64,000 nt of DNA, from assembly GCA_963754875.1 (NCBI GenBank), contig CAVWHO010000011.1, positions 32,001 through 96,000 of the forward strand. Reading direction: 5' to 3'. Origin of the DNA: Nitrospirota bacterium. Its GTDB lineage: Bacteria > Nitrospirota > UBA9217. Of this stretch, positions 1 through 64,000 are shown piece by piece. A program made the translations under genes and the position numbers. Numbering within the stretch: the first letter of the stretch is position 1; each line of letters begins with the position of its first letter. The notes beneath the pieces are model-generated. The model saw only the letters and a list, made by a program, of their open reading frames with translations, was not told the DNA's origin and did no database searches.

Positions 1-1138
1 CTGCGTAGCTGTCACTCCCTGACGGGCATTTTCCCAGTTCTTCCATGCGGTCGACAAATCCACGTGGAGACCATTGAGGCGGTCCCTTTTTCGTTCGATC
101 GACTGAAGGTATCGGGAGTCGGCTGCTGCGGTCCGGGCCTTCGTCAACCCGCCCTCAAAAAAGGGGAACTCTAAAAAAATCCCGGCCATCCATTCGCCCC
201 TGGTGCCTCCCGTGTCCTGGTAGCGCGTCCCCATATTCCCCTGGAGGCTGACTTCCGGGAAATAGCCGCCGTCGGCGGCCCTGGCGAAGGCACGGCTTTG
301 TTCAACCTCCAGATCGAGCCGCCTGATTTCCGGATTGTTTTTCAGAGTCTCCTGCCACAACGAGTCAATCCCGGGAGCCGGCATGAATTCCTCGGGCAGC
401 CCTTCACGAATGTCCACTGTCGCCTGCTCTTTCAGACCCATGATCCGGGCCAGGATTTCGCCTGCCAGAGAGACGGCGTTTTCAGCTTCCGTTCTGGCCA
501 GTTCCGTGTCCGATACCTGCGATTGTGCCCTGAGACAGTCTAGTCTGGTCACCTTACCGGCCTTGAAAAAGGCTTCGGTAAGAACGGCAAAATCCTGCCT
601 TTGTTTCAAAGCCGCCATAGCCGCCTTGAGGTCCTCTTTAGCCTCTACAAGACGGTAGAAAGCTTCGGCTACGGCGTACGTCACTTCGTCGGCAGTCCTC
701 AGTTCCTCCTGCCTCTGCGCGTCCGCGCCGATTCTTGCGGCTTGCGTGTCGTATTGTGTTTTCCCTCCGTTGAAGAGGACCTGTTTGCCGGTAACGCTTA
801 CCAGCCCTTCCTCTTTGAATAATGCCATATCCGGATTGCCCCCTCCAGGCGACAACCGGTCTGGGTTTGCTCTTTCGTAGTGGGAGACCAGGGAAAGCTT
901 CGGGAAATATTCTGATCGAGCAGCCTGATAATCCGCGAGCAATTCTCGGACTTTTTCCGCGGCGCCGCTCAGGAGCGGGCTGTTTTCCCGTGCGAGTGCA
1001 AGACAATCTTCGAGGCTAAGCGACTGATATGCGCCGTCTCTGGCCGTTTCAGCCTGGGCATTCGCCCATGGTGTGAACAGGAGCAATACGCAGAGAACAA
1101 GGAATTGCAGGCACGTTCCGGGGCTGTCTTCTGTGCAT
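1..1138 (-). CDS. TolC-family outer membrane efflux protein (3'-partial, frameshifted near 1120 and 840)
   Basis: Manual translation: signal peptide, LSLEDCLALARENSP, YFPKLSL, QVLFNGG, VAEAFYRLV, AFFKAGKVTRLDCLRAQSQ, all typical OEP motifs; runs off the window edge. Confidence 0.8.
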
Positions 1139-1178
1139 TTCGACCAGGGAAATTCGCGCTGCGACTGTCCAAGGTCAG

Positions 1179-1661
1179 TCAGTTTTTCGATGGTAGACAT
1201 CCCACCTGCCTCCCGCTTTTCATCGTCTGTTCTATCAGATCGAGGAACTTCTGCTGCTGGTTCGAGTCGAGAGACTCCTTTATCTCCAATATGTGGCCGA
1301 CAATCATCCGCTGCATCTCTTCCTGTTTTTCGCTTATCTCCTTGATCGTGGCATCAATCGCCTTTTTATCGGGTTTTTGATAACGCATGAGCGCCACTAA
1401 CTCCTTTCTTTTTGCGTCTATCTCCTGCCTGCGTTTATCTATCTCCGCACGAAAAAGCATTGCTTCTTTTTTCATTACCACCATTTGTTCGGGCTTCAGC
1501 GACAACTCTTCAAATAAAAACCTGTCTTTCTCCATGACCCCGCCGAAGGGAGACACCCATAGACGGGACTGCGCGTAATACCGGTATCCGGCGGTCGCGA
1601 ATATCGTCAGGTTCAGGATTAAGGAAACGGCCAGGGTGAACTTGAGGAGGTTATTTTTCAT
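1179..1661 (-). CDS. Periplasmic heavy-metal sensor (Spy/CpxP/ZraP-like)
   Basis: N-terminal TM (SLILNL), helical ELSLKPEQ...LDSNQQQKF pattern; follows the anti-sigma gene. Confidence 0.75.
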   Translation of the reverse strand: MKNNLLKFTLAVSLILNLTIFATAGYRYYAQSRLWVSPFGGVMEKDRFLFEELSLKPEQMVVMKKEAMLFRAEIDKRRQEIDAKRKELVALMRYQKPDKKAIDATIKEISEKQEEMQRMIVGHILEIKESLDSNQQQKFLDLIEQTMKSGRQVGCLPSKN

Positions 1662-2103
1662 TGCTGGCCTCCGTCATGGCTAGATACGCGCTGCCCAGGG
1701 ATCCGGGAGGAACCGGATCGAACAGATCGAGGGAAAGCGATGATGCAAGGTTCGCTGTATTCACGGTTGAATGGCCGTTCGTCATGACCTTCCCTGCAAG
1801 AATGCCCACGGTGATGACAAAGAGCAAGACAGCCACCTCCGCGGATCTGATGAAAAACGGAACAAACCATGGCGATTTCTTCCTCTCCAGCGATGCGGTC
1901 CGCGCCATGACCCTTGCGGCGAATCCGTAGGGGGCATGATGGCGCTCCGCTTTTGCAAACGCAGCTCGCAGTGAGCGCAGCTCCTCAAGCGTTTGCGAGC
2001 AGATGTCGCAGCCTTGCAAATGGCTTTCAAACGCGGCCTTTTCACGAAACCCCGGTTCTTTATCAAGGTATGCCGAGATAAATTTTGACTTTGGACAACT
2101 CAT
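1651..2103 (-). CDS. Anti-sigma factor, zf-HC2 type with one TM helix
   Basis: C...SAYLD...HLQGCDIC (HxxxCxxC) motif, TM segment; AGGTG RBS at 2110-2114. Confidence 0.85.
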   Translation of the reverse strand: MSCPKSKFISAYLDKEPGFREKAAFESHLQGCDICSQTLEELRSLRAAFAKAERHHAPYGFAARVMARTASLERKKSPWFVPFFIRSAEVAVLLFVITVGILAGKVMTNGHSTVNTANLASSLSLDLFDPVPPGSLGSAYLAMTEASNEK

Positions 2104-2117
2104 TTTTATCACCTATC

Positions 2118-3525
2118 TGTCAAATGTCAGGACATCGGTTACCCGTTTCTAATGGTCCGAAATGTCAAGACATCGGTTACCCAAGGCTGGTAACGGAGTC
2201 CTCAGGTAGTAAGTCTTCAGGCAATCGGTACTCGAAAGTATCGACAGTGTCGTTCCCGAGGTAGAGCTGCACTGAATGGATTTTCGTCACAATTTGTGCC
2301 CTTACGTAAGAGTATACGAGGTCTTTTGATACCTCGAAGCGTTCACCGAAGATGTCGAGTTTCCGATCACTTCGAATGAACCGAATGACAGAAATACATC
2401 CATCCGGAATGAAGCTGAGGTCAGGCATCTTGGTATTCGATCCTACTGTTACCGGCGTAAAATTGTAGGCGGCCTGCCTCATCTCAAAAGGGGTTTTTCC
2501 CTTAAGGAAGCTGTAACGGTGATACTTGTTGTGAAACCGCTGGAAATTCTTGCTCTGCCGCTTCAGAACGGTATAGCTTGAAAACCATTGTCTGTGGTAG
2601 AACTTTTTGTCGTAGGTGTTGTTAAAATGCTCAACGACGCCGTTGCGCCACGGTTCGGCAATCGGGATAAAGACCGGATGGACACCATAGGCCAAGCAAA
2701 GCCGTATGACCATTCCGAAAGATCGGGGGTAACGATTGCTGCCGCGGAAGTTCAGCGCATTGTCCATCTGGAGATAATCAGGAATCCCCATGGTCTTCCA
2801 GCAGCGTAAAAGCCCATGGCAGACGTGGGAATCCTCCTTTGTTCTTTGAGCCTCTATGTATACTTCACGGTCGAACAGATCGATAACGTTCATCGAATAG
2901 AATCTGCCGTCTCCTTTAATGTAACGCGGTCCTACCAGATCCATCTGGTGAATGTTGTTGCTGCACAGAGCTTCGATGAAGTAAGGGTATTCGACCCCTT
3001 TCGGTACATAGGCTGTTTTTTTTTACGAGCCCTTCGCGCTTCAGCACTCGGTTAATTGTACTATCCGAAGGGAACGGTAAATCCTGCTTCTTGAGTTCCC
3101 ACTTGATGGCCGAGACACCGATCTGGGAATAGGGAGCAGCTACCAACTGTTGTCTGGTCGAAAGGATGCGCTCTTTTTCTTCCTGGTCGATCTCTGAGGG
3201 CCTTGTTTTGGGAGCCCGGGATTGTTCTTTGTACCAGTCTGGTGCTCCGGTCTGATAGCGGTTCAGCCATTTGAAGAACCACTTTTTGGATCGGTTCAAG
3301 CTGGTATAGACATCCTTGGGTGATTCACCTCCTTGGATGTGTCTATTAATTGCGGTTTGTCTTAGTTCTTCTTCCATCAGTGCTCTCCTTTGACGATCTC
3401 GGATAAGGAGAGCATGATAGCATTAAATGCAGACTAGGACACCGATGTCCTGATGTAAAAAAAATGACGTTTCGGGTAACCGATGTCTTGACACATCTGG
3501 GTAACCGATGTCCTGAAACTTGTCA
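2118..3525 (-). mobile_element. IS481-family insertion sequence, 1408 bp, 6-bp target duplication CCTATC (2112-2117 and 3526-3531)
   Basis: Terminal IRs TGTCAAATGTCAGGACATCGGTTACCC / GGGTAACCGATGTCCTGAAACTTGTCA; extra internal copies at 2160-2182, 3441-3453, 3474-3493; HTH + rve transposase inside. Confidence 0.9.
2177..3377 (-). CDS. IS481-like DDE transposase split into HTH ORF (2916-3377) and integrase-core ORF (2177-2944) at an A9 run
   Basis: KWLNRY HTH; DDE motifs QMDLVG, QMDNAL, NGVVEHFN; frames join if one A is removed from GTAAAAAAAAAC (T-run 3016-3024). Confidence 0.85.
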
Positions 3526-3545
3526 CCTATCTATTAAACGATCTA

Positions 3546-4124
3546 CTATGGATTTTGTTCCCTGAATTTTTTCATTAATTTTCGCAGCTCCTCCCGCGCT
3601 CGCGCTATGCGAGATTTGACCGTTCCTATTGAAATATCGAGAGTATCCGCGATTCCCTCGTAGGACATCTCCTCAATTTCCTTGAGGATGATGATTGCCC
3701 GCAATTTCGGCGACAATTTCCCAAGACTTTCCTGCAATGCCTGGTCTATCTGCTTTGACTGGTATAGTTGCTCCGGAGATGGCGCATCCGAAGCCCGGTC
3801 ATGGACAAGCCTTTCCCCTTCCTCTGAACCGCCGAAAAGGGATTCAAAGATCGGCTTTTTCTTATAATCAATGCAGGTGTTGGTTGCGATGCGGTAGAGC
3901 CAGGTATAGAGCGATGCTTCGGGCTGGAATTTGGTCAGGGCCTGGTAGGCTTTCAAGAACACATTCTGCGCGGCGTCCTCTGCATCTTCGGCGTTCCCAA
4001 GCATATGACGGCAGAGGTTGTATATCTTGTCCTGGTATTTGAGGACGATATGTCCGAATGCAGATGTATTTCCTTTTTTAAAGCTATCTATAAGATTGAG
4101 ATCATCAGCGTTTTGCACGGTCAA
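3546..4124 (-). CDS. ECF RNA polymerase sigma-70 factor
   Basis: DAEDAAQNVFLKAY, TWLYRIATN, GTVKSRIARAR motifs. Confidence 0.95.
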   Translation of the reverse strand: MTVQNADDLNLIDSFKKGNTSAFGHIVLKYQDKIYNLCRHMLGNAEDAEDAAQNVFLKAYQALTKFQPEASLYTWLYRIATNTCIDYKKKPIFESLFGGSEEGERLVHDRASDAPSPEQLYQSKQIDQALQESLGKLSPKLRAIIILKEIEEMSYEGIADTLDISIGTVKSRIARAREELRKLMKKFREQNP

Positions 4125-4485
4125 TATGATACATGACTATCATAAAATATTCCATAAGAGACTGTTTTAACATACTGGGGCGGGTATTTCGGGATGAAGA
4201 TTTTAACGAATTCGGAATGAGTCTTTATGAGTTTCAGGAAGCGGCAACCACAACACCTTCAGGATCAGGTAATGCACCTTGACTGGTCAGCTATTATGTA
4301 CAAGCTTCAGGAAAGCTATTGTCTGCACGTTTCAACCGGATTAATTCTTCACTTCTGTTTGGTCGGAGCCCCATGCGGAGCACACATACAAACACGGGTC
4401 GCGATGGGTTGCAACTCGAGCGAATTCGGTTGTAATATTCACATACTACATTGCCCCAGAAGGACATCCCTTAGCCGAATCCGTT

Positions 4486-5985
4486 TTACTCTATTTTGAA
4501 AAGCACTGCCCCATCGTCGCGGTATACTTCCCGAAAGGGCGCGGCGCGGAGTTCAGGATAGCGATCCACGCGATTCGCCCGAAGAATGAGCCAGTGAGCT
4601 TGAAGCATGTCCGCCAACGCACGGCCGTCCAGGCGGGTCAGATGGCGCCTGAAGTTTTCAAGCTGGACCGCCTTGTTTCGGTCGTAGCGGATCGTGTAGG
4701 TGGGATCGAGGCCCCAGATGTACCGCTGCCGCGGCGCGGCATAAAACAAGTCCGGGAAATCGTCCCAGAATAGATTGATCACAGTTTCGTCCGACGCCAG
4801 ATGCGGCTCCATCCAGAGCGACGCCCCCTGAAAAAAAAGCGGCGGGGCGGCTTTGGTCTGATAATACACGTAGAATTTCATGGAGTAGACGTGAAAGGCC
4901 AGGAGCATGCCGATTGCTACAGCAGCAATAAACCAGCGCAGACGTTTGATGATCGCGGGCAAACGCGGAACAACGTCCTGCGCTGAGAGCGTGTCCCGCG
5001 TCACGAAAGCTATCGCAATGGCCAGGAGCAGCACCGAATACTCGACGAAACGCGCCGATGCCATGGTCATTCCAAACCAACAGAGCGCCGACAGGACAAC
5101 GCCGAGCGTTTCCGGAGACAAACGCTTTCTGCGAAGCAGCACGAACAGCACGAGCAGCGGGATCAGGATCACAATCAGGGGATAGATGTTGAAAAAAACA
5201 CTCAAAGAGTAGGGATAGATTTCGTTGCCGAGTTCAAAGCCGGACTTGGCGACCCCTTGCAGCCCTATTCGGAAAATCTGCACATAGGTGAGGAACGTCT
5301 CGAGAGTCATCGGTGAATAGGGGTGCAAAGTGAGGCCCAAGATCGAGCCGATCCCCGTAGCAGCAACGGACCGATAATCCAGCCCGCCCCTTCCAAGCCA
5401 CTGCCCCACAGCGAATGATGCGGCGGTGATAAACAAGACAAAGGGGACCGTGTAGCTCCAAGCAAACACAAACCCCAACACGAACAAGGCCCTCCATCGT
5501 CGATGCAGCAGGAAGTGAATGCCGAACATGAGCAGCAGCATGCTCAGCACATGAGACCGGATCATGCCTAGCCGTGCGATGAACAACCCACCCATGCCGA
5601 GAGGCAATGCGCTAAAGAATAGGGGCCAACGGACCTTGTTCGCGTGAAGCACCCAGAAGAGCGCTCCAATGACCGCCACCGAGAGGAGCGTGGCAAAAAT
5701 CCGTGCGCCGAGGATCGGCTCGCTGCCGAGCTGGGCGAACGGCATCATCGCAAGGTGATACAGAAACTCCTTGTCGCAGTAGTGGTCTTTCCAGGTGCTG
5801 AGCTGCGTCCAGGGAAAGCTTTGAGAAATCAACCTCCCCGGCATCAGCTGGGCGAGACGCGCATGATAATAACCGTCTCGCTCGAACAGGCCGTTTTGAA
5901 ACAGGGCTGTCGCTGCATATAAACAAAATACGTAAACGAAAAACAGCACCCTTACTAGAGGTTCTGCTACCGAGACTTTCTTCAT
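4486..5985 (-). CDS. Multi-pass membrane protein, probable GT-C/STT3-like glycosyltransferase
   Basis: About 11-13 TM segments, early DGYYH loop motif, C-terminal soluble domain with FWDDFP and GLDP. Confidence 0.55.
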   Translation of the reverse strand: MKKVSVAEPLVRVLFFVYVFCLYAATALFQNGLFERDGYYHARLAQLMPGRLISQSFPWTQLSTWKDHYCDKEFLYHLAMMPFAQLGSEPILGARIFATLLSVAVIGALFWVLHANKVRWPLFFSALPLGMGGLFIARLGMIRSHVLSMLLLMFGIHFLLHRRWRALFVLGFVFAWSYTVPFVLFITAASFAVGQWLGRGGLDYRSVAATGIGSILGLTLHPYSPMTLETFLTYVQIFRIGLQGVAKSGFELGNEIYPYSLSVFFNIYPLIVILIPLLVLFVLLRRKRLSPETLGVVLSALCWFGMTMASARFVEYSVLLLAIAIAFVTRDTLSAQDVVPRLPAIIKRLRWFIAAVAIGMLLAFHVYSMKFYVYYQTKAAPPLFFQGASLWMEPHLASDETVINLFWDDFPDLFYAAPRQRYIWGLDPTYTIRYDRNKAVQLENFRRHLTRLDGRALADMLQAHWLILRANRVDRYPELRAAPFREVYRDDGAVLFKIE

Positions 5986-6750
5986 ACGCCATTCAATGTA
6001 GTACGACGTGGTTTTAGAGATTACGGCCGTTGTAAAAGTAGCCCGCTAAAGGTAGACGATTTTCTCGCTGGAAAGTATTATAGAAACCTCATATAACCGA
6101 GTTACGATAATAACCACTCTTATGCCATATAACGTATCCTCATTCACCTGGCCTCACAGAGAAACCCTGACTTTGTAAGGATGCGTAGCGGCAGATATCC
6201 CCTCCGTATATTGAGATAAGGGGAATGGCCATGGCCTGTGCGTATTTGGCAGTCACGGAGATGTTATCTCCTGGGATTGAATCAGCTTAGCTATAAAACT
6301 TGCCACGCCATTCATTAATATTTATGTCAAATATATATCGAATGCAATTTTATGTCAACGTCAAATGGGTATTTTACGGGTATAACGTTAACGAATATTA
6401 ATATTCCAATCGGAATCTTTCATTGGAAGGACCACGGACAACAGCCGATATCACTCCACTCATACAGCATTGGAGGAATACATCGGATGTGCTGGAAGGC
6501 ATGATCAATTCATATCTCGTGTCCGCTTACTTATAAACGGGGGCTTTAAATGGAGCAGCAAGTTTGACGATCCGAACCTCTTTGCATACTATCGTGGTAC
6601 CTTATGCAGGCTCTGGATTTCCGAATCAAGTGAAACGAGGTATAATAATATCACTGTCACCTGCTGAGATCAGATGAGGTGACCCTTCTTGCTCCCGCGT
6701 ACGGAGGATCAGAGAAGGAAAAGATGTGGCGAAAAGGAGGTCAGGAAATC

Positions 6751-7314
6751 ATGAATGCTCACGCTAGGCTAAGAACTCTTGTCGCGCTGCTCTTGAGCAT
6801 GGTGATATTTTTCATCGCTGTTCCTGTTGCGACCGCGTTGACAAGAGCTGAAATTGATGTCGGAGTCACAGCGACTCTGTCCCGATTCAAGAAGGATATC
6901 AAGGGAGGCTCCGAATATCTGAAGGCAGCGAAGGGTGTGCTGGTCATGCCACACATCACCAAAGCCGGCTTCATTGTCGCCGGGCAGTATGGCCAGGGTT
7001 CTCTTCAAGTCGGCGGCAAGCCCGTCCGGTACTACAGCCTCGTATCGGGCTCACTGGGATATCAGATCGGCGCCGAGCAGTATGACATGGTCATTGTGTT
7101 TATGACCGACGATGCCCTAAATAAATTCCGCAAAAGTGAGGGCTGGGAGGCGGGGGTGGACGCCGAAGTAACGTTTGTTAAAGTTGGGGCCGACGCTTCC
7201 GTCGAGACCCTCAGGAGCCAGAATCCTATCGCCGGGTTTGTCTTCGATCAGAAGGGTTTGATGGCAGGAGTCTCTTTCAAAGGCGCCAAGTTTACACCGA
7301 TTCATCCGGAGTAA
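6751..7314 (+). CDS. YSC84/SYLF lipid-binding domain secreted protein
   Basis: Signal peptide; AKGVLVMP, GGSLGYQIGAE-like, FDQKGLMAGVSFKGAKF motifs; AGGAGG RBS. Confidence 0.85.
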   Translation: MNAHARLRTLVALLLSMVIFFIAVPVATALTRAEIDVGVTATLSRFKKDIKGGSEYLKAAKGVLVMPHITKAGFIVAGQYGQGSLQVGGKPVRYYSLVSGSLGYQIGAEQYDMVIVFMTDDALNKFRKSEGWEAGVDAEVTFVKVGADASVETLRSQNPIAGFVFDQKGLMAGVSFKGAKFTPIHPE

Positions 7315-7456
7315 GACGCTTTTAAGGAAAGTATCTCCGCCATGTGCTGCGCCCGTTCCCTCGGTACAGGGAAATCATAGGACGCAGCACTTCAGAACGT
7401 GCGCCAAAGAGACGTTCATGACGTGTTGAGAATGTGGGAGAGATCAAGGAGGTTGT

Positions 7457-7951
7457 ATGACGAAAAAATCATTATTGATTGCTTTCGGAGGAGGAGCCAT
7501 GTATCTGATGTTCGGTCTCTTTACTCCGGCAGCAAGTTATGCCGAGGTGAACGTCAATATCAACATCCCCCTGCCCGGGCTGGTCATTCCGGCACCGCCG
7601 GCCCTGGTCGTGATCCCCGGCACTTATGTGTACTATCCGCCTGACGTCCAGGTGGACATTTTTTTCTATCACGGATACTGGTATCGCCCACATAGGGGAG
7701 GGTGGTATATCTCTACGGGTTATAACGGTCCCTGGCGCGCTGTCGGGCCCGGCCGGGTGCCTCGCGCCCTGATCAGAGTGCCGCCCACCTACCGCCGCAT
7801 TCCTCCTGGACATGAGCGTATGCCTCACGACATGGTCCAGAGAAACTGGCGGACTTGGGAGAAGGAACGCCATTGGGACAAGCCCAGAGGCGAGAATGGC
7901 GGGCCGGGACGCGGAAGAGGTCACGGCAGGGGAAGACACGATAACGATTAG
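7457..7951 (+). CDS. Secreted Pro/Trp/Arg-rich hypothetical protein
   Basis: Signal peptide, VNVNINIP, FFYHGYWYR..GWY..YNGPW; AGGAGG RBS. Confidence 0.75.
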   Translation: MTKKSLLIAFGGGAMYLMFGLFTPAASYAEVNVNINIPLPGLVIPAPPALVVIPGTYVYYPPDVQVDIFFYHGYWYRPHRGGWYISTGYNGPWRAVGPGRVPRALIRVPPTYRRIPPGHERMPHDMVQRNWRTWEKERHWDKPRGENGGPGRGRGHGRGRHDND

Positions 7952-7970
7952 CCTTATGATCAGTTGTTTC

Positions 7971-8001
7971 AGGGCCGCCGGCACAAGGCGGCCCTTCTTT
8001 T
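7971..8001 (+). terminator. Rho-independent terminator
   Basis: AGGGCCGCC-N7-GGCGGCCCT followed by TCTTTT. Confidence 0.75.
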
Positions 8002-8009
8002 ATGTCTTA

Positions 8010-8107
8010 TGCCAACACCGCCAGTAAAGTTGAACGCATCAGCGGGGAGAAGATGAGCCTGGACGAACTGCAGTGGTTGCGGGCCGCGCTCCAGTGCATG
8101 GTTACCC
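8010..8107 (-). other. Degenerate attC-like integron recombination site
   Basis: Minus strand GGGTAACCATGCACTGGAGCG...CCGCTGATGCG...GTTGGCA resembles R''/L''...L'/R' boxes. Confidence 0.4.
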
Positions 8108-8313
8108 CTATACCAGCGCCGTCTTCGAGCTTTTCTTCGGATTTCAGAATCGTTCCGTCTGCAATCGGCCACGTCGTGCTTTCTATGGACCGATAGATAA
8201 CTCTTCCACCGCAATAAAGTAATAAGACTCCTGCAAGTATGATTGGATTACATAAAAGTCTTTATTTTTAAGGGCCAAAGTTTTGGATTCGGCATCTGAT
8301 CAGTTTGATCCAT
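8105..8313 (-). pseudogene. Truncated, frameshifted membrane protein fragment (DUF3592-like N-terminus)
   Basis: AGGAG RBS + ATG at 8313; after a frameshift reads IILAGVLLLYCGGRVIYRSIESTTWPIADGTILKS. Confidence 0.4.
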
Positions 8314-8350
8314 GCAATCTCCTCGCGAACGTATCCGTATCCTTTGCAAT

Positions 8351-8647
8351 TTACTTTTTATCAGGCGTGCATAACTCGTTGCACCGCTGCTTCGCATAGT
8401 CCCAAGCGGAAAACGTGACCTTCTCCGCGCCCTCGCCCACAATAAAAGGGTCCTCGCCAGACGACACATAGCTATCGTAGAGTTGTTTCGGGGTCATGCC
8501 AGGACGACAAGCAGCACGCAGACATTCGTCCACAATTCGTTGAGCAGCCTCGATTGCAGCCTCCTTCGTGGGAAATGATCCCAGCTCGGTGCGCTCGTCT
8601 TCATCCATAAAGTGGTAATTGTCGTCAACTAAGACCCGGAAGGTCAT
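8351..8647 (-). CDS. Small hypothetical protein (cassette-like)
   Basis: 98-aa ORF with globular composition (VDDNYHFMDEDER...GEDPFI). Confidence 0.7.
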   Translation of the reverse strand: MTFRVLVDDNYHFMDEDERTELGSFPTKEAAIEAAQRIVDECLRAACRPGMTPKQLYDSYVSSGEDPFIVGEGAEKVTFSAWDYAKQRCNELCTPDKK

Positions 8648-8707
8648 TTAAGGCGCCTCACAGCAATGACGAATAACCGAACAACGATATGAGCACTATC
8701 AAATCAT

Positions 8708-8941
8708 TTAGCGAAGTCGTTGCATCGCTAAATGGTATTTTTCAAGCCGCTGATGATATTTTTCGGTAGGCTCTACTATTCGAGATGGATCAGAATTGTC
8801 CTCCAGATTAGCCAGCTTTACGCGCCGACCAATAGTTTTTTTGCCGGCCCGATCCTGGATGACCTCGTCTTGTGTGGCATCATCAACATCCGCATCGAAC
8901 CCCTTCCAATAGCAGTGCTTGACTTCCTCGTCTTCGATCAA
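8708..8941 (-). pseudogene. C-terminal remnant of an HD-domain phosphohydrolase
   Basis: RVKLANLEDNSDPSRI..RLEKY resembles the VKLADxxDN motif; N-terminal HD motif missing. Confidence 0.5.
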
Positions 8942-8973
8942 GGATGGAGCTTTCTATCGGCGTCACGGAGGTC

Positions 8974-9687
8974 TCAGCGGTCAAGGCTGAACTTGCGAAT
9001 ATGGCGTTTTTTTGCGCGGGCTGATGGCCCATCCTTGCCGTAACTGACCTCCAGCTCCGATTCCGACTTGAAGCGAAGGATGCTGCTGTCCATCTCAAGG
9101 TAACCGTCGGCGCAGCACCCTCCCCACTCGAACGGCTCGCCCTGGCAAATATCACTCACCAGTGCATCCGGTGGAGGTGACGGCGCACGGCCAAGTTTTT
9201 TGATCACATCGCGTTTCGTGTCAAGAACGTATAAACCGTCGGAAGAATCTATTCCTCCTATAAAAACAAGATATCTACCAGAGGGACTCGTTGCCGCGGA
9301 CAAAGCAATGTAGCCCGACCGGTCAAATGCCGATGGCTTGAATGAACTCCCGTCCTCGGCAAAATACTGAATTGAGCCCAGCGGCAGCCAGGCCCCTTTT
9401 TGGAAAATGCCGCCAATGATGTAGCAATGTGTCTTTGCGTTGTAGCCGAAACAGAACCACCGTCCATCGAACTCCGTACTCGAGAGTATTTCTCCATGAG
9501 GTTCTGAGTGCAAAACAAACTTGGTCCGGCCAATGCTCTGATCAAGACGCGGAATAGCGGGTATATTGATAAATGTGGATTGAAGGCTCGTTCGCGCGCC
9601 TTTGGCGCACTCGGCGGCGTAGCAAGTCGACGCAATCGCCGTGAAGAAAAATATGAAGGCAAGATACATTCTTAAGATCGTTGACAT
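8974..9687 (-). CDS. Secreted Cys-containing hypothetical protein (beta-propeller-like fragment)
   Basis: Signal peptide; SPSGRYLVF...LYVLDT blade-like motif. Confidence 0.7.
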   Translation of the reverse strand: MSTILRMYLAFIFFFTAIASTCYAAECAKGARTSLQSTFINIPAIPRLDQSIGRTKFVLHSEPHGEILSSTEFDGRWFCFGYNAKTHCYIIGGIFQKGAWLPLGSIQYFAEDGSSFKPSAFDRSGYIALSAATSPSGRYLVFIGGIDSSDGLYVLDTKRDVIKKLGRAPSPPPDALVSDICQGEPFEWGGCCADGYLEMDSSILRFKSESELEVSYGKDGPSARAKKRHIRKFSLDR

Positions 9688-10029
9688 CCTGGGCGGTCTC
9701 CGTAAGCCGCTAACAAGGCCCGCTTATGGCTCTCTCGATTTTATTAATTTTGCAGGGTCAGCCCAATACGTCTAATATTCGTCGCTCGGTTATTGAAAAG
9801 AAACGATTGTTTTTCGACGAACGTAGCACGACGAATATTATTGAGTCAACGTAAATTTGCAATTTGAGGAGGGTATTTTAAGACATATGCGAACAAATAT
9901 ATCTTGAAATTTTATTGATCTGACAGGATGGAAACTTCAACAGCTTCAGACCTTATGATTAAAGTGGCAAGTCCGTCTTAAGGTATATTTGTGTCAGGCA
10001 GACAAAATAGTACCGAAAGGAGACTTGCC

Positions 10030-11100
10030 ATGAATAACCTTAGCAAACTGGATTTCACCGGTCAACACATTTATGTGGGGATGGATGTTCACCGAAAGAG
10101 CTGGAGCATCAGTATTATGACCGAACACAGCGCACATAAGACGTTCTCCCAGCCACCGGACCCTGTGCTCCTGAGCAACTATATGCAGCGAAACTTCCCC
10201 GGGGCAACCTATCATGCTGCTTACGAGGCCGGCTATTCCGGTTTCTGGATCCATGACCAACTCCGCGAGAAAGGCATCGAATGCATGGTAGTAAATCCTG
10301 CCGATGTCCCGACAAAAGACAAAGAACGCGCTGGCAAAACTGATAAAGTGGATTGCCGTAAGCTTGCCCGCTGCCTCAGGAACGGCGAGCTCGAAGGAAT
10401 CTATGTTCCTGCTCGAGTGAAGGTCGAAGACCGCGGTTTGCTCCGGACCCGACGCAACATGGTCAAAAAGCAGGTCCGTTGCAAAAACCAGATCAAGTCT
10501 CTGCTTGCCTTTTATGGTATCCATCTACCAAACGACATTGTTCACAGCAACTGGTCATATAAATTCATCCAATGGATTCAGAGCATTCAAATGGAACGGG
10601 CCAGCGGGAACTACGTTTTTAAAGTCTACCTCTATGAACTGGAACAACTTCGCAGAATCATCACTGCTTTGAACCGACAGATCCGCATCCTCGCCCGAAC
10701 AGATGAGTATAAGACCAATGTGCAGTTGTTAAGGACTGTTCCCGGCATCAGTACGCTTACTGCCATGACGCTTCTTACAGAATTATACAATATCGACCGG
10801 TTCCAGTCGCTCGATAAGCTCGCAAGCTATATTGGTCTTGTTCCTGACACAGACTCCAGCGGAGAGAAAGATACGACGAAGGGCATGACGAATCGAAAGA
10901 ACCGGTTTCTGCGATTCTTGATCATTGAAGATGCGTGGATCGCTGTACGGCAGGATCCGGCGCTTTTGATGGCTTTTGAGCGGCTTACGAAAAAGATGCC
11001 GAAAACCAGGGCCATTATCCATATAGCCAGGAAACTCTTGAACCGTATCAGATACGTTCTTAAGAACCAGAAGGAGTATGTGTCGGCAGTTGTTCAGTAA
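10030..11100 (+). CDS. IS110-family DEDD recombinase/transposase
   Basis: GMDVH (D), AYEAG (E), KTDKVD (DD), TVPGI, YIGLVP..DSSG catalytic serine. Confidence 0.95.
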   Translation: MNNLSKLDFTGQHIYVGMDVHRKSWSISIMTEHSAHKTFSQPPDPVLLSNYMQRNFPGATYHAAYEAGYSGFWIHDQLREKGIECMVVNPADVPTKDKERAGKTDKVDCRKLARCLRNGELEGIYVPARVKVEDRGLLRTRRNMVKKQVRCKNQIKSLLAFYGIHLPNDIVHSNWSYKFIQWIQSIQMERASGNYVFKVYLYELEQLRRIITALNRQIRILARTDEYKTNVQLLRTVPGISTLTAMTLLTELYNIDRFQSLDKLASYIGLVPDTDSSGEKDTTKGMTNRKNRFLRFLIIEDAWIAVRQDPALLMAFERLTKKMPKTRAIIHIARKLLNRIRYVLKNQKEYVSAVVQ

Positions 11101-11109
11101 CTTACGGGA

Positions 11110-11315
11110 TTGTGCTGGGACGAATGATCTTTATAGACCTAGTTCATCGTGGGTAACGCTTTCTTTCTTCCTGCAGCCGGATGCATTGTGTCTGCTTACT
11201 TCAGACTGCGTACCCACACTTTAAAACATGACCGAGGAAATGCAGCTGCCTTTATGCTGTAGGCATGTCTGCTGATAAAAGGTTGGTTTTAAAGACTTGT
11301 TCGTCCTGAGAACAA
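11110..11315 (+). ncRNA. Putative bridge/seek RNA of the IS110 element
   Basis: Closing stem GGACGAA/TTCGTCC; two hairpins with large internal loops, both capped by TGCAGC...TGTCTGCT. Confidence 0.7.
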
Positions 11316-11467
11316 AACCGAAGAAGGGATTACTACGCCAAAAGTAGACTTGACCTTTAACATAAAAGGAAGTTTATCAGAGCTAAACGGATCTATTATG
11401 CACATCCATTCAGTTTAGAGAATGCGCGAGATAGAGGATGAAAGAATTCCTCAACAATAAGACATAC

Positions 11468-12389
11468 TTATTTGGACAGCTTTGCAGTAAAGGCGGGAAC
11501 GAACTGCATCACATCGGCCACTACCATCACATCCGCTACTTCGCCGATAGGCGCGTCCTTGTCCTTGTTGATGGCAACTACAAACTCGGAATTCTTCATC
11601 CCGGCCAAATGCTGAATGGCCCCGGAAATGCCGCACGCCACGTAGATCTTCGGCGCCACGGTCTGGCCGGTGGTCCCGACCTGGTGGCTGTGCTCGAGCC
11701 ATCCCGCATCGACCACCGGACGGCTCGCCCCGAGTTGCCCGCCCAGGGCCTTGGCCAGCGCGGCGATGATTGCCACATTTTCTTTTTTCCCGACTCCTCT
11801 GCCGGCGCTGACGATCACCTCTGCGCGCGACAGGTCTACTTCTTTTTTCTGCGGCGGCTCATAGCCGACGAATTCCATAGCCGAAACAGCGTCAGCGAGG
11901 TCGATCTTTTCCACCTGCGGGTTCCCCTGCGGCTTCTCCGCTGAAGTTGAAGGCCCCGGCTTGAATGGTGAGGACCGTCTTCCCCGTCTGCGAGATGACG
12001 GTCCGCCGCAGTTTGGCATTGCAGAGGCCGACTTCGAATTTTCCTTCGTTGATTCCGACGATTTCGGAAACCTGTCCGACCTTGAGCGCCGCGGCCACCC
12101 GCGGGGCCAGGTCCCAGCCATAGGAGGAATGGAGAAAAACGATACAGTCGGGGTTTTCCCGCTTGACTGCTTCAAGCACGATCTTGTTTGTGCAGATCCG
12201 GATTGTACTCTCCGTATTTTTTGGCATCGGCAAAATAGAGTTTGCAGTTGACCCTGGGGAGCTTCCGCTTCGCTCCCGATCAGGACCATTGCCTTGTCAG
12301 CCCCCAGCTTGTCGGCAAAAGCCACGAGTTCATAGCTGGAAGTCAAGGAGGTTTCCTTCCCGGTATTCGCAAATCAGCAGTGCTTTCAT
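11468..12389 (-). CDS. etfA: Electron transfer flavoprotein alpha subunit (several 1-bp indels)
   Basis: IVSAGRG, GASRPVVD, QVGTTG, ACGISGAIQHLAG, AINKD; N-terminus MKALLICEYREG at 12389. Confidence 0.9.
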
Positions 12390-12428
12390 TCGATCCTCCT
12401 AACCCGGTCAAACTCAAAAACAGGATTT

Positions 12429-12544
12429 TAACCACAGGCGCCTTTGGCGCACACGGTTAGATTCGAGTCATGGGGTTTTTTGTTGCGACAGGTTTCCCTA
12501 CTACTGTGTTCATCTGTGCGTCCCGTACTCGGGACCCGTGGTTA
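12429..12544. repeat. REP-like palindromic intergenic element between etfB and etfA
   Basis: TAACCACAGG...CCCGTGGTTA imperfect IR with internal CTGTGTTCATCTGTG. Confidence 0.5.
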
Positions 12545-12592
12545 CATCCAGGTTGTCTTTTTGTGTCTTTTCTACCTCATTGTGAAAATTTT

Positions 12593-13372
12593 TTACTTCA
12601 CTACCGTGGTTTTCTCTTTTAAAATGACGAGGAGCCGCTCAGCCATATCGTTCACGTCGCTTTCAAGGAGAATGCCGCTCCCTTTCCTCGCAGGCGCATA
12701 GGCACTGGCCGTGGCAGTCATTTCCTTCTCTTGAAGAAAATCGGTAATTGGGAAAACAAGGAGCTCCTTCTTCTTCGCCTTCATGATATTGGGAAGGGTC
12801 GGATAGCGGGGCGTATTGAGCCCGAGCTGGCAGGTAACCAGCGCCGGCAGGCTGAACTTCACCGCTGCTTTCACGCCCCCCTCCAGTTCCCGCTTTGCGG
12901 TGACGATGCCGTCTGTCGATAGGCAAAACCGACGACTGTAGTGACGCACGTGATGCCCAAGAGTTCTGCTACGATGGCGCCGACCTGAGCGGAACCGCGG
13001 TCCTGGGACTGCATGCCGGTGAAGATGAGGTCGAAGTTTTTGTCGCGGCCAAATCCGGCTATGGTGGAAGCGATCTGCCACGGATCTTTTTGATAGGAGG
13101 CATTGTCCTGGATGTGGACACCCGCGGTCGCACCCCATGGCCAGGGCCTTCTTGATCGGCTCGACGAGCCGGTCAGGCCCGATGGAGAGTACGGTAATGT
13201 CCGGCTCGTTGCCGAGCTTTTCCTTGACTTGCACCGCCTGCTCAACAGCATATTCATCGTACTCGTTCATCCTGAAAGCCAGGTCAGTCTCGTCATACCA
13301 GACGTTGTCCTTGTTGACCTTAAACCGGGATGCCATGTCAGGCACCTGCTTGATGCAAACCAGTATCTTCAT
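12593..13372 (-). CDS. etfB: Electron transfer flavoprotein beta subunit (compensating indels)
   Basis: MKILVCIKQVPD, NEYDEYAVE, TGMQSQD (alternate frame), NTPRYPTLPNIMKAKKK. Confidence 0.92.
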   Translation of the reverse strand: MKILVCIKQVPDMASRFKVNKDNVWYDETDLAFRMNEYDEYAVEQAVQVKEKLGNEPDITVLSIGPDRLVEPIKKALAMGCDRGCPHPGQCLLSKRSVADRFHHSRIWPRQKLRPHLHRHAVPGPRFRSGRRHRSRTLGHHVRHYSRRFCLSTDGIVTAKRELEGGVKAAVKFSLPALVTCQLGLNTPRYPTLPNIMKAKKKELLVFPITDFLQEKEMTATASAYAPARKGSGILLESDVNDMAERLLVILKEKTTVVK

Positions 13373-13373
13373 C

Positions 13374-15359
13374 CTATCCTCCGATTCGTGCGGCGACAAT
13401 CTCAGCCAGATCAAGCGCCTTCAACTTTCCTTCAGCGTCTCCGGTTTTTATTCCATCCTCGATCATGGTGAGACAGAAGGGACAGTTGGAAACAAGCAGC
13501 GGGGCTCCCGTTGCCTGGGCCATTTTTACCCGTGCCACGTTGATTCTCGTCCCGAGCTTCTCCTCGGCCAGAATCCTGCCCCCGCCAGCGCCGCAGCAGA
13601 AGCTTTCGTAGCCTGACTGCTCCATCTCCGTGATCTGCCCGCCTGCCGCCTTGAGAACAGCGCGCGGTTCAACAAAGATGTCCTTGTAGCGCCCCAGGTA
13701 GCAGGAGTCATGGTAGGTGAATTCGAACGACTCCGGTTTGAGCTTCAGCCTGTTGCCGCTGATCAGGCCGTTCACGAAGGTGCTGTAGTGCTCAACATCA
13801 ATCTCCAGCCCGAGGTCCTTGTAATCTCTGCCCAGGGTATTGAAGCAGTGGGGGCAGGTCGTGACGATCTTCTTAACCCCGTACTTCTTGATCACTTCGA
13901 TGTTCTGGGCTGCCACGGTCTGGTAGAGATACTCGTTCCCCATCTTTCGCACTGGTTCGCCGCAGCATTTCTCTTCCTTGCCGAGAATGCCGACCCGGAT
14001 GTTTGCTCCGTTGCAGATCTTGACGAAGCTCCGGGCAATCTCCCGGTTTCTCTTGTCAAAGGAAGCATAACACCCCGCGAAGTAGAGTACGTCCACGTCG
14101 TTGTCCTGCTCCATGATTTTCACGTCGAGCCCTGCGGCCCAGTCGCCGCGGCTGGCGAAGGCGAGTCCGAAGGGGTTGCCGTTCACCTCGATATTGTTGA
14201 CAGCGGTCCGCACCTCGTCGCCGGGGAAGGACCCCTGCATCAGAGAGAGGTTGCGCCGCATTTCGAGGATCTTGTTCACCTGCTCGACACTTGCCGGACA
14301 GATCTCCTGGCATGCTCGGCAGGTGGTGCAGGCCCAGAGGCTGTCCGCGCCGATTGTCTCAACCAGGTCTGCCCCGGGATTGGTGAAAGCCACGTCGCCG
14401 ATCTGCTTTACTATTTTCATGGGAGACAGGGGCTTCCCGGTTACATGGGCCGGGCACCGGTCCTGGCAGCGCTTGCAGGAGGTGCAGGCGTCGGCATCGA
14501 AGATATCTTTCCAGGAGAGATCGGAGACCTTGGCTGCGCCGAACTGACCAGTGCCCTCGTCTTCGAGGTTGATCGTGGCGATCGATCCTTTGGGCGCCAG
14601 ATCAGTGAACAGGTAATTGGCAGAGGTGGTGAAGATGTGCCGCAGTTTTGTGGAGGGGATGATCGCGATAAAACTCATTGCCAGCAGAAGGTGGACCCAC
14701 CAGAGCAGCTTATGAACAAGAGACAGGGCTTCGGAAGTCATGCCAAGGAAAAGCTTCCCGATGACCATGCCGAAAGGAGAAAAGAGCGCCAGGTCTGGAT
14801 TAGTTCTGAGCTCGGTAGCGGCCATCCGCACTCCTTCAATAACGAAACCGGTCACGAGGATGGTAAACAGCAGGCCGTGTATTACATAATCATCTCTTAT
14901 GGTTTCCAAACCTTCAGGCTTGATGAAGAAGCGGCGAACAAGCAACCCGCCGAGCATAAGGATTCCGACAAAGCCGGCTGCATCGAGAGCGAGCGAGAAT
15001 ATTTTGTAAAAAGATCCTTTGAGGAAGGCCAGCCCGAGAACGGGCTGGGTGAAATCCACCTGGGCCATGACGAGGAGCGTGCCGATAAAGAGTATGCCGA
15101 AGCTCCAAAAGAAAAAGGCGTGAAAGAACCCGGGGCCAGGCACGCGGAGCACCCGCACCTGGGCGATCATGTTCTTCAGGAACAGCAAAATTCTCTCAGG
15201 CAGGCGATCGAACCTGTTCAGCGCCTTTCCCTGGCGGTATACGGCGAAACGGCGGTAAAAGCCGTAGAGAAACGCAGCAACAGCAAGAGCAAAGATGAAG
15301 TACATGGGCACTACGACGCCGTGCCCTACATTCCAGTATATTTCCCGGGTAGCTTCCAT
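13374..15359 (-). CDS. fadF: Membrane Fe-S oxidoreductase (NarI-like TM + 4Fe-4S + CCG domains; FadF / ETF:menaquinone oxidoreductase)
   Basis: CTSCKRCQDRCP, CTTCRACQEICP, CCG, HDSC, CCGAGGG motifs; adjacent to etfBA. Confidence 0.88.
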   Translation of the reverse strand: MEATREIYWNVGHGVVVPMYFIFALAVAAFLYGFYRRFAVYRQGKALNRFDRLPERILLFLKNMIAQVRVLRVPGPGFFHAFFFWSFGILFIGTLLVMAQVDFTQPVLGLAFLKGSFYKIFSLALDAAGFVGILMLGGLLVRRFFIKPEGLETIRDDYVIHGLLFTILVTGFVIEGVRMAATELRTNPDLALFSPFGMVIGKLFLGMTSEALSLVHKLLWWVHLLLAMSFIAIIPSTKLRHIFTTSANYLFTDLAPKGSIATINLEDEGTGQFGAAKVSDLSWKDIFDADACTSCKRCQDRCPAHVTGKPLSPMKIVKQIGDVAFTNPGADLVETIGADSLWACTTCRACQEICPASVEQVNKILEMRRNLSLMQGSFPGDEVRTAVNNIEVNGNPFGLAFASRGDWAAGLDVKIMEQDNDVDVLYFAGCYASFDKRNREIARSFVKICNGANIRVGILGKEEKCCGEPVRKMGNEYLYQTVAAQNIEVIKKYGVKKIVTTCPHCFNTLGRDYKDLGLEIDVEHYSTFVNGLISGNRLKLKPESFEFTYHDSCYLGRYKDIFVEPRAVLKAAGGQITEMEQSGYESFCCGAGGGRILAEEKLGTRINVARVKMAQATGAPLLVSNCPFCLTMIEDGIKTGDAEGKLKALDLAEIVAARIGG

Positions 15360-15452
15360 AGGAGTGCTCCTTAAAGCCGGTTACGAGTAAGCTGATCTCT
15401 TGACAAGTTTCGTGAGTAAGTATATCTATTGACGAATTTATTTCCCAGGAGT

Positions 15453-15481
15453 ACTATAATTACGCTTAACGTTAATGTCAA
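15453..15481 (-). promoter_or_regulatory. Sigma70 promoter of fadF-etfBA with overlapping LiuR-type operator (15466-15481)
   Basis: TTGACA-N17-TATAGT; operator TTGACATTAACGTTAA. Confidence 0.7.
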
Positions 15482-15549
15482 CTATAAAGCCCTCATCGTT
15501 TGACTTTAGCCGTTGCCGATAATCCATCAATCTCCTTTAAAGGTAAAAC

Positions 15550-15945
15550 ATGAAACTCAGTTCAGTTGAATACATGCAGATCAGCGAACTTGCCAAGGCA
15601 CTGCATATCACCACCAGGACCATCCGGCTCTATGAGCAGATGGGGCTGGTTGAACCCCCGAAGAGGACCGAGGGAGGCATACGCGTCTATGATAAAGCCG
15701 ATATCACACGGTTCAAGTTCGTTCTCAAGTTGAAGACCTTGGGACTCTCCCTGCAGGAGATGAAGGAATTGGCCGACCTCTACTCAAGGGAACAGCTCCC
15801 CGAAAAGATAATGCCGCGCCTGATCGAGCTGCTCGATTCCCACCTTGACAATATCAGGAAGAGGGTCGCCCAGCTGCGGTCCCTCGAAACCGACATCGCC
15901 AAATACAAGCAGAAAATCTTCGATTATTACCACCTTCCTCGCTAG
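15550..15945 (+). CDS. MerR-family regulator (LiuR-like)
   Basis: ISELAKALHITTRTIRLYEQMGL..P.R...R.Y; GLSLQEMKEL. Confidence 0.92.
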   Translation: MKLSSVEYMQISELAKALHITTRTIRLYEQMGLVEPPKRTEGGIRVYDKADITRFKFVLKLKTLGLSLQEMKELADLYSREQLPEKIMPRLIELLDSHLDNIRKRVAQLRSLETDIAKYKQKIFDYYHLPR

Positions 15946-16031
15946 GGTGCCAGCGTCGCCCAAAATGTGAACCGGCCAATCCAAGATATTTTTTGCACAG
16001 AAAAAGTCTCCCCTACGTTTTGCATATCCGT

Positions 16032-16418
16032 TCACGCCATAGCGCGCAAACGTTCCGGCACCGCAACCGGTTTTTTCTTGACGCTGTCGACGCAGACCAT
16101 CGTGGTTACAGCATTGGCAAATATTCTGTCATCATTATCATGAATGTGGTAAGTAAGATCGAAACTCGTAGCGCCGATGCGGCTCACCCACGCTGAGACC
16201 ACTACCGTGTCACTCAGGAGGATAGGGTATTTGTAGTCACACTCTGCCCTGCCCACGACAATAAATATCCCCTGGTCAGTCAGCTCCTGAAAAGCCTCCA
16301 TGAATAGCTTTATCCGGGCGGTTTCCAGGTAGGTAAAATAGACTGCGCTATTCACGTGGCCGTAGAGATCGAGGTCGGAGAACCGGAGATCAATGGAGGT
16401 GGAGTATCGCTTTGTCAT
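16032..16418 (-). CDS. Acyl-CoA thioesterase (4HBT/YbgC family)
   Basis: RFSDLDLYGHVNSAVYFTYLETAR. Confidence 0.92.
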   Translation of the reverse strand: MTKRYSTSIDLRFSDLDLYGHVNSAVYFTYLETARIKLFMEAFQELTDQGIFIVVGRAECDYKYPILLSDTVVVSAWVSRIGATSFDLTYHIHDNDDRIFANAVTTMVCVDSVKKKPVAVPERLRAMA

Positions 16419-16490
16419 CAACAGCTCCTTTCTATCTGGGTCGAGATCACGAACAACACTTGCGCAGGGGTGGTCAATACTGGCAGTCTT

Positions 16491-18494
16491 TCAACTGATC
16501 CCTGTACCAACAGCAAACCCTCGGTGGACCGCATCGAAGACCGTGCCCGGCGTGTCGGCATCTCCTGCAATTCGAAAAGGGATACCTTTCTTCACTATCA
16601 ATTCCTGGATCGGGTTAAAGGCCCTTGTTCCAACAGCAAGGACAACCGTATCCGTAGGAATTTCTTCGACTCCTGCCGTGCTTTCTACGCGCACGTGAGC
16701 GGCAGTGATCTCGAGGACGCGGACACTCGTTTTCGTCCGTACGCCGAAACGCTCCACGTCCTGGAGCATGCCCCACCGTGTGGTCTTGCCGAAATTTTTT
16801 CCCAATTCATCGATCACCTCGATCACGGTCACTTCTTTGGTCCCCCGTACTGCCAACCCATAGAGACTGTCCGTGGACTCGGCTTCATGGACCAGGAGAA
16901 ATTTAAGCGCCTCGCCGGAAAGGGTCCCTTTCGCCGCCAGAAAGAGTGCTGTTTCAATTCCCACTGCTCCGCCGCCGATGACCACGACCTGTCGGCCAGT
17001 ATGAACTCTCCCGGACAACACGTCCCAGGCCTGTACGACGTGACGAAGCTCTACGCCCGGGATAGAAGGAACGATGGGTGCTCCGCCTGTGGCCAGCACA
17101 ACAATGTCAGGCTTCACTTGGTTCAGGAGCGCGGCATCGACCTCCTGGTTGAGGACAACCGAGACCCCATGGACTGCAAGCTGCCTTGAGAGGTCATGCA
17201 CAAGCCCGAGGAATTCCTCACGCCCGGGAGCAGCCCCGGCCAGATGAAGCTGGCCGCCGAGCCTGCCACTCCTTTCGTAGATCGTCACCTGGTGGCCGCA
17301 ACGGGCTGCGCCTGCTGCCGCACTCATACCGGCCGCTCCGCCACCGATCACCATGACCTTCTGCGGTTTATCGGTCTTTTCGATCACCGTTTCGAGCTCG
17401 TGGCCAGCCCGAGGATTGCAGAGGCACTCAACATGCTTCATCTTGAAGAGATTGTCAAAGCAGCCCTGACCGCAGGCCACGCAATGAACAATATCCTGTT
17501 CTCTTCCTGTCCGGGCCTTTTCCGGTAACTGAGGATCGGCAATGAGGGCCCTGCCCATGGCAACTACGTCGCAAACGCCGTCCTCCAGCATTTCCCTGGC
17601 CACAACAGGATCATTGATACGGTGACTGGCGATGATCGGGACGTTTACACGTTCTTTGATTCCCCGGGCCAGATAGGCAAAAACTCCGCGCGGGACCTCA
17701 GCCGCGATCTGGGGGACCTTGGCCTCATGCCATCCCACATTGACGCAGAGGGCATCTGCGCCGACCTCTGTGAGACGGACTGCGTACTCCTGCAGCTCAA
17801 TACGACTCGTCCCCCCCTGCATGAACTCGTTGCCGTTCAGCCTGACGACGAGCGGGAAGTTCGCGCCCACGGAGTCCCTGACCGCCTTTAGCACCTCAAG
17901 ACCGAACCGCACCCGGTTCTCGAAGGAGCCGCCGTATCCATCCGTGCGTTTGTTAGTGAGCGGAGAGAGGAATTCGCTGATCAGATAGCCGGTACCTGAG
18001 AGAATTTCTACGGCATCGAACCCTGCTTGCTTGACCCGTTGCGCCGCCTGTGCGAAACTCGTAACGATCCCGTGGATTTCATCAACTGTCAGTTCGCGGG
18101 GAGTTTCCCGGGTGAGCCGCGATGCTACGGCCGAAGGTGCTACGGGCTGCCTGCTGCCGAGAAACAGGGAATAATTATACCGTCCTGCGTGGTTTAATTG
18201 TACAGATGACCGGGCGCCGTTGTCCCTGATAGCTGTTGCCAGGCGGGCAAGACCGGGGATGAACACGTCTTGATGGGCGCCGATATTCCCCGGGTTGCCG
18301 GAAAGTTCATCCACCGTGGCGTAGCCCACGGTGATCATCCCGGCTCCACCGCGTCCCCGCTCGGCGTAGAACGCAACCAGCTGGTCGGTCACGGCGAACT
18401 TCCTCGCCATGTTCAAGTGCATGGCCGGCATGAAAATGCGGTTTTTCACCTGAAGGCCGTTGATCGTGATTGGTTGAAAGAGCGGGTCATTCAT
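16491..18494 (-). CDS. fadH: 2,4-dienoyl-CoA reductase (OYE + FAD/NADPH domains)
   Basis: QLNHAGRY, GYLISEFLSP, VGWHEA, CVACGQGCFD..CLCNP, GGGAAG. Confidence 0.9.
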   Translation of the reverse strand: MNDPLFQPITINGLQVKNRIFMPAMHLNMARKFAVTDQLVAFYAERGRGGAGMITVGYATVDELSGNPGNIGAHQDVFIPGLARLATAIRDNGARSSVQLNHAGRYNYSLFLGSRQPVAPSAVASRLTRETPRELTVDEIHGIVTSFAQAAQRVKQAGFDAVEILSGTGYLISEFLSPLTNKRTDGYGGSFENRVRFGLEVLKAVRDSVGANFPLVVRLNGNEFMQGGTSRIELQEYAVRLTEVGADALCVNVGWHEAKVPQIAAEVPRGVFAYLARGIKERVNVPIIASHRINDPVVAREMLEDGVCDVVAMGRALIADPQLPEKARTGREQDIVHCVACGQGCFDNLFKMKHVECLCNPRAGHELETVIEKTDKPQKVMVIGGGAAGMSAAAGAARCGHQVTIYERSGRLGGQLHLAGAAPGREEFLGLVHDLSRQLAVHGVSVVLNQEVDAALLNQVKPDIVVLATGGAPIVPSIPGVELRHVVQAWDVLSGRVHTGRQVVVIGGGAVGIETALFLAAKGTLSGEALKFLLVHEAESTDSLYGLAVRGTKEVTVIEVIDELGKNFGKTTRWGMLQDVERFGVRTKTSVRVLEITAAHVRVESTAGVEEIPTDTVVLAVGTRAFNPIQELIVKKGIPFRIAGDADTPGTVFDAVHRGFAVGTGIS

Positions 18495-18524
18495 GATTTG
18501 TCTCCGCGATGTGCGGTTTCTGCT

Positions 18525-19466
18525 TTACGCAGTCACGGCCGTGTACAGTTCATGCACCGAATCCGACAATCCGATCTGCTCGAGGGAACGCTCCAGCTTG
18601 TCCGGCTCCGCGAGAAAATCGCGCATGAAAACGATCTCGGAAACTTTCAAATAGACGACAAAGGGATCGACAAGGGACTCGCCGAAAAGATGGCCGATGA
18701 CTTCTTGGAGAGATTCGACGCTGTTAAACCGCTTCACCTGCCCTGCCCTCTCCATGAGTTTCCGGACGTAAAAGTGGATGGTTTCGTCAAGGCCCTTCAC
18801 GTATTCGCGGTGGCCGGGGAGTATGTTGCAGCTCCGAAGTTTTCCCAGCTCCAAGAGGCTCGCGCAGTAGGCATCGTAATTTCTGAACCTTCCGGCAAAG
18901 GTGTCCAGGTCCACATCGAGAAGAGGCGCCTGAAAGATGTCGCGGAGAAGGACATCGCCGCTCACCGCATCGTTTCCGCAGAGGTAGACGAGATCGCTCT
19001 GGGAATGCCCTGGACAGCTGAGCCAGCTGATTCCGAGTTTTTGGGGGATATCGGAATCTTCCACAACAGTGCTTCGCCCGGGAATCTCGGGAAAGACCTT
19101 TTTTTCATCGAGGACATTTTTTAACTGTTCAGTAAATTCGTCATCGAAGCCATAACCCTTCAGGAATTTTTGAATATGGGTAAGACGATGCTTATGATGC
19201 CGCATTTTTACGGCATCCCTGCGGGGGATGAGAATTTCAGCCCTTGAATGCTGCGCAAGGTAAGCGGCCAGACCGCAGTGGTCCACATGACAGTGCGTAA
19301 TAAAAAGATACTTTAGCCGCCCGATATCAACCTGCTCTTCCAGGAAGGCAAGGGCATGCGGCGTGGCAGGCCCGGTATCGAACAGCACAAGGTCTCCGTC
19401 GATCTCCGTGGAGTAGAAGTGGACCTCACCTACCATGTAAGGAGTATGTACCGTGTGTTGTATCAT
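18525..19466 (-). CDS. Metallo-beta-lactamase-fold hydrolase
   Basis: THCHVDHCG, CPGHS, SGD, PGH. Confidence 0.88.
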   Translation of the reverse strand: MIQHTVHTPYMVGEVHFYSTEIDGDLVLFDTGPATPHALAFLEEQVDIGRLKYLFITHCHVDHCGLAAYLAQHSRAEILIPRRDAVKMRHHKHRLTHIQKFLKGYGFDDEFTEQLKNVLDEKKVFPEIPGRSTVVEDSDIPQKLGISWLSCPGHSQSDLVYLCGNDAVSGDVLLRDIFQAPLLDVDLDTFAGRFRNYDAYCASLLELGKLRSCNILPGHREYVKGLDETIHFYVRKLMERAGQVKRFNSVESLQEVIGHLFGESLVDPFVVYLKVSEIVFMRDFLAEPDKLERSLEQIGLSDSVHELYTAVTA

Positions 19467-19487
19467 ACGATTTCATCCGCGCGCGAA

Positions 19488-21289
19488 CTAGAAAATATAC
19501 TTTTCCGCCTCGATTGCGGCATTTGCCAATTGGCGCTTGAACTTAAGCAATCCCGTGGCGTCGTATTTCGTGAACCGCCTGATCCCGCCAAGAAGCATGG
19601 TCAGGGTGTCGCCTTCTTCGATGAAGTATGCTGCCTTGCGCGCTGCTGTGGCTGTCTGCTCCACGGCATTGAAGGTGAATACCTTCACCGCTGCGGTGAC
19701 GGATGCCTTTTTGGCTTCGCTTAAGGACGGCAGGATCTTTTCAGCGCGCAAAAGGGCGCTCTCGATCGCAAAGATATTGATGGCAATGTCGGCTGCAGCA
19801 AGAAGGATCTCCTGCTCGTCCTTGATCGACATCATGAATTTCTGGACGCTGCTCCCCGCAATCACCAGGAAGACCTTCTTCAGGTTGGCAAGGAGCTCCT
19901 TTTCCGCGGCAAAGGGGTCTGTGTCGTCCAGCTCGTCGACGGAGGGGGTCATGAGCGACTCGAAGGCCTTGGTCGCCTCGCGCTGCAGCGGGATCTCCCC
20001 TTTCATGGCCCTGGTCAGGATGGTCCCGGGAATCAGGAGGCGATTGATCTCGTTCGTGCCTTCGAAAATGCGGTTGATCCGCTCGTCCCGGTAGAACCCT
20101 TCCGCAGGGTATTCCTGGATAAAGCCGTAGCCCCCGTGGATCTGCACTACCTGGTCCACAACTTCGGCCAGGACCTCACTGCAGAACACCTTGGCGATTG
20201 CGCACTCGATGGCATACTCCTCGATCCCCTTCTGGTAGACCTCGTAGTAGTTGGGAATGTTCTTGTCAATGGTCGCAAGTTTGTTGTCGATCAGGCCTGC
20301 AAGACGGTAGACGAGCGACTCCGCGGCAAAGGTAGCTGCCGTCAGGTCGGCGATCTTCTCCTTGATGGCTCCGAAGCTGGCAATGGGAACGCCGAACTGC
20401 TTTCGTATGTTGGCATATTTGATTCCTTCGTCAGGGCGTACTTTGCCGCCCCGGTCACTCCGGCGCCGAGCTTGAAGCGGCCGACGTTCAGCACATTGAA
20501 GGCGATCTTATGCCCCTTGCCGATCTGGCCGAGCACGTTTTCCACGGGCACCTTGGCGTTCTCGAGAATGATCTGCGTTGTCGAAGAGCCTCTGATCCCG
20601 AGCTTTTTTTCCTCTGCGCCCACGGACAGTCCCTCGGTCGTTCCTTTCCACGAGGAACGCGGTAAAGTGCTCTTTATCGATCTTGGCAAAGATCGTGTAG
20701 AGATTGGCAATGCTTCCGTTGGTGATGAACTGCTTGGTTCCGTTCAGGAGGTAGAATTTCCCGTCAGCGGAGAGCGTGGCCGTGGCCTTCGCTCCAAGGG
20801 CATCGCTCCCCGAGTCCGGCTCGGTCAGGCAGTAGGCCGCGATCCACTCACCGCTGATGATCTTTCCGCAGGTATTTCTCCTTCTGCTCCTGCGTGCCGT
20901 AGTAGACGAGCGGCAGCGTGCCGATGCCGGAATGGGCCGAGTAGGTGACGGAAAAAGAACCGGCTGCCGAGATTTTCTCCGCCAGCCAGCATGCTGGTCG
21001 CCTTATCGAGTTCGAGACCTCCGTACTCCTCGGGGGCATCGATCATGAGAAGCCCCAGCTCGCCGCACTTCTTCATCAACTGAACAACGAGGTCGAAATC
21101 GTGGTTTTCGATTTCCGCCCTGTGAGGGACGACCTCGTTCAGCACGAACTGTGCAGTAGTCTCGCCGATCTGCTTTTGCTCATCCGTAAAATCCTCGGGC
21201 GTAAAAACATCGTCCTTCGTTGCCTCGGTAATCAGGTACTCGGCCCCTTTGAACAGTTTCGCTTTCTTCACTTCCATATTCGTAGCCAT
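19488..21289 (-). CDS. fadE: Acyl-CoA dehydrogenase (several 1-bp indels)
   Basis: FTPEDFTDEQ, HSGIGTLP, KLGIRGSST, NVLNVGRFKLG, QIHGGYGF, RINRIFEGTNEINR across three frames. Confidence 0.9.
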
Positions 21290-21359
21290 GCTTTCACCTC
21301 ACTCTGATGAGATTGATTTCCCTAACGCCGTGGGCATTATGCCGTTGGCTACATTATTC

Positions 21360-22532
21360 CTACATCTTCTCAAAAATCCCGGCAGCCCCCATGCCGCCGC
21401 CGATGCACATGGAAACCATGCCGTAACGCACATTGTTCCGCTGCATCGCGTGAAGAAGCGTTGCCGTTAATTTTGAACCCGTGCAGCCCAGCGGGTGCCC
21501 AAGGGCGATTGCTCCGCCGCTGATATTGACCTTTGCCGGATCGAGACCGAGGGCCCGTACGCAGGCGAGCGCCTGGGCGGCAAAGGCCTCGTTCAGTTCT
21601 ATGAGGCCGATGTCTTCCTGCTTCAGCCCTGCCAGCCGAAGTGCCGCCGGGACCGCCTCCACGGGGCCGATCCCCATGATCTCGGGCGGCACCCCTTTCA
21701 CGGCAAAGGAAACGAATCTCGCCAAAGGGGTTTTGCCACATTTCTTCAGGAACTCCTCGGAGACGACGAGCGTGGCTGCTGCCCCGTCGGTCGTCTGCGA
21801 CGAGTTGCCGGCCGTCACGGTCCCCGTTGTCTTAAAAGCAGGTTTCAATTTTTCCAGAGCGGCCGTGGTCGTATCGCCCCGCACGCCGTCGTCGATGGAG
21901 ACGATCTCTGTGGTTCTTTTCATCTTGCCGTTTACGAGAGAGCACTTCTCGATCTCCACAGGGATTATTTCTTTCTGGAAATTGCCCTGCTTGATGGCAG
22001 TCGCTGCCTTTGCATGGCTGGCAACTGCAAAGGCGTCCTGGTCTTCCCGGGTAACGTTATATTTCTCCGCCACCTTCTCAGCGGTGATCCCCATGGAGGC
22101 GAACGATTCCGGCCAGCAGGCCACGAGAGAGGGATTTGCGCTGTACTTGCTACCTCCCATCGGGATCATGGTCATGCTCTCCGCGCCGCCGGCAATGATA
22201 CAGTCGGCAAACCCCGCCATGATCCGCTCCGCGGCCGAGGCAATCGTCTGCAGACCGGACGAGCAAAAACGGTTAACGGTCTGGGCCGGTACGTGATAGG
22301 GTATCCCGGCTTTCATTGCCGCGATCCGCGCCATGTTCATCCCCTGCTCTCCTTCCGGGAAGGCACTCCCCATGATGACATCCTCAACCAGCATCGGGTC
22401 GATGCCCGTTCTCTCCAGCAGGCCCTGCAAGGCAGCCGCGGCCAGATCGTCGGGCCTCATGTCCTTGAATTTTCCTTTTTTCGCCTTGCAACCGGGAGTG
22501 CGGTAGGCAGCTAAAACATATGCATTTCTCAT
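21360..22532 (-). CDS. fadA: Acetyl-CoA C-acyltransferase (thiolase)
   Basis: VNRFCSSG, NEAFA, GHPLG, MCIGGGMG. Confidence 0.95.
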   Translation of the reverse strand: MRNAYVLAAYRTPGCKAKKGKFKDMRPDDLAAAALQGLLERTGIDPMLVEDVIMGSAFPEGEQGMNMARIAAMKAGIPYHVPAQTVNRFCSSGLQTIASAAERIMAGFADCIIAGGAESMTMIPMGGSKYSANPSLVACWPESFASMGITAEKVAEKYNVTREDQDAFAVASHAKAATAIKQGNFQKEIIPVEIEKCSLVNGKMKRTTEIVSIDDGVRGDTTTAALEKLKPAFKTTGTVTAGNSSQTTDGAAATLVVSEEFLKKCGKTPLARFVSFAVKGVPPEIMGIGPVEAVPAALRLAGLKQEDIGLIELNEAFAAQALACVRALGLDPAKVNISGGAIALGHPLGCTGSKLTATLLHAMQRNNVRYGMVSMCIGGGMGAAGIFEKM

Positions 22533-22580
22533 CATATCCTCCATTTTTAAAATGCGCTTTGACACAAAGGAGCGTAGCTC

Positions 22581-24969
22581 TTAATTCCGCAACGGTTTGC
22601 CCTTCTTCAGCATGTGCTGGATGCGCTCCAGCGTCTTTTTCTGGCCACAGAGCTTGAGAAATGCCTCCTGCTCCAACTCCAACAGGTACTCCTCTGTGAT
22701 GAGGGTGCCGGCAGGAACATCGCCGCCCGTGATAACGTCGGCGATCGTGCTCCCCAGATACTCCTCATACTCGGTGACAAATTCACCGATGCGCATGTTC
22801 CAGAGCTGGGATTTTATGGTGGCCGCTACGCTCCGTCCCGGAGCCTTCAGGTCAATAAGCGGTTTCGACGGACGGTAGTTGGCTGCGAGAGCGATTGTTT
22901 TCTGCTTGGCGTCAAAAATCCGCCTGTCCATGTTCATCGTTATCGCATCGCCATGGCGCAGGAAGCCCATTTCCCTGAGTTCCGCAGCGGAGGTACTTAC
23001 TTTGGCCATGGCAATGTTCGAGAAGTTCTTGAAAATGAACGGGCTGGCGTCGATGTCGTTTGCCTGGGCCAGCTTTATGGCTCTGATCGCCATTTCTTTG
23101 GTCCCCCCACCTGCGGGGAGGAGCCCCACGCCTATCTCCACGAGCCCCATGTAGGTCTCGGCGTGTGGATTTACAGCGTCTGCATGGAGGCAGATCTCGC
23201 ACCCGCCCCCCATGACTAAATTATGGGGTGCGGCGACCACCGGTATCTTCGAATATTTGATCGCCATCATCGACTTCTGAAAGTTCTTGACCACCAGGGC
23301 GAGTTCGTCATATGACCCCTCGCTGATGGCCATAGCAATAAGCATCAGGTTGGCGCCGGCGGAAAAAACGCTTCCTTCGTTGGCGATGATGAGGCCAACT
23401 CCGTCCAATTCCGCCCGCTTGATCCCCTTGTGCACCATGGAAAGAATTTCGTTGCCGATGGCATTCATCTTCGTGTGGAATTCAAGGCAAAAGACGCCAT
23501 CGCCAATGTCGAGTACGGAAGCGCCACTGTTTTTCTCTACCACCCCGCCGTTTCTCTTCAAAAGAGAGAGGTTTATATTGCCGGCAGACCTGGACACTTC
23601 ATGGTATTCGTTGTCATGAATGCCGTAGTAATAGTTTCCCCCGTTATCGAATCTGTAGAACCGCTCAATTGTTTTGAGGGATGCCGGTACTACCACTCCG
23701 TCCTTCTCCGCTCGCTTGACGAATTCTTTAACACTGATGGCGTCAAGCATCTCGAAAGGGCCGAGTTCCCAGTTGAAACCCCATTTCATGGCATTGTCGA
23801 TATTGACGATGTCTTCGGAAATCTCAGGAATGCGATTCACGGTATAGATGAGAGTATCGCGCAGGTTCTTCCAGGCGAACTCGGCTCCCTTGTCAGTGCC
23901 GGATATGACCGTCTGCAACCTTTTCGCTGGATCGTCGATCGCCTTGGCCGTTTCCACAGAGGCGAACTTTGGACGCTGGGACGGTGCGTACTCTCCTTTC
24001 GTATAATCGTAGTAGAAGTACGCTGAGCCGTTTTCACCTTTCTCCTTCTTGAAAAACCCTTGCTTGCTTTTGTTCCCCAGCAGCCCCTTTTTCACCATCT
24101 CGCTGATAAAGCCGGGGAAGCGGAAAGTTTCCCGCTGTTCATCATTCACCAGAAGCTCATAAGAATTGTTCGCCACGTGCTGGAGCGTATCAAGGCCCAC
24201 GAGATCAGCGGTGCGGAAGGCCGCGCTTTTGGGACGGGCCGTGGCGGGCCCGACGACTGCATCCACCTCCTCCACGGTCAGCTTCATTTCGACCATATTC
24301 TGTATGCAGTTACAGATGGAATAAACGCCGATCCGGTTAGCGATGAAGTTTGGGGTGTTCTTGGCAGAGACGATCCCCTTGCCCAGGCGCCGCTCAATGA
24401 ACTCGGCCATGAACCGGACGGTCTCAGGATCGGTGGAGCGGCAAGGTACGATCTCAAGGAGACGCATGTAACGCGGCGGATTGAAAAAGTGAGTGACCAG
24501 GAAATTCCTTTGCACGTGCTCGGGAAGGCTTTCGGCCATCTCGTTGACGGAGAGTCCGCTTGTGTTGGTCGAGAGAATGGCCCCTTCCCTGAGGTTCGGG
24601 GCGATCTTCTCTTTGAAAAGCCTCTTCTTGATCTGCCATGTTTTCGACGACGACCTCGATGACCCAGTCGCATTCCCGGAGCTTCTTCGCGTCGTCTTCA
24701 AAATTTCCAATCTCGATATAGGAGGCATAGGCAGGGAGAAAGAAGGCCGCAGGCTTCATCTTCCTGAGCCCTTCCAGCCCTGCTGCAGCGATCCGGTTCC
24801 GAACCGCCGGATTATCCAGCGTGAGGCCCGCCTTTGTCTCGGCTTCGTTCAGCTCCTTCGGTACGATATCGAGCAGAAGGACCCGGATTCCTGCATTCGC
24901 GAGGTGGGCGGCAATGGTCGCTCCCATCACCCCTGCCCCCAGAACAGCCGTTTTGTTGATTTGCTTCAT
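22581..24969 (-). CDS. fadN: 3-hydroxyacyl-CoA dehydrogenase/enoyl-CoA hydratase (one indel near 24633)
   Basis: VLGAGVMG, STNTSGL, HFFNPPRY, FSAGANL, GGGCE, GKPLRN. Confidence 0.92.
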
Positions 24970-25001
24970 CGTATCCCTCCGTTAATAGGTTGCGTGCAGC
25001 G

Positions 25002-26814
25002 TCAACTCCTGTTATCAACGTACATTCCCTCGATCGTGTCTTTGTATTTTTCATAGATGACCTTGCGTTTAAGCTTCAGGGTGGGCGTCATCTCCCCGCC
25101 TTCGATGGAAAAATCCCGGGGAAGCAATACAAATTTTTTGACAGTTTCATACGATGCAAGCCTGCTGTTGATTTCAGCGATCCGCTGTTCGAACAGTTCC
25201 CGGATCGGCCCGCTCGTAACGAAACCGTCCTTATTGCCGCAGTCGATATCCTTTTCCCGCGCATACTCCATGACCTGTTCCCTGTTCGGGACCAGAAGAG
25301 CGGTGAGGTACGGTTTCCGGTCGCCGTAAACAATAGCTTGGGTGATGTATTTGTCGAGTTGCAGTTCGCCTTCGACCCGCCGGGGAGCAATGTTCTTCCC
25401 CCCGGCGGTAATAATCAGTTCCTTCTTCCGGTCCGTGATGCAAACGAACCCATTTTCGATATGGCCGATATCTCCGGTCCTGAACCAGCCACTCTGCAAG
25501 GCTTCACTGGTAGCCACCGGATCCTTGTAATAGCCGACCATAACCTGGGGGCCCTTGATCAAGAGCTCACCATCTGCATCCGCCTTGATCTCCGTATTCT
25601 CAAGCGCTGTTCCCACAGAACCGAAACGCACCTGTTTCAAACTGTTGAAACAGACGGCCGGGCTGGTCTCGGTAAGACCGTACCCTTCCAGAATAGGAAT
25701 CCCGATGATCCAGAAAAATTCGTTGATCGTTTTGTCCAGGGGAGCGCCCCCACAGCAGAAAAGCCTCATGTTTCCACCGAAACGGTCCCGAAGCTTGCCG
25801 AAGACCAAACGCTCGGCGATGTTGTACTTGAAAGACAGGAACGCAGAACTTGTCTTGTTGATATATCGTGATTCCACGTACTGCTTCCCGACCTCTATTG
25901 CCCAGTGAAAGATTTTTTGTTTCATTGCAGGCATTTTCCGGACATTTTCAAAGATGCGGGAATAGATCTTTTCGAACAACCGCGGCACGCTAACCATTAC
26001 CGTCGGTTTCAACTCTACCATATTCTCCGCCACCTTTTCAATGCTGTCGGCAAACGCCAGCAGGGAACCGTTCATGATTGCCAGGTAGTAGCCAATTGTC
26101 CTTTCCAGCACGTGGCTCAAAGGCAGGAAGCTGAGGTGAATGTCCTTTTCGCTTAGTACCTCCGCCTTTTTACTCGTATAAAAAGCATCGAAAAGAATGT
26201 TGCGATGGGTCAGCATTGCCCCTTTCGGCACACCTGTTGTTCCTGACGTGTACATGATCGTAAGAAGGTCGTCTGGGACTATTCGGTCGATGAGCGACTT
26301 CAAGCTGTTTTTTCTCGCTGTCAGTAATGGGAAAATCGATTTCCAATAGCTGATTCAACGTGCAGACTGGTAATGCGGGCTCACCCAGGAAACGCTCGAA
26401 GGAAACGACCAGTTCAACTGCAGGAATAGACTCTCGAATTTTAAGAAGCTTCGCATACTGGTGCTTGCTGGAAATAAACACGATTCGTGCTTCTGAATGG
26501 TTTATGACACGCTCGACTTGTTCCGGGGTATTGCTCGGGTAGATCGGTACGGCTATTCCGCCCGCACAAAGGATACCCATATCAGCGATAACCCACCCTG
26601 CACGATTTTCGGAAAGTATGGCAACCTTGTCTCCGGACTTAACATTCACTCTTGAAAGACCGCGAGCAGCCATCAGGGCGCGATCATAGAATTCTCCATA
26701 GCTTAACGTCACAAAGGTTCCCTTTTTTCTGAACTTCAGGGCATGTCTCTCTCGAAATTTGACAGCATTCTTCCGCAACATATCGGGAATTGATAAAAAA
26801 GGAAGATCCAGCAT
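25002..26814 (-). CDS. fadD: Long-chain fatty acid-CoA ligase (one indel near 26300)
   Basis: YTSGTTGVPKG, LPLSHVLER, EGYGLTE, WFRTGDIG, DRKKELI, TPTLKLKR. Confidence 0.92.
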
Positions 26815-26851
26815 ACGTATCTCCTTATTAGAGAGAGAAAGTACTAATGGG

Positions 26852-26880
26852 ATCATACATAACCTTTACGCTCACGTCAA
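26852..26880 (-). promoter_or_regulatory. Sigma70 promoter of the fadD operon with LiuR-type operator (26865-26880)
   Basis: TTGACG-N17-TATGAT; operator TTGACGTGAGCGTAAA. Confidence 0.7.
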
Positions 26881-27164
26881 GTTGTTTTTGTAATTTTACA
26901 TATTGTTGTAATGAAAGTCCTGTTACGATCCGCTGAAAGGATCATGGGAATGATGCCTAAATATAACTAATTGATTTTTTTATGAGTGCCAGGATTTTAG
27001 CAAAAAAATTTCGGTTATCAGCGCGCTCTGATAAAGATGGGGTGGAGTTTCTGAAAATCAAGAATTAGTGGGCAAGATAGAAAATATTACTTACACAGAA
27101 GGAAACATATAAACGGTACGTTTTTGTGGAACTTTAAACATGCAGAGCACTCACCTATTGTGCC

Positions 27165-27875
27165 CTACTCTCTCCCTTCCGTCGACGTTTCTTGCGCGCT
27201 TTGACCTGTGATCTCCTTGATCTTCGCCAGCCGTTTCCGCCGATCCTCCCGGGAAACGTACCAGTCCTGAATGAGTGTCTCGATCAATCCGATCAGCAAC
27301 TCGGCCTCTCCGGGCTCAGTGTCGAGAATTTCGGCTCCTTCACTGTCCATCCGGCCGCCGATCATGCCGTTCTTCCTGACGGACTCGATTGCCTCCCATG
27401 TGAGCGGGTCCGCCGTGCCTTTGATCTGGCGAAACTCGTCTCCGAGCATCCCCGGCTGAACTCGCCAGAAGTCCCGCAGCATTTCCGAGAGACAGCGACG
27501 CGAAAGAGCGGCGGCCACCTTCGGGCTGAACTCAACAGCGATGCAGGCTTCCTCGTAGTCCTGGAGGACCTGCTGAGGAATGTCGACGGAGAAGAAATGG
27601 GCGCGCGACGGTGGGACGAGAGACCAGGTCTTGATATGCTTTCCCGTGTAAGAACGGTTTCCGGAGACTTCCAGACCATGCAGGGAGGCACTGAGAGAAA
27701 ATTTGCGGCATTCGGGATTCGGGCAGACGACAAACTTTGCCACGAGCCGGCGTGGGCCGTCAGCGTTGTCGATCGTAAGGTCTGCAAATGTAATCTGCCG
27801 CCCCTCGTCGGTGACGGTCTGATCCCTATTGCAAAACGGGCAGTGCCAGAGATATTCGCTCACGTTTGCCTCCAT
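27165..27875 (-). CDS. Zinc-ribbon + DUF4145 (HEPN-like) protein
   Basis: WHCPFC...CPNPEC; IPQQVLQDYEEA..SPK.AAALSRRCL..MLRDFW; AELLIGLIETL..DWYV. Confidence 0.75.
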   Translation of the reverse strand: MEANVSEYLWHCPFCNRDQTVTDEGRQITFADLTIDNADGPRRLVAKFVVCPNPECRKFSLSASLHGLEVSGNRSYTGKHIKTWSLVPPSRAHFFSVDIPQQVLQDYEEACIAVEFSPKVAAALSRRCLSEMLRDFWRVQPGMLGDEFRQIKGTADPLTWEAIESVRKNGMIGGRMDSEGAEILDTEPGEAELLIGLIETLIQDWYVSREDRRKRLAKIKEITGQSAQETSTEGRE

Positions 27876-27891
27876 GAACGGCTGCTCGATT

Positions 27892-28971
27892 TCAGATGAT
27901 CAGTTCTTGCAGTTGCCGCTCTTCCCATTCTTTTGTGATAACGACTTCGCCCACCTTCGTGGGCAGGACGAACTTCACTTTGCCGCCTTCCGCCTTTTTG
28001 TCAATCTGCATGGTGCTCATCAGCTCGGTCGCCGCGGGCTTACGGCTGAGGGCGGCAAGATTTGTCGGCAACCCATAAGCTGCGATGAGTTTCTCGATGC
28101 GGTCAGGCACCGATGCGTCGCACAAACCCGTCTTCTGTGCCAGGCGCGCAGCGTAGACCATACCGATCGCGACGGCGTAGCCGTGGCGTATCGTGTAGTT
28201 TTCAGCTGTCTCGATGGCATGGCCAATCGTGTGTCCGAAGTTCAAGATCGCGCGGAGACCGCTTTCACGTTCGTCCCTGCTCACGACGTCTGCTTTGATC
28301 TCGCAGGAGCGGCGGATGACATAGAGAAGCGCATCCGGGTCGAGCGAAAGGATCTTCTCGCGGTTATTGGCGAGATACTCGAAGAACGAGCTGTCCCAGA
28401 TCACGCCGTACTTGATGACTTCTGCCATGCCCGAAAGCAGTTCTTCTTTCGGCAGGGACTTGAGCACGCTTAGGTCCATCAGGACTTTCTTCGGCTGATA
28501 GAAAGCACCGATCATGTTCTTGCCCAGGGGATGATTTACGCCGGTCTTGCCGCCGACGCTGCTGTCCACCATCGAGAGGAGCGTGGTAGGCACTTGAATG
28601 AATGGTACGCCGCGCATGAACGTGGCTGCAGCAAAACCGGTAAGGTCGCCGATCACACCACCGCCGAACGCGACGAGCGCAGACTTCCGGTCGAAGCTGT
28701 TAATGAGAAGCGCCGTATAGATAGCGTTTGCCCAATCGAGGTTTTTATACTGTTCGCCGTCGGGGATATCTATCGACATGACAATAAAGCCCGCTTCTTT
28801 GAGGCTGTCCACTATCCTTTGGCCATAGAGCTTCTTGACCGTTGGATTCGTGACCAGTGCAATCTTTTTGCCGAGTCCGAGGTCCCGAAGCCGGTCGCCG
28901 GACTCGCCCAGGCCCGAACCGATCTCGATATCGTAGCTCCGGTCGCCGAGACGTACCTTAACAATATGCAT
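27892..28971 (-). CDS. aroB: 3-dehydroquinate synthase
   Basis: GGGVIGDLTGF, PTTLLSMVDSSVGGKT, LNFGHTIGHA. Confidence 0.97.
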   Translation of the reverse strand: MHIVKVRLGDRSYDIEIGSGLGESGDRLRDLGLGKKIALVTNPTVKKLYGQRIVDSLKEAGFIVMSIDIPDGEQYKNLDWANAIYTALLINSFDRKSALVAFGGGVIGDLTGFAAATFMRGVPFIQVPTTLLSMVDSSVGGKTGVNHPLGKNMIGAFYQPKKVLMDLSVLKSLPKEELLSGMAEVIKYGVIWDSSFFEYLANNREKILSLDPDALLYVIRRSCEIKADVVSRDERESGLRAILNFGHTIGHAIETAENYTIRHGYAVAIGMVYAARLAQKTGLCDASVPDRIEKLIAAYGLPTNLAALSRKPAATELMSTMQIDKKAEGGKVKFVLPTKVGEVVITKEWEERQLQELII

Positions 28972-29473
28972 ACTTGATTCTTTCTTTGATCATTTGAATG
29001 ACGTCCTCAACCGGTTTTTCAGAGGTGTCGATGGCCACGTCCGCCTGGGCGTAGAACTGAGCGCGGCTTTCGAGCAGCTCGCGTATTTTCATCAGAGGAT
29101 CAGCAGTCTGGAGCAGCGGCCGGTGGGTCTCGTGCTTGATGCGTTCGTAGATCACTTCGGGCCGTGCGGTAAGGCAGACAACGAGGCCGGCCTTTTTGAA
29201 CGCTTCGCGGTTTCTGTCCTGGATCACGGCGCCACCGCCGGTGGAAACTACTTGACCTTCACGCGCTGTTACTTCCCGGATGATCTTTGCCTCAATCTCG
29301 CGGAAATAGGGTTCGCCGAACTTGGCGAAGATGGACGTGATATCCAAATGTTGATCGGCCTCGATGAGGCTGTCCGTGTCGACGAACAGGTAGCCCAAGT
29401 CCTTTGCCAGCTGTGTGCCGACCCGGGTCTTGCCCACACCCATGAAGCCGGTGAGAATGATATTCTTAAACAT
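28958..29473 (-). CDS. aroK: Shikimate kinase
   Basis: GFMGVGKT, FVDTD, STGGG, RPLL. Confidence 0.96.
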   Translation of the reverse strand: MFKNIILTGFMGVGKTRVGTQLAKDLGYLFVDTDSLIEADQHLDITSIFAKFGEPYFREIEAKIIREVTAREGQVVSTGGGAVIQDRNREAFKKAGLVVCLTARPEVIYERIKHETHRPLLQTADPLMKIRELLESRAQFYAQADVAIDTSEKPVEDVIQMIKERIKYAYC

Positions 29474-29507
29474 GGTTATTGATTTTTGTTTGGCTTTTGC
29501 TAGCCTC

Positions 29508-30698
29508 TTACTTCTTTTCGACCGTTTCTTCCTCGCCTATCCGCGCCTTCAGATGCTTGTCATACTGGGAGAAATTCCGTTTCATTTCGTCGATGCTGTC
29601 GCCGCCGAACTTTTCGACCAAAGCCGTCGCCATTTCAAAAGCCACTGCGGCCTCTGCGACGACTCCGGCTGCCGGCACTGCGCAGACGTCGGACCTCTCC
29701 ACGCTCGCCTTGAAAGGCCTCTTGCTCGCGAGGTCGACGGAGCGGAGCGGCTTCATGAGCGTCGGGATAGGCTTCATGGCAGCACGCAACACGATGGGTT
29801 CGCCGTTGCTGATCCCGCCTTCGATGCCGCCCGCCATGTTGGTCTTGCGATAGAACCCTTCTTTCCTGCTCCAGAAGATCTCGTCGTGCACCTGCGAGCC
29901 CGGCCTGTTTGCAACACCGAAGCCGGCGCCGACCTCGACGCCTTTGATGGCCTGGACGCTCATGAGCGCATTGGCGAGTCTGGCGTCGAGTTTGCGGTCC
30001 CAGTGAGCGTGGCTGCCGAGACCCACAGGAACTCCGTTGATGATGATCTCAAAAACGCCGCCCAGCGTGTCGCCGGCAACCTTGGCCTCATCAATCTTCC
30101 GCATCATTCGCTTTTCCGCATCGGGGTCCGCACAGCGCAGTTCCGATGCCTCGGCGCGTTTCTTGAGTTCGCGAACAGAGATCTTGGGAACTTTAGCATA
30201 CACGCCTCCAATGGAGAGCACGTGGCTTATGACTTCGATGCCGAACTCTTCGAGCAGCCGTTTTGCCACTGAGCCCACGGCCACGCGCATGGCCGTTTCC
30301 CGGGCGCTCGATCGTTCGAGGATGTTGCGAATATCGGTCATGTTGTACTTGAGGGCCCCTGCGAGGTCGGCATGGCCCGGACGGGGTCGCGTCAGAGGAT
30401 CAGCAGAATTCAGGAACATCGGGTCTACCGACATTTTGTCACGCCAATTTTCCCAGTCCTTGTTCCGGATCATGAGCCCCACGGGACTGCCGAGCGTCCT
30501 GCCCCAGCGCACACCGGTATAGATCTTCACCTGGTCTTTTTCGATCTTCATCCGGTTGCCGCGGCCGTACCCCACCTGCCTTCTGGCCAGATCGCGGTCA
30601 ATGTCCGTTATCCGGATCAAAAGACCGGCAGGCATGCCTTCGATGATGCCCATGAGAAGTTCACCATGGGATTCACCGGCAGTCAAAAGTCGCAACAT
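29508..30698 (-). CDS. aroC: Chorismate synthase
   Basis: [31 protein letters not shown]. Confidence 0.97.
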
Positions 30699-31024
30699 CG
30701 TTCCCCTCCCATAGAAGCAATTAATCACGCCCTGTTTCTCTACATGATGAATCAAGGTTTTTGTGAGAAAAAACACCTGTAAAATCGGGCTCATCATAAC
30801 AAATTTGTCATGGAAGTGCAATGAAAAGTATGGTATAAATAGGGGTATTTTAAGGGTAGGAAATGATTTTTGCCTTGGAAAAGGCATCGGAAGTTCGGAT
30901 GCTGAGATACAGCAAATCACATTTTTTCAATAAGTTACAGAAAAGTAGCACTATCCTTTTGGAGTCTAGGAACTTGAAATCGAGCATACCATCATCTACA
31001 TCCAAGGAGAAGCAATAACGCACC

Positions 31025-31757
31025 ATGATCGCCCTCCTCTGCTCTGTTCAAGCTGAAGCAGAACATCTCCTGGCTTCTGCCACCGTGTCAGCAGGACCTC
31101 GACGATCGGGTCCAAGTCGATTATTGAGGGAACACTCGCCGATCAGTCGGGTCCTGCTCTGCATCGGAGGCATGGGCAAGGTCAATGCAGCTCATGCGGC
31201 GACGATTCTTTCGGGGTTTAACCCGGCAGCTATCGTCATCTTTGGAATAGGCGGAGCCTATCCTTCATCAAGCGCAAAAATCGGGGATGTCGTGATCGCA
31301 AAAGAAGAGATTGCCGGTGACGAAGGGGTGTTAACGCTTGATGGTTTTAAAGACACGGAATACATCGGCATCCCCCTGCTCAGAACCTCGACGTCGGTGA
31401 TTTATACTACCTACCCGGCACCGGAATCTTTGGTCAAACACGCTCTCCAAGCGGTCTTGACCCATCGGCAAGATCGACAGAAACACTGTGCATCTGGGGA
31501 CCTTCGTGACTCTGTCGACCTGCACCGGGACCACGGCGCGGGCACGGGACCTGGAAGAGCGTTATCACGGTCTTTGTGAAAACATGGAGGGAGCTGCCGT
31601 GGCGCAGGTGGCGGAACTCCACAACATTCCCTGGATCGAAGTGCGCGGGATTTCCAATATCGTGGAAGACCGCGATCTCCAAAAATGGGACATTCCCTCA
31701 GCAGCGCATGCGGCACAGCAAGCCGTTTTACACATTTTGGGAGGCTGGAGGCAATGA
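31025..31757 (+). CDS. mqnB: Futalosine hydrolase (frameshifted)
   Basis: GMGKVNAA, FGIGGAYP, TLSTCTGT, ENMEGAAVA, EVRGISNIVEDRD; upstream of mqnD. Confidence 0.88.
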
Positions 31758-32593
31758 CACAAACACTCACCATCGGCTATTCCCCGTGCCCGAATGATAC
31801 GTTTATCTTCTATGCACTTATTCACGGAAAAGTAAAAATCCCGGGTATTACATTTCGCGAGCAGTTGGAAGATGTCGAGACCCTGAACCGAATGGCGCTC
31901 GACAGCAAGCTCGATTTCACAAAAATCTCCTACCACGCATTAGGCCATCTCAGAAATCAGTATGCCCTGCTTCGCTCCGGCGGTGCACTGGGACGCGGCT
32001 GCGGTCCGCTCATCGTGGCACGGCCCGGTACCAATGTCGCTGATCTGAGCACGGGCCGCATTGCGATACCCGGAACGCTCACCACAGCCTATCTGCTGCT
32101 TCGTCTGTTCAATCCCGCATTCACGAATACAACCGTCATGACCTTTGACCAGATCATGGACGAAGTATCGAAGGGAGACGTTACTGCCGGCCTCATCATC
32201 CACGAGAGCCGATTCACCTATCCGCTTCACGGCCTCGTTAAACTCCAGGACCTCGGCGAGTGGTGGGAGAGCTATTCCGGCCTCCCGATCCCGCTCGGCG
32301 GGATCCTCGGCAAACGTTCCCTCGGTCGTAATGTCCTGCTGAGCGTGGAATCCGGCATTCGGGAAAGCCTTCACTACGCTAATAGTCACGCCGATGAAGT
32401 CTTGAAATACTGTATGCTGCACAGCCAGGAGATGGACGAACAGGTTATGAAAAACCACATCGACCTTTATGTAAATGATTTTTCACTCGACCTTGGGCCG
32501 GAAGGCCTGACAGCGGTCCGCAGGCTCTTTGCCGAAGCAGAGTTGCACGGAATCTTCCTTCATTCCGAGACATCACTCCTGGCGGGGGAATGA
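31754..32593 (+). CDS. mqnD: 1,4-dihydroxy-6-naphthoate synthase
   Basis: SPCPNDTFIF, GGALGRGCGP, IIHESRFTY, HIDLYVN. Confidence 0.96.
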   Translation: MTQTLTIGYSPCPNDTFIFYALIHGKVKIPGITFREQLEDVETLNRMALDSKLDFTKISYHALGHLRNQYALLRSGGALGRGCGPLIVARPGTNVADLSTGRIAIPGTLTTAYLLLRLFNPAFTNTTVMTFDQIMDEVSKGDVTAGLIIHESRFTYPLHGLVKLQDLGEWWESYSGLPIPLGGILGKRSLGRNVLLSVESGIRESLHYANSHADEVLKYCMLHSQEMDEQVMKNHIDLYVNDFSLDLGPEGLTAVRRLFAEAELHGIFLHSETSLLAGE

Positions 32594-32666
32594 AAAATTT
32601 TGTTGACGGAATAACGCGAACACCGGTTATACTGTCTTTATCTTTTTTTCAAAAAAGGGAGGAACT

Positions 32667-33227
32667 ATGCTTGGCTGGATACTACTCGTGGTAGTCGGAT
32701 TGATTCTGGTGTGGCTCGTTCTGATCTATAACGGCATTGTTTCTGTCCGGAATGACGTGCAAAGCTCTTGGAAGCAAATCGATGTGCAGCTGAAGCGCAG
32801 GCATGATCTCATCCCGAACCTGGTCCAGACGGTAAAAGGTTCTATGGAGTTCGAGCAGGATACGCTCGAGAAAGTGATCTCTGCCCGGGCCAGGGCCGTA
32901 TCGGCACCTACGCCGGCAACAAAAGCTGAAGCCGAGAACATGCTCACCCAGACCCTCGGAAAACTGTTCGCGGTGATGGAGAACTATCCCGCACTCAAGA
33001 GCAATCAGAACGTCATGCAGCTCCAGGAAGAGCTCACCTCCACGGAAAACAAAATTGCTTTTGCCCGCCAGCTCTATAACGATCTGGTGGCGAACTACCG
33101 AACGAAGCTCCAGGTCTTCCCTAACAACATCGTTTCGTCAGTGTTCAACTTCCGGACGGAAGAGTATTTCGGTGCTGACGAGGCTGACCGGGCCGTCCCA
33201 GCGGTGAATCTCAGCCTGAGGAAGTAA
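32667..33227 (+). CDS. lemA: LemA family protein
   Basis: IDVQLKRRHDLIPNLV, ENYPALK, TENKIAFARQLYN. Confidence 0.96.
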   Translation: MLGWILLVVVGLILVWLVLIYNGIVSVRNDVQSSWKQIDVQLKRRHDLIPNLVQTVKGSMEFEQDTLEKVISARARAVSAPTPATKAEAENMLTQTLGKLFAVMENYPALKSNQNVMQLQEELTSTENKIAFARQLYNDLVANYRTKLQVFPNNIVSSVFNFRTEEYFGADEADRAVPAVNLSLRK

Positions 33228-33321
33228 TTCAAAGGACAGAGGAGGGCTTTGATAACATCGGGTGCCTTAACTCGGCGGTTGTCCCCACTTCTGTCATTTG
33301 TCGTCTTTTACGGGAGCCATC

Positions 33322-34944
33322 ATGCCCTTGACGTTTATCGACATAGAAAAGCAGAAAAGTTGGAGGATCTGGGTGTTCTTCCTGGTCCTGCTTTTTATCT
33401 ACTTTGTCATAACAGCTCTTTTCGCGGCAACGTTTCTGCGGGTGCCGTGGCACGGGGCACTGCACTTCTGGATTGTTGCAGGTCTGATTGCCCTGCTGGT
33501 CGCAGGTATCCATTTCTGGTTCTCCGCCTATGATACGGTCAGCGCCGTCGTCAGGGGATTAGACGCCCGTCCGCCCGACCCTCAGGACGACGTCCATAAG
33601 GTACTTTTGGACGTCATGCAGGAGATCCATGTCGTGACGGGGAACAAGCGAAAGATGCAATGCCTCGTCATCCCCTCCCTGTCCCTCAACGCCCTCGCCG
33701 TGGTTGACCTCAAGGGAGAGGCAGCCGTCGCGATTACAGAGGGGTTGCTTTCACGCTTGACACGGCCCCAACTCGAGACCGTCCTGGCCCATGAAGCGCA
33801 CCATGTCCTCTCCGGTGACTGCCTCGAAACCACGGTTGCTGCGAGCCTGTTCGGCACCTATGCTTCTATCCTGGAAAAGTTGGACACCTCGTCGAGGGGG
33901 AGAAGCTCCGTATCGCCGGCCTATTACCTCGCCTGGGGCATGCTTCAAGTGAGCTACCTCCTGAACATGTTCATTTCCCGCGAACGAGAATATCGCGCCG
34001 ATGCAGCCTCAGTGCGGATGACCCGCAACCCCATCGCACTTGCCGAGACGCTTTACCTGCTCTCGCGCAGCTGGCGCGGGGCAGGTTTCATCGGAAGCGG
34101 CTTCGAGATGCTCTGCATCGTAAATCCCCAAGCTACTGCCCTTGACGAGACGGAAGGATTCTGGGCCGATCTGCTGTCAACGCATCCGCCGCTCAGCAAG
34201 CGAATGGATATCCTGCTCGCCATGGCTCATACAAGCATTTCCGAGTTAAGCGCACACTTTGAAAAAAGCGCGGCAAGCAGTGGGCGCACGCCGTCTGAAC
34301 CTCGCTACTTTGCCCTGGATCCACAGCAGAAGTGGCAGGGCCCCTTCACCCTTGCGGAATTGGGCACACAGCCGTGGCTTTCGCCGCTTACCTGGATAAC
34401 GAAGGGACAACAACAGCCGGTAGACCGCGCATGGAAAGAACCGCTTATCAATGCGATCTTCGCATTGAGGCTTTCACAACAGGCCAACCAGCCAACAACC
34501 CTCTCATGCCCGGCATGCAGGCAGCCTCTCTTGGCGGAGCACTATGAAGGGACTGAGATTAATCAGTGCAGGTTCTGCAGCGGCATTCTCGTTGATACGG
34601 CCAAAATATCGAGAATCCTTGCCCGGACGGGGAGGGAGCGGCCGTGTTCGGATCGAATCAATTCCCTTGCGAAAGCGGTCATAGCGGGAAATCAGCTCAC
34701 GAATGCTCGACAAAAGTTGGGCGCAAGGTCTAAGGATGCCGTCCCTAACCTTCCGTGCCCTCAATGCGCTCGTCCCATGTTCCGGGGATTTTACAGCCAG
34801 GCATACCTCATCGAAATCGATCGATGTAGCTTTTGCGGATTTACCTGGTTCGACCAGAACGAACTTGAGATGCTGCAGTGCCTGATCGAGAACAAGATTG
34901 TGGCGGATATAGCAGATGCTGCGGCAACTCGCCCATCGGTCTGA
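33322..34944 (+). CDS. HtpX-like M48 metalloprotease fused to a GYF_2-like domain and two TFIIB-type zinc ribbons
   Basis: AHEAHH, SREREYRAD, STHPP; WQGPFTLAEL; CPAC...CRFC and CPQC...EIDRCSFC..WFD. Confidence 0.85.
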   Translation: MPLTFIDIEKQKSWRIWVFFLVLLFIYFVITALFAATFLRVPWHGALHFWIVAGLIALLVAGIHFWFSAYDTVSAVVRGLDARPPDPQDDVHKVLLDVMQEIHVVTGNKRKMQCLVIPSLSLNALAVVDLKGEAAVAITEGLLSRLTRPQLETVLAHEAHHVLSGDCLETTVAASLFGTYASILEKLDTSSRGRSSVSPAYYLAWGMLQVSYLLNMFISREREYRADAASVRMTRNPIALAETLYLLSRSWRGAGFIGSGFEMLCIVNPQATALDETEGFWADLLSTHPPLSKRMDILLAMAHTSISELSAHFEKSAASSGRTPSEPRYFALDPQQKWQGPFTLAELGTQPWLSPLTWITKGQQQPVDRAWKEPLINAIFALRLSQQANQPTTLSCPACRQPLLAEHYEGTEINQCRFCSGILVDTAKISRILARTGRERPCSDRINSLAKAVIAGNQLTNARQKLGARSKDAVPNLPCPQCARPMFRGFYSQAYLIEIDRCSFCGFTWFDQNELEMLQCLIENKIVADIADAAATRPSV

Positions 34945-34991
34945 GGATCAGTGAATACGACGGAAACACATTGTTCAAGGAAGTGGATCAC

Positions 34992-35666
34992 ATGATCACC
35001 GTTAAATTATTTGCCCTCTTAAAAGATAAAGCAGCCTCAAACGAATTGTCGCTCACGTTTAGCAGCGGCACCGTCAAGGCCTTGCTAAAGCAGGTATCTC
35101 ATGAATGCCCGGCGCTCGCGGACATCATCTCCTGCGGGGGCATTCTGGTCTCGGTAAACCAGGAATTTGTAAAGATGGACGCGGTGGTCAGGGACGGCGA
35201 CGAGGTGGCGCTCATGCCGCCTTTCTCTGGAGGAAGCAGCGCTGCGCGAGCGGTCCGGATCCAGCATGAACCCTTTTCAATCGAGCAGGAAATAGAGAAA
35301 TTGAAAACAACTTCAACTGCCATCGGCGCGATTGTCATGTTCCTCGGCACAACGCGAGACATCTCGATGGATAAACAGGTGGCAAAACTCGAGTTCGAAT
35401 ATTACCCGGGTATGGCCGAAAAAAAACTCTCCGAGATCAGGGACCGGGCAATCAGAGAATATGGTGTGATCGATGTTGCCATTATTCACCGGGTCGGCAC
35501 CATCCCGGTTGGAGATAATATTGTATTGATCCTGGTCTCCTCACGACATCGTGACGAGGCATTCCGGGCGTGCCGCTTCGTGATCGACGAGTTGAAGCGT
35601 ATTACGCCTATATGGAAGAAAGAGACAACGCCCGACGGCGAGGTGTGGGTAGCGGAACATCCGTAG
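34992..35666 (+). CDS. MoaD-MoaE fusion molybdopterin synthase (MoaX-like)
   Basis: ITVKLFALLKD...DGDEVALMPPFSGG linked to GAIVMFLGTTR...HRVG...PIWKKE. Confidence 0.92.
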   Translation: MITVKLFALLKDKAASNELSLTFSSGTVKALLKQVSHECPALADIISCGGILVSVNQEFVKMDAVVRDGDEVALMPPFSGGSSAARAVRIQHEPFSIEQEIEKLKTTSTAIGAIVMFLGTTRDISMDKQVAKLEFEYYPGMAEKKLSEIRDRAIREYGVIDVAIIHRVGTIPVGDNIVLILVSSRHRDEAFRACRFVIDELKRITPIWKKETTPDGEVWVAEHP

Positions 35667-35670
35667 ACTA

Positions 35671-35771
35671 TGGACCAAGGCAACCGCGTTGCCGTTGATA
35701 CGCCGACATACCCTGCACGCGTTTATGACCGCGTTTTCGCAAGAGCAGGCTACGCTTGCACTCGTAAGCGC
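35671..35771. repeat. ~100-bp structured intergenic repeat, copy 1
   Basis: About 87% identical (hand alignment) to the reverse complement of 37887-37988. Confidence 0.85.
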
Positions 35772-35793
35772 GGACGGTCGGCTCGATCCAAAA

Positions 35794-36213
35794 CTACTTC
35801 TTCGCGGTTTTTTTGCTGCTCTTCAGAAATACCACGCAGGTCGAACAGTCGTTATCCATCCGGCACTTGGTGGTCTCCCAGCAGGGCTTGCCCTTGTCCG
35901 TGAATGCCGTGCAAACAACACGCCGTTCGTCAGGACAATCCTTGATCTCCCAGCAGGGCGCATAATCCAGAAGTTTTTTGATACCTTCAATGCTGATCTT
36001 CTTCGAATGGATCAGTTCGCGGATGCACCTCAACCACTTGATGTCGTTTTCCGTGTAAAGCCTGTTCCTCCGCTCTCGCGTAGGGAGGATCAGGCCATGT
36101 TTCTCGTAAAGCCGCAGGGTCTGTGCCGTTGTCCCGACAAGCTTTGCAGCAACTCCCATGGTATAGAGCGGCGCGTCCTTGTCCTTTAATACGTCCAAGC
36201 TATCAGCTGTCAT
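35794..36213 (-). CDS. MerR/HspR-like regulator with Cys-rich (two CW) C-terminal domain
   Basis: YTMGVAAKLV..QTLRLYEKHGL..P; PCWEIKDCP...C...PCWE..C...CSTC. Confidence 0.88.
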   Translation of the reverse strand: MTADSLDVLKDKDAPLYTMGVAAKLVGTTAQTLRLYEKHGLILPTRERRNRLYTENDIKWLRCIRELIHSKKISIEGIKKLLDYAPCWEIKDCPDERRVVCTAFTDKGKPCWETTKCRMDNDCSTCVVFLKSSKKTAKK

Positions 36214-36238
36214 ATGCTTTATTATTCTCCCCGATTTA

Positions 36239-36955
36239 TTACCGCGGTATAAGGATCGTCATTTTGTCCATTATGAGAAGCACACCCATAATGATAAGGA
36301 TGGCCCCGCTTACTATTTTGATAACTTTAAAATGCTTTCTCAGTCTATTGAATGATGACAGGAAGGCGCTGATGGCAAGGGCCGAAAGAATGAACGGTAT
36401 CCCCAGACCAAGAGAATAAAATGTTAAGAGCGCCATGCCCCGCCCCAAGGTATCCGTTGTCATGGCCAAGGCCAGCACAGACCCCAAAAAAGGGCCCGTG
36501 CAGGGCGTCCAACCTGCACCAAAAATCATGCCTACCAAGATCGTACCCGCATATCCCGCGGGTCGCGTTTTGAGCTGTAGTTTTGCTTCTCGCTGGAGAA
36601 AAGGGATGTTCACCACATCCATCACAAAAACACCCATGAGGATAATGAGGACGCCCCCCACGATCCGAATGAGGTCCAGATGCTCTGACAGGGCAGCTCC
36701 TGCAAAACTCGCCGTCGCACCAAGCAGCACAAAAATTATGGTAAATCCAGCAACAAATGCAACGGAATGCAGCAGCGTAATATTCATGTTCTTTCTGCGT
36801 GATTCCCGGCTCACGAGATCATCGTAACTTATACCGGTAATGTAGGAAACGTAGGAAGGAATGAGGGGGAGAATGCAGGGAGACGCAAAGGAGATGAGGC
36901 CCATAAACAGCGAGAAAAAAAGAACAGAGAGCGTCAATCCGTGGGAAATATCCAT
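36239..36955 (-). CDS. ccdA: Cytochrome c biogenesis protein CcdA
   Basis: SFASPCILPLIP, AGWTPCTGP, YSLGLGIPF. Confidence 0.95.
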   Translation of the reverse strand: MDISHGLTLSVLFFSLFMGLISFASPCILPLIPSYVSYITGISYDDLVSRESRRKNMNITLLHSVAFVAGFTIIFVLLGATASFAGAALSEHLDLIRIVGGVLIILMGVFVMDVVNIPFLQREAKLQLKTRPAGYAGTILVGMIFGAGWTPCTGPFLGSVLALAMTTDTLGRGMALLTFYSLGLGIPFILSALAISAFLSSFNRLRKHFKVIKIVSGAILIIMGVLLIMDKMTILIPR

Positions 36956-37151
36956 GTGTACCGAATCCTCCACAAGCAAGTATTACATAATACCAAAGCT
37001 CACGAAAGGGAGTCAAGGAAAAGTTTTACTGTTTTCGGCTTGACTTATTCTCAATTTATAATTGATAATAAATACCTCGTAGTACCTTACTATCCGTTTG
37101 CCAACACGAGCGTCTGAAGATTTTTTAGAAAAAGTCCGCGGTATTTTTTTA

Positions 37152-37180
37152 TTGACAAAAAAAAACTATTTCATTATCCT
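37152..37180 (+). promoter_or_regulatory. Sigma70 promoter of fchA-folD
   Basis: TTGACA-N17-TATCCT. Confidence 0.55.
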
Positions 37181-37223
37181 TTCTTTTTCCATATTCGTCA
37201 TGACCAAATTGAAGGAGGAGACT

Positions 37224-37850
37224 GTGTATATCGATCAGCCTTTGCGGCACTTCATGGACAAGTTGTCAAGCAAATCCCCTGAACCAGGAGGAGGGAGCGT
37301 CGCAGCCCTTACCGGTGCGATGGGCGCGGCTCTGGTGAGCATGGTGTCCAATCTGACCCTGGGGAAGGAAAAATACAAGGACGTACAGCAACAAATCGAG
37401 ACTTTGCTGAAAGAATCTGAAAAACTTCGCACGGAAATGCAGGACCTGATCCAGAAGGACACGGAAGCATACGGAGCGCTCTCGGACGTTTACAAAATGC
37501 CGAAGAATACCGATGCGGAAAAGGCCGCACGCACGGCAAAAATGCAGGAGGCACTCAAGAAAGCCTGCCAGGTGCCCTTGGAAATAGGCCTTAAATCCCT
37601 GGAGGTCGCAAAACTCGCAGAACGAGCCGCTGATATGGGGAATGTTGCCGCCGTGAGCGATGCCGGCGTAGCAGTGCTCCTTGCCCAAGCGTGCGCCCAG
37701 AGCGCCGCGCTCAACGTGAAGATCAATGTTAACAGTATCAAAGACGAGACGTTCAATAAAAACACCTGGTCCCGGATGCAGAATGTCCTTACTCAGGTAG
37801 GCGCTTTGGAAAAATCGGTGATGGCGACGACTTATAAAAAGATGGGATAA
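37224..37850 (+). CDS. fchA: Methenyl-THF cyclohydrolase / formiminotransferase-cyclodeaminase C-terminal family
   Basis: PEPGGGSVAAL, DTEAY, SDAGV, NVKIN; GTG start with AGGAGG RBS. Confidence 0.9.
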   Translation: MYIDQPLRHFMDKLSSKSPEPGGGSVAALTGAMGAALVSMVSNLTLGKEKYKDVQQQIETLLKESEKLRTEMQDLIQKDTEAYGALSDVYKMPKNTDAEKAARTAKMQEALKKACQVPLEIGLKSLEVAKLAERAADMGNVAAVSDAGVAVLLAQACAQSAALNVKINVNSIKDETFNKNTWSRMQNVLTQVGALEKSVMATTYKKMG

Positions 37851-37886
37851 TGGGGGACCAGGGACCACTCCGTCCGCCCGTGCCCA

Positions 37887-37988
37887 GCGCTTACGAGTGC
37901 AAGCGTAGCCTGCTCTTGTGAAAACGCGGCCATAAACGAGTGCAGGGTGCGTCGGCTTTACTGACGGCAACATGGTTGCCTTGTTCCA
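37887..37988. repeat. ~100-bp structured intergenic repeat, copy 2 (inverted relative to copy 1)
   Basis: Shares 32 identical terminal nt and the hairpins with copy 1. Confidence 0.85.
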
Positions 37989-38009
37989 AATTTAAACGAA
38001 TGGAGATTA

Positions 38010-38867
38010 ATGACCATGCCGGCAAAACTCTTAACAGGAAAAGAAGTGGCACAGAAAATGGACCAGGACATTCAGAAAGATGTCCAGGAACTTAAAGCAA
38101 AAGGTGTCAATCCGGCGCTTAGAATAATGATCGTCGGCGATGCCCCTGACTCACTCGCCTATGCAAACAGCGCAAAAAAAATGGCGGAAAAAAACGGCAT
38201 CATATGCGAGATCGAACAGCTGCCCGGTGCAACAAGCCAGGACGAGTTCGTCAATACGCTGAAGCAGAGGAATGCGGACAAAAATATCCACGGGATCATC
38301 GTGATGCGGCCGTTTCCTAAGCAGATCCGCGAGGATGTCGTGAAGTATATCCTGTCACCCGAAAAAGACGTGGATTGTTTTAACCCGGTTAATGCCGGCA
38401 AGATCATGGCCGGAGACATGACGGGGTTTCCACCCGCAACGCCCCAAGCCGTGATGGAAATGCTCCGTTTCTACCAGATCCCGATGAGCGGAAAAGAGGC
38501 CGTAGTCATCGGCCGTTCTATGGTCGTCGGTAAGCCGATGTCGATGCTTCTTCTCGGAGAAAACGCCACGGTAACGGTCTGCCATTCAAAAACGCAGGAT
38601 CTTCCCGGGGTTTGCCGGCGGGCAGACATTCTGGTAGCCGCGATCGGCAAGGCAAGAATGATCTCGAAAAATTTCATAAAAAACGGTGCAACGGTGATGG
38701 ACGTTGGCATCAACGTCGAAGGGGACAAGCTTTTCGGGGATGTTGACACTGAACCGGCCAAAGAAGTCGCAGGGGCCATCACGCCGGTGCCCGGCGGCGT
38801 CGGTACAGTAACGACACGCGTGTTGTTAAAGCACGTTGTAAAAGGTGCAAAGCTGCAGAATCCATAA
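38010..38867 (+). CDS. folD: Methylene-THF dehydrogenase/cyclohydrolase
   Basis: EKDVD, GRSMVVGKP, DVGIN, TPVPGGVG. Confidence 0.95.
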   Translation: MTMPAKLLTGKEVAQKMDQDIQKDVQELKAKGVNPALRIMIVGDAPDSLAYANSAKKMAEKNGIICEIEQLPGATSQDEFVNTLKQRNADKNIHGIIVMRPFPKQIREDVVKYILSPEKDVDCFNPVNAGKIMAGDMTGFPPATPQAVMEMLRFYQIPMSGKEAVVIGRSMVVGKPMSMLLLGENATVTVCHSKTQDLPGVCRRADILVAAIGKARMISKNFIKNGATVMDVGINVEGDKLFGDVDTEPAKEVAGAITPVPGGVGTVTTRVLLKHVVKGAKLQNP

Positions 38868-38969
38868 AACACGATTCCTGAGTCAATGAGTCGGGGGCCG
38901 GCGAATAGCAAGGCGGAAACGAAACAGGATCTTCCTTTGGCCCCTGATTCCGGTTCTCCAACCCTGTCT

Positions 38970-39354
38970 TTATTTTTTCACTGCTTCTGCAACCACCTGT
39001 GTCAATTCTGTTATCCGATAAGGCTTCTGCACGAACCCCGGGGCGCCCCGAGCCTCAACAGTTCATCGGCGTCGCTGTCTTGATCGCAACCGCTCGAAAT
39101 GATTACCTTCGCGTTTGCGTTCATTGTGCGGAGACCGTGGAAAACATCTCTGCCGTCCATCCCCGGCATAACCATATCAGCAATACCGCCACGATCTCAT
39201 TCGACCGCCGTTGGTACAGTTCCATAGCTCGCTCTCCGTTGTTTGCCATAAGGACGGTATAGCCGAACCGCTGGAGAAAGTCCCGGGCGAGTTCCATCAC
39301 CATCATTTCATTATCAACAACGAGTACTGTCTCTGATCCATGATTCAATCCCAT
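38970..39354 (-). pseudogene. Stand-alone response-regulator receiver, frameshifted
   Basis: VLVVDNE...LL(D)MVMPGMDG...IISSG...FVQKPY across three frames. Confidence 0.7.
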
Positions 39355-39961
39355 TTTCTCATCTCCGATCCTCGTTCCCCTCACTTGTCTATTCTGAAAA
39401 GAGCTTAAGTCTCCCAGTGACTGTAAGACGAGAAATCATAAACATCAAGAGGCGCATAATACCACATTAGTTGCAGCACTCAAGAATATTTCTGTCAACA
39501 TATTCCCTCACTTGTCTGGCAACGAACCAAGCACTGGGACAGTCTTGAAACTGCCCCTTCTAACTTTCCCTTATCAGGGACGAATTATCGCGGCTTCTTG
39601 GAGGTGATTCTCAAATTTGACGAGCTTAAGGAAACAGCAGAGTTTGGCGTCACGGCGTAATAGAGATGACCTGAAAAATTACTTATCCAATGATTGCCTG
39701 AGTCATTGTTTTAAATGGATGAAGAAAGTAAAGGTTATAGATTTTTTTATATTTTCGAAAAAAAATTGGACTCTCGGGACAAGGGGGCTTTTCTTGCAGG
39801 CGCGTAGGGTACGACATGACTTCATCAGGATATTCCGAGTTTAGTTTAAATATAATGAGGATTCAGAGAAGGGAGCGTTCAGCAGACATGTCCAGCTTTT
39901 CAAGGCGAGACAATCGTCTCTCGGTCCATGTGGCGCGCCTTGCCTGCAAGCTCTCCGGACG

Positions 39962-39996
39962 AAAAAACCCCCGGAGGATCGCTCCTCCGGGGGTTT
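39962..39996 (-). terminator. Rho-independent terminator of the porin gene
   Basis: 14-bp IR AAACCCCCGGAGGA/TCCTCCGGGGGTTT with T-tract on the minus strand. Confidence 0.85.
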
Positions 39997-40035
39997 CGTT
40001 TCATACCGTTATGTGCACCAGTCGGTGCGCATCTC

Positions 40036-41310
40036 TTAGAACGTATAGATGAGGTAGCCCTGGATGCCGGTTGCGGCATCGGTCTTGCCTGCTGCGTCCT
40101 TGAGAGCCTTGCCAGGCGCCATGTAGCCGAGCTGCCAGTTCCAGGTCAGGTTGTCATAAAGCTTCCAGTTAACATGGGCATCGACTTCCGTTCCCACATC
40201 GGTGGAAGAGTCACCCTGGCCATTCAGGATCTTCTCGGTGGCCTGCAGATACCACACATCCAGTCCGACATTCACGCTCTTGGCTGCGTTCGCGCTCACG
40301 CCTGCGCTGACTGCCGTCGTATTGGCAAAGCCGGTGTTGAGAGCGCCTGCGGCGGTCTTGATCTTATACTCATAGAGGTAGGTGTAGTGCGTGTCGATAT
40401 CGAGGAAGGTCACCATACCCTTAACATTGTCGTCTCCGATCTTATTGCCCGAACCGCGTGCTACCGTAAAGTTGATGGTAACGGGATCCACAGGCACGTT
40501 GCCCTGGATCACGATCTGATTGCCCGAGTATTTGGGCTGAGGTGCACCTGCTGGAACGGCCTTATCTTGTCCAGTCTGCAAATCGGCCTGTGCCTTCAGA
40601 GCCACGGGGCCCAATTTGCCATTAAAAGTAAGACCGATGTTATACAGATTATTGTTTGAACCCAAATGCGCATTGTCCAGGTTAATACCGACGACAGCAT
40701 TCTCATTCAGTTTCAATACGTCGACGATTGCATAAGCATCGATATCATCAGAAGAAACAGCGGTATTGCCTTCGAATGCCTTAATGTCGGCAACAGCGAA
40801 CGTATTGTTTCCGGTCACGTTTGCGACCACCCAGGCATCGGAGCCGAAGTACTTGCTGCGCAGGAACCAGTCGTTGCCAAGGCCGAGAAGCTGATGGCCG
40901 CCTGTCACGTTCACCGGAATACCGGGTACATTAAAGCTCATCCAGGCTTCGCGGATCTTGAGGAATTGATTCTGGCCGGGGCCGTTGCCGCCGACACCGT
41001 TTCCGCTACCGGATGCCGGAGCAGCCGTACCACCGGTGCCCTGATAGTTTTCCAACGTACCCCAGGTATCCCAATAGTTCTCGATCGAAATCTTGCCCTT
41101 CAAATCATCGCCGGCTTTTGCATTTACTTCGACCCGTACCTTCTCTTGAGTGTCTATCTGGTTTTGGTGGGCATCTTTATCGAATGTCAGGTTCGAAAAA
41201 TCGCGGCTCCGAATGCCGATCATGCCGTCAACGGAGACGTCTGCAGCAAAGGCCATGGAGCTTATGAAAGCCATTGCTAATACTACCATTACTACTAGAA
41301 ACTTCTTCAT
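40036..41310 (-). CDS. Outer membrane beta-barrel porin (alginate-export/OmpJ-like)
   Basis: Signal peptide, IREAW, DVGTEVD, C-terminal YLIYTF. Confidence 0.85.
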   Translation of the reverse strand: MKKFLVVMVVLAMAFISSMAFAADVSVDGMIGIRSRDFSNLTFDKDAHQNQIDTQEKVRVEVNAKAGDDLKGKISIENYWDTWGTLENYQGTGGTAAPASGSGNGVGGNGPGQNQFLKIREAWMSFNVPGIPVNVTGGHQLLGLGNDWFLRSKYFGSDAWVVANVTGNNTFAVADIKAFEGNTAVSSDDIDAYAIVDVLKLNENAVVGINLDNAHLGSNNNLYNIGLTFNGKLGPVALKAQADLQTGQDKAVPAGAPQPKYSGNQIVIQGNVPVDPVTINFTVARGSGNKIGDDNVKGMVTFLDIDTHYTYLYEYKIKTAAGALNTGFANTTAVSAGVSANAAKSVNVGLDVWYLQATEKILNGQGDSSTDVGTEVDAHVNWKLYDNLTWNWQLGYMAPGKALKDAAGKTDAATGIQGYLIYTF

Positions 41311-42077
41311 CGCTTATCCTCCCTAAAATAGATTTGTTCCGATTTATTCGGAACGCGTGTTAACCTCGTAATGTGCGCGAAACAAAACTTCCATAATTCC
41401 ATGAAACAATAATTGTATGAGTTCAGTCCACCCCCCCTTTCCTCAGAAAACATAGTGCGAAAACGATGGGACCGTGAAAGACAAGACCCCCGGTTTGCAT
41501 TCAGGATCTCTGTGAACTTTTATTTTTGCTGTTTGGAATTTAATTCCGGCGAAGTATCCTGTGAGAGTGCGAGCGCATGCATTGGCGCACTTCTGGACAG
41601 GAATGCGGGGGCGCAGCTCATATGTAGGTCTGCTAGTGGGCATCATGATAGTAAAAGTCGTTTGAATCTACCACTATTACAAACTGCTACACTGCTATGC
41701 TTATTGGATGCGGTTCAAAAACGGAAGTGTTAATGCTGATATTTCGGAAGTAACTTAAAGTGACTATAGCAAAGTCATATAGTGAAGTCAAGCGTTTTCT
41801 AGTTCTTGAATAGCAGCAAATAGCTATGTTTCGCGCCTCAAGTTGCGCAGAAATGAAACTAACATTTTGCACTATACTGAAACAGAGTGCGCGCAATCAC
41901 CGATTTGCCGGATTGCGATCGCGCTTTAAATTCCGGCAGACCTTCAATGGACATCTCTTTGCAGGATGAAACTCATGTCTTCTCGCTTGATATGTCCGCC
42001 GGCCCGCTTGTGTTTGAGAACGCGCGCGCTCATGGTTTCCGCTTGCAATTGGCAGCAACATCATGATATAAAAGGAC

Positions 42078-42680
42078 ATGTCGCCGACGCTCTCTCTTGG
42101 AGAACAGCTTGTCATGGCCGGCCTTACGTACGGTCGGCGCCACGACATATTATACCGCGCAGGTCTGGTCATCCAGGTGCTGGGAGCAGCCATCCTGGCC
42201 GTGCTTTATCCTCTCGATAGCCCCTTCTATACGATCGGCATCATGATATTTGAAATCGGCGTTCTGCTCTCGGCCATCTATTTGCTCGTCCGGATGCGGT
42301 CAATCAAAATAATAATCCTCGTGTCGGTGGTTGCCGGGCTGGCGCTGCAGGCTGCGGGGGTCTTTGCAGTGTCGGAACTGTACGCGGGGACGACTATAAT
42401 CATCGGAATCGGGTTAGTGTGCGTTGGGGCGGGCGGAATGGTGGGTAAGGAGGCATATTGCTTCGGTTATCGCGAAGGATGGCTCTTGATGCTGATCGTC
42501 TTTCCGGTCGTGATCCTTGCGAACGCGGTGGGAAAAGAGAACCGCGTATTCAACTCACTCGGAGTTTTCCCTTCTCTTTCTTCTCTTGCTCTCTCTGACC
42601 GGCAAGAAGCTCAAGCAGCGTCTGTTATCGAAATGCGCGACGGATGGGTGCGGGTCACCGTCTCAGAACAAATGATCTGA
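42078..42680 (+). CDS. Membrane protein (DUF2301-like); probable indel near 42570
   Basis: LYRAGL, GKEAYCFG..EG motif, multiple TM helices. Confidence 0.7.
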   Translation: MSPTLSLGEQLVMAGLTYGRRHDILYRAGLVIQVLGAAILAVLYPLDSPFYTIGIMIFEIGVLLSAIYLLVRMRSIKIIILVSVVAGLALQAAGVFAVSELYAGTTIIIGIGLVCVGAGGMVGKEAYCFGYREGWLLMLIVFPVVILANAVGKENRVFNSLGVFPSLSSLALSDRQEAQAASVIEMRDGWVRVTVSEQMI

Positions 42681-42794
42681 GAATTCTAAACTCACCGTAA
42701 CGTTAAGAAGGAAATTTCCTCGGAAAAGTGGTCCCTTTCTCGGACCAGTTTTTACTCTCCCAGCTTATCCGTATCACTCGTATCAATGCTCTTT

Positions 42795-44321
42795 TCAGGA
42801 TTCTTCTTTCTCATTTTTCCCTGATTTATCAGTCCCTGAAGAGTACTGATGATAAGAGTGCATGCCGAGTTTCAGCAGCCCCTTTTCTATAAGTCGCTTG
42901 GCGGATGCAACTACCTGCGGATCAAATTGCAGTCCCGATTCCCGTTCCAGTTCTACGAGGACCTCGTGGGTTGAGATAGTCCCCCGGTACGGCCGCTCGG
43001 AGACCATTGCATCGATCGTGTCGGCAACATTCAATATCCTGGCCGCCGGCGTTATCTGTTCACCGGCCAGCCCTTGAGGATAGCCTTTCCCATCGTACCG
43101 TTCGTGGTGCTGGTATATGGCGTTGATGATGTCAGCGGAAAAACCAATGGGCTCCAGAATTCTTATCCCGTGGGCCGGATGGTCTTTCATGATGTCGAAT
43201 TCCTCACGACTCAGCCGTTCCGGTTTGCTGATGATAAGTTCGCTGATGCCGATTTTGCCCACGTCGTGAAGAATGGCGGCAATATGGATTTCCTCGAGGC
43301 GCGAAGGGCTCATCCCCATGTCCCGAGCGACTGCCACGGCGTATTTTGCCACGTTAGTGGAATGCCACCGCGTATAGGGGTCTTTTGCCTCGACGGCGGC
43401 CACAAGGGCCTGAACAGTGCGGAAATAATTTTCGCGCAGATCTTCATAGAGGGCCGCATTCTCCATGGCCGTTACGACCTGGCTGGAGAGAATCAAAACG
43501 ATCTGCAGGTCACTGGTCGTAAACGGCGGTCCGGAGAATTTACTCACGTTGAGCACGCCAAAAAGTTTGTTCTTGCCGATAAGCGGCACCGACATGGACG
43601 AGGCCGGCATATTTTCGAGGTTGATCGCATCCATCACTTCAAGGTCCGGGTGCTTGCCCGCGGATATGATAAGCGGCTTTCGGTACTTGAGCACCAGCCC
43701 CGCTACGCCCTCGCCGATTTTCCGACGCGACTTCAAGGCCATATCGGTCGGCAGTCCGTGAGAGGCTCGGATCATCAAAGTGCCGTTGCTTTCGTCCATC
43801 AGCATGAGTGAAACGCGGTCGATGGTGAATTCCTGGATCAGGACCTCGGTGATGAGCTTAAACAGGTGCGCGAGGTCAATCTCCGTTACGAGCAACTTGC
43901 TGATCTCGAACAGCGGAATGAGCGCCTTGAGCCTGATGTTTTCCTTTTGCAGCCTGCTCCGGTTGATCGCGCGATCCACCGCGCCGAGCAGTTCTTCCTG
44001 GGTAAACGGCTTGAGCACGAAACCGTCGACCCCGCGCATGAGGGATTCAATGGCCGTGTCGAGCGTGCCGTGCCCGGTTATAAATATCGTCACGATATCC
44101 TGTTTTTTTGCCTTGACCCGTTCGAACAGTTCCAGGCCGTCTATTCCCGGCATCTTAATGTCCGTAATCAGCAGATCGGCAGGCACGCGGCCGAGTTCTT
44201 CCAGTGCCTTGGTACCGTTGGGAACCGTAGACACCACGTATCCTTCTGCAGAAAGGATGTGGTAACACAAGTCCCTGATCATGTCCTCGTCGTCGACTAC
44301 CAGAATTTTCTCACCAGCCAC
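42795..44321 (-). CDS. Response regulator REC-GAF-HD-GYP cyclic dinucleotide phosphodiesterase
   Basis: VVDDE/TDIKMP; GAF; HDVGKIG and HHERYDGKGYP. Confidence 0.93.
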   Translation of the reverse strand: MAGEKILVVDDEDMIRDLCYHILSAEGYVVSTVPNGTKALEELGRVPADLLITDIKMPGIDGLELFERVKAKKQDIVTIFITGHGTLDTAIESLMRGVDGFVLKPFTQEELLGAVDRAINRSRLQKENIRLKALIPLFEISKLLVTEIDLAHLFKLITEVLIQEFTIDRVSLMLMDESNGTLMIRASHGLPTDMALKSRRKIGEGVAGLVLKYRKPLIISAGKHPDLEVMDAINLENMPASSMSVPLIGKNKLFGVLNVSKFSGPPFTTSDLQIVLILSSQVVTAMENAALYEDLRENYFRTVQALVAAVEAKDPYTRWHSTNVAKYAVAVARDMGMSPSRLEEIHIAAILHDVGKIGISELIISKPERLSREEFDIMKDHPAHGIRILEPIGFSADIINAIYQHHERYDGKGYPQGLAGEQITPAARILNVADTIDAMVSERPYRGTISTHEVLVELERESGLQFDPQVVASAKRLIEKGLLKLGMHSYHQYSSGTDKSGKNEKEES

Positions 44322-44584
44322 GTTTACACTCCTTCACCCGTGCTTCCGACATCCAGAGCGCGTATGAAGCCCTTCCCCACACCGTAACAATCCGGGTCAA
44401 GGGCACGCCTCTCTTGCTGCTCGTGAAGCCTTGCAGTCTCTCATATGCCGCAACATTACGAAACCGATCGTTCTTGTTCTTTACTTTCAACCTCATGCGT
44501 TCTCAATAATCGTATAGCTGATCAACAAACCAAATTCATTCCATCCCAGCGAAGCGAGTCGTAAAAAAGGAGCAAAGCCCTAAT

Positions 44585-46675
44585 CTACGCGGCCGGTGGC
44601 TTCCGATATCGAGGCAGAACCACGCGAAAGGTCGTGCCGTGCATCTGAGAGCTCTCGGCTTCAATATTGCCGCCGTGATTTTGTACAATGCGGTAGCTGA
44701 TCGACAGGCCCAAACCTGTGCCGCCGCCATTCTCCTTAGTGGTAAAGAAAGGTTCAAATATTTTGTTCATATGTTCTGGAGCAATGCCGGACCCGGAATC
44801 GGAAAAAACCACGACAACGTGGTTCTCCTGCGTTGCATCGGCTTTAACCCGGAGCTGTCCTCCCTGCGGCATTGCGTTCAGTGCGTTATTGGCGATGTTG
44901 ATGAAAACTTGTTTCATTTCATTGTGATCCATATTCACCAAAGCAGGTTCTGCCGGGTAGTCTTCATGAATCACCACGGAAGATGCGTTAGCAATTCCCT
45001 GGACAAGAGCAATCGTCTCCTTCAGCGGCAACGAAATATCTCCGGGTTCCATCCATGATGGCCGCTGTCGGGAGAAGTCCAGCAGGTTGCGAATAATCTT
45101 CCTGACTCTCAACGTCTCCTGCTCCATCGTCATTAGGATTTTTCGCTGTGACTCGGGAAGGTCAAGGGTCTTCAACAGATGCGTTGCGTAACCGAGAACG
45201 CTCGTCAGCGGATTATTGATCTCATGTGCGACATTGGCCGAGAGTTCTCCAATAGCCGCCATCTTCGTCGAATGCACCAGCTGTTCCTGGGTGGTCTTTA
45301 GTTCTACCATTTTCCACTTCAAGTCGCTGTACAGCGAGGCATTTTGGAGTGCGGCAGACGCCAGATTGGAAAATACGGTAAACAGCCTCAGATCGTGTTT
45401 ATCGAAATTTGCTTTTCCCTTCTTGTTGATGGCCGTGAGCAGGGCTGTCATCGTATTCGATGACCAGAGGGGGACCGTCATGATACTCTTGATGCCGAGA
45501 GCCTCCATCCGCGGACCATCCAGTCTAAAGTCTTCCTGGGCATCGGCAATGAGAAGCGGAGTGCCGTAACTCACCAACCAGTTATAAATCCCGCCTGATT
45601 CGAGCGGCACGTCCAGATCTTTGATGGATTTTCTCTTGCTGCCGATTACCCCAATATATTTTAGCATATGATCTGCTTTATCAACAATGGATACCGTTGT
45701 CGTATCGGCCTTCACCAGGTCTTCGGCGCCTGCCGCTATCCTGGTGAAAAGCGATTCCCGGTCTAGGCTCTCCATAAGGCCAAGGCCGGTCGTATGAAGA
45801 ATAAACAGGTCTCGGTTCCCCTGAGAAAGACTCATCTCGCGCTGTTTCAGAACAAGCGTCAACTGGCTGAAAGCTTTGCCGAGTTTGCTGATTTCGTCAT
45901 TCCCTTTCACGAGAAAAGGCGCGTCCCAGTTTTGCTGACCCAATTTTTCAACGGAATCACTCAGCCGCAGAATGGGTTTGGAAATCCCGATCGCTATGAT
46001 CTGGCTGAATGCTATTCCGATAAGGAGGATGACGAGAAGTGCTCCTGCGGCTTTTTTCATGATAGAAAATATTTTTTTCTCGTAGAACTCACCGGAAACA
46101 CCGACCCGAACGTAACCGAGGAGTTTACGCCCGGCAAGAATAGGGAGAGTAAGGTCGCAAACCCCGCTCTTTTTTATCACAAAGGTAGGCTCTTGGGTCT
46201 GCGCAGGCGCGCAGGCGAGTACAGCGTCGTCACGCACAACGCTCCTACCAGAAGGAAGGTTATAAAAATAAGAGTGTCCGTCAAAAGAGACTTCCGAAAC
46301 TGTATTTCCTATAAGAAGGTCGCAGGTACTGTTGAATATCATCGCATAAAGAAGGGTTTTGCCGGTGCGCGTATCTTCTTCAGCGGCAAAATAGGGGGAC
46401 AATTTTTTATAAAGCTGAGGCCGGTTTCCGGTAACGACATCGTCTGCGGTCAAAGCTGCCAATTCACGAGCTACGACAAGTGCTCTTCCCCTGATCTCCG
46501 CGTCTATGACTTTCTTCCACTCCCAGAAAAAAAAAGCTCCTATCAATGTCGCGACAAGCATGAGCGCCGCCATCATAAGAAAAGAGACCCTGCGGCCGAT
46601 CCCGCCCCACCATCGGAAAAAAGCAAGACGAAACCGCGCAAAAAAAGCTGAGACTATGCTTTTTACATCTGCCAT
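44585..46675 (-). CDS. Sensor histidine kinase (TM-HAMP-GAF-HisKA-HATPase)
   Basis: HEINNPL, QVFINIANNA, DSGSG, GTGLGLS. Confidence 0.93.
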   Translation of the reverse strand: MADVKSIVSAFFARFRLAFFRWWGGIGRRVSFLMMAALMLVATLIGAFFFWEWKKVIDAEIRGRALVVARELAALTADDVVTGNRPQLYKKLSPYFAAEEDTRTGKTLLYAMIFNSTCDLLIGNTVSEVSFDGHSYFYNLPSGRSVVRDDAVLACAPAQTQEPTFVIKKSGVCDLTLPILAGRKLLGYVRVGVSGEFYEKKIFSIMKKAAGALLVILLIGIAFSQIIAIGISKPILRLSDSVEKLGQQNWDAPFLVKGNDEISKLGKAFSQLTLVLKQREMSLSQGNRDLFILHTTGLGLMESLDRESLFTRIAAGAEDLVKADTTTVSIVDKADHMLKYIGVIGSKRKSIKDLDVPLESGGIYNWLVSYGTPLLIADAQEDFRLDGPRMEALGIKSIMTVPLWSSNTMTALLTAINKKGKANFDKHDLRLFTVFSNLASAALQNASLYSDLKWKMVELKTTQEQLVHSTKMAAIGELSANVAHEINNPLTSVLGYATHLLKTLDLPESQRKILMTMEQETLRVRKIIRNLLDFSRQRPSWMEPGDISLPLKETIALVQGIANASSVVIHEDYPAEPALVNMDHNEMKQVFINIANNALNAMPQGGQLRVKADATQENHVVVVFSDSGSGIAPEHMNKIFEPFFTTKENGGGTGLGLSISYRIVQNHGGNIEAESSQMHGTTFRVVLPRYRKPPAA

Positions 46676-46734
46676 AGTGGGAGCAAGTTGAAATAAAATC
46701 ATAGTAACATAAAAGCGCTATCGTGTAAATGCAA

Positions 46735-46765
46735 TAAAAAAGGCAAGGATATATATCCTTGCCTT
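46735..46765 (-). terminator. Terminator at the end of the alpha operon
   Basis: AAGGCAAGGAT-ATAT-ATCCTTGCCTT with T-tract on the minus strand. Confidence 0.8.
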
Positions 46766-46813
46766 CTTGCTTTATCATGACTAAATTGTCAAAAATACTT
46801 CTTAAAATTCAGA

Positions 46814-47236
46814 CTATGCTGCTGGTTTTTTTTCTGTTTTTGTTTTTTTCTGACCAGCCGTATCTGTTGTTTCTTTTGTCTGACGTTCTACAAGCTCGAT
46901 CACGGCTAAGGGTGCTGCATCGCCAGGACGAGTACGCGTCGGAACGATTCTAGTATAGCCGCCGTTTCGCGACGTAAATCGCGGTGCTATCTGGGCAAAC
47001 AGGCTGCCAACAACGGCATCATCCTGAATAAAACCGAGTGCCTGGCGGCGCGCATGCAGATCTCCCCGCTTTGCGAGGGTGATCAATTTTTCCGCCAGCG
47101 GACGAATCTCTTTCGCCTTTGCAGCCGTTGTTTCAATTTTTTCATTCTTGAGCAATGCGGTTACGAGCATCCTGAGCAGCGCCTTGCGGTGCCCGGAGTT
47201 TCTACCAAATTGTCTGCCTGCGCATCCATGTCTCAT
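46814..47236 (-). CDS. rplQ: 50S ribosomal protein L17
   Basis: [17 protein letters not shown]. Confidence 0.98.
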
Positions 47237-47265
47237 GTCATCATCCCTGCCAAATTATAATAGTA

Positions 47266-48288
47266 TTATGTTTCGCTCGGTTTTTCCGCCAAAAGCCGCC
47301 GAGCTTCGATGACGATTTTGTCGTCTACTTTCATTCCCAGAGAAAGTCCCATCTCTGCCAGTATTTCCTTAATTTCATTCAACGATTTTCTTCCGAAATT
47401 CTTGGTCTTGAGCATTTCGCTTTCGGTCTTCTGGACCATTTCCGCAATGGTCTCGATCCCGGCATTCTTAAGACAATTAGCTGCCCGTACGGAAAGCTCC
47501 AGCTCATTGACGCTGCGAAGAAGATTTTCATTGAAGGTCGGAGCTTTTTTTATTTCCTCCTCCATCGCGGGGATTTCTTCTTCTTCCTCGGGAAGGTGGA
47601 TAAAGAACGTAAGGTGGTCTTTGAGAAGTTTTGCAGCGTGCGCTACGGCGTCATCCGGCCGGATACTGCCGTCAGTCCATATTTCGAGCACAAGCTTATC
47701 GTAGTCAGTTTCCTGCCCAACGCGGGCATTTTCTACCTTAAAATTTACCTTCCGAATCGGTGAAAAAACTGAGTCGATCGGAACGACACCGATGGATTGC
47801 CCCGGCTCCTTGTTCTTGTCGGACGAAACATATCCTCTGCCGCGGCGCGCACGCATTTCAAGTTCGAGCTTGCCGTTTTTATCAATCGTTGCAAGATGGA
47901 GATCAGGGTTCAGAATTTCCACTTCAGCATCGGCCTCGATGTCTTTCGCCGTCACTTCTCCCGGTCCCTTCGCCTTGAGAAGCAGCGTTTTGGGTTTATC
48001 CGTGTGCAGTTTGAGCCTGACTTCCTTAAGGTTTAGAATAAGGTCGGTTGTGTCTTCCACCACGCCGGGAATACTTGAGAACTCATGCTGCACGCCGGAA
48101 ATTTTTATCGCGGTGACCGCAGACCCCTCAAGCGAGGACAGAAGGACCCGGCGCAATGAATTCCCCAAGGTGGTCCCAAAACCGCGCTCTAAAGGTTCCG
48201 CAATAAACTTGCCGTACGTGTCCGTTATCTTTTTGGGGTCATATTGTAGCTTTTTTGGCATCTGGAAATCTTTTGCTTTTCTGAGCAT
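47266..48288 (-). CDS. rpoA: RNA polymerase alpha subunit
   Basis: [29 protein letters not shown]. Confidence 0.99.
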
Positions 48289-48396
48289 GATTCCTCCATA
48301 ACGGAGTAAAAAAACTATTAATTCCTATGATGGTAAACGACGCTCTCATTATGAGCGCCCGCTCAGCCACCGGTAATATTCTGATACCGCCGTGAT

Positions 48397-49026
48397 TTAC
48401 TTCGAATAGAGCTCGACAACGAGTTGTTCTTTCACCGTCGGCATCGTACTTTCATCGCGGGCCGGCAACGAGAGAACCTTGCCCTTGAACTGAGTCTTAT
48501 CGATCTCCAGCCACGAAGGGAAGCCTCGCTTCTCAACTGCGGCGAGCGTCTGTTGTATTTGAGCGATACTCCTGCTCTTTTCGCGAAGCTCCACCACATC
48601 GCCAGCCTTAATAAGAAAGGACGGAATGTTCACCTTTTTACCGTTGACCAACATATGGCCATGCCGTACGAGCTGCCGTGCCTCTTTCTTGGAACCGGCA
48701 AACCCCATGCGCTGGGTGATATTATCAAGCCGTCTTTCCAGAAGCTGTAATAAGTTCTCGCCGGTCACTCCCTTCATCCGCTCGGCTTTTTCAAAATAGC
48801 CTCGGAATTGGCGTTCTAGCACGCCATAGACGCGCCTGATCTTTTGCTTTTCCCGAAGCTGCAGACTGTATTCCGACTGCTTTATTCTGCCCTGTCCATG
48901 CTGTCCTGGCGGATAACTTCTCCGCGTTACACCGCATTTATCTGTATAACAACGCTCGGCCTTCAGAAAAAGCTTCATGCCCTCTCTTCTGCAGAGCTTG
49001 CAGACTGATCCAATATACCGTGCCAA
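48397..49026 (-). CDS. rpsD: 30S ribosomal protein S4
   Basis: [15 protein letters not shown]. Confidence 0.99.
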
Positions 49027-49065
49027 GTGATTCTCCTCCTGTGTGAACCGTTTCCTACGCTTAAA

Positions 49066-49440
49066 CTACACCCGTCTACGTTTCGGCGGCCTGCACCCGT
49101 TGTGCGGGATCGGCGTTACGTCCTTGATCGCCACAATCTCGAGGCCGGCAGCCTGAATCGCACGGATCGCGGATTCCCGGCCGGTGCCGGGTCCCTTCAC
49201 ATAAACTTCGACCTGTTTCATCCCGTGTTCCATTGCCTTTTTAGCGGCAGCCTCAGCAGCCAGCTGCGACGCAAAGGGCGTGCTCTTACGCGATCCCTTG
49301 AAACCTTTATTCCCGGCGCTGGACCAGGTCAGTACATTGCCAGCCGTATCGGTGATCGTGACAATCGTGTTGTTAAAGGAGGCGTGGATATGGGCTACGC
49401 CATTTGCCACATTCTTTCTTTCTTTACCCTTCTTAGCCAT
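49066..49440 (-). CDS. rpsK: 30S ribosomal protein S11
   Basis: [20 protein letters not shown]. Confidence 0.99.
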
Positions 49441-49504
49441 CTGCTCTCCATTGAGTAAAATTATATTCTGCCGAATTGATCATTGCAGCTATTTATCCTT
49501 TTCC

Positions 49505-49897
49505 TTACTTCTTGGCTAGGCTCTTCTTTTTGCCCCTGCCCGCCATGGCCGACTTCTTCGGCCCTTTTCGTGTTCTCGCATTCGTCTTTGTCCGCTGTCC
49601 CCGCGCTGGCAATCCTTTTCTGTGTCGTAATCCGCGATAACTGCCGATATCCATCAACCGTTTGATGTGCATCGTTACTTCCCTGCGGAGATCGCCTTCT
49701 ACGGTAAAATCACGATCGAGAATAGCACGAATCTTAACGATATCAGACTCCGTTAGATTACCGCTCTTCATGTTCGGATCGATTCCTGCCTCGGCCAGGA
49801 TCTTTTGCGCGGATGCAGGACCGATTCCGTAAATATAGGTAAGCGCAATTTCATTCTTTTTGTCTTTGGGGAGATCTACCCCAGCAATTCGTGCCAC
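49505..49897 (-). CDS. rpsM: 30S ribosomal protein S13
   Basis: [23 protein letters not shown]. Confidence 0.99.
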
Positions 49898-49997
49898 GTT
49901 TCCTCCTCATGGTACTGCAAATCCGCAATTCGCACTGTGAAATCCATCTCCGTAACAAGAGAAGGTATTTCGAGTTCCGAATATATGGATCACAGTG

Positions 49998-50111
49998 TTA
50001 TCCTTGCCGCTGTTTATGGCGAGCGTTTTCGCAAATCACCCGCACAATACCTTTACGACGGATAATAGTGCACTTAGGACAAATTTTTTTAACTGATGAG
50101 CGTACTTTCAT
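49998..50111 (-). CDS. rpmJ: 50S ribosomal protein L36 (zinc-binding type; absent from ORF track)
   Basis: Manual translation [37 protein letters not shown]. Confidence 0.97.
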
Positions 50112-50173
50112 GTATCATTACTTCCATTTCATTAAGGTATTTTTAAATTTCGCACCGAGCGATTATTATGACC

Positions 50174-50392
50174 CTATTTGAACCGGTACGTAATCCGTCC
50201 TCTAGTCAAATCATAGGGAGTAAGTTCAACCGTTACCTTATCTCCCGGAAGTATCTTGATGAAATGCATCCGCATCTTTCCGGATATGTGCGCCAAAATC
50301 TTATGGCCGTTTTCCATCTCAACCCGAAACATGGCATTCGGAAGTGTCTCCAGCACCGTACCCTGAACTTCTATGGAATCTTCTTTTGCCAT
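50174..50392 (-). CDS. infA: Translation initiation factor IF-1
   Basis: [22 protein letters not shown]. Confidence 0.99.
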
Positions 50393-50442
50393 AACCCCGT
50401 ATTCGTTCTCTTCACGGCTTTACATCGATTATACAAACACTT

Positions 50443-51192
50443 TTACTTTTTTGTCAAAATCCATGGACCATCGGGCAATACAGCAACTGTGTGCTCAAAA
50501 TGCGCCGACAAACTACCATCAACAGTAATTGCCGTCCATCCATCGTCTGTAACCACCGTTGCACTGCCCCCGATATTTACCATGGGTTCTATGGCAAACA
50601 CCATCCCGGCTTTTATCCTTGGCCCCTGGCCCGACTCGCCAAAATTGGGAATCTGGGGATCTTCATGCATGTTGCGCCCGATACCGTGCCCGACAAATTC
50701 CCGGACAACAGAATATCCATGTGATTCCACATGGCGTTGCACTGCATGAGAAATGTCATACAGCCTGTTACCCGGCCTCGCCTGTTCTATTCCGCGAAAT
50801 AGCGACTCTTCTGTTATTCTTGTCAACCGCTCCGCTTCCGGTGAAATCCTTCCCACCGGGAAGGTCATAGCTGCGTCACCATAAAAACCTTCGACGATTG
50901 CTCCGACATCAACACTAATTATGTCACCTGTCTTCAGCACAACCGTTTTCGAAGGAATCCCGTGGATGATCTGGTTATTCAGGGACGTACACAGCGTCTT
51001 GGGATATCCACGATATCCCTTGAATGCAGGTCTAGCGCCTGCTGCTAAAATTAGCCGTTCGGCGAATTCGTCGAGAGCCTGCGTGCTGACGCCAAGCCGT
51101 ATCTCGTCGCGGATGCGGTCAAGCACGTCAGCGACCACTAGGCAGGCTTTCCGTATCTTTTCAATCTCCTGAAGGGATTTGAGAATGATCAT
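50443..51192 (-). CDS. map: Methionine aminopeptidase type I
   Basis: HGIP, GHGIG..HEDPQ, AIEPM, SAHFEHT. Confidence 0.98.
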   Translation of the reverse strand: MIILKSLQEIEKIRKACLVVADVLDRIRDEIRLGVSTQALDEFAERLILAAGARPAFKGYRGYPKTLCTSLNNQIIHGIPSKTVVLKTGDIISVDVGAIVEGFYGDAAMTFPVGRISPEAERLTRITEESLFRGIEQARPGNRLYDISHAVQRHVESHGYSVVREFVGHGIGRNMHEDPQIPNFGESGQGPRIKAGMVFAIEPMVNIGGSATVVTDDGWTAITVDGSLSAHFEHTVAVLPDGPWILTKK

Positions 51193-51206
51193 GCTGCACC
51201 CGAACC

Positions 51207-52505
51207 TTAACGCCTCCCTTTGACTGAAACGCCCTTCAGGAAACCTCCGTAGTGTCTCTGAATTAAGTGTGACTCTATCTGGGATACGGTATCCAATGCG
51301 ACACCTATCACGATCAGAAGTGATGTTCCGCCAAAATAAAAGGGAACATTAAAAAACTTATAAAAAATGTCCGGCAGCACACAAACCGCAGAGAGGTACA
51401 GCGCTCCACCCAAAGTAATCCTGTTCAGCACTCGAAAAAGGTAATCAGAAGTTTTCTTCCCAGGTCTGATTCCCGGGATGAAACCGCCGTACTTTTTCAG
51501 GTTGTCTGCAATATCCACCGGGTTGAATACGATTGCCGTATAAAAATAGGCAAATCCAACGATCATGACTACGTAAACAATTGTGTACAGGGCTTTGCCC
51601 GGTGCAAGTTGCTGAGCAAACCATTGAAGCCAGCCTACCTGAACAAACCCAGCGATCGTCGCGGGAAACAGCAGTATGGACGAAGCAAAAATGGGGGGAA
51701 TCACACCGGAAGAATTAATTTTGAGGGGCAGATGCGTACTCTGGCCCTTGTATATCTTTCTTCCAACCATCCGTTGAGCGTATTGTATAGCTATTTTGCG
51801 CTGCCCTCGCTCCATCACGATAATAGCGGCAACCACCGCAATAATCAAGGCTATAATGATAAAGACCATGAAATACGCTATTTCGCCGGACCTCGTGAGC
51901 CCGATGGTATTGCTGACCGCACGCGGAAAGCCTGAAACTATACCAGCAAAAATGATCAGGGAAATGCCGTTGCCGATACCGCGTTCGGTGATTTGCTCGC
52001 CGAGCCACATGATAAATGTCGTTCCTGCCGTGAGCGTGATCATCGTCAGTATGCGAAACGACCATCCCGTTGACTCTACGAAAGCACCGCCACCCATTTT
52101 TTCGATACCCACAGCCATCCAGAACGATTGGAAACCGGCAATAACGACTGTTCCGTATCGTGTATACTCGGTTATTTTTTTCCTGCCCGCCTCACCTTCC
52201 TTGGCCAGCGCTTGAAGCCGCGGAATTACAACGGTCAGGAGCTGCAACACAATCGAGGCCGTAATGTAAGGCATGATTCCGAGGGCAAAAATCGTAACCC
52301 GGGACAGCGCGCCGCCGGAAAACATATCGAAAAAACCCATCAGTCCTGCTGCAGACTGGTGCAGAAACTGACTAAGTGCCTCGCCCTTGACACCAGGAGT
52401 AGGAATATGTGCACCGATGCGGTATACCGCCAGCATCAACAGAGTAAAGAGAATGCGCTTCCGAAGTTCGGGAATGTTAAATATGTTTTTTAATCCGGTG
52501 AACAC
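51207..52505 (-). CDS. secY: Preprotein translocase SecY
   Basis: ALGIMPYITASI; GIGNGISL; FIPGIRPG. Confidence 0.99.
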   Translation of the reverse strand: MFTGLKNIFNIPELRKRILFTLLMLAVYRIGAHIPTPGVKGEALSQFLHQSAAGLMGFFDMFSGGALSRVTIFALGIMPYITASIVLQLLTVVIPRLQALAKEGEAGRKKITEYTRYGTVVIAGFQSFWMAVGIEKMGGGAFVESTGWSFRILTMITLTAGTTFIMWLGEQITERGIGNGISLIIFAGIVSGFPRAVSNTIGLTRSGEIAYFMVFIIIALIIAVVAAIIVMERGQRKIAIQYAQRMVGRKIYKGQSTHLPLKINSSGVIPPIFASSILLFPATIAGFVQVGWLQWFAQQLAPGKALYTIVYVVMIVGFAYFYTAIVFNPVDIADNLKKYGGFIPGIRPGKKTSDYLFRVLNRITLGGALYLSAVCVLPDIFYKFFNVPFYFGGTSLLIVIGVALDTVSQIESHLIQRHYGGFLKGVSVKGRR

Positions 52506-52508
52506 GGG

Positions 52509-52949
52509 CTAGATCACCTCGGCCTTACCACCGGCAGCTTGGATTTTCTCAAGGGCACTCTTGCTGAATTTATGAGCCCGCACGGTAAGCTTAGCCTTGA
52601 GTTCACCCATACCGAGCACCTTCACGTCGTTTTTCAGGTTCTTAATCAGGCCTTTCTGCATAAGAGCTTCCGGCGTCACCGTATCGGCCCCCGACATCTT
52701 TTCGAGATCTGCGAGGTTAACAACCGAATATTCCTTACGGAAGATATTGGTGAAACCTCTCTTCGGTAGCCTACGCTGAAGGGGCATCTGGCCGCCTTCA
52801 AACCCCGGTCCCTTCACACCGCCGGAGCGGGCCTTTTGACCCTTATGTCCTTTCCCTGCAGTCTTACCGTTTCCGGACCCTGGGCCACGACCGACCCTGT
52901 TTGATTTTTTCTTTGACCCGATATTGGGCTTCAGTTCTTCTAATCTCAT
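52509..52949 (-). CDS. rplO: 50S ribosomal protein L15
   Basis: [18 protein letters not shown]. Confidence 0.99.
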
Positions 52950-53006
52950 AGTTTACTCACGACCACCACTGACTGTAGTTTTAATTTTATTTTACGACTG
53001 CTTTCG

Positions 53007-53201
53007 TTACGCCTCTTCCACTTTGATGAGATGAGAAACCTTGTTGATCATGCCCCGTATCTGCGGCGAATCCACGCGGACCACTGAATGATTCAATTTC
53101 CGGAGACCAAGTCCGATGAGCACAACCTTATGTTTTCCCGGACGCGCAATGCCACTTTTGACCAGGGTTATTTTTATTTTTTTTTCGCCAGCGTTTGCCA
53201 T
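53007..53201 (-). CDS. rpmD: 50S ribosomal protein L30
   Basis: IKITLVKS; LGLRK; RGMI.KV.HL. Confidence 0.97.
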   Translation of the reverse strand: MANAGEKKIKITLVKSGIARPGKHKVVLIGLGLRKLNHSVVRVDSPQIRGMINKVSHLIKVEEA

Positions 53202-53203
53202 GT

Positions 53204-53713
53204 TTATCCAAGCTCCTCTACTGTTCTGCCGCGAAGCGCTGCCACCTGGACGGCGCTCCTCAGCCTCATCAATCCATTGATCGTGGCACTGACGACGTTG
53301 TGAGGGTTGCTGGAACCGAGCGACTTGCAGAGCACGTTTCGTACGCCTACAACTTCAAGCACGGACCTGCTCGCTCCGCCTGCGATCAATCCCGTACCCT
53401 CGGAAGCCGGCTTAAGCAACACTTTTCCGGCTCCGTAATGACCAAGGATTGCATGGGGTATTGTATCGCCTTTGAGCGAAACCTGTACCATATTCTTTTT
53501 GGCACGTTCAACTGCCTTCTTGATGGCAACCGGCGCCTCGGCTGCTTTACCTTTGCCAACGCCGATTTTGCCTTTTCCGTCTCCCACGACTACGAGAGCA
53601 CTGAAGTTGAACCGCTTGCCGCCCTTGACGACCTTGGCCACGCGGTTTAAATACACCAGCTTATCTTTCAGGCCGTCGCCTTCTTCTGCATCCTTCTGAT
53701 ATCGCTCTGCCAA
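53204..53713 (-). CDS. rpsE: 30S ribosomal protein S5
   Basis: [18 protein letters not shown]. Confidence 0.99.
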
Positions 53714-53739
53714 TGCCGCCTCCGAAATTAACCCTTAAC

Positions 53740-54102
53740 CTAGAAGTTAAGTCCCTTTTCACGCGCCGCATCTGCCAGTGCCTTGACACAGCCGTGATAT
53801 TGATTCCCGCCGCGATCGAACACTGCGGATTTGATATTCTTGCCCAGCGCTCGCTCTGCCAGGTTAGCCCCGACCTTCTTAGCCGCAACCACGTTGCCGC
53901 AATGCTTCAGGCTTTCGTTGATGGCTTTTTCCGTAGACGCAGCCGCGATGATCGTCTTTCCGGTCGTATCATCAATAAGCTGGGCGTAAATATGGCTCAA
54001 ACTCTTGTACACGCTCAACCGCGGTTTAACCGCCGTACCGACGACTTTTTTCCTGATGCGTTCGCGTCTTCTTTGCCTGGATACTAATTTACTCTGTGCC
54101 AC
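53740..54102 (-). CDS. rplR: 50S ribosomal protein L18
   Basis: PRLSV; HIYAQLIDD; VFDRGG. Confidence 0.99.
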   Translation of the reverse strand: MAQSKLVSRQRRRERIRKKVVGTAVKPRLSVYKSLSHIYAQLIDDTTGKTIIAAASTEKAINESLKHCGNVVAAKKVGANLAERALGKNIKSAVFDRGGNQYHGCVKALADAAREKGLNF

Positions 54103-54175
54103 GTTTATTCTCCATCATGCTGTTTGCTGTCGAATAGATCATCCGATAGCCGCAGTCTGCAATTAATATGAGTCC

Positions 54176-54724
54176 CTACTTGCCGCCCTTTCCAGCCTTA
54201 CCTTCTTTTCGTTGAATAACTTCGCCGCCATATTTAATACCTTTGCCTTTATACGGCTCCGGTTTTTTCAGGTTTCTGATATTCGCTGCGATCTGCCCTA
54301 TGAGCTGTTTATCGACACCCTTGAGCGTAATCAGTGTCTGCTTTGCATCAACCGTTGCTTTGATCCCCTTCGGGAGCGGGTAAACAATCGGATGGGAGAA
54401 ACCGAGGTTTAACATCAGATTCGTCCCCTGCGCCGATGCCTTGAAGCCGACACCGGTAATTTCCAGAGTTTTCTCGTACCCCTTGCTTACACCGTTGACC
54501 ATGTTGGCGATAAGATTCCTCGTCAATCCATGAATCTCCCGGTATATCTTCTGGTTCGACGGACGCTCCACCGACAGTTTATTGTTCTCTTTTTTTATCG
54601 TCAACTTCGGATTCACATCTTGGCTGATCTCGCCGAGCGGCCCTTTGACCGTAACTCTGCCGATCTCCAGTTTGGCGTCTACCCCTGATGGAATATCTAT
54701 CGGTTTTTTCCCAACCCTTGACAT
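54176..54724 (-). CDS. rplF: 50S ribosomal protein L6
   Basis: MSRVGKKP; PEPYKGKG. Confidence 0.99.
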   Translation of the reverse strand: MSRVGKKPIDIPSGVDAKLEIGRVTVKGPLGEISQDVNPKLTIKKENNKLSVERPSNQKIYREIHGLTRNLIANMVNGVSKGYEKTLEITGVGFKASAQGTNLMLNLGFSHPIVYPLPKGIKATVDAKQTLITLKGVDKQLIGQIAANIRNLKKPEPYKGKGIKYGGEVIQRKEGKAGKGGK

Positions 54725-54767
54725 AACAGCTCCTACGCTCCTAAAAGGACGAAATCATTGCTCGAAT

Positions 54768-55163
54768 TTACCACACGTGACAAAGCACTTCTCCGCCAAC
54801 ATTGTCTTTTTTTGCCTGTTTGCCGGTCTGTACTCCCTTGGGAGTAGACAGGATCGCAGTGCCCAAGCCGGCCAAGACTTTCGGAATGGCATCGTTGCCG
54901 GCATAGACCCGGCGTCCCGGCTTGCTGACCCGTTTCAGTCCCTGAATGACGGGCAATTCTTCATCGGTATACTTCAGGTACACTCGAATAAGACCTTGCC
55001 TGCGATCTTTTACCAGCTTTACGTTCTTTACGTACCCCTCGTCCTTGAGAATCTTCGCAATCTCAATCTTCAACTTCGACGAAGGAATATCGACTTTTTC
55101 ATGTTTTGCCTTACTGGCATTGCGGATTCGCGTCAGCATATCCGCTATCGGATCGGTCATCAT
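54768..55163 (-). CDS. rpsH: 30S ribosomal protein S8
   Basis: [21 protein letters not shown]. Confidence 0.99.
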
Positions 55164-55182
55164 CGATTCAAACCCCTTCTAT

Positions 55183-55368
55183 TTACCAGCTAGCCTTGAT
55201 CACGCCCGGGATCTCTCCCCGGAGCGCTCGGTTTCTGAAACAGATCCTGCACATGTCAAACTTCCGCAGGTACCCTCGCGAGCGTCCGCAGAGCGGACAA
55301 CGATGATACTCGCGCACCTTAAACTTGGATGGTCTTGACGCCTTTGCTATCAATGACTTCTTTGCCAT
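55183..55368 (-). CDS. rpsN: 30S ribosomal protein S14 (zinc type)
   Basis: MAKKS..RCPLCGR..CRICFR..ASW. Confidence 0.97.
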
Positions 55369-55396
55369 TGCTCCTCCATCGCGTCCGGTAACCGGA

Positions 55397-56104
55397 CTAC
55401 TTCCTGTACGGCATTCCCATATGGCCGAGCAGCGCCCTGCCTTCTTCATCGGTCTTTGCTGTTGTAACAATCACGATATCCATTCCGTGGATCGAGTCTA
55501 CCTTGTCAATTTCGATCTCCGGGAATATAACCTGTTCTTTAATCCCCAACGTGTAGTTTCCCCTGCCGTCAAAGGATTTGGATGGCACACCCTTAAAATC
55601 CCTGATGCGCGGGAGCGCCGCGCTGATGAACCGATCAAGAAATTCGTACATACGCTCGCGCCTGAGCGTCACCATGCACCCTATCGCCATTCCTTCGCGA
55701 AGCTTGAAGGTTGCAATAGATTTTTTGGCGTGAGTAATGACAGGTCGCTGGCCTGTGATTTTTGCCATCTCTTCTGCGGCAAATTCCAATGCCTTCGCAT
55801 TGGAGATCGCCTCACCCATACCAACGTTCAAAACGATCTTCACCAACTTCGGGGCCTGCATTGGGTTCTTGTACTGAAATTGCTTCATCATCGCTGGCAC
55901 GACGACATCATGATACCGCTGTTTCATCCGAGGAGTCGGAATGCGTTCTGGTGCCTTTTTCTGCTTCCCCTCCGGGGACGACGCGTCTGCTTTTGCCTCA
56001 GCCGACGCTGCCTTTACTTTCCCGGCCGCCTTGGGGGCTTTGGCAGTAACCTTCTTCTGGTCGCCGCTTTTTGTCTCTTTACTTTTGTCTTTTTTATCAG
56101 CCAT
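55397..56104 (-). CDS. rplE: 50S ribosomal protein L5 with Lys/Ala-rich N-terminal extension
   Basis: KIVLNVG; LPRIRDF; FDGRGNY. Confidence 0.97.
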
Positions 56105-56165
56105 AGATCGTCTTTCCTGTATTTACTTACCGTTCTCTATAATCTGTCTGAACAGTCCGTGGATC

Positions 56166-56477
56166 CTAGTCAATGGTCTCATTGCAGGTCTTGCACACTC
56201 GAACGCGCGCCCCTTCTCCTTGGGCTTTCCTCGCAGTAGTTGTGGGTTTGTCGCACTTTGAACAGATCAGCTTCACATTCGATGCGGAAATGGGGCTTTC
56301 CTTTTCCACAATGCCCCCCTGTCTGATCTGCTGGTTGGGCCGTGTATGCCGCTTGATCATGTTCAGTTTCTCGATGAGGAGCCTGTTGGCTGCGGGGTAT
56401 ACGGCAATTACCCTGCCTCGCTTCCCTTTCTCCTTGCCGGAGATGACCAATACAGTATCGTTCTTCTTTATCAGCAT
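56166..56477 (-). CDS. rplX: 50S ribosomal protein L24
   Basis: IKKNDTV.VISGKEKGK. Confidence 0.98.
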   Translation of the reverse strand: MLIKKNDTVLVISGKEKGKRGRVIAVYPAANRLLIEKLNMIKRHTRPNQQIRQGGIVEKESPISASNVKLICSKCDKPTTTARKAQGEGARVRVCKTCNETID

Positions 56478-56523
56478 AATTCCTGTCCTGCTTTTCTCTA
56501 GCGATTTTAATTTCTAATCGTTT

Positions 56524-56892
56524 CTACAGCACTTCGGGCGCCAAAGAGATAATTTTCATGAAATTTTTCTTGCGGAGTTCCCGCGCAACAGGCCCGAAGA
56601 TACGCGTCCCGATCGGTTCATTTGCATTGTTGATCAATACTGCGGCGTTCCGGTCGAACTTTATGTACGACCCATCTTGCCGGCGCACCTCTTTTGTCGT
56701 TCGTACGACAACGGCCTTCGCTACTGTCCCCTTTTTCACCTGGCCTTCGGGTATCGCCATTTTGATGGCCACCACGATTACGTCACCCAGCGAAGCATAC
56801 CGCTTGCGGGTTCCGCCGAGCACTTTTATGCACATAACTTTTTTTGCGCCGGAGTTATCGGCCACGTCCAAAACAGTTTGTTGCTGAATCAT
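56524..56892 (-). CDS. rplN: 50S ribosomal protein L14
   Basis: [20 protein letters not shown]. Confidence 0.99.
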
Positions 56893-56928
56893 ATCTCAAT
56901 CCTCTGCGCGAAGAGTTTTCGTTCCGAC

Positions 56929-57186
56929 TTAATTTGCTTTCTCGATAATTTCAAGCACTTTCCAGCGCTTTTCCTTGGACAACGGCCGCGTCTCGATGAA
57001 ACGCACCGTATCGCCGACCTTGCACTCATTCTTCTCGTCATGGGCCTTGAACTTAGTCGTGCGTTTGACAGTCTTTCCGTACCGTGAATGAGCGATACGT
57101 CTCGTCACCGCCAACACAACGGTCTTGTCCATTTTATCGCTGATGACCTGCCCGATGTACGCTTTTCTTTTTTTAGCCTCGTCCAT
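56929..57186 (-). CDS. rpsQ: 30S ribosomal protein S17
   Basis: SDKMDKT; ETRPLSK. Confidence 0.99.
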
Positions 57187-57367
57187 ATTTTTCCTTTAAC
57201 ACTGTTTTTGCTTTTGCGATATCCCTGCGCAGCATTCTCAGGCGCATCGGGTTTTCAATCTGGCCCATGGCCTGCTGAACACGGAGGTTAAAGAGCTCTT
57301 TCTTGATATCGGCGGCCTTTGCCTGCAGTTCTTCGTTCGACAGGTCTCTCAATTCTCTTATTTTCAT
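57173..57367 (-). CDS. rpmC: 50S ribosomal protein L29
   Basis: ELFNLR; RRDIA. Confidence 0.97.
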
Positions 57368-57780
57368 ATATCAGCCTCCCGGGAGACGAACTTCGTTGCT
57401 ATCGGCAGTTTATACGCTGCCAACCGAAACGCCTCTCTGGCTACGGATTCATCAACGCCGCCCATCTCGTACAGTACCCGCCCCGGCTTTACTACAGCCA
57501 CCCAGTACTCCGGCGCACCCTTTCCTTTACCCATACGGGTTTCAGCAGGTTTTTTCGTGATCGGCTTATCCGGAAAAATACGTATCCAGATTTTTCCGCC
57601 CCGTTTGACGTAACGGGTCATAGCAATACGAGCTGCCTCTATCTGCCTGCTCGTGATCCAACCCGGTTCCAGAACCTTAAGGCCGTACTCGCCGTAGCTG
57701 ACTTCCGCGCCACGGTAGGCAATGCCCTTCATTCTGCCTTTGTGCATTTTCCTGTGTTTTACTCGTTTGGGTGCTAACAT
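57364..57780 (-). CDS. rplP: 50S ribosomal protein L16
   Basis: [16 protein letters not shown]. Confidence 0.99.
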
Positions 57781-57829
57781 AATGACAATCCTTTAGTCCG
57801 GCGTTTCACGCACGAATTAATTTATTAAA

Positions 57830-58474
57830 TTACGCAGCGGTTGTCGGCTGCTGGAGGACATCGCCACGGTAAATCCAAACTTTGACGCCAATCTGGCCCA
57901 TCGTGGTTTTTGCCTCAAAGAACCCATACTGGATATCGGCTCGAAGCGTGTGGAGAGGCACGCGGCCCTCGCGGTACCACTCGGTCCTGGCTATTTCCGC
58001 TCCGGCAAGTCTGCCTGCACAGGTGATTTTGATACCCTGTGCGCCGAGACGAAGGGCTGACGTAACGGCCTTTTTCATGGCTCTGCGGAAGGCTATCCGG
58101 CGTTCGAGTTGGAGTGCGATATTTTCCGCAACGAGTTGTGCATCCAGTTCCGGACGTCTGATCTCCTGAATGTTGATATACATCTGCTTGCCCGTCATGG
58201 TTTCGAGGTCTTTTTTGAGCTTGTCTACCTCGGCACCTTTTTTGCCGATGATAATACCGGGGCGTGCCGTATGGATGTTGATCTTTGCCTTCTGACCGGC
58301 ACGCTCGATCTCCACCTTGGCAACGCCGGCATGCATGAGCCGCTCTTTCACAATCTTGCGGATCTTTATGTCTTCATGGAGGAGCGCAGCATAGTTTTTC
58401 TGAGAAAACCAGCGCGAATCCCATGTTTTTATGATCCCAAGCCGTAACCCAATCGGATGAACCTTTTGTCCCAT
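57830..58474 (-). CDS. rpsC: 30S ribosomal protein S3
   Basis: [18 protein letters not shown]. Confidence 0.99.
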
Positions 58475-58490
58475 GACGCCTCCGTAAAAC

Positions 58491-58823
58491 CTACGCTGAC
58501 AAGACCAGCGTTATATGACTTGTTCTTTTTCTGATCACATTACCCCTGCCCATTGCACGGGCACGCATCCGCTTCATCGTGACGCCCTGGTTGACAAAGG
58601 CCTTGGTTACTTTCAGTGTATCGAGGTCGCCGACTTTTTTCTGTTCAGCATTGGCCACTGCTGAATCAAGGAGCTTCTTGACGATCCGCGCGGCGTGAAG
58701 CGGGGTGAATGTGAGAATGTTGATGGCATCTCCAACCATCTTGCCTCGAATGAGATCAATCACCTGTCTCGCCTTGCGAGGTGTAATGCGTATATGTCTG
58801 ACTGTTGCGCTTGCTTCTGCCAT
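58491..58823 (-). CDS. rplV: 50S ribosomal protein L22
   Basis: PRKAR; SAVANA; TSHIT. Confidence 0.99.
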
Positions 58824-58862
58824 CTGACTTTCCTCACTCTCAAGAACGACGCACTCTCCGTC

Positions 58863-59153
58863 CTACTTCGGCGTACTCGCCTTTTCCGCAGCTTTTGATC
58901 CACCGTGTGCCTTGAATGTCCGGGTTGGAGAAAATTCCCCCAGTTTGTGACCGACCATGTTCTCGGTAATATAAACGGGGATAAACTTCTTGCCGTTATG
59001 CACCGCCATAGTGTGGCCGACAAAATCCGGCGTGATTGTCGATCTCCGGGACCAAGTCTTGAGGATTTTCTTTTCCCCGGCTGTGTTCATCGTCTCAACT
59101 TTTCTCATGAGACTTTCGTCAATAAAAGGGCCTTTTTTAACTGATCTCGGCAC
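58863..59153 (-). CDS. rpsS: 30S ribosomal protein S19
   Basis: [25 protein letters not shown] start at 59153. Confidence 0.98.
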
Positions 59154-59207
59154 CGTACCCTCCGTTTGAACAGCTCGAACGGTTTCAACCGTTCTGACTG
59201 CCATAAT

Positions 59208-60035
59208 CTACCTGCTCTTGGTTCTTCTCGAAATAATAAACTTAGTCGTCGTTTTGTTTTTCCGCGTCTTTTTCCCGTCCGGAAGGCCCCAAGGTGAGCA
59301 GCCAGGCCTTCCGCCTGAAGACTTTCCTTCACCGCCGCCGAGAGGATGATCAACAGGGTTCATCGCCACACCGCGGACCCTCGGCCGCATTCCCATCCAA
59401 CGAGCCCTACCTGCCTTGCCTATGCTGATGTTCTCATGATCAAGGTTGCCTACCTGACCTATTGTCGCCATACATTCGGAGCGGACCTTGCGCACTTCTC
59501 CGGAGTTCAACCGCAACGTGGCATATTCGCCTTCACGGGCAAGAAGCTGTACAGTGGAGCCGGCGCTCCGGGCAAGTTGGGCTCCCGCACCCTTCTTCAG
59601 TTCCACATTGTGAATGTTAGTACCTACGGGAATCGCGCTCATCGGCAGCGCATTTCCCGGTTTGATGTCTGCTTCAGGACCCGACGTAACGGTGTCGCCC
59701 ACGTTAAGCCCCAATGGCGCAATGATGTAGCGTTTTTCACCGTCTGCATAGTTGAGAAGTGCAATTCTCGCAGTGCGGTTTGGATCATACTCAATCTCAG
59801 CAACCTTTGCAGGCACGCCGGTTTTGTCACGCCGGAAGTCGATCACGCGGTATTTCTTCTTGTGCCAGCCGCCCCGATAGCGAGCGGTGATCTTGCCGCG
59901 GTTATTTCTTCCGCCGCTCTGACTGAGTTTCACTACGAGCGATTTCTCAGGCGTGCTTCGGGTGACCTCTTCAAAAGTTGAAGTGGTTTGGAAGCGCTTT
60001 CCCGGAGATGTTGGGTTATAGGTTTTTACTGGCAT
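59208..60035 (-). CDS. rplB: 50S ribosomal protein L2
   Basis: [20 protein letters not shown]. Confidence 0.99.
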
Positions 60036-60329
60036 TTACGCACCCTCAAATATATCGATCTTTTCACCAGGCTTGAGCGTTACATACGCCTTTTTCCAGT
60101 CAGACCTGCGACCGAGCCTCTGACCGACACGCTTGTTCTTGCCTGCATTTTTTACCGTCGTCACATCGGCAACCTTGACTTTGAATATTCCCTCGATTGC
60201 TTTCCTTACCTGCACCTTATTTGCATCAACTTTCACTTCAAAGGTTAGTACATTATTTTTTTCTTTCAGCCGCGCACCTTTTTCGGTTATCCGAGGTACG
60301 CGGATTATATCATAGAGGTCGATCGTCAT
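60036..60329 (-). CDS. rplW: 50S ribosomal protein L23
   Basis: ITEK; WKKAYVTL. Confidence 0.98.
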   Translation of the reverse strand: MTIDLYDIIRVPRITEKGARLKEKNNVLTFEVKVDANKVQVRKAIEGIFKVKVADVTTVKNAGKNKRVGQRLGRRSDWKKAYVTLKPGEKIDIFEGA

Positions 60330-60949
60330 TTACCGTACACCTCCTGCATGGCGTTGAGCACGTCCTGAGTTGTAATGAGGTATCGGTACTTGAGCATGTC
60401 ATAGACGTTGATATTGTCCATCCTGAGCACTTTGACTGCCTGAATGTTCCTCGCTGCCAGCGTCAAATTTTTATTCTCTGCCTTAATGAGGACTAGGACG
60501 TTTCCCTGTACGCCGAGTGTATCGAGCAATGTCGTCACCAATTTGGTCTTCGGTTCAGCCAGCTCCAGGCTGTTCACGAGGATAAGCCTGTTGTCAGCGA
60601 CTTTTGATGAAATTGCATCAACGAGGGCGGCCCGCTTTTCCTTTTTGGGGAGCGCATATGAATAGTCTCTCGGCATCGGCCCGAATATCGTACCACCGTG
60701 CCTCCAGAGCGGAGAGCGGTTGCTTCCTGCGCGTGCCCTGCCCGTACCTTTTTGTTTAAAAGGCTTTTTCCCTCCGCCGCTAACGAGCGCCTTGTTTTTG
60801 GTGGCGGCCGTGCCGGCTCTCCTGTTCGCCAGCTGATTCACGACCGCGGCATGCATCAGATGCGGGCGAACCGCCGTTCCAAACAAGCCCGGGAGCTCTA
60901 CGTCTTTTACTTTCTTATTGTTCTGATCAACCATTACGACTGACGGCAT
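60326..60949 (-). CDS. rplD: 50S ribosomal protein L4
   Basis: QKGTGRARAGS. Confidence 0.99.
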   Translation of the reverse strand: MPSVVMVDQNNKKVKDVELPGLFGTAVRPHLMHAAVVNQLANRRAGTAATKNKALVSGGGKKPFKQKGTGRARAGSNRSPLWRHGGTIFGPMPRDYSYALPKKEKRAALVDAISSKVADNRLILVNSLELAEPKTKLVTTLLDTLGVQGNVLVLIKAENKNLTLAARNIQAVKVLRMDNINVYDMLKYRYLITTQDVLNAMQEVYGK

Positions 60950-60967
60950 GTGCGAATCCTCTTATTC

Positions 60968-61582
60968 TTAATCAGCCTTGTAAATTAGGATAAGACCGTT
61001 GTCACCGCCTGGTACCGCTCCGCGAACAAACAGCAGATTCTGGTCAGGCCGTACATCAACAACCTCGATATTTTTTATTGTTACGTTCGCGCACCCCATG
61101 TGTCCAGGCAGTTTCTTCCCTGGCCAAACGCGTGAGGGATAGGCGCTGGCTCCAATAGAACCCGGCCTGCGGTTGAACATGGATCCGTGGCCGCCGGGAC
61201 CGCCGGCAAAATTATGCCGTTTCATGACGCCGGCAAACCCCTTTCCCTTGCTGACTCCACTCACCGCAATTCGTTCGCCCTTCTTAAACATTTCAACAGT
61301 AAGCACCTGGCCCTGTTCAAACTCTGCTGTGCGAAATTCTCGGAGAAAACGATGGGGCTGGATGTTCGCCTTCTTGAAGTGGCCGGCAACCGCTTTCGTC
61401 ACCCGTTCCTTCTTTTTTTCTTCCTCGAACGCCAGCTGTACCGAATCATAACCATTTGTTGCCGAAGTTTTTTTCTGGACGACTGTGCACGGACCCGCCT
61501 GAATGACGGTTACGGGAATCAACTCCCCGCCACTAAACTGCTGGCTCATGCCTATTTTTTTTCCAATAATTCCCTTGCTCAT
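60968..61582 (-). CDS. rplC: 50S ribosomal protein L3
   Basis: [19 protein letters not shown]. Confidence 0.99.
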
Positions 61583-61651
61583 TGCGTTTCCCCTCATCCG
61601 CTCACCAGCCATGTTCATCAGGTACCGGTCTTGCCGCGGTTTGGTTTCTGT

Positions 61652-61957
61652 TTACAGCTTTATCTCCACATCTACGCCAGCGGCCAGATCCAGTTTCATC
61701 AGCGCATCTACCGTCTGCGGTGTAGGATCAAGAATGTCCATCAGCCGTTTGTGGGTCCTGATCTCAAACTGTTCACGGGACTTTTTGTCCACATGGGGAG
61801 ACCGGAGCACGGTCCAGCGGTTGATCCTGGTTGGCAATGGAATCGGGCCAGATACCTTGGCACCCGTCCTCTTTGCTGTATCCATAATTTCTACCGTCGA
61901 CTGGTCGAGCAGCCTGTGGTCGTATCCTTTGAGTCGTATCCTGATCTTTTGTGTCAC
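61652..61957 (-). CDS. rpsJ: 30S ribosomal protein S10
   Basis: GPIPLPT; KSREQFE. Confidence 0.99.
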
Positions 61958-61976
61958 GTGCGATCCCTTCTCTTTC

Positions 61977-63176
61977 TTACTCGATCACTTGGGTGATAAC
62001 GCCGGCACCCACGGTACGGCCGCCCTCGCGGATGGCGAAACGCAGGCCCTGGTCCATGGCGATCGGGGTAATGAGTTCTACGCTGCAGGTCATATTGTCC
62101 CCAGGCATTACCATCTCAACGCCTTCGGCAAGCTTCACCACGCCCGTCACGTCGGTCGTCCGGAAATAGAACTGAGGACGGTATCCGTTGAAGAACGGCG
62201 TGTGCCGGCCCCCTTCTTCCTTCGTCAGAATGTATGCCTCGGCCTTGAACTTGGTGTGCGGGGTAATACTGCCGGGCTTCGCCAGCACCATGCCGCGCTC
62301 CACGTCTTCCTTTTTAACGCCACGGAGCAGGACCCCGACGTTGTCGCCGGCCTGCCCCTGGTCCAGAAGCTTCCGGAACATCTCGACGCCCGTCACCACG
62401 GTCTTCTGCGTGGGCTTGATTCCCACGATCTCGATTTCGTCGCTCACCTTTACGATGCCGCGTTCGATTCTGCCCGTCACCACTGTTCCCCGGCCGGCAA
62501 TCGAGAACACGTCTTCGATCGGCATCAGATACGGCTTGTCAATGTCGCGCTTCGGCTCGGGAATGTAGCTGTCGATGGCCTCCATGAGTTCCATGATGCT
62601 CTTGTACTCAGGCGCGTTGATGTCCTTGCTGTCGCTCTGGAGGGCCTTTAAGGCGCTTCCCTTGACGATCGGCGTCTTGTCTCCGGGGAACTGGTACTTG
62701 GACAACAGCTCCCGGATCTCAAGCTCGACGAGCTCGATCAACTCAGGGTCGTCCACCATGTCTACTTTGTTCATGTAAACAACAATATACGGCACGCCGA
62801 CCTGGCGGGCCAAAAGAATGTGTTCCCGTGTCTGGGGCATCGGGCCGTCTGCAGCGGACACCACCAGGATCGCTCCGTCCATCTGGGCGGCTCCCGTGAT
62901 CATGTTTTTCACATAATCGGCATGGCCGGGGCAGTCGACATGGGCATAGTGCCGCTTGTCTGTCTGGTATTCCACGTGCGCCGTGGCGATCGTGATGCCG
63001 CGCTCCCGTTCTTCCGGGGCCTTGTCGATCTGGTCGTAGGCCACGAAGCTCGCAAAGTTTTTGAGTGCAAGCACTTTCGTGATGGCTGCCGTCAACGTTG
63101 TCTTGCCGTGGTCTACGTGGCCAATCGTGCCCACGTTTACATGTGGTTTTGTTCTTTCAAATTTTGCCTTTGACAT
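61977..63176 (-). CDS. tuf: Elongation factor Tu
   Basis: [25 protein letters not shown]. Confidence 0.99.
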
Positions 63177-63230
63177 GCTGTCCGCCTCCTCTAAGGAAGT
63201 GTAAATTGTTTTTTACGAGTAAACGAATAA

Positions 63231-64000
63231 TTACTTCTTGACTGCTTCGCCCTTTACCTTGGCGATGATCTGCTCTGAAATAGTTTTTGGTACTTCTTCA
63301 TAGTGAGCGAACTGCATCGTATAAGTTGCCCGCCCCTGCGTCTTGGAGCGGATGTCAGTCGCATATCCAAACATCTCTGACAGCGGCACCTGAGCAGTGA
63401 TAACACGTCCTGCACCACGCATGTTCATGCCTTGCACACGGCCGCGGCGGGAGTTCAAATCGCCGATAATATCTCCCATGTACTCTTCGGCACAGACGAC
63501 TTCTACAGCCATGATTGGCTCGAGCAATGTTGGATTGGCCTTAGCCGCACCTTCTTTGAATCCCATGGAGCCAGCAATCTTAAATGCCATTTCCGAGGAG
63601 TCAACATCATGGTAGGACCCGTCGATAAGTGTGATCTTGATGTCGACCACGGGATATCCGGCCATGACGCCGTTTTGCATGGCCTCTTCAATACCCTTCT
63701 GGGTCGGAGCAACATATTCCTTGGGAACTGAGCCCCCAACGGTCTTATTCACAAACTCAAAGCCTTTTCCCGGCTCCTGCGGCTCGAGCTCAAGAACAAC
63801 ATGGCCGTATTGGCCGCGACCACCGGACTGACGTACAAATTTGCCCTCGGCAACAACCTTTTTCTTGATCGTTTCACGGTATGCGACCTGAGGTTTACCA
63901 ACATTCGCATCAACCTTAAACTCGCGCAAAAGACGGTCGACAATGATTTCGAGATGAAGCTCTCCCATACCCGAAATGATTGTCTGGCCGGTCTCAGTGT
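63231..64000 (-). CDS. fusA: Elongation factor G (5'-partial)
   Basis: [31 protein letters not shown]. Confidence 0.99.

What the first reader, a model, noticed from the sequence alone, without database searches (positions are those of the whole stretch)
11110..11315. IS110 3' non-coding end folds into a two-loop bridge/seek-RNA-like guide RNA
Seen: the ~270 nt after the DEDD recombinase stop folds by eye into a closing stem (GGACGAA 11118-24 / TTCGTCC 11300-06) enclosing two pseudo-symmetric hairpins. Hairpin 1: GTGGGTAACGC 11149-59 / GCGTACCCAC 11208-17, internal loop strands TTTCTTTCTTCCT (11160-72) and TTACTTCAGACT (11196-207). Hairpin 2: CTTTAAAAC 11219-27 / GTTTTAAAG 11286-94, loop strands GAGGAAAT (11234-41) and TGATAAAA (11273-80). 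Both loops are capped by the same duplicated motifs, TGCAGC (11172, 11241) and TGTCTGCT (11189, 11266). Known: IS110/IS1111 recombinases use a bispecific RNA with target- and donor-binding loops. Inference: this is the guide RNA of a programmable RNA-guided recombinase that may be uncharacterised.
Basis: partly seen in the sequence, partly recalled or inferred. Interest (0 to 1): 0.82.

Follow-up and report, generated by a model that had tools for sequence, protein, structure and literature searches.

The report
Bridge RNA of 3'-type IS110 element
The stretch behind this jumping gene's recombinase is a real guide ("bridge") RNA whose first loop spells out where the element lands and whose second loop reads the element's own ends, a mechanism known since 2024, here in an untested branch with a few unusual details.

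Summary
Confirmed and already a known kind. The 268 nt behind an intact IS110-family recombinase (two near-identical copies in the genome) encode a bridge RNA. Hairpin 1 is the target loop: in related elements its two strands change together with the flanks (4.4 and 5.2 of 6 bases match, against 2.1 and 3.3 in shuffles; 0 of 5000 shuffles as high). Hairpin 2 is the donor loop: 5 bases match the right end in 67 of 67. The core is AG (CT on the other strand, as in IS621), handshake bases are present, and the guide order is IS1111-type. Corrections: across the family, hairpin 2's base pairs better with the 5' leader, and the left donor guide is weak. Extras: relatives insert into GG-core targets and leave AG left, GG right (10 of 10 in one genome), a strand-biased product. 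This sub-clade lands at the edge of an unexplained dispersed host repeat. No RNA or activity data were found. The scan has noted bridge RNAs on other DNA, but none on look-alike sequence. Large published catalogues may already contain this family.

The parts
9830..9947 (+). Left flank: a copy of a dispersed host repeat (~125 bp, left limit approximate) whose right edge is the insertion site; last bases CTTC are the target half read by the 3' guide strand
9948..9949 (+). Core AG at the left junction (CT on the other strand)
9950..10029 (+). Left end (80 bp): donor arm ACCTT, -10 box TATGAT (9954-59), imperfect subterminal repeat 9954-9973, ribosome-binding site
10030..11100 (+). IS110-family DEDD recombinase, 356 aa; D19, E66, D105, D108 and S277 line up with the IS621 catalytic residues
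11110..11312 (+). Predicted bridge RNA (limits from the covariance model; true ends unknown)
11149..11217 (+). Target-binding loop (hairpin 1)
11164..11172 (+). 5' target guide, complementary to core plus right flank on the + strand (LTG in IS621 terms)
11196..11206 (+). 3' target guide, identical to left flank plus core on the + strand (RTG), followed by handshake bases AC (11205-06) that match the first two bases of the left end
11219..11294 (+). Donor-binding loop (hairpin 2); its base may alternatively pair with the leader 11128-11140
11232..11239 (+). 5' donor guide, weak: 3 of 8 matches plus one G-T wobble to the left end
11275..11283 (+). 3' donor guide ATAAA plus core AG (identical to the right end) and handshake base G11282 (equals the first base of the right flank)
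11347..11366 (+). Right-end tip: subterminal repeat 11347-11364, -35 box TTGACC (11350-55), donor arm 11362-66
11367..11375 (+). Core AG at the right junction (11367-68) and right target half GAAG
4196..4271 (+). Unoccupied copy of the same host repeat in this window

Best explanation
An active, autonomous 1.42-kb IS110-family element with its bridge RNA in the 3' end. Steps: (1) The two ends join through the AG core into a circle, which creates a sigma-70 promoter (TTGACC, 17 bp, TATGAT) that transcribes the recombinase gene and the RNA behind it (inferred from sequence and from IS621/ISEc11). (2) The recombinase binds the RNA at the twin GCAG/CUGC caps (inferred). (3) Loop 1 pairs with both strands of a CTTC-AG-GAAG-type site, top-strand complement first; loop 2 pairs with the joined ends, firmly on the right end and weakly on the left (shown by covariation, not by experiment). 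(4) The strand that is 'top' in IS621 terms (the - strand here) is cut beside the core and exchanged, and the handshake bases then pair with the incoming strand (inferred; positions covary). The product of this first exchange is what genomes retain. In this genus the site is the edge of a dispersed host repeat; other members are reprogrammed to REP-like hairpins and other sites.
For: Recombinase: Pfam PF01548 and PF02371, NCBIfam NF033542 207.7 bits against a cut-off of 140. Second copy with 3 differences in 1.43 kb and different flanks. Guide against flank, 6 bases beside the core: 3' strand 4.44 against 2.11 shuffled (n=62), 5' strand 5.2 against 3.34 (n=64, better of two registers in both); one per distinct guide 4.21 against 1.98 (n=34) and 5.0 against 2.92 (n=22); 0 of 5000 shuffles as high in each. 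Held-out check: 6 of 7 fetched copies in G173 could be parsed; right flanks match the guide at 7-8 of 8 bases and left flanks at 3-5 of 6 (by eye). Donor guide equals right end in 67 of 67, in three variants (35, 24, 8). Donor-loop handshake base equals first right-flank base in 36 of 64 against 22.6 expected, 0 of 10000. A TTG hexamer sits 17 bp before the -10 box in 60 of 63 rebuilt junctions (the -10 box is part of how the left end was found). Layout matches the IS621 guide template.
Against: No expression, binding or activity data. At the window's own site only 4+2+4 bases match. Some elements match poorly: in G197 the 3' guide matches the left flank at about 3 of 7 bases, and 5 of 62 left and 5 of 64 right comparisons score 2 or less of 6. 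The left donor guide keeps only 3 positions well (59, 64, 67 of 67) and does not read the core (2 of 67). The handshake base fails in 28 of 64. Elements are related, so shuffles overstate significance. 73 of 155 loci with a protein hit had no RNA by my pattern and were left out; the model later found it in many of them (32 matches over 44 sources).
Confidence: 0.93

Rival explanations
1. seekRNA-type use: the working species is a short target-loop-only RNA, and the donor ends are recognised mainly by protein at the subterminal repeats, with loop 2 playing a minor part.
For: 3' position, strand order and 7+3 bp end spacing are those of IS1111 elements whose abundant RNA is the short target loop (PMC11187229). 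The left donor guide is weak. Target-loop-only RNA is 90% of CazIS110-1 transcripts.
Against: Loop 2 has the same conserved caps as loop 1, matches the right end in 67 of 67 through three variants, and its handshake base follows the target, so it is under selection as a guide. This rival changes the emphasis, not the class.
Confidence: 0.2
2. The folded region acts as DNA (end or accessory site) or as a terminator or antisense regulator, not as a guide RNA.
For: Both strands fold equally well. No promoter-like site for it in the linear element.
Against: Loop strands follow the flanking host sequence across more than 20 distinct guides, and only in one strand order; the opposite order gives 2.44 against 2.47 and, per distinct guide, 1.78 against 1.71. 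Stems show compensatory changes.
Confidence: 0.03
3. Chance fold seen by eye.
For: Short A/T-rich stems arise easily; the closing stem is only 70% paired in the alignment.
Against: z -3.19; 15 of 33 consensus pairs with compensatory change, and slid controls at 33-42% paired against 96.7%; the model finds the RNA beside relatives down to about 35-45% protein identity.
Confidence: 0.01

Closest known systems
IS1111-group elements with 3' seekRNA/bridge RNA (ISEc11, ISPa11, ISKpn4; Siddiquee 2024 PMC11187229, parts 1-3 of 9 and passages read; Durrant 2024 PMC11208160, passages read)
   Same: RNA behind the recombinase gene; top-strand complement first; subterminal repeats with 7 and 3 bp extensions; junction promoter; natural reprogramming; donor guide possibly in a multi-loop.
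   Different: The protein lies outside the IS4321/ISYen1 clade (23-26% identity); the subterminal repeat is gapped rather than near-perfect; the two loops carry twin TGCAGC/TGTCTGC caps, and my model of this RNA does not match IS4321, ISYen1 or ISEc45 loci.
IS621 and ISCro4/IS622 bridge systems (PMC11208160; Hiraizumi 2024 PMC11208158 and 2026 PMC13626964, passages read; guide template from supplement 7 of PMC11208160)
   Same: DEDD plus serine active site; target loop before donor loop; four guides that include a CT core; two handshake bases after each 3' guide.
   Different: RNA is 3' of the gene, not 5'; DNA polarity is reversed relative to the gene; the strong donor guide is the right one, not the left; donor and target cores can differ at the T of CT in nature; only distant protein similarity (E 5e-6 and 1e-4).
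ISCARN28 and ISEc45 branch (DVH...[YF]EAG...KTD motif proteins)
   Same: Shared motifs, by eye, with the ISCARN28 row of Durrant Supplementary Table 1; ISCARN28 is one of six elements with a predicted bridge RNA in that paper (legend read, figure not seen). ISEc45 is the nearest named element in my searches (29.5%).
   Different: Still under 31% identity; the grouping has support 92/89 only; no computed comparison with ISCARN28 was made.
CazIS110-1 (Sun 2025, 10.1101/2025.10.25.684509; part 1 of 5 and passages read)
   Same: Two-loop RNA; top-strand-biased insertion fits the junction asymmetry seen here.
   Different: Sequence relation and RNA position not tested.

Membership tests
IS110-family bridge recombinase system | PF01548 + PF02371 recombinase with DEDD and catalytic serine | tested here: met
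IS110-family bridge recombinase system | Structured RNA in a long non-coding end, conserved with covariation | tested here: met
   15 of 33 pairs compensatory, 96.7% paired
IS110-family bridge recombinase system | Target loop with guides to both strands that change with the target | tested here: met
IS110-family bridge recombinase system | Donor loop with guides to both donor arms | tested here: inconclusive
   Right-end guide 67 of 67; left-end guide only 3 of 8 positions conserved, one of them covarying in 4 elements
IS110-family bridge recombinase system | Core dinucleotide, no target duplication beyond it | tested here: met
   AG at 66 of 67 left junctions; empty sites have one core; right junctions carry the target's core
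IS110-family bridge recombinase system | Handshake guides | tested here: met
   AC invariant after the target-loop core in 38 of 38 aligned rows (partly set by the extraction pattern); donor-loop base follows the target in 36 of 64
IS110-family bridge recombinase system | Promoter formed at the circle junction | tested here: met
   Sequence level only: 60 of 63 rebuilt junctions
IS110-family bridge recombinase system | RNA expressed, bound by the recombinase, required and reprogrammable | not testable with these tools
   No RNA holder listed
IS1111 group (Siddiquee 2024 definition) | Long non-coding region 3' of the gene | tested here: met
   80 bp left, 268 bp right
IS1111 group (Siddiquee 2024 definition) | Top-strand complement precedes bottom-strand match | tested here: met
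   with reversed-order controls
IS1111 group (Siddiquee 2024 definition) | 11-13 bp near-perfect subterminal repeats with 7 and 3 bp extensions | tested here: inconclusive
   7+3 spacing holds if the repeat starts at ATG/CAT; the arms match at 17 of 20 with two gaps, by eye
IS1111 group (Siddiquee 2024 definition) | Transposase related over its full length to IS1111 | tested here: not met
   Outside the IS4321/ISYen1 clade (100/100) in a 17-row tree, 23-26% identity; IS1111 itself was not in the tree

The most novel reading that the evidence does not exclude
This branch is a distinct variant of bridge recombination. The donor is read essentially through one arm. Donor and target cores need not match, because only the first exchanged strand is fixed, with the invariant AGAC of the target loop acting as a four-base handshake with the donor. 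The RNA switches between two conserved folds (donor loop closed on itself or clamped by the 5' leader), which gates donor capture. In this genus it is aimed at an undescribed promoter-bearing host repeat.
Probability: 0.3. Interest if true: 0.65.

Novelty: new member of a known kind. Interest (0 to 1): 0.4.

Why it matters
The class is known and heavily mined, so one more bridge RNA is not surprising. What is useful: (1) a fully decoded, naturally reprogrammed 3'-type system with more than 20 distinct guides, from a branch with under 31% identity to the named elements I could compare; (2) natural insertions of an AG-core donor into GG-core targets that keep the donor core on the left and the target core on the right, genomic evidence on the open question of which strand's product is fixed, and a hint that the matching-core design rule may be relaxed here; (3) a lineage-restricted dispersed repeat of unknown origin as landing site.

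Tried and rejected
Rfam: no match for the element or, above gathering score, for 8 host-repeat loci. Sequencing runs: no RNA holder listed; four runs laid gave only contigs of relatives, no circle junction, and nothing in the one possible RNA run; this is no evidence on expression. Loop 1 as donor loop and the IS621-type strand order: rejected (one reversed control showed a small excess in the full set, 2.14 against 1.89, 81 of 5000, and none per distinct guide). First boundary guess from BLAST (9944-11372) was 4 bp too wide on each side, because the target halves are shared. Host repeat as attC, riboswitch, structured RNA or end of an integrase element: no fold as DNA (6 copies) or RNA (22 copies, both strands); the integrase beside L009 has no tblastn match in G000, and only 1 of 14 PF00589 matches lies next to a repeat, in an IS91-like context. 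Host repeat as decayed gene: stops in frame, by eye. The ends resemble a XerD arm (recalled motif): not tested, probably a by-product of promoter plus subterminal repeat. No structure prediction or complex job was run.

Full report
THE ELEMENT. The ORF 10030-11100 encodes a 356-aa IS110-family recombinase (Pfam PF01548 and PF02371; NCBIfam NF033542 at 207.7 bits, cut-off 140). D19, E66, D105, D108 and S277 line up with the IS621 catalytic residues (residue roles from PMC11208158, passages). The genome holds a second full copy with three differences and different flanks, and a truncated third, so the element has moved recently. The closest named relatives (74-85% identity) come from Nitrospirota MAGs, those at 60-68% from Smithella and other Deltaproteobacteria; 3692 proteins passed E 0.001 among 5252 candidates.

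THE OBSERVATION. The region folds at z -3.19. I gathered relatives from genome contigs (52 loci), metagenomes (the best 80 of 106) and 401 genomes of the phylum (22 with a match). In 38 dereplicated RNAs hairpin 1 and both GCAG/CUGC caps are conserved with compensatory changes. The consensus has 33 pairs, 15 with change on both sides, 96.7% paired against 89.4% in shuffles and 33-42% in slid controls. The difference lies at the base of hairpin 2. Its 3' strand pairs either with 11219-27 (reader; 89.7%) or with the 5' leader (93-97%). Both helices are conserved and exclude each other. Two conformers are possible, but that is inference.

WHAT THE LOOPS READ. Of 155 loci with a protein match, 82 gave both loops by pattern; 72 remained after dropping identical flank-plus-guide rows. 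The 3' strand of loop 1 is identical to the left flank plus AG: 4.44 of 6 bases against 2.11 in shuffles (n=62). The 5' strand is complementary to the core plus right flank: 5.2 against 3.34 (n=64, better of two registers on both sides). With one element per distinct guide the figures are 4.21 against 1.98 (n=34) and 5.0 against 2.92 (n=22). No shuffle of 5000 reached any of these. The opposite strand order gives no signal, apart from a small excess in one full-set control (81 of 5000). As a held-out case, 6 of 7 fetched G173 copies could be parsed; they carry guides not in that set and match at 7-8 of 8 on the right and 3-5 of 6 on the left (by eye). The 3' strand of loop 2 equals the element's right end in 67 of 67, through three variants. 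Its 5' strand matches the left end well at only three of eight positions (59, 64 and 67 of 67) and does not read the core. So loop 1 is the target loop and loop 2 the donor loop. The true ends are 9950 and 11366, flanked by AG. On the other strand this core is CT, and the whole layout maps onto the IS621 guide template (supplement 7 of PMC11208160), including the handshake bases. The AC after the target-loop core matches the first two bases of the left end. The base after the donor-loop core equals the first base of the right flank in 36 of 64 (22.6 expected; 19 of 30 against 9.7 per distinct guide). Joining the ends puts a TTG hexamer 17 bp before the -10 box in 60 of 63 cases; here TTGACC and TATGAT. 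A 3' RNA with the top-strand complement first is the IS1111-type arrangement (PMC11187229).

CORE ASYMMETRY. Among 63 distinct loci with both junctions, the cores (left/right) are AG/AG 44, AG/GG 18, GG/GG 1 and GG/AG 0. G197 has 16 copies. All 12 visible left junctions are AG and all 15 visible right junctions GG; 10 copies show both with flanks (two of them are also). All 13 empty sites of that repeat found by a pattern that allows either core have GG. So an AG donor enters GG targets, and the genome keeps the product of the first (IS621 'top') strand exchange. This fits top-strand-only insertion (CazIS110-1). It also fits two-strand exchange with an unligated bottom strand repaired from the top (PMC13626964, passage), so it does not decide between them. 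The IS621 design tool rejects unequal cores, and core pairing was strongly preferred in IS621 screens. Natural tolerance at this position is the most distinctive mechanistic detail here. Against over-reading: in G197 the 3' guide matches its flank at only about 3 of 7 bases, so target shape may help, as reported for ISPpu10 (10.64898/2026.03.19.712850, abstract only).

THE TARGET. At the window the guides read CTTC-AG-GAAG (10 contiguous bases). Left flanks of this sub-clade share more than that. A weight matrix from 15 flanks of other genomes, leaving out the last 10 bases, was run over G000. Of its 40 best windows (a few are one site shifted by a base), 18 are followed by the guide motif at the expected place, against a background of 0.5%. 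A profile seeded on 20 of these finds 32 copies at E below 0.1. Of these, 21 are uninterrupted, 4 run into a left end of this element (the window's among them) and 7 were not parsed. The flank of the second full copy matches only weakly (E 0.24). An exact pattern from the repeat occurs in G000 and 12 of 24 genomes of the family, and in 0 of 16 outside it. Copies are about 45% alike, show no RNA fold and no Rfam match above gathering score. Ten of 32 have an outward sigma-70-like promoter by pattern, with no control run. Its origin is unexplained. Other sub-clades are aimed at REP-like hairpins and other sites.

PLACE AMONG KNOWN SYSTEMS. In a 17-row tree the element's clade (97/99) lies outside IS4321/ISYen1 (100/100) and groups loosely (92/89) with ISEc45-like proteins; identities are 29.5% to ISEc45 and 22.9% to IS4321. 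The RNA model does not match those loci. By eye the protein shares motifs with ISCARN28, one of the six elements with a predicted bridge RNA in Durrant 2024 (legend only). That paper predicts bridge RNAs in 93% of IS1111-group elements, in the right end, often with donor bases in a multi-loop. A 2026 preprint modelled 32,190 bridge RNAs with 86 models, many unlike IS621 (section 8 read). Half-match recognition is reported for IS621 (10.64898/2026.08.31.748434, part 1 of 6). Searches listed no paper on this branch; closed supplements may hold it. I also saw 10.1101/2024.06.21.599552 (part 1 of 5), 10.64898/2026.08.14.744561 (abstract and outline), PMC13604230 (passages) and 10.1101/2025.05.14.653916 (passages). 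The scan's earlier notes list several bridge RNAs elsewhere and none on look-alike sequence.

VERDICT. Real, well supported by comparison, untested in the laboratory. It works like IS621 with IS1111-type wiring; it is a member of the IS110 bridge family but not of the narrow IS1111 protein clade. New member of a known kind; interest 0.4, raised slightly by the core asymmetry and the unexplained target repeat.

Noticed in passing
window 4196-4271 and about 9830-9947; about 30 sites in G000, often clustered (e.g. C16:362628-368278, C16:525453-530001, C20:432129-437070): Dispersed ~125-bp intergenic repeat found only in the host's family among genomes searched, unstructured, often with an outward sigma-70-like promoter and lying upstream of varied accessory genes on the other strand. 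Origin and function unknown; could be a regulatory region or the end of an unrecognised mobile element.
   Followed up: partly
L007-L009, L011-L013, L015-L017, L027, L048 (about 2485-2720 in L007): A sister group carries about 190 extra non-coding bases between the bridge RNA and the right end, conserved among copies and without a convincing ORF.
   Followed up: partly
G000:C16:529476, C20:396609, C22:73481-73649, C13:175410-175530: Left-end remnants of this element at host-repeat edges without the rest of the element: decayed copies or one-ended insertions.
   Followed up: partly
L024: The same host sequence appears on both sides of the element, as in a tandem duplication or a copy inserted in an amplified segment.
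   Followed up: no
L126:1983-2189: The target loop of this distant relative has a tandem duplication of its 5' guide and cap.
   Followed up: no
L033, L129, L130 (before the RNA); L123, L126 (after the RNA): Distant relatives share an extra ~45-nt motif (GGCAGGTTG...CAGCAG.GCCTG) on either side of the bridge RNA.
   Followed up: no
L010, L018, L062: The RNA or right end is interrupted by another transposase-bearing element.
   Followed up: no
G000:C5, C15, C20 (L171-L173): Three copies of a second, unrelated IS110-family element (24% identity); the RNA model does not match it.
   Followed up: partly
window 11468-13414 (- strand): The electron-transfer-flavoprotein-like genes beside the element look frameshifted: overlapping frames carry consecutive parts of the proteins; possibly sequencing error.
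   Followed up: no
window 2177-3377 (- strand): A transposase/integrase-like gene split over two overlapping frames next to an ECF sigma factor and anti-sigma-like genes (names by eye).
   Followed up: no
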